In this document: in pieces, positions 1-11,600 of the stretch
Layout: each line of letters begins with the position of its first letter
How positions within the stretch are numbered: position 1 is the first letter of the stretch
From: Diplonema papillatum
Lineage: Eukaryota
Assembly: GCA_030068145.1 (NCBI GenBank)
Contig: JAPJBO010001038.1
Coordinates: 64,001 to 75,600 of the forward strand
Direction: 5' to 3'
Length of the DNA: 11,600 bases
Made by a program: the position numbers and the translations under genes
Notes under the pieces: generated by a model
The model's input: only the letters and a program-made list of their open reading frames with translations
Database searches by the model: none
What the model was told of the DNA's origin: nothing

Positions 1-204
1 ACACTCGGGTGCGTAAGGCGAACCCGCGACACCTCGCACACCTTCGCAGCCGATTGCGACCGACGACGACACGCCTTTGTCAGCCCATCGAGCTGCCCAA
101 CACCGCCACTCCCGACGCAATCAAGTGATCCCTCAGACATTGTGCAAACACGAGTGCCCAGCACACACACACCCAGTCACTCCTGATAGATTCAGAAACC
201 AAGG

Positions 205-335
205 TGCATGGCCAGGAGGGCAGGAACGTGGTCAGGAGTGCAGAACCGCGGTCAGGAGCGGTGTTCAGGAGCACTGAACCGTGGTCAGAAGCGCAGGAAC
301 AAGCGCAGAACTGCAGGAACAAGGTGCTATCTGAG
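205..335. repeat. Decayed minisatellite of roughly 12-21-bp units (GGTCAGGAG / GCAGAACCG / CAGGAACAAG motifs).
   Basis: Short motifs recur, such as ggtcaggag(t/c)gcagaaccg and gcaggaacaag. There is no coherent coding signal. Confidence 0.5.
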
Positions 336-530
336 ACGAGCAGCTATTTAGTAAGTGGCGAGGTCCAAAACCATGAAAATTGGGTTTCACCTATCTTTTC
401 CTCCTCAGTCGAAAACTAGGCCGGAAAATGAAATTCCTGTCCCCAGAGGACCCTTCAGGGCCCCCATGCATGGGTGCATGCTGCCGGCTTACCTCAGTTT
501 CATTTTTGTCGAAAAAAGTTTGCCCCCCCC

Positions 531-629
531 TAGGGCAGTGCTGGCTGCAAACGGCTGCAAACGCGTTTGCACCGATTCTGCAAACGGCAAACGTTTGCAG
601 TGCAAACGTTGCAAACGTTTGCAAACGTC
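531..629. repeat. Left TIR of element A plus its subterminal array of (T)GCAAACG(G/T) repeats.
   Basis: Read directly from the sequence: ctgcaaacggctgcaaacgcgtttgcaccgattctgcaaacggcaaacgtttgcagtgcaaacgttgcaaacgtttgcaaacgtc. Confidence 0.8.
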
Positions 630-755
630 ATTACCGTTTTACAGGGCGTATACGGTGGGAGAGTCTTGGCGGTGTTCCTGTTGTTGTAGTTCAGCCGCAC
701 GAGGGAATCTGCTATTTTTATCCCCATGCTGCTTCGCTTGTTGTCCTTCACTGCG

Positions 756-1151
756 TCATACACCGACCACCCTGGGCTGGCCAATAATATTTTTCTTGGC
801 TACCGCCTGCAATGGCAGCCACTTGGTGCCAAATGCGTGCCACCAGATCTCCCCGAGCCACTTGTTTGCTGCTTTCAAACCTAGTCCCTCTCGTACGGTG
901 AGGCAGTCGGAGTGCTCAGCCAATGCACAGAGCTGGTCGTGTAGTCCGGAAAGAAGCGAGGACCTTCGCAATCCCTCTGTCGCGTTGGTGTAGATCTCCG
1001 TTTTCCACTGCGGGCTGAGAGCGGCGGCGGCTTCGTGGAGGGGACGCCGGTAATAAATCCTCCACAGCAGAAGTCCGACTAAGGGTCCCACAGAAACAAA
1101 GCCTTTTCCTTTGCGGTTTGTCGACATCCCACTGTCACTGCTGCCACTCAC
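756..1151 (-). pseudogene. Degenerate internal ORF of element A. It is a homolog of element B's zinc-finger-like ORF, and the CxxC motif has been lost.
   Basis: The 131-aa ORF contains ...NATEGLRRSSLLSGLHDQ... and ...LLLWRIYYRRPLHEA.... These align with element B's ...NKATGRSFLTMVSVLCGLSAHDE... and ...W/THEA.... The N-termini also match, MSTNRKGKGF versus MANKRKVDAW. The ORF is in the same orientation and position relative to the arrays as in B. Confidence 0.35.
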
Positions 1152-1223
1152 GACAGCATAAATGTCACTTGCCCACGTCTATATCGCTCGCATGTGTCTA
1201 TCCATTGCTAGCCTTGCACTGCA

Positions 1224-1327
1224 CCGTTGCCGTTTGCAAACGTTTGCAAACGGCATCTGCCAGATCTGCAAACGCAAACGCAAACGTTTGCGCAAACGTT
1301 TGCACGTTTGCAGCCAGCACTGTCCTA
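1224..1327. repeat. Right subterminal CGTTTGC/GCAAACG array and TIR of element A.
   Basis: Read directly: cgtttgcaaacgtttgcaaacgg ... ctgcaaacgcaaacgcaaacgtttgcgcaaacgtttgcacgtttgcagccagcactgtccta. Confidence 0.8.
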
Positions 1328-1548
1328 TATATCACCCATTCCACGAAAAAGTGTCACAGATTTTCCGTCTGAAAAGCAGCCCGTTTTGGGTCAAAATTTT
1401 GGAATTTTTGGGAAATTTTTTTTGGGATGGAAAGAGCTATCCCTGGCGATTATGGGCAAGCAATCAGCTCGCGTGGCGACCAAAATCTGGCGTGCAGATG
1501 GACAAAAGGTCGGTTTTTGGGCTGTTTCAAAAACCCAAAAAAACGATT

Positions 1549-1617
1549 TCCGGCGGGAATCGAACCACCGACCCTCAAACCCCTGTGTGGGTGTGGTAAC
1601 CTCTGGACCATGGGCTA
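1549..1617 (-). ncRNA. tRNA-derived, SINE-like Pol III module. It is not a foldable canonical tRNA.
   Basis: The minus strand reads GCCCATGGTCCAGAGGTTACCAC...GGTGGTTCGATTCCCGCCGGAAATCG-TTTTTTT. It has a D-arm-like TGGTCCAGAGGTTA, a canonical B-box GGTTCGATTCC and a T7 terminator. No acceptor or T-stem pairing can be found. Confidence 0.4.
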
Positions 1618-1821
1618 AAAAAACGGCGGAAATTCTTTTTGTTCACTACCGAGTGAGAATTTTTGGACTCATTTTGAGTTCTTCGCAAACCGGGCGAAAT
1701 AAGCTCTGAGAGAGCAGAAATACCGTCCTGGGACACTGGAAACGAGTAAATGACGATCTCGCACTTTCCGATAAGAATTCCAACTGAGCAGGCGCTAAAA
1801 GCGAATTTTGGCCCGAGGTTT

Positions 1822-1904
1822 GGCAACATAGCCTAACGGTTACCGCACCCTCCTGGGCCCCTGTAGGCCATGGTTCGATTCCCCCGGTCCGATTTTTTTT
1901 TTTT
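1822..1904 (+). ncRNA. Second tRNA-derived, SINE-like Pol III module, in inverted orientation to the first. It ends in a T12 run.
   Basis: ACATAGCCTAACGGTTACCGCACCC...GGCCATGGTTCGATTCCCCCGGTCCGA-T12. It shares GGTTACC(A/G)CACCC and the B-box GGTTCGATTCCC with the first copy. No canonical cloverleaf pairing can be found. Confidence 0.4.
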
Positions 1905-2692
1905 GCGATTTTTCGGTGTGAAAAGCAGCCGTCTGGAAATTATTTTCGAGGTCTTTTTGGGAAATCTTTTGGTTTTCGAGTAGTTCTGGGATGCGCGATT
2001 ATGGGCAAGCTGCCAGCTAGCCCAGCGATCAAAATCTGACCCCCTCCTGGATGCAGAGAGAAAAAAAACCGATCTCCAGGACCCCATTTTTTCGGGTGCC
2101 GACCTCCATTTCCGGGGGGGGGGTCGGTCAAAATTTTTATCCGACCAAATATTCGGAAAGCCCTGTCCTCAACGGATTCAAACGTGTCCTCAAAATCTCG
2201 AAACCGACCATTTTCGGACCTGCAGATGGAAATTTTCGGCAGAAATCCGAAAAAAGCCGAAATCTGTGACACTTTTTCGTGGAATGGGTGATATACGGGG
2301 TGTGATCGTAGTGTAAATCTTGTCTATTTTATTATTTTTACGATTTTTCCGAGTCAAGAGGTTGGTAAATTGAAATTCTCAATTTAGCTCTCTAGCGAGC
2401 TATCCCACTTTTCTGGGGCAGGCCGTGGGGTACCCCCACCCCGGACATCTCTACCGTTTTTTTTGGCATTTTTGAGAATTCAAAATTCGTCGAAAAAATT
2501 TCTCACGGCGGACAACGGCGTGGCACAGTCGTCAGCTGACGACGTTCCTTACCTACGGGTGGGAGGTTCGGTTCCCGCCGGTGGACTTTTTTCCGGGTCT
2601 GCACTCAGCATCAAAGGTTCACCAGCGGCGGTCCGGAGGGGCCCTCCCCCCTGGATAAGGGCCCCCAACTTGCCATCATCAAGGTTTTCCGG

Positions 2693-2770
2693 GGGGGAAA
2701 ATCTTAGTTTCGTGTTCAGGCGCTACTTGCCTCTAAGTGTTTGATGCTAGCATCAAGTCTTCTTCGCGGA
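2693..2770. repeat. Dispersed repeat segment of about 80 bp (GGGGGAAAATCTTAGTTT ... GATGCTAGCATCAAGTCTTCTTCG). It is the copy of the segment at about 6178-6258.
   Basis: The matches to 6178-6258 are near-identical at gggggaaaatcttagttt, gcctct and gatgctagcatcaagtcttcttcg. The segment contains the 12-bp palindrome GATGCTAGCATC. Confidence 0.75.
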
Positions 2771-2774
2771 ATGC

Positions 2775-2895
2775 AGAGTCTTTTTTTCTTCTTTTTTCCC
2801 GTTTTCTGTTTTTTTCTGTTCTTTCTTTCGTTGTCGACAATTTCTTTTTCTCCTTTTACTTTTCCTTTTAATTTTAATTTTCTTTACCATGGTAT
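2775..2895 (+). other. Polypyrimidine (CT-rich) tract of about 115 bp, immediately upstream of the satellite.
   Basis: tctttttttcttcttttttcccgttttctgtttttttctgttctttctttcg...ttctttttctccttttacttttccttttaattttaattttctttacc. Confidence 0.6.
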
Positions 2896-2963
2896 TTTTG
2901 GACTTTCTGGTGCCGTAGAGTAGTTCTTCTTTCTCTATGCCGCCCACGTCGATGTTCGTTTAG

Positions 2964-4378
2964 CGGGTTCGGGTTTTCACAAACGCCGAACTGGACAAAA
3001 AGGTTCGGGTTTGCACCAACGCCGGACCTGGGCAAAAGGTGCGGATTTGCACCAACGCCAGGCTGAGCAAAACAATTCGGGTTGGACAAACCGGACCGGC
3101 AAGAAGCTTCGGGTTTGCACAAAAACGCTGGACTGGACAAGAAGGTTCGGGTTTGCACAAACGCCGGACTGGACAAAAAGGTTCGGGTTTGCACAAACGC
3201 CGGACTGGGCAAAAAGGTTCGGGTTTGCACAAACGCCGGACTGGACAAAAAGGTTCGGGTTTGCACAAACGCCGGACTGGACAAAAAGGTTCGGGTTTGC
3301 ACAAACGCCGGACTGGGCAAAAAGGTTCGGGTTTGCGCAAACGCCGGACTGGACAAAAAGGTTCGGGTTTGCACAAACGCCGGACTGGGCAAAAAGGTTC
3401 GGGTTTGCACAAACGCCGGACTGGACAAAAAGGTTCGGGTTTGCACAAACGCCGGACTGGGCAAAAAGGTTCGGGTTTGCGCAAACGCCGGACTGGACAA
3501 AAAGGTTCGGGTTTGCACAAACGCCGGACTGGACAAAAAGGTTCGGGTTTGCGCAAACGCCGGACTGGGTTTGCGCAAACGCCGGACTGGGCAAAAAGGT
3601 TCGGGTTTGCACAAACGCCGGACTGGACAAAAAGGTTCGGGTTTGCACAAACGCCGGACTGGGCAAAAAGGTTCGGGTTTGCGCAAACGCCGGACTGGAC
3701 AAAAAGGTTCGGGTTTGCACAAACGCCGGACTGGACAAAAAGGTTCGGGTTTGCACAAACGCCGGACTGGGCAAAAAGGTTCGGGTTTGCACAAACGCCG
3801 GACTGGACAAAAAGGTTCGGGTTTGCACAAACGCCGGACTGGCAAAAAGGTTCGGGTTTGCACAAACGCCGGACTGGACAAAAAGGTTCGGGTTTGCACA
3901 AACGCCGGACTGGACAAAAAGGTTCGGGTTTGCGCAAACGCCGGACTGGACAAAAAGGTTCGGGTTTGCACAAACGCCGGACTGGACAAAAAGGTTCGGG
4001 TTTGCACAAACGCCGGACTGGACAAAAAGGTTCGGGTTTGCGCAAACGCCGGACTGGGTTTGCGCAAACGCCGGACTGGGCAAAAAGGTTCGGGTTTGCA
4101 CAAACACCGGACTGGACAAAAAGGTTCGGGTTTGCACAAACGCTGGACTGGGCAAAAAGGTTCGGGTTTGCGCAAACGCCGGACTGGACAAAAAGGTTCG
4201 GGTTTGCACAAACGCCGGACTGGACAAAAAGGTTCGGGTTTGCACAAACGCCGGCCTGGGCAAAAAGGTTCGGGTTTGCACAAACGCCGGCCTGGACAAA
4301 AAGGTTCGGGTTTGCACAAACGCCGGACTGGGCAAAAAGGTTCGGGTTTGCGCAAACGCCGGACTGAGCAAAAGGTTA
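2964..4378. repeat. 36-bp satellite (GTTCGGGTTTGCACAAACGCCGGACTGGACAAAAAG), about 39 tandem copies, with a higher-order repeat of about 489 bp. The central copies are homogenised and the edges are degenerate.
   Basis: The 36-bp period is read directly. Unit variants (GCAC/GCGC and GGAC/GGGC) alternate regularly. A truncated roughly 21-bp unit (gcgcaaacgccggactgg|gtttgcgcaaac) recurs at about 3569 and about 4058, which is 489 bp apart. Copies are degenerate at 2964-3130 and 4330-4378. Confidence 0.95.
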
Positions 4379-4749
4379 CCTCTAGACTCGCTAAGGGTGG
4401 TCCTAACACCCATGTACTTCATCGTTTTTGGCCCCTTGCGGGTGTTGTTCAGCCTCAAAATCGGTACAGATGAGGTTATCGAGGGCGTGTGAGCCAGAAG
4501 CTGATCAGAAAGTCACCCAGAAGACGGAAAGCATGGTGAAAAATGGAGATTTCGCCCACCTCGCCAAGACGTCCCAAATCAGCCGACTTCCAGAATTTCT
4601 ACAAAGAGAGTCCCAAATCGGGAGGAAAAATCAGTATAGAGAAAATTTTGGAGCTTTTCTGGGTACAAATGACTGCATCCTGAGTCATTCCTGTCACAGT
4701 CTGACCCTTCTGCCGTCTCTTCCGGCTGTTTTTTGGTGTTTGGATGCCC

Positions 4750-4830
4750 CTGGACCAAACCCGGACCAACCCGGACCATACCCGGACCAACCCGGACCAA
4801 TCCGGACCAGACCCGAACTAGACCCGGTTC
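4750..4830. repeat. Microsatellite of 10-11-bp units, (CCCGGACCAA)n, about 7 copies.
   Basis: ggaccaaacccggaccaacccggaccatacccggaccaacccggaccaatccggaccagacccgaactagacccgg. Confidence 0.85.
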
Positions 4831-4934
4831 TGGGTCAAATGCTGCTGAAAACCCCACGGAGCACTCTATGAAGCCTAAGTTGCCGAATTTACACTAACCA
4901 GGAACAATCAACAACAGCGAGCACTGGACGAGAG

Positions 4935-5240
4935 GTGGGTGGACTCTGGGCCAGGAAGGTGGACACCAAGGAAAATTCTGAACCAGGGAAGGTGGATTCT
5001 GGACCAGGGAGGGTGCATTCCGTACCAGGGAGGGTGGATTCTGGTCCAGGGAGGGTGGCTCCTGGACCAGGGAGGGTAGATTCTGGACCAGGGAGGGTGG
5101 ATGGATCTGGCCCACAGAGGGTGGTTTCTGGACCCGGAAGACGGGGATCTGAACCGCAGAGGTTGCAATAAGGGCCAGGGAGGTGTATTATGGACCACAA
5201 AGGCGAATTCTGGATCATGCATGGCAGATTCTGGTTGACG
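4935..5240. repeat. 21-bp minisatellite (TTCTGGACCAGGGAGGGTGGA)n, about 12 degenerate copies.
   Basis: Units with ctggaccagggagggtgga are read directly. The minus-strand ORFs of PGPESTLPG repeats are translation artifacts, because 21 is divisible by 3. Confidence 0.85.
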
Positions 5241-5298
5241 AAAGGATATTTAGCTCTTTGCCAACACAGACAGATCCCTCATTTTTGCACTTCTGGCC

Positions 5299-6138
5299 TA
5301 GGGCAGTGAAGCTGGTAAACGTTGAGTAAACGCGTTTACTCCAAAATGAGTAAACGTAAACGTTTATAAACGGTAAACGTTTACGTTTACGCGCGGTAAA
5401 CGTTTACTCGCCTACAGAGCACGGTTAGACCATACTTGGCCTCCTGGCGCAGCCCACGTTCCATCAGGCTGTCCATCTCTTTTATGGCGGCGTCAAGCAT
5501 CACCCCACCGAGTTCTTCGGGCGTTGGGGAGGTGTACTCATCGTGTGCTGATAGCCCGCACAGGACCGAAACCATGGTCAGGAACGAACGACCAGTAGCC
5601 TTGTTAAACCCGATGGCTTCTTCATAGAAGAAGTCCCTGATGGCTTCGTGGGTCCACTACAGTGGTAGGAATGGCACCATATTCAGCTGCTTCGTCTTGG
5701 CTTTCTCGTTTTTCTTCTGCTGCCTTCAGCTTGACGACGAAGGCGGGTCACCATGGGATCTTTTGGGGCGCAACCGCCAATGCCGCTGCCTTGGCCGAGC
5801 AGGTGCTCAGCAGAGGCGGTGGAGAAGGCCTTATTGCAGAACTTGCAGGTTACCTTGCGCATCTTCGATCCGGGTACTTCCGTGAATGTCACCCCCTCCC
5901 AGGCGTCTACTTTGCGCTTGTTCGCCATTTGTGACGAAAGGTCCGTCTGGATATTTTAGCGATATTTTACTTAGTTGCCCCTCTTCCTTGATAGATTGCG
6001 TTTCCAGTGGATGCCGCCCTTGATACAGTAAACGCCCACAACGTTTACTCAACGTTTACTCAACGTTTACTCCAAAATGAGTAAACGTAAACGTTTATAA
6101 ACGGTAAACGTTTACCGTTTACCTGGAACACTGCCCTA
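5299..6138. mobile_element. Element B: a non-autonomous DNA transposon of about 0.84 kb from the same family as A. It has TAGGGCAGTG termini, subterminal GTAAACG palindrome arrays and an internal zinc-finger-like ORF.
   Basis: The left end is TAGGGCAGTGAAGCTGGTAAACG (5299-). The right end is CGTTTACCTGGAACACTGCCCTA (-6138). The arrays run from about 5315-5410 and 6026-6120 and carry GTAAACG/CGTTTAC motifs, many as GTAAACGTTTAC. A 52-bp subterminal stretch (cgtttactccaaaatgagtaaacgtaaacgtttataaacggtaaacgtttac) is present in direct orientation at both ends. It has the same layout as element A. Confidence 0.65.
5683..5928 (-). CDS. Zinc-finger-like (CxxC...H, BED/C2H2-like with the last ligand missing) basic ORF inside element B. 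It may be the remnant N-terminal DNA-binding domain of a transposase.
   Basis: The 81-aa ORF is MANKRKVDAWEGVTFTEVPGSKMRKVTCKFCNKAFSTASAEHLLGQ.... The stretch AW.GVTF ... CKFC ... TASAEHL resembles the BED finger consensus (W.HF ... CxxC ... H). It ends in an arginine/lysine-rich tail, RLRRQAEGSRRKTRKPRRSS. It may splice via GTGACC ... TGTAG to the downstream ORF at 5387-5575, giving ...PM|WTHEAIRDFFYEEAIGFNKATGRSFLTMVSVLCGLSAHDE.... This is supported by the contiguous homologous sequence in element A's ORF. Confidence 0.35.
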   Translation of the reverse strand: MANKRKVDAWEGVTFTEVPGSKMRKVTCKFCNKAFSTASAEHLLGQGSGIGGCAPKDPMVTRLRRQAEGSRRKTRKPRRSS

Positions 6139-6177
6139 GGGGGGAAAATCTTAGTTTAATGTTTAGGCCCTAGGGGG

Positions 6178-6258
6178 GGAAAATCTTAGTTTAGTGTTTA
6201 GGCAGAGCACTGCCTCTCATGCATGGTTGATGCTAGCATCAAGTCTTCTTCGAGGAAG
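6178..6258. repeat. Copy of the roughly 80-bp GGGGGAAAATCTTAGTTT ... GATGCTAGCATCAAGTCTTCTTCG segment.
   Basis: A 37-bp tandem duplication of ccctaggggggaaaatcttagttta(a/g)tgtttaggc sits at about 6132-6205 and precedes it. The segment matches 2693-2770. Confidence 0.75.
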
Positions 6259-6664
6259 ATGTCGTCTAGGAAAGGGATGCAAAATAGAAAATAGAAAGTT
6301 GTAAAGAGGGGAGTGTACGGCTCCCAAAGTGGGGAATGAAACCTTGAGGCCCTGTATTTTTTTCACCGCGGTGTTGTGTGCACCTCGTTCTTCGTCTCAT
6401 GTTTCGCTCTTGAACGCAGACCAATCCAAAGTCAGAGCTCATCAGTGGGTCCTTTGGATGGGGATTTTCAGTCCTGTTCCGGTGCGAGCACAACTTGGTT
6501 TCATGTGTTTTCCTTCCTTCATTCGTTTTTTTAAAAAAAGGAGGGTTTTGGACAGGGGTTTATACGGGGCTTCGAAAAAATCCTGAGTTCCGGTCTGGGC
6601 TTGTTTTTTTTTTTGCTGCAACTGCATGCTGTATGCCACCTTTGCCTCGTTTTGATCAGCTTCA

Positions 6665-7336
6665 TCAAACTGAACAGTCTTTCAACTGATGCCGTTCCGA
6701 GAGGTGTCGAAAGGTTTTGAGCTCCTCGAGAACAGATCTGTGCTCGTCGTCGGCTCGGGGAAAAACCTCATTCCTGAAATCTGCAATGAAGCGGGCATTG
6801 AGAAAGGGAGGAGAACGTGCGGATCTGCCTTCCTGGGTTGGTCGGACCTTTTCCTCGCCGTAATGGGCGACAAGAATATCAACAAGTCTGACCGCCTCAG
6901 GTTGGTTTCCAGCCACAGGCCCACTCAGGTCAAAAAGGCTGAATCCCTCCATGACACCCAGGTTGCTCTTCAAACCCGAACGAAGGTCAGAGATTAGCCC
7001 GTTAACGTAGGGCGTGGCCACTTCGGCATGATAGGCCTGGACTGTCTGGGGTGTCACGCGGGTAAAGCCTGCTAAACCTTCAGTTGCGCGGTTTATCACG
7101 ACATCGCAAAGGAAGTAGGTCGGGTGATTTTCGTGCAGGAAGTCGTGCAGGGAGTTGGCCTTCTCAACTTCTGAGTACGACTCCTTTGTCCACCGCTCGT
7201 ACTCCGTGTTTGTCCCCTCTTTCGGGACGTTGGTCTGCCGTCCTGTTTGCCGAGATGCGAGCCCGAACATGCTTGCGATGTCCCGGGGAATCCCCTCCTT
7301 CTTTGGATCCACACGCTGTAGCTTCTTTGGTGGCAT
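6665..7336 (-). CDS. Hypothetical protein of 223 aa. The ORF has non-repetitive, compositionally normal sequence and no recognisable family.
   Basis: The ORF runs MPPKKLQRVDPKKEG ... FLNARFIADFRNEVFPRADDEHRSVLEELK.... On the coding strand it is followed by a roughly 75-nt UTR and an A11 run, and preceded by an A14 run. The unit is bracketed by 13-bp direct repeats TGAGTTCCGGTCT at 6584-6596 and 7427-7439. Confidence 0.4.
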   Translation of the reverse strand: MPPKKLQRVDPKKEGIPRDIASMFGLASRQTGRQTNVPKEGTNTEYERWTKESYSEVEKANSLHDFLHENHPTYFLCDVVINRATEGLAGFTRVTPQTVQAYHAEVATPYVNGLISDLRSGLKSNLGVMEGFSLFDLSGPVAGNQPEAVRLVDILVAHYGEEKVRPTQEGRSARSPPFLNARFIADFRNEVFPRADDEHRSVLEELKTFRHLSERHQLKDCSV

Positions 7337-7730
7337 ACTGGCCCTCCCGTTACCGCTCCCACCCGGTAAGCCCCAACCCGAACGCTATGTGGCTTTTTTT
7401 TTTTTTTCCCCCAGACCGGAAGAATTTGAGTTCCGGTCTCTCAGACCGCTAAACTAAGCCCGTATAATCCCCTGGTTTTGGATGGGATTGTGGCTCGTAA
7501 CCAACCGCCACGGGGCACTACTTTCAAGGGTTGAAAGTGTTCAAGCTCTCTCCAGGGAAACGATGTAGCCGTTTGTTGTAAACTTGACAGCACATTCTTC
7601 CCATGAGAGAAGGGACACTTGCACACCCAGTCGTCGTTTTCTCGCAGCACGGTGTAGTAGTGTCCAGCTTGCACTTTCCCTGTGTGGACGATGAAGCCAG
7701 TTACTCTGTAAGTGTCTTCCCCGATCGTAG

Positions 7731-7750
7731 GGGGGGGGGGGGGGGGGGGG
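7731..7750 (+). repeat. G20 homopolymer.
   Basis: Read directly from the sequence. Confidence 0.9.
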
Positions 7751-7806
7751 ATTTACAACTTGTTGGTTATGAGCTGTTCGATCTGGACGTGAAGTGTAGG
7801 CGTGGG

Positions 7807-7830
7807 GGGGGGGGGGGGGGGGTTGATGAA
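7807..7830 (+). repeat. G24 homopolymer, 56 bp downstream of the first.
   Basis: Read directly from the sequence. Confidence 0.9.
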
Positions 7831-7847
7831 AAGCTATCAACTATGAG

Positions 7848-9208
7848 CTACGTGTGGCGAATGGGCTGGACGAGCGTGAAAGTCCAATCAGTACCAGGCG
7901 TTGCGCGGCAACCGTTGGGAGGGGGAACGCCGCCCATACCGGACGCAAGGGCAAGCATTTGGCCGTTCCCATCGAACACGAGCTTGTGCCGCTCGCGTGT
8001 GTTGTACGTTGTAGATGTTCCATCCGGATGGGCCACGGTCGAGGTGAACGGCTCTTCCTCTGATTGGTGCCAAGTCTCACCATCGTACGAAAAGGCGTAC
8101 CCAGCAACGATGCGTGTGAAATTCTTCTCGCACAAGGGTTCGTCGCTTGGGTTCCAGTATGCATGGCTGAATATCTTGTAAGCCGCTCGCTGGCTGTCGT
8201 ACCACAAGAATGGGTCCTCCCACGTGACGTTGTCCTTCGTCACGATAATCCCGTTCATGGTTGACATCGTCCATGGGCCTCTGGATGTCTCCCCTCTATA
8301 TAGCGTCCAGTTGCTCGAGCCGCTAGCACCAGTTAACAGCATCGAACCGTTCGAGAACATGAAAGGTGCCGGGTTATTTATGGTGGGCAGTCCGGCATTC
8401 ACGGGAGTCCACGGACCGTAGGGTGACGGGGACTCGTGTAGTAGACTGCTGGTGATGTTTGCGGGGGGGGGTTCGGTTGAATTGTAACCGCAGTATTCAG
8501 GTGTTCCGTGGTCTAAACCGTTTCCGATGTGGTACAACAAATAGTTTGGCCTGCCTGTAGAATTATCAACAACCACCATAGGGTTGTGGGTCCAGTGACG
8601 CATGGCAACGTCGCTGAACTTGTACGGGCCTGTGATATTTTCTGATACGGCGTGTGCCACACGACTATTCCGCTGCCATGTGTGCAGACCGCATCCGTTG
8701 ATCATCTCAGCGACATGTAAGTGCCACTTTCCATCAGCCAGCACAGGGACACCTCCCCATGAGGTCACGTTCGGCGAATACCCGTAAGCTCCGCCCGTTG
8801 GAATAGGTAGCAAGTCAAGCTGACCGCACTGCATGCCCTTCCAGCCTTCGTCACATACGCACACCTGTGTCGTTGATATTGTGTCTTACTCGTGCGCACT
8901 AGCGGAACTCCTGCTTTGGTAAGTTTCGTGTAGACGCTGCCAACTACTCATTTTTAGTAAAGTTATCAACAATTCATTGTTTACACAAAGAATTGAGGAC
9001 AGCACATCATTCTTTGAATGTCGGTGAGTTAATTCATGTTTGAACGGCTGGCCAACCAAATGTTGACGCAAGCATACTGGACAGGCTAGGTTGAGAGTTT
9101 ATTCGAGAAGCACACCTCGTTCTCACATGCACCATTGGCGTTGCAGTCAACTTCCGTCTGACAGGTTGCTATGGCGCTGGCTGCGGCCAACGCAAGTAGG
9201 GCGTGCAT
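7848..9208 (-). CDS. Secreted protein gene with two exons. It encodes a signal peptide, an EGF-like module split by the intron, and a large domain with an Asp-box (S-x-D-x-G-x-T-W) and many N-glycosylation sequons. It may be a sialidase-like or BNR beta-propeller glycosidase.
   Basis: Exon 1 (9208..9116) encodes MHALLALAAASAIATCQTEVDCNANGACENE. This is a hydrophobic signal peptide followed by EGF cysteines 1-3. A GT donor (GTGTGC) lies at 9115 and an AG acceptor (cacag) at 8865, giving a 251-nt phase-0 intron. Exon 2 (8864..7848) begins VCVCDEGWKGMQC, which supplies EGF cysteines 4-6 and has the C-x-C-x2-GW-x-G-x2-C pattern. It continues as a 338-aa ORF containing SYDGETW (an Asp-box) and sequons NVT, NIT, NST, NGS, NWT and NFT. 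The reported 'M' start of the exon-2 ORF is actually a GTG codon, consistent with an internal exon. Confidence 0.6.
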
Positions 9209-9861
9209 TGTTGGCCAAACACCCACTGTCAAGTTTGACTTCTCCCTCTTCTGTCGATAGGTTTTGTTGTTGATCTCAGGCTCATGATGTTTGGGAGCTG
9301 CAACTCCCCCACCGGCTCGCTGTTTCTAACGAGGGCGCTAGTCGTAGCGGTGGTTGTGTCTTGCGCTCACTGTTACGAACAATTTGCACATCGGCAACGC
9401 TGTGTTGGAATATTTATTTCAAGTGCCCCAATATCGCTGAGACACCTTTTCCATACGACAACTGCGCTTCGGGCTGACGGGTGGCCATGACAAACAATGC
9501 CGCTGTGTCCAGTCCCTCGGTCGTGTCCAGGGCTTCGTGGTTTTGTGCGGTTGGCGGCTTGGTGGCACGGGATCAATCGGCTTGTTGCGGACCACCTGCA
9601 TGAAGACGCAGAAGCATACTTGTTTTCCGGTAAGGAGTGGGCAGGACGTTTCAAAAGGGGGAAAGAGGAACAGCACGATTGCTGCTTGGCAAATAGTAGG
9701 GACGTTCTTGACTGGAGTGAAAGTTCGTAAGTTAACGTCGTCCTGCTCGATGGTCGCTTCATGCTGCTGCACATCAACCTGTTAATCCTCCTCGGCTGTC
9801 AGCTGCTGACTGGCCTCTAATTGGTCAGGGCGCCTCTTTTTATACTGTGAGCCGTGTTAGA

Positions 9862-10155
9862 TCATACCACACTCCGGAGTCCGTTGGAAAACGAAAAAAC
9901 TGCCGTGATTTCAATAGCAAAGAACCCTGTGCGGAAGTCCCGCATACTCCCACACTGGTCCAGTACCGCATGCAAATAATTAGAGATATGCCCTAAAGGC
10001 ACATCGGCTTTGTACCCTTCCTTTTCTGCCATTTCGTTGGCCTGCTTGGTCCAGAGAATGAACCGTTGTCGGAACCCGGTGGGTTTCTCCTCCAGCACTG
10101 TGAAGGGTACGTTATGCAATTTACCTGGGCCTTGTGCAGGCTGGCAACTCCGCAT
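9862..10155 (-). CDS. Hypothetical ORF of 97 aa. It may be an exon of a gene that also includes the ORF at 10463-10771.
   Basis: It has non-repetitive composition (…NVPFTVLEEKPTGFRQRFILWTKQANEMAEKEGYKADVPLGHISNYLHAVLDQ…). No family is recognised. Confidence 0.25.
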   Translation of the reverse strand: MRSCQPAQGPGKLHNVPFTVLEEKPTGFRQRFILWTKQANEMAEKEGYKADVPLGHISNYLHAVLDQCGSMRDFRTGFFAIEITAVFSFSNGLRSVV

Positions 10156-10462
10156 TCTACTAACTCTCTAGCATGCCGTTCTTGCACCTTAGTCTTTTGG
10201 AACGAAGCATGTGGTACTGACTCTGAAGACGTTGGCAGCGCTGGGAAATACTCGACGTAGCTGCTTCGACTCCGAATGGAAGGGGGGAAATATATACAGA
10301 GGTAAGGGGCAAATACAATCCAAACACAATCTGATTTGTTCTTCGCTTACACCACCGTGGGTTGTTTTCGCACTCAGGACTTTTGACCTGTTGTGTTTGT
10401 GTGATTTGTCGTGTAGGGTAGACCCGCATGACCTCACGTCCGTTCAACACGTGGTTCGGTAG

Positions 10463-10771
10463 TTACAGCACTTGGGATCCCTTCTGTTCTTTGTCGGGCA
10501 GCATCGTCGAGCATTTCCTTTCAAGCTGGCGCTTATGCAAAAAAAAAGTCTTGTCCCAGACTTCGTCAAAACGTGCCTTCCGTTCTGGAAGTAATCGTTC
10601 ACGCAGGCCTTGCATGTGCATTGGCTTCACCGAAGTCACATGCAGGGTGCCTTCTTTTCTGTTTCTGTTTGTGGAAGACGTGAACTGTGTGCGCGTCGCA
10701 AAATTGTATGCTGTTAAATTGCCTCCTTGGAGAGAGTCACTCGGAGCCGTTGTTCCTTCTCCATCTGCCAA
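10463..10771 (-). CDS. Hypothetical ORF of 102 aa.
   Basis: It has non-repetitive composition (…RERLLPERKARFDEVWDKTFFLHKRQLERK…). No family is recognised. It is on the same strand as 9862-10155 and about 300 bp upstream of it. Confidence 0.25.
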   Translation of the reverse strand: MADGEGTTAPSDSLQGGNLTAYNFATRTQFTSSTNRNRKEGTLHVTSVKPMHMQGLRERLLPERKARFDEVWDKTFFLHKRQLERKCSTMLPDKEQKGSQVL

Positions 10772-10904
10772 TTTAACATCTGTTTAATTCATGTCACACC
10801 TACCAAAGGATCATTCACGGTTAGCTCTCCTTAGCTGGCTTGCTGGTACCTTGGGAACGAGCTGACCGCCGGCGAAGTTGGCTGCCCGGCGGCTGCCTCA
10901 ATTG

Positions 10905-11600
10905 GGGAGATCGGTCCTCCTGGCTACCGCAGGTTGCTCCCAGTCGATTTCAGTGTGTGGGGTCTCAATTTCAGTGAGTTTGCGATTCGTCTGGCCTTGG
11001 AGCACTTGAAGGTCGTACTTTCCCCCGACGGGGTTTCCGACTTGTTCCGGTTTTACAGGCTACTTTTTGCTCGCTTTTCGTTGATTCATAAGATCTCTGT
11101 TTCGATCCGACTTTGTACACAAAGTCGGATTGGGTGCTTGCGCCTTCGGCGCTAGAATCTTTTATTAAGAGAGATCGGTCAGGTTGTTCTCAGTCGATTT
11201 CAGTGTGTGGGGTCCCAATCTCAGCGTGTTTGTGATTCGTTCGCAACACTAACAGTTCGTCTGCCTAGGAGCACTTGATTTCAGTGTGTGGGAGTCCCAA
11301 CTTCAGCGTGTTCGTGATTCGTTTGCAACACTATACAGTCGTCTGGCCTTGGAGCACCTGCATCTCGTACTTTCCCTCGATGGGGTTTCCGACTTGTTCC
11401 GGGTTTACAGGCTCCTTTTTGCTCGCTTTTCGCTGATTCATAAGATGTCTGTTTCGTGTGTACAAATCGGTTTCGGTGGTTGCGCCTTCGGCGCTTGAAT
11501 CTTTTATTAAGAGAGATCGCTCAGGTTGTTCTCAGTCGATTTCAGTGTGTGGGGTCCCAATATCAGTTAGTTTGCGATTCGTTTGCAACACTAACAATTC
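10905..11600. repeat. Tandem repeat with units of about 250-340 bp, at least 3 copies, continuing past the window edge. It contains conserved hairpins.
   Basis: Units begin CAGGTTG(C/T)TC(C/T)CAGTCGATTTCAGTGTGTGGGGTC at 10930, 11180 and 11522. Unit 2 carries an internal duplication of about 92 bp. The conserved stem-loop GCGCCTTCGGCGC has a UUCG-type tetraloop. Unit 1 has a perfect 10-bp hairpin CCGACTTTGT-AC-ACAAAGTCGG. Each unit ends ...gaatcttttattaagagagatcg. Confidence 0.85.

What the first reader, a model, noticed from the sequence alone, without database searches (positions are those of the whole stretch)
531..6138. Two paralogous Ds-like non-autonomous transposons (elements A and B) with AAACG-type subterminal palindrome arrays and a zinc-finger ORF remnant
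Elements A (531-1327) and B (5299-6138) share TAGGGCAGTG termini and imperfect TIRs of about 25 bp. Each has dense subterminal arrays of an AAACG-containing palindromic decamer, and each has a homologous minus-strand internal ORF. The decamer has drifted in step on both arms of each element, to GCAAACGTTTGC in A and GTAAACGTTTAC in B. The AAACG(G) subterminal repeats, the YAGGG terminus and the BED-like finger are the hallmarks of Ac/Ds-type hAT elements, where the transposase binds AAACGG repeats. If this is right, the family is a new hAT-like lineage in which the binding-site sequence and the element co-vary. No 8-bp TSD is visible; the flanks are other repeats and poly-C/G.
Basis: partly seen in the sequence, partly recalled or inferred. 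Interest (0 to 1): 0.7.

Follow-up and report, generated by a model that had tools for sequence, protein, structure and literature searches.

The report
Two dead diplonemid hAT transposons
These are two broken ~0.8-kb copies of hAT-type cut-and-paste transposons in a diplonemid protist genome: ordinary in kind, but every putative transposase-binding repeat differs by one base between the two sibling families, and they sit in the 8-bp palindrome CCCTAGGG.

Summary
The sequence features are real. Both elements have inverted ends and dense subterminal arrays, GCAAACG in A and GTAAACG in B, with no mixing.

The hAT reading holds. The internal reading frames match diplonemid proteins that carry DUF659 and the hAT dimerisation domain. 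A profile of those proteins hits Hermes transposase and has an invariant D, D, E.

Three details are wrong.
1. **Ends.** The elements end at CAGTG...CACTG, not TAGGGCAGTG. The outer bases belong to an 8-bp target-site duplication, consensus CCCTAGGG. It is a palindrome, so it looked like a longer inverted repeat. This rests on 17 near-identical autonomous relatives from another diplonemid-like assembly: 16 have perfect direct 8-bp duplications, four of them non-palindromic.
2. **Reading frames.** The two frames are not homologous. B keeps residues 1-185 (zinc finger). A keeps about 10 N-terminal codons plus residues ~464-608 (dimerisation region). Neither has a catalytic core.
3. **Ac/Ds membership.** It is not supported. 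The duplication fits the Buster-type pattern nnnTAnnn.

A third family uses GGAAACG, so families differ only at the base before AAACG.

Verdict: new members of a known superfamily, apparently undescribed in diplonemids. Interest is modest.

The parts
528..535 (.). Left target-site duplication of element A (CCCTAGGG)
   Evidence: Read from the sequence. The boundary is set by homology with the E family, where these 8 bp are a direct duplication.
536..1322 (-). Element A proper (787 bp). Non-autonomous hAT of the GCAAACG family. The transposase sense is on the minus strand.
   Evidence: CAGTG...CACTG ends and an 18-nt perfect TIR, CAGTGCTGGCTGCAAACG, at 536-553 / 1305-1322.
547..640 (.). A, 3'-end subterminal repeat array (10 GCAAACG copies plus one AAAACG variant, both orientations)
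1231..1311 (.). A, 5'-end subterminal repeat array (11 GCAAACG copies)
650..1127 (-). A's transposase remnant. ATG plus about 10 codons lie at 1127-1098. After a deletion, residues ~464-556 (1064-798) follow, then a frameshift, then residues 569-608 (781-662). Both catalytic Asp residues are absent and the ER-WS motif is destroyed.
   Evidence: tblastn with the E-family protein, P0003, P0001 (69% identity) and P0004; alignment.
1323..1330 (.). Degenerate right target-site duplication of A (TCCTATAT). Element C (1328-2295) runs into it.
   Evidence: I1. It matches the left copy at only 4 of 8 positions. If C is removed, TCCTA+CGG gives 6 of 8. This is inference.
5296..5303 (.). Left target-site duplication of element B (GCCTAGGG)
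   Evidence: boundary set by homology with the E family.
5304..6133 (-). Element B proper (830 bp). Non-autonomous hAT of the GTAAACG family.
   Evidence: CAGTG...CACTG ends. At 5304-5321 / 6116-6133 the TIR is CAGTG, then 5 unmatched bases, then GGTAAACG.
5315..5407 (.). B, 3'-end subterminal repeat array (GTAAACG, two ATAAACG)
6028..6122 (.). B, 5'-end subterminal repeat array (GTAAACG, two ATAAACG)
5758..5928 (-). B's transposase remnant, residues 1-61: a CCHC zinc finger in the BED position
   Evidence: 72% identical to D. papillatum KAJ9440102.1 and 49% to the E family. zf-BED E=0.043, below the Pfam cut-off. C, C, H, C are conserved.
5417..5722 (-). B's transposase remnant, residues 78-185 (the FFYEE region). 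It is in another frame with an in-frame stop, and it ends 2 residues before the first catalytic Asp.
6134..6141 (.). Right target-site duplication of B (CCCTAGGG)
   Evidence: matches the left copy at 7 of 8 positions.

Best explanation
A (536-1322) and B (5304-6133) are decayed internal-deletion derivatives of two sibling hAT transposon families in a diplonemid (Euglenozoa) genome.

Each keeps the cis-acting parts:
- a CAGTG terminus;
- a G at nt 12 and the first AAACG at nt 14-18;
- about 100 bp of subterminal G-N-AAACG repeats at each end, many paired as palindromes.

Each also keeps a different scrap of the transposase gene, and neither scrap can encode an enzyme.

They could move only if a full-length partner supplied the transposase. 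The inferred mechanism has three steps:
1. The N-terminal BED-like CCHC finger reads the subterminal repeats.
2. The DDE core cuts at CAGTG.
3. The element is pasted with an 8-bp staggered cut, here at the near-fixed palindrome CCCTAGGG.

Every repeat in a family carries the same base before AAACG: C in A, T in B, G in the autonomous E family. This most likely marks which transposase recognises which element.

Shown: the anatomy, hAT homology, an intact autonomous relative, and the 8-bp duplication in that relative.
Inferred: boundaries and duplication in A and B, finger-repeat recognition, and family-specific recognition.
For: **Anatomy and statistics.**

**Homology.** A full HMMER scan with the concatenated remnants gave 17 hits. 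Pfam finds DUF659 and Dimer_Tnp_hAT in seven of them, including P0003 and P0004, which match both halves of the query. The closest are Diplonema papillatum, Rhynchopus euleeides and D. ambulator proteins. A profile of eight full-length relatives hits Hermes transposase at E=6.5e-17, and D187, D249 and E570 are invariant.

**Remnant mapping.** B covers residues 1-185 and A covers residues ~464-608.

**Autonomous relative (E family, assembly ERZ25333236).**
- It is 2714 bp, and 15 copies are 99.94% identical.
- It encodes a 633-aa transposase once a 43-nt GT..AG intron is removed.
- It has the same CAGTG end, G12 and AAACG at nt 14-18, and 16 of 20 subterminal motifs are GGAAACG.
- 16 of 17 copies have perfect direct 8-bp duplications. 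Four are non-palindromic: ACCTAGGG, CCCTAGGT, CCCTGGGG and CTCTAGAC. Thirteen of 17 are CCCTAGGG.
- CCCTAGGG is rare: 41 sites in 145 kb, of which 29 lie next to an element end.

**End architecture.** The 5' and 3' ends differ from each other, and each is conserved across the three families.

**Finger.** zf-BED is the top, sub-threshold Pfam hit in five independent members, E=0.043 to 0.0011.

**Precedents.** Ac transposase binds subterminal AAACGG hexamers, and Ds-del elements are internal deletions of Ac (PMC3260210). The Hermes BED domain binds a quasi-palindromic subterminal repeat pair at nt 11-27 (bioRxiv 10.1101/2022.09.16.508221).
Against: - Inside the window the duplication cannot be told from a TIR extension. 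B's two copies match 7 of 8 whether read directly or inverted.
- A's right copy matches only 4 of 8 and is overlapped by element C.
- No autonomous partner with GCAAACG or GTAAACG repeats was found.
- The source genome could not be searched, so copy number, insertion polymorphism and mobility of A and B are untested.
- The finger scores below Pfam's threshold, and two structure models were too poor to use (pLDDT 61-63).
- The organism behind ERZ25333236 is unnamed. I call it diplonemid-like only because one of its proteins is 60-62% identical to Diplonema proteins.
Confidence: 0.88

Rival explanations
1. One reading: Ac/Ds-type elements whose termini are TAGGGCAGTG and which make no target-site duplication, so a hAT-like lineage with an aberrant insertion mechanism.
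For: TAGGGCAGTG stands at all four ends. The flanks look like inverted C and G runs (I4).
Against: In the E family the bases outside CAGTG vary from copy to copy and are repeated directly on both sides: L006, L007, L012 and L013, the last with CTCTAGAC on both sides. The C and G runs come from neighbouring elements and homopolymer tracts that together create CCCTAGGG.
Confidence: 0.03
2. A's left end and B's right end bound one 5.6-kb composite element (531-6138). The inner ends would be internal debris.
For: Arms 525-554 and 6115-6144 are 80% complementary (I4).
Against: That similarity is only CAGTG plus the palindromic target. Each element has its own 5'-type and 3'-type end and a uniform motif variant, GC or GT, at both of its ends. 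The interval between them holds an unrelated TIR element and a 1.4-kb satellite.
Confidence: 0.03
3. TA-target elements: the elements would start at GGGCAGTG and duplicate only TA, as Tc1/mariner does, or would be joined through non-templated G-tailing.
For: Neighbouring repeats share a single TA at their junctions. In 47 G or C runs of at least 8 nt, 18 have TA on the 5' side and 22 on the 3' side. In the first eight E copies, one side carried a long run.
Against: Four copies have non-palindromic 8-bp direct repeats. L013 lies in unique sequence with no run. The transposase is hAT, not Tc1/mariner.
Confidence: 0.02
4. The one-base difference between families is neutral concerted drift, through repeat turnover or gene conversion within an element. 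It would carry no change in transposase specificity, and one transposase would mobilise all three types.
For: [quoted passage not shown] B itself carries 4 ATAAACG variants. No finger is available for the A family.
Against: The base is uniform within each family at both ends: 21 of 22, 19 of 24 and 16 of 20. The B-type finger, and its D. papillatum relative P0005, share a 4-residue deletion just before the zinc-binding His, where the E-family model places a helix. This is suggestive only.
Confidence: 0.35

Closest known systems
Ac/Ds of maize (hAT, Ac family), especially Ds-del elements
   Same: Non-autonomous internal-deletion derivatives that keep both ends. Multiple subterminal repeats with an AAACG core lie within about 100-200 bp of each end, and the transposase binds such repeats in Ac. 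Both make an 8-bp duplication (PMC3260210).
   Different: The terminus is CAGTG, not C/TAGGGATGAAA. The repeat is G-N-AAACG and is often palindromic. [quoted passage not shown] The host is a euglenozoan protist.
Buster-family hAT elements (TcBuster, Mar MITEs)
   Same: An 8-bp duplication with a central TA, consensus nnnTAnnn (PMC3517528, PMC3499496). Sixteen of 17 E-family duplications have TA at positions 4-5, as do all four copies in the window.
   Different: Here all eight positions are nearly fixed. The position of the transposase in the hAT tree was not tested. Pfam sees DUF659 in these proteins.
Hermes (hAT) transposase and its BED-subterminal repeat complex
   Same: A profile of the diplonemid transposases matches Hermes around the first catalytic Asp and in the C-terminal region that holds the invariant Glu. 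In Hermes, BED domains bind a quasi-palindromic repeat pair at nt 11-27 of the left end. Here the first repeat starts at nt 12-18 and the palindromes follow.
   Different: The match covers only about 180 residues of Hermes. The repeat sequence differs (AAGT in Hermes). DNA binding is not shown here.
E family, an autonomous hAT in ENA assembly ERZ25333236
   Same: Same CAGTG end, G12, AAACG at nt 14-18 and 5'/3' end architecture. Its transposase is 41-49% identical to B's remnant and 34-48% to A's.
   Different: It is intact (2714 bp, 633-aa transposase) with at least 17 nearly identical copies. Its repeat is GGAAACG. It comes from a different organism.

Membership tests
hAT superfamily | 8-bp target-site duplication | tested here: met
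   In the E family, 16 of 17 copies have perfect direct 8-bp repeats, 4 of them non-palindromic. B's copies match 7 of 8. A's match 4 of 8 and the right copy is disrupted. In the window alone this is not discriminating; the boundary comes from homology.
hAT superfamily | Short terminal inverted repeats (10-25 bp, PMC3942097) beginning CAG or TAG | tested here: met
   A has an 18-nt perfect TIR, CAGTGCTGGCTGCAAACG. B and E have CAGTG(C) plus a conserved G12 and AAACG.
hAT superfamily | DDE transposase with a C-terminal hAT dimerisation domain | tested here: met
   Met in relatives, not in A or B themselves. PF05699 and PF04937 are above cut-off. The profile hits Hermes at E=6.5e-17 with D187, D249 and E570 invariant. 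A keeps only the dimerisation region, with the ER-WS motif lost. B keeps no catalytic residue.
hAT superfamily | N-terminal BED-type zinc finger | tested here: inconclusive
   C-x2-C...H...C is conserved. zf-BED is the best Pfam hit in 5 members, but all score below 20.6 bits (E=0.043 to 0.0011). The AlphaFold models reached pLDDT 61-63 and Foldseek gave nothing at E<=0.001.
hAT superfamily | Subterminal repeats that bind the transposase | not testable with these tools
   The repeats are present and highly enriched. Binding needs an experiment.
   TAGGG lies outside the element; the terminus is CAGTG (PMC3260210).
The consensus nTnnnnAn is quoted from my own knowledge of Arensburger et al. 2011, which I did not read here. 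| tested here: not met
   The consensus is CCCTAGGG, with C at position 2 and G at position 7.
   No Buster or Tip reference sequences were available. Only Hermes could be compared.
Buster family of hAT | Target duplication consensus nnnTAnnn (PMC3517528, PMC3499496) | tested here: met
   TA stands at positions 4-5 in 16 of 17 E-family duplications and in all four window copies.
Buster family of hAT | Transposase groups with Buster elements in a phylogeny | not tested
   No reference sequences were at hand.
Ds-del-type non-autonomous derivative | Both ends of the autonomous element are kept and part of the transposase gene is deleted | tested here: met
   A keeps the 5' region, about 10 codons and residues ~464-608. 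B keeps the 5' region and residues 1-185. Both have 5'-type and 3'-type ends.

The most novel reading that the evidence does not exclude
Diplonemids may carry a clade of hAT transposons with two unusual properties.

1. **Orthogonal sibling families.** Families would be kept apart by a single base in every transposase-binding repeat (G-C/T/G-AAACG), matched by changes in the BED-like finger.
2. **An almost fully specified palindromic 8-bp target, CCCTAGGG.** This target is created where other elements ending in ...CCCTA meet G runs. New copies would therefore stack end to end on older repeats and build repeat islands.

That would give a natural set of transposase/end pairs with switchable specificity, and a site-specific hAT.
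Probability: 0.35. Interest if true: 0.55.

Novelty: new member of a known kind. Interest (0 to 1): 0.35.

Why it matters
- **Gap in the record.** The literature I could search does not describe hAT elements in diplonemids. The D. papillatum genome paper lists TATE, MULE and Helitron-like ORFs and does not contain 'hAT' in its text or eight supplements (PMC10161547). Trypanosomatids are reported to lack class II elements altogether (PMC12278014). These elements, and the very young autonomous E family, add a regular and probably active DNA-transposon superfamily to this abundant marine group.
- **A possible tool.** D. papillatum has been transformed in gene-replacement experiments (PMC10161547), so an active element of this kind could in principle serve as a genetic tool.
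- **Two details worth follow-up.** One is the one-base partition of binding repeats between sibling families. The other is the near-fixed palindromic target, which also explains why the elements seemed to lack a duplication.
- **A lesson for annotation.** A palindromic target can pass for a longer inverted repeat and hide the target-site duplication.

Tried and rejected
1. **Word-indexed protein searches.** B's stitched remnant found nothing. The profile of alignment A2 found only three proteins. The exhaustive HMMER scan was what worked.
2. **Exact-protein look-ups.** P0003, P0001, P0004 and window ORF 6665-7336 are not on record. The source contig was therefore never found, and copy number could not be measured.
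4. **Metagenome scan** for CCTAGGGCAGTG-N8-AAACG. It gave eight hits, none with a subterminal array, so all are chance.
5. **G-tailing idea.** I considered that the C and G runs are non-templated G tails added to an excised element, or part of the TIR, and that TA is the duplication. I rejected this once the non-palindromic 8-bp direct repeats were seen.
6. **Composite element** made of A's left end and B's right end. Rejected on end architecture.
7. **Structure prediction of the finger.** The B version reached pLDDT 61.5 and the E version 63.0. The Foldseek search of the E model against PDB gave no match at E<=0.001. No conclusion can be drawn.
8. **tRNA and Rfam scans of the window.** Nothing found.
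9. **Species of the window.** The host ORF 7848-8864 is only 50% identical to D. japonicum and D. ambulator proteins, and no D. papillatum protein was listed. The species stays open.
Full report
**1. The observation**

The window is repeat-rich eukaryotic DNA of about 51% G+C.

- TAGGGCAGTG, allowing one mismatch, occurs four times, only at these four ends, against 0.49 expected.
- AAACGTTT occurs ten times against 0.58 expected, always within about 110 bp of an element end.
- GCAAACG occurs 33 times against 2.9 expected: 21 in A, 10 in the 36-bp satellite, 2 near the window's end, and none in B.
- GTAAACG occurs 19 times against 1.2 expected, all in B.
- Of the AAACG motifs within 260 nt of the ends, 21 of 22 in A are preceded by GC. 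In B, 19 of 24 are preceded by GT and 4 by AT.

So the arrays and the change in step are real.

**2. The internal reading frames**

A DNA alignment of A and B matches only the roughly 100-bp ends and about 30 nt after the ATG. Pfam on the raw ORFs gave only a weak zf-BED hit for B (E=0.043), and a word-indexed search found nothing.

An exhaustive HMMER scan with the concatenated, frame-corrected remnants found 17 proteins.
- Seven of them carry DUF659 and the hAT dimerisation domain above Pfam's cut-offs, including P0003 and P0004, which match both halves of the query.
- The closest are Diplonema papillatum hypothetical proteins: KAJ9457408.1, 69-70% identical to A's remnant; KAJ9440102.1, 72-73% identical to B's; and KAJ9447149.1, a full-length 632-aa protein. 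Transcripts of Rhynchopus euleeides and D. ambulator also match.

By tblastn:
- B holds residues 1-61 and 78-185 of a 633-aa relative. The two pieces are in different frames and one has an internal stop. B ends two residues before the first catalytic Asp.
- A holds the ATG plus about ten codons, then residues 464-556 and 569-608, again with a frameshift. The ER-WS motif is lost.

The two ORFs are therefore complementary scraps, not homologues, and only B has the finger.

**3. Superfamily membership**

A profile of eight full-length relatives hits Hermes transposase at E=6.5e-17, matching around the first catalytic Asp and in the C-terminal region. D187, D249 and E570 are invariant in the alignment.

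The N-terminal C-x2-C...H...C finger gives zf-BED as the top Pfam hit in five independent members, always below threshold. Two AlphaFold models were too uncertain to use (pLDDT 61.5 and 63.0), and the one fold search I ran, on the E model, found nothing. 'BED-like' therefore remains probable, not shown.

**4. An autonomous relative and the true boundaries**

P0002 and its cluster-mate P0018 are encoded on 27 contigs of ENA assembly ERZ25333236. I fetched 17 copies.
- The element (E family) is 2714 bp, and 15 copies are 99.94% identical.
- It encodes an intact 633-aa transposase once a 43-nt GT..AG intron is removed.

Its ends read ...TAGGG|CAGTG, as in the window. At first they seemed to be flanked by C runs on the left and G runs on the right, with no duplication. 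The table of all 17 copies settles the matter.
- The element ends at CAGTG...CACTG, and the 8 bp outside are a direct duplication in 16 of 17 copies.
- Thirteen copies have CCCTAGGG. This is its own reverse complement, which is why it looked like a longer inverted repeat.
- Four are non-palindromic and identical on both sides: ACCTAGGG, CCCTAGGT, CCCTGGGG, and CTCTAGAC in unique sequence.

CCCTAGGG is rare. There are 41 sites in the 145 kb held, and 29 of them lie next to an element end. The preference is therefore strong.

The runs have a simple origin. Other repeats that end in ...CCCTA sit next to G runs, and the junction makes the target.

**5. Back to the window**

By homology, A is 536-1322 with flanks CCCTAGGG / TCCTATAT, and B is 5304-6133 with flanks GCCTAGGG / CCCTAGGG. 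B's copies match at 7 of 8 positions. A's right copy is degenerate and is overlapped by a separate element with perfect 36-nt inverted repeats (1328-2295).

Within the window alone these flanks cannot prove a duplication, because they are near-palindromic. The boundary is an inference from the E family.

**6. Architecture and the variable base**

Aligning the six ends of A, B and E gives these invariants: CAGTG (nt 1-5), G12 and AAACG (nt 14-18). Only nt 13 differs: C in A, T in B, G in E. The same base is used in nearly every repeat of a family.
- The 5' ends have a motif directly followed by a palindrome.
- The 3' ends have a motif, a short spacer, then NNAAACGCGTTTNN.
- Each end type is recognisable in all three families. 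The windows' right-hand ends are the 5' ends, in line with the minus-strand ORFs.

**7. Mechanism**

Established knowledge:
- Ac transposase binds subterminal AAACGG hexamers cooperatively (PMC3260210).
- The Hermes BED domain binds a quasi-palindromic subterminal repeat pair at nt 11-27 (bioRxiv 10.1101/2022.09.16.508221).
- hAT elements have short TIRs and 8-bp duplications (PMC3942097).

From this I infer that a partner transposase's finger reads G-N-AAACG, that the DDE core cuts at CAGTG, and that the element is inserted with an 8-bp stagger. A and B cannot make the enzyme.

I rate the idea that the variable base sets family specificity at about even odds. One hint is that B's finger and its D. 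papillatum relative share a 4-residue deletion just before the zinc-binding His.

**8. Comparison and novelty**

These elements work like Ds-del elements. They are not members of the Ac/Ds family as claimed. The terminus differs, and the duplication fits the Buster-type nnnTAnnn pattern (PMC3517528, PMC3499496), though far more strictly. The position of the transposase in the hAT tree was not tested.

On the record for this host group:
- The D. papillatum genome paper mentions TATE, MULE and Helitron-like ORFs and not hAT.
- Full-text searches for Diplonema or diplonemid together with hAT and transposon returned nothing.
- Trypanosomatids are reported to lack class II elements.

This is therefore a new member of a known kind in a host group where I found none described. 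The strict palindromic target and the one-base family code are the features worth following up.

**9. Host and limits**

The neighbouring ORF 7848-8864 (minus strand) is 50% identical to D. japonicum and D. ambulator proteins and to a protein of ERZ25333236. The window is therefore diplonemid, but the species is undetermined. The source genome could not be searched, so copy number and mobility of A and B are unknown.

Noticed in passing
window 1328-2295: A separate 968-bp element with perfect 36-nt inverted repeats (TATATCACCCATTCC...). It begins within the 8 bp read as A's right target duplication. It has no 8-bp duplication; the flanks suggest TA or TATA. It contains tRNA-like strings, for example GGTTCGATTCCC near 1872, and a 42-nt imperfect inverted match 1533-1574 / 2557-2598. 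ARAGORN and Rfam call nothing.
   Followed up: partly
window 2966-4377: A 36-bp satellite of about 39 units (GGTTCGGGTTTGCACAAACGCCGGACTGGACAAAAA) with higher-order structure: 22-bp short units at 3545-3591 and 4034-4080, 489 bp apart. A minority unit, TTTGCGCAAACG, carries the A-family motif GCAAACG (10 copies). It might derive from hAT subterminal repeats, or the match may be chance.
   Followed up: partly
window 6133-6203: A 35-bp tandem duplication starts inside B's last bases. It creates a second, unoccupied CCCTAGGG at 6168-6175, followed by the start of another repeat (GGGGGGGAAAATCTTAGTTT). That repeat also occurs at 2692-2771 and 6174-6257.
   Followed up: partly
L001-L017 (ERZ25333236) and window 523-530, 7730-7750, 7804-7822: Long G or C homopolymer runs (8 to more than 40 nt) are frequent. 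Oriented as G runs, 18 of 47 follow a repeat end (...CCCTA) and 22 of 47 precede TA, often TAGGGG..., the start of a roughly 1.2-kb foldback-type repeat. Several repeats have runs of the same base on both sides, as expected for insertion into a run with an all-G 8-bp duplication.
   Followed up: partly
L006 about 8287-10950: A second hAT family. It has a 712-aa DUF659 ORF, ends TAAGAATACCCCTTGTCC..., and subterminal repeat GGACGAAAAA (not AAACG). It is flanked by G13 and G18, which suggests a G-run target.
   Followed up: partly
L007 8657-9362: A roughly 0.7-kb non-coding element with the same CAGTG end (CAGTGATTA...) and CCCTAGGG on both sides, but with GAATTCTATA-type subterminal repeats. 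It is a MITE that shares the target and tip but not the AAACG repeats.
   Followed up: no
L008 7553-7672, L014 about 1170-1230: A 22-bp tandem repeat, CGTAATTACG(G/T)ACCCTAGGGT(A/C), supplies many CCCTAGGG sites. In L014 the E element sits in one of them.
   Followed up: no
window 6540-7480: ORF 6665-7336 (minus strand, 223 aa, no family match) is bracketed by inverted repeats 6553-6568/7459-7474 and 6588-6599/7410-7421 and by T/A tracts. It may be another mobile unit.
   Followed up: no
window 7848-8864 (minus strand): A 338-aa ORF with an EGF-like start. It is 50% identical to Diplonema japonicum and D. ambulator proteins and distantly similar to bacterial glycoside hydrolase (PF04616) proteins. 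It is probably a host carbohydrate-active enzyme gene of the kind reported as horizontally acquired in D. papillatum.
   Followed up: partly
window 4752-4827, 4975-5134, 10930-11600: Further repeat arrays: a 10/21-bp GGACCAACCC array, a 21-bp ATTCTGGACCAGGGAGGGTGG array, and copies of a roughly 342-bp repeat at the window's end.
   Followed up: no

What the first reader, a model, noticed from the sequence alone, without database searches (positions are those of the whole stretch)
531..4378. Shared AAACG half-site across three independent repeat classes suggests a single DNA-binding protein shaping this locus
The half-site appears in element A's arrays as GCAAACG, in element B's arrays as GTAAACG, and in the satellite core as GTTTGCGCAAAC. 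All are palindromic arrangements of the same AAACG half-site at high local density, with hundreds of sites in 11 kb. This would be an unusual concentration of potential binding sites for a BED/hAT-type protein, and it could nucleate heterochromatin or act as a transposase sink.
Basis: inference. Interest (0 to 1): 0.55.

Follow-up and report, generated by a model that had tools for sequence, protein, structure and literature searches.

The report
hAT transposon ends with transposase-binding repeats
The dense AAACG motifs are the ordinary transposase-docking repeats at the ends of two related, broken hAT "jumping genes" in a protist genome, and the neighbouring satellite shares the motif no more than chance allows.

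Summary
The motif arrays are real but narrower than described. The window holds 104 AAACG/CGTTT pentamers against 42±6 in shuffles, so not "hundreds". Forty-five lie in the terminal 110 bp of two about 0.8-kb elements: A (536-1322) and B (5304-6133, outside the finding's coordinates). Thirty-six are one per unit of a 36-bp satellite. The remaining sequence is at background (2.4 per kb).

A and B are not independent. Both are internally deleted hAT transposons of one clade. They share the CAGTG tip, an 11-bp terminal inverted repeat (TIR), 8-bp CCCTAGGG-type flanks and a first site at nucleotide 12. Their site layouts are co-linear with each other and with an autonomous relative found in an ENA assembly. 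The site is G-N-AAACG, with N specific to each family: C in A, T in B, G in the relative. This is the architecture known from maize Ac (AAACGG) and Hermes (BED finger binding subterminal repeats).

The satellite link is not significant: p=0.13 for the consensus monomer. The perfect palindrome GTTTGCGCAAAC is a minority variant, probably derived. No intact transposase is encoded in the window. Heterochromatin or "sink" roles were not tested.

Verdict: new members of a known kind, with modest interest.

The parts
528..535 (.). Left 8-bp flank of element A, CCCTAGGG. Read as a target-site duplication (TSD) and preferred target.
   Evidence: By analogy with 11 copies of relative F, which are flanked by identical 8-mers.
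536..546 (+). Element A, 11-bp terminal inverted repeat (TIR) at the 3' end of the element, CAGTGCTGGCT.
   Evidence: Inverted repeat I6, 22 of 23 positions complementary with 1305-1327. Ends shown.
547..639 (.). Element A subterminal array: 11 AAACG sites, 10 of them (T)GCAAACG, in both orientations. Includes the palindromes GCAAACGCGTTTGC and GCAAACGTTTGC.
632..1127 (-). Element A internal remnant: the C-terminal roughly 140 aa of a hAT transposase, frameshifted, with a deletion inside the dimerisation motif.
   Evidence: 65% identity over 117 aa to D. papillatum DIPPA_05823, which scores 29 bits on PF05699 against a cut-off of 21.4. Aligns to the C-termini of P0030-P0032. Coordinates.
1231..1311 (.). 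Element A subterminal array at the 5' end of the element: 11 GCAAACG sites.
1312..1322 (-). Element A 11-bp TIR at its 5' end, AGCCAGCACTG. It is followed by TCCTA, the rest of the flank being interrupted by element D.
1328..2295 (.). Element D, an unrelated non-autonomous TIR element with perfect 36-nt TIRs, inserted next to or into the right flank of A. It has no AAACG array.
   Evidence: (I1).
2966..4377 (+). 36-bp satellite of about 38 units plus two 22-bp partial units, with a roughly 489-bp higher-order duplication. The unit is GGTTCGGGTTTGC[A/G]CAAACGCCGGACTGG[A/G]CAAAAA. It carries one AAACG per unit, always on the + strand.
5296..5303 (.). Left 8-bp flank of element B, GCCTAGGG. It matches the right flank at 7 of 8 positions.
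5304..5314 (+). Element B 11-bp TIR at the 3' end of the element, CAGTGAAGCTG.
   Evidence: (I7).
5315..5407 (.). Element B subterminal array: 12 sites of the form (A/G)GTAAACG or TATAAACG, in both orientations.
5390..5928 (-). Element B internal remnant: the N-terminal roughly 170 aa of a hAT transposase in two frames. 5686-5928 is an 81-aa ORF with a BED-like CxxC..H..C finger. 5390-5656 is the following region.
   Evidence: zf-BED E=0.043. The 89-aa fragment hits 5 proteins that all carry DUF659, 4 of them also Dimer_Tnp_hAT. 39% identity to P0029 residues 1-185, E=7e-43. Coordinates.
6028..6122 (.). Element B subterminal array at the 5' end of the element: 11 GTAAACG-type sites, including a threefold AGTAAACGTTG repeat with an 11-bp period.
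6123..6133 (-). Element B 11-bp TIR at its 5' end, CTGGAACACTG.
6134..6141 (.). Right 8-bp flank of element B, CCCTAGGG.

Best explanation
The AAACG-rich arrays are the subterminal repeats of two sister families of non-autonomous, internally deleted hAT transposons (Ac/Ds-like, of the DUF659 type).

Each element has:
- an 11-bp terminal inverted repeat (TIR) that starts CAGTG;
- an 8-bp target-site duplication (TSD) of the CCCTAGGG type;
- about 11 copies of a 7-mer, G-N-AAACG, in the next roughly 100 bp at each end, in both orientations and partly paired as palindromes.

Inferred mechanism: the N-terminal BED-type zinc finger of the cognate transposase, supplied in trans by an autonomous copy elsewhere, binds these sites cooperatively. 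This recruits a transposase oligomer, tells the 5' end from the 3' end, and brings the tips together for cut-and-paste.

The AAACG core is inherited from the common ancestor of the clade. The base in front of it (C in A, T in B, G in relative F) has changed in concert at all sites of a family and probably sets which transposase mobilises which family.

The 36-bp satellite is a separate tandem repeat. Its single CAAACG per unit is best explained by chance.

Shown: anatomy, homology, enrichment, and co-variation of the motif with the family. Inferred: protein binding and its specificity.
For: - Enrichment is confined to the element ends: 100-109 sites per kb in the terminal 110 bp, against 1.8-3.3 per kb in the element interiors and 2.4 per kb in the rest of the window.
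- hAT identity: the remnant of A is 65% identical to a protein with PF05699 above threshold. The fragment of B hits five proteins that all carry DUF659, four also Dimer_Tnp_hAT. The remnants of A and B align to the C-terminal and N-terminal parts of the same proteins.
- An autonomous relative, F, is a 2714-bp element. The transposase part encoded by it (P0029) lies on 18 contigs of ENA ERZ25333236. Eleven distinct copies were read, and six compared copies are 99.9% identical. F has the same CAGTG tip and arrays of GGAAACG.
- In all six ends the first site starts at nucleotide 12. Site positions are co-linear, for example B 5' [12,19,36,64,75,86] against F 5' [12,36,64,75,86], and B 3' [12,23,47,53,63,70,93] against F 3' [12,22,48,54,64,71,94]. 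blastn of the B end against the F end gives 75% identity over 107 nt, E=4e-11.
- The base at position -1 separates the families completely.
- TSD: B matches at 7 of 8 positions. All 11 F copies match at 8 of 8, including one with ACCTAGGG on both sides.
- Precedent: AAACGG hexamers in the Ac subterminal regions bind Ac transposase cooperatively (PMC3260210). Hermes BED domains bind subterminal repeats, palindromic pairs are bound cooperatively, and phasing relative to the TIR is critical (PMC10368747).
- Satellite: the consensus monomer against the A and B ends gives p=264/2000 under dinucleotide shuffles, and 2 of 64 control segments match as well.
Against: - No binding experiment exists.
- Direct Pfam scans of the window's own remnants are not significant: A gives no hit and B gives zf-BED E=0.043. 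hAT identity therefore rests on homologues.
- The zf-BED score of the best relative is just under the cut-off, 20.5 against 20.6 bits.
- The flanks of A match at only 5 of 8 positions as they stand, or 6 of 8 if element D is removed, which is an inference.
- The CCCTAGGG flank is a palindrome. Only one copy (L008) separates the TSD reading from a longer TIR.
- No autonomous copy of family A or B was recovered.
- Eleven satellite cores are exact A-type sites (GCAAACG), and 13 nt are identical to a stretch of the A 5' end (p=0.023 for that variant). A historical or functional link is therefore not excluded.
Confidence: 0.85

Rival explanations
1. One BED/hAT-type DNA-binding protein recognises the AAACG half-site in all three repeat classes. 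The locus then acts as a high-density binding platform, either a transposase sink or a heterochromatin nucleator.
For: - The AAACG core is invariant in A, B and the relative F.
- Ac transposase is reported to tolerate variants of its hexamer (PMC3260210).
- Ten GCAAACG 7-mers in the satellite (11 palindromic GTTTGCGCAAAC cores) equal the A-family 7-mer.
Against: - The base at -1 is family-specific at 62 of 63 sites. This argues for discrimination between families, not for shared recognition.
- Most satellite cores are ACAAACG, which breaks the G at -2. That G is the majority base in all three families (83-95% of sites).
- The satellite sites have one orientation only and lack the paired or phased layout.
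- The similarity is not significant.
- No intact transposase gene lies in the window.
- The chromatin claims are untested.
Confidence: 0.08
2. The satellite descends from the subterminal region of an A-like hAT element. A short piece holding an inverted pair of GCAAAC sites was amplified in tandem, so the shared motif reflects common descent, not chance.
For: - The 13-mer GTTTGCGCAAACG is identical between the G-variant monomers and the A 5' end at about 1287-1299, p=45/2000.
- From my own knowledge, not checked here: satellites derived from transposon ends are known in other eukaryotes.
Against: - The consensus monomer, and all diverged monomers at the array edge, carry the poorer-matching A form. 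For that form p=0.13, and 2 of 64 control segments match as well.
- No CAGTG tip or CCCTAGGG flank lies next to the array.
- The satellite is absent from the 80 kb of related-genome loci examined.
Confidence: 0.12
3. The arrays are host regulatory or structural motifs, for example sites for a host factor or CpG-methylation targets, that happen to lie in these elements and are not transposase-binding sites.
For: - Every site contains a CpG.
- Host proteins are reported to bind the Ac subterminal regions. This rests on a reference title, Becker and Kunze 1996, listed in PMC3260210.
Against: - The sites are restricted to the terminal 110 bp of both ends.
- The first site sits at a fixed position, nucleotide 12.
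- The layout is conserved across three families while the -1 base changes in concert. This is what co-evolution with an element-encoded protein predicts, not a host factor.
Confidence: 0.03

Closest known systems
Maize Activator/Dissociation (Ac/Ds), hAT superfamily
   Same: - 11-bp TIR and 8-bp TSD.
- Multiple short subterminal repeats with an AAACG core (Ac: AAACGG) in both orientations within the terminal 100-200 bp, bound cooperatively by the transposase (PMC3260210).
- Non-autonomous derivatives made by internal deletion, like Ds-del and Ds-l3.
- Transposases of relatives carry DUF659 and Dimer_Tnp_hAT.
   Different: - The TIR is CAGTG..., not C/TAGGGATGAAA.
- The site is a 7-mer, G-N-AAACG, with a family-specific N.
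- The arrays are denser (11-12 sites per 110 bp) and confined to about 100 bp.
- The host is a protist, probably a diplonemid.
- The flanking 8-mer is nearly invariant, CCCTAGGG, instead of a weak target consensus.
Hermes (Musca domestica hAT) transpososome
   Same: - An N-terminal CCHC BED finger recognises short subterminal repeats.
- Quasi-palindromic pairs are bound cooperatively.
- Exact phasing from the TIR matters.
- The two ends have different site layouts (PMC10368747).
- Here too the first site is at a fixed distance from the tip, and the 5' and 3' ends have distinct, conserved layouts.
   Different: - The Hermes site is a 4-mer, AAG(T/C).
- Its TIR is 17 bp.
- There is no structural or biochemical data for the present clade.
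Satellites derived from transposon ends
   Same: A tandem array sits among nested DNA transposons, and its unit contains a sequence identical to a transposon subterminal site in 11 of 36 cores.
   Different: - The similarity is not significant for the consensus monomer.
- There are no flanking TIRs.
- Only one site per unit and only one orientation.

Membership tests
hAT superfamily DNA transposon | 8-bp target-site duplication | tested here: met
   B has GCCTAGGG and CCCTAGGG, 7 of 8. All 11 distinct copies of relative F match at 8 of 8, including ACCTAGGG on both sides in L008. A matches at only 5 of 8 because element D interrupts its right flank. Caveat: the usual flank is a palindrome, so only one copy rules out a longer TIR.
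hAT superfamily DNA transposon | Short TIRs whose tip fits the hAT consensus YARNG | tested here: met
   CAGTG at all four ends of A and B and at both ends of F. That YARNG is the hAT tip consensus is from my own knowledge.
hAT superfamily DNA transposon | Transposase with the C-terminal hAT dimerisation domain (PF05699) | tested here: met
   The remnant of A is 65% identical over 117 aa to P0028. That alignment covers the stretch of P0028 that scores 29 bits on PF05699, against a cut-off of 21.4. Relatives of the B fragment carry PF05699. A direct scan of the degraded remnant of A gives no hit.
hAT superfamily DNA transposon | N-terminal BED-type zinc finger | tested here: inconclusive
   CxxC...H...C is invariant in four aligned N-termini. 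zf-BED scores 20.5 bits against a cut-off of 20.6 for F, and E=0.043 for B. A PDB profile search hits classical beta-beta-alpha zinc fingers, E=2e-5. The copy in B lacks 4 residues just before the His.
hAT superfamily DNA transposon | RNase-H-like DDE catalytic core | not testable with these tools
   It is deleted from both window elements. Full-length relatives carry DUF659, but catalytic residues were not examined.
Ac-type subterminal transposase-binding repeats | Many copies of one short motif, in both orientations, confined to the subterminal roughly 100-250 bp of both ends | tested here: met
   11, 11, 12 and 11 sites in the terminal 110 bp, against 1-2 in the interiors.
Ac-type subterminal transposase-binding repeats | Motif co-varies with the element family and keeps its position relative to the TIR | tested here: met
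   The -1 base is C, T and G in A, B and F, at 62 of 63 sites. The first site is at nucleotide 12 in 6 of 6 ends, and the layouts are co-linear.
Ac-type subterminal transposase-binding repeats | Specific binding by the element's transposase | not testable with these tools
   Needs EMSA, DAP-seq or ChIP.
Satellite derived from a hAT end, sharing the binding site | Monomer significantly similar to a hAT subterminal region | tested here: not met
   Consensus monomer p=0.13. The derived G variant gives p=0.023. Two of 64 control segments match as well.
Satellite derived from a hAT end, sharing the binding site | Array lies inside or next to a CAGTG-tipped element | tested here: not met
   No CAGTG or CACTG next to a CCTAGG-type flank between 2296 and 5296.

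The most novel reading that the evidence does not exclude
A hAT clade apparently specific to diplonemids in which:
(i) sister families keep an identical scaffold of about 20 binding sites but have switched one specificity base (G-C/T/G-AAACG) in concert at every site. That would be a natural series for reading the BED-finger recognition code and for seeing how families escape cross-mobilisation.
(ii) integration is almost site-specific for the 8-bp palindrome CCCTAGGG, often set in C-run/G-run contexts, which is unlike the weak target preference typical of hAT.

The G-variant satellite units could then be accidental decoy sites for the A-family transposase.
Probability: 0.45. Interest if true: 0.5.

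Novelty: new member of a known kind. Interest (0 to 1): 0.3.

Why it matters
It removes an apparent oddity. A shared half-site across repeat classes turns out to be the standard way hAT transposases recognise their own ends, known since Ac.

The useful by-products are for transposon annotation in diplonemids. The genome paper for D. papillatum lists TATE, MULE and Helitron but not hAT. This analysis gives:
- exact ends of the elements;
- a diagnostic end signature, CCCTAGGG|CAGTG-N6-GNAAACG;
- three families whose binding sites differ by one base, which could be used to test BED-finger specificity;
- a likely strongly preferred palindromic target.

Tried and rejected
- Pfam scans of the window's own ORFs and of frameshift-corrected remnants gave only a weak zf-BED hit.
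- The word-indexed protein search with the N-terminal remnant of B found nothing.
- Contig look-ups failed for P0028, P0030, P0031 and for two window ORFs.
- The metagenome scan for TAGGGCAGTG-N6-GNAAACG-N(1-8)-AAACG returned two bacterial coding sequences without arrays, which are chance matches.
- ARAGORN and Rfam found nothing in the window.
- I first read TAGGG as the TIR tip, as in Ac. I rejected this because 8-mers outside it do not match (1 of 8 for B), whereas with CAGTG as the tip B matches at 7 of 8 and F at 8 of 8.
- I considered that the left flank of A belongs to the same 'C-type' sequence as the right flank of B. The alignment does not support this.
- The ORF of element E shows no significant similarity to this hAT clade.
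- A literature search for CCCTAGGG as a transposon target found nothing relevant.
Full report
**What is in the sequence**

The window is eukaryotic, repeat-rich DNA. AAACG, counted on both strands, occurs 104 times. Dinucleotide-preserving shuffles give 42±6, and 0 of 200 reach 104.

The excess is entirely local:
- 11 + 11 sites in the terminal 110 bp of element A.
- 12 + 11 sites in the terminal 110 bp of element B.
- 36 sites in a 36-bp satellite at 2966-4377: one per unit, all on the + strand.
- 23 sites in the remaining 9.7 kb, which is 2.4 per kb and below the shuffle expectation.

GCAAACG (33 copies against 2.9 expected) and GTAAACG (19 against 1.2) are strongly enriched.

The arrays therefore exist, but three details of the finding do not hold:
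- 'Hundreds of sites' is an overcount.
- The interval 531-4378 omits element B.
- The quoted satellite core GTTTGCGCAAAC is the minority form, 11 cores against 25 of GTTTGCACAAAC.

**What elements A and B are**

Both are about 0.8-kb elements bounded by inverted repeats (I6 and I7).

Element A:
- Its interior, on the minus strand, encodes a frameshifted remnant.
- The remnant is 65% identical over 117 aa to Diplonema papillatum DIPPA_05823.
- That protein passes the Pfam threshold for the hAT C-terminal dimerisation domain, 29 bits against 21.4.

Element B:
- Its interior encodes an 81-aa ORF with a weak zf-BED match, followed, in another frame, by an 89-aa stretch.
- An exhaustive HMMER search with that stretch found five proteins. 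All carry DUF659, and four also carry Dimer_Tnp_hAT.
- The joined remnant of B aligns to residues 1-185 of the best hit, P0029 (39% identity, E=7e-43).

The remnant of A aligns to the C-terminal parts of the same proteins that the remnant of B matches at their N-termini. A and B are therefore Ds-like internal-deletion derivatives of one hAT clade. A keeps the C-terminus and B keeps the N-terminus. Neither encodes a functional protein.

**A related autonomous element**

P0029 is the N-terminal transposase ORF of this element. It is encoded on 18 contigs of one long-read ENA assembly, ERZ25333236. Eleven distinct copies of a 2714-bp element were read. I call this element family F. Six compared copies are 99.9% identical.

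Its ends read CCCTAGGG|CAGTGCGCCTA-GGAAACG... and ...CGTTTCC-TAAAAGCACTG|CCCTAGGG. It carries 7 and 12 GGAAACG-type sites in its two subterminal regions.

A Tara Oceans metagenome contig that encodes another member of the clade (P0032) has T/A-AAACG repeats. It ends ...CCATG|CCCTAGGG followed by a G-run.

**The architecture is conserved and the motif co-varies with family**

With CAGTG as nucleotide 1, the first site starts at nucleotide 12 in all six ends of A, B and F.

Site positions are co-linear between families, and the two ends of an element differ in a conserved way:

| End | Family | Forward site starts |
|---|---|---|
| 5' | B | 12, 19, 36, 64, 75, 86 |
| 5' | F | 12, 36, 64, 75, 86 |
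| 3' | B | 12, 23, 47, 53, 63, 70, 93 |
| 3' | F | 12, 22, 48, 54, 64, 71, 94 |
| 3' | A | 12, 22, 45, 52, 67, 76, 86 |

blastn also finds the 5' end of B against the 5' end of F directly: 75% identity over 107 nt, E=4e-11.

The site consensus is G-N-AAACG. The motifs do co-vary with element family, but in a way that shows A and B to be sister families with diverged sites. They are not independent classes that share one protein.

**Ends and flanks**

If the tip is taken as TAGGG, as in Ac, the 8-mers outside it do not match. If the tip is CAGTG, the flanks fit much better:
- B is flanked by GCCTAGGG and CCCTAGGG.
- All 11 F copies are flanked by identical 8-mers: ten by CCCTAGGG and one by ACCTAGGG on both sides.

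CCCTAGGG is a palindrome, so it could also be read as an extension of the TIR. The ACCTAGGG copy is a direct repeat, not an inverted one, and so favours a target-site duplication with a strongly preferred palindromic target. That rests on a single informative copy.

The right flank of A is interrupted by another element, D (1328-2295, perfect 36-nt TIRs). If D is removed, the flank reads TCCTACGG. This step is an inference.

**Mechanism**

This is the textbook hAT arrangement:
- In maize Ac, multiple AAACGG hexamers in the terminal 200 bp bind the transposase cooperatively and are required for excision (PMC3260210).
- In Hermes, the N-terminal CCHC BED finger binds short subterminal repeats, palindromic pairs are bound cooperatively, their phasing from the TIR is critical, and the two ends differ in layout (PMC10368747).

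The N-termini of this clade have an invariant CxxC...H...C finger. It scores 20.5 bits on zf-BED, against a cut-off of 20.6.

I therefore infer that the G-N-AAACG arrays are the docking sites of the cognate BED finger, and that the -1 base sets family specificity. Binding itself was not tested.

**The satellite**

The unit is GGTTCGGGTTTGC[A/G]CAAACGCCGGACTGG[A/G]CAAAAA. It contains one CAAACG.

- The best local match of the consensus unit to any end of A or B is 12 of 13 positions.
- Dinucleotide shuffles of the unit do as well in 264 of 2000 trials.
- Two of 64 unrelated window segments match the unit as well.
- The G variant shares an exact 13-mer with the 5' end of A (p=0.023). However, the diverged units at the edge of the array all carry the A form. 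The perfect palindrome is therefore probably a later variant spread by the roughly 489-bp higher-order duplication. This is an inference.
- No CAGTG tip or CCCTAGGG flank borders the array.
- The satellite is absent from the related loci examined.

The third 'class' thus adds one effective observation, not 36, and that one is compatible with chance. Descent from a hAT end remains possible; I put it at about 0.12.

**Comparison and novelty**

The feature works like the subterminal repeats of Ac/Ds and Hermes. It meets the structural criteria for hAT membership: 8-bp TSD, short TIR, and a dimerisation domain shown through homologues. The BED finger is borderline, and the catalytic core is deleted from the window's elements.

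The D. papillatum genome paper lists TATE, MULE and Helitron among DNA transposons. It does not mention hAT in the text or in the supplements that are held. These families therefore appear to be undescribed. They are new members of a known kind.

The concerted one-base switch on a conserved site scaffold and the near-invariant CCCTAGGG flank are the only parts a transposon specialist might find notable.

**Limits**

- The source organism is only inferred. The closest transposase remnant is from Diplonema. The host-like ORF at 7848-8864 is at best 50% identical to protist transcriptome proteins.
- No other copies of A, B or the satellite could be retrieved.
- The metagenome scan gave only chance hits.
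- Chromatin or 'sink' roles cannot be addressed from sequence.

Noticed in passing
window 528-535, 5296-5303, 6134-6141, 6168-6175; L003-L018 element flanks; L019 2338-2345: Every element of this hAT clade examined is flanked by (N)CCTAGGG. That covers A, B, 11 copies of F and a Tara Oceans contig. The flank often continues into a C-run on one side and a G-run on the other. One F copy has ACCTAGGG on both sides, which favours an 8-bp TSD with a near-invariant palindromic target. An unoccupied CCCTAGGG sits at 6168-6175, inside a 35-bp duplication next to B.
   Followed up: partly
window 1328-2295: Element D is a 968-bp non-autonomous element with perfect 36-nt TIRs (TATATCACCCATTCCACG...), inserted at the right flank of A. 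It has an internal duplication spaced 549 bp apart and fragments resembling tRNA T-arms. ARAGORN and Rfam find no RNA gene in it.
   Followed up: partly
window 6553-7474: Element E is a 922-bp element with TIR CAGGGG(T/A)TTATACGGG and a perfect 8-bp TSD, GTTTTGGA. It holds a 223-aa ORF followed, out of frame, by ...VERLFSLMKLIKTRQR, which looks like a hAT C-terminus. It has no AAACG arrays; TTCCGGTCT-like repeats lie near its ends instead. It shows no significant match to the A/B/F clade.
   Followed up: partly
window 2692-2790 and 6139-6260: A shared sequence, GGGGGGAAAATCTTAGTTT...TTGATGCTAGCATCAAGTCTTCTTCG, occurs upstream of the satellite and immediately after the right flank of B. At the second place its first 35 bp are tandemly duplicated. 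It is probably another dispersed repeat whose tip contains the CCCTAGGG target.
   Followed up: partly
window 7729-7750 and 7804-7823: Two long G homopolymers of about 22 and about 20 nt lie between a short ORF region and the 338-aa ORF. Similar G/C runs flank many hAT insertions in the related assembly.
   Followed up: no
window 7848-8864 (-): A 338-aa open reading frame has an EGF-like N-terminus. Its distant relatives are annotated as glycoside hydrolases (PF04616). The best hits are only 50% identical, from EukProt protist transcriptomes, so the exact source genome is not in the protein collection.
   Followed up: partly
window 209-293, 4752-4827, 4975-5134, 10930-11600: Further tandem repeats with periods of 20/33 bp, 10/21 bp, 21 bp (7.5 copies) and about 342-352 bp. 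None carries AAACG arrays. The 10-bp array is partly complementary to the GGTTCGGGTTTG part of the satellite (17 nt, 82%), which is probably chance.
   Followed up: no
L005 3640-4190 and 4540-5727: The related assembly holds two more elements near F. One is MITE-like and packed with CGAACGCGCGTTCG and CAAACGCGCGTTT palindromes. The other is a roughly 1.2-kb foldback-like element with termini TAGGGGGTACGACTCCAGCC..., next to which family F has inserted repeatedly.
   Followed up: no
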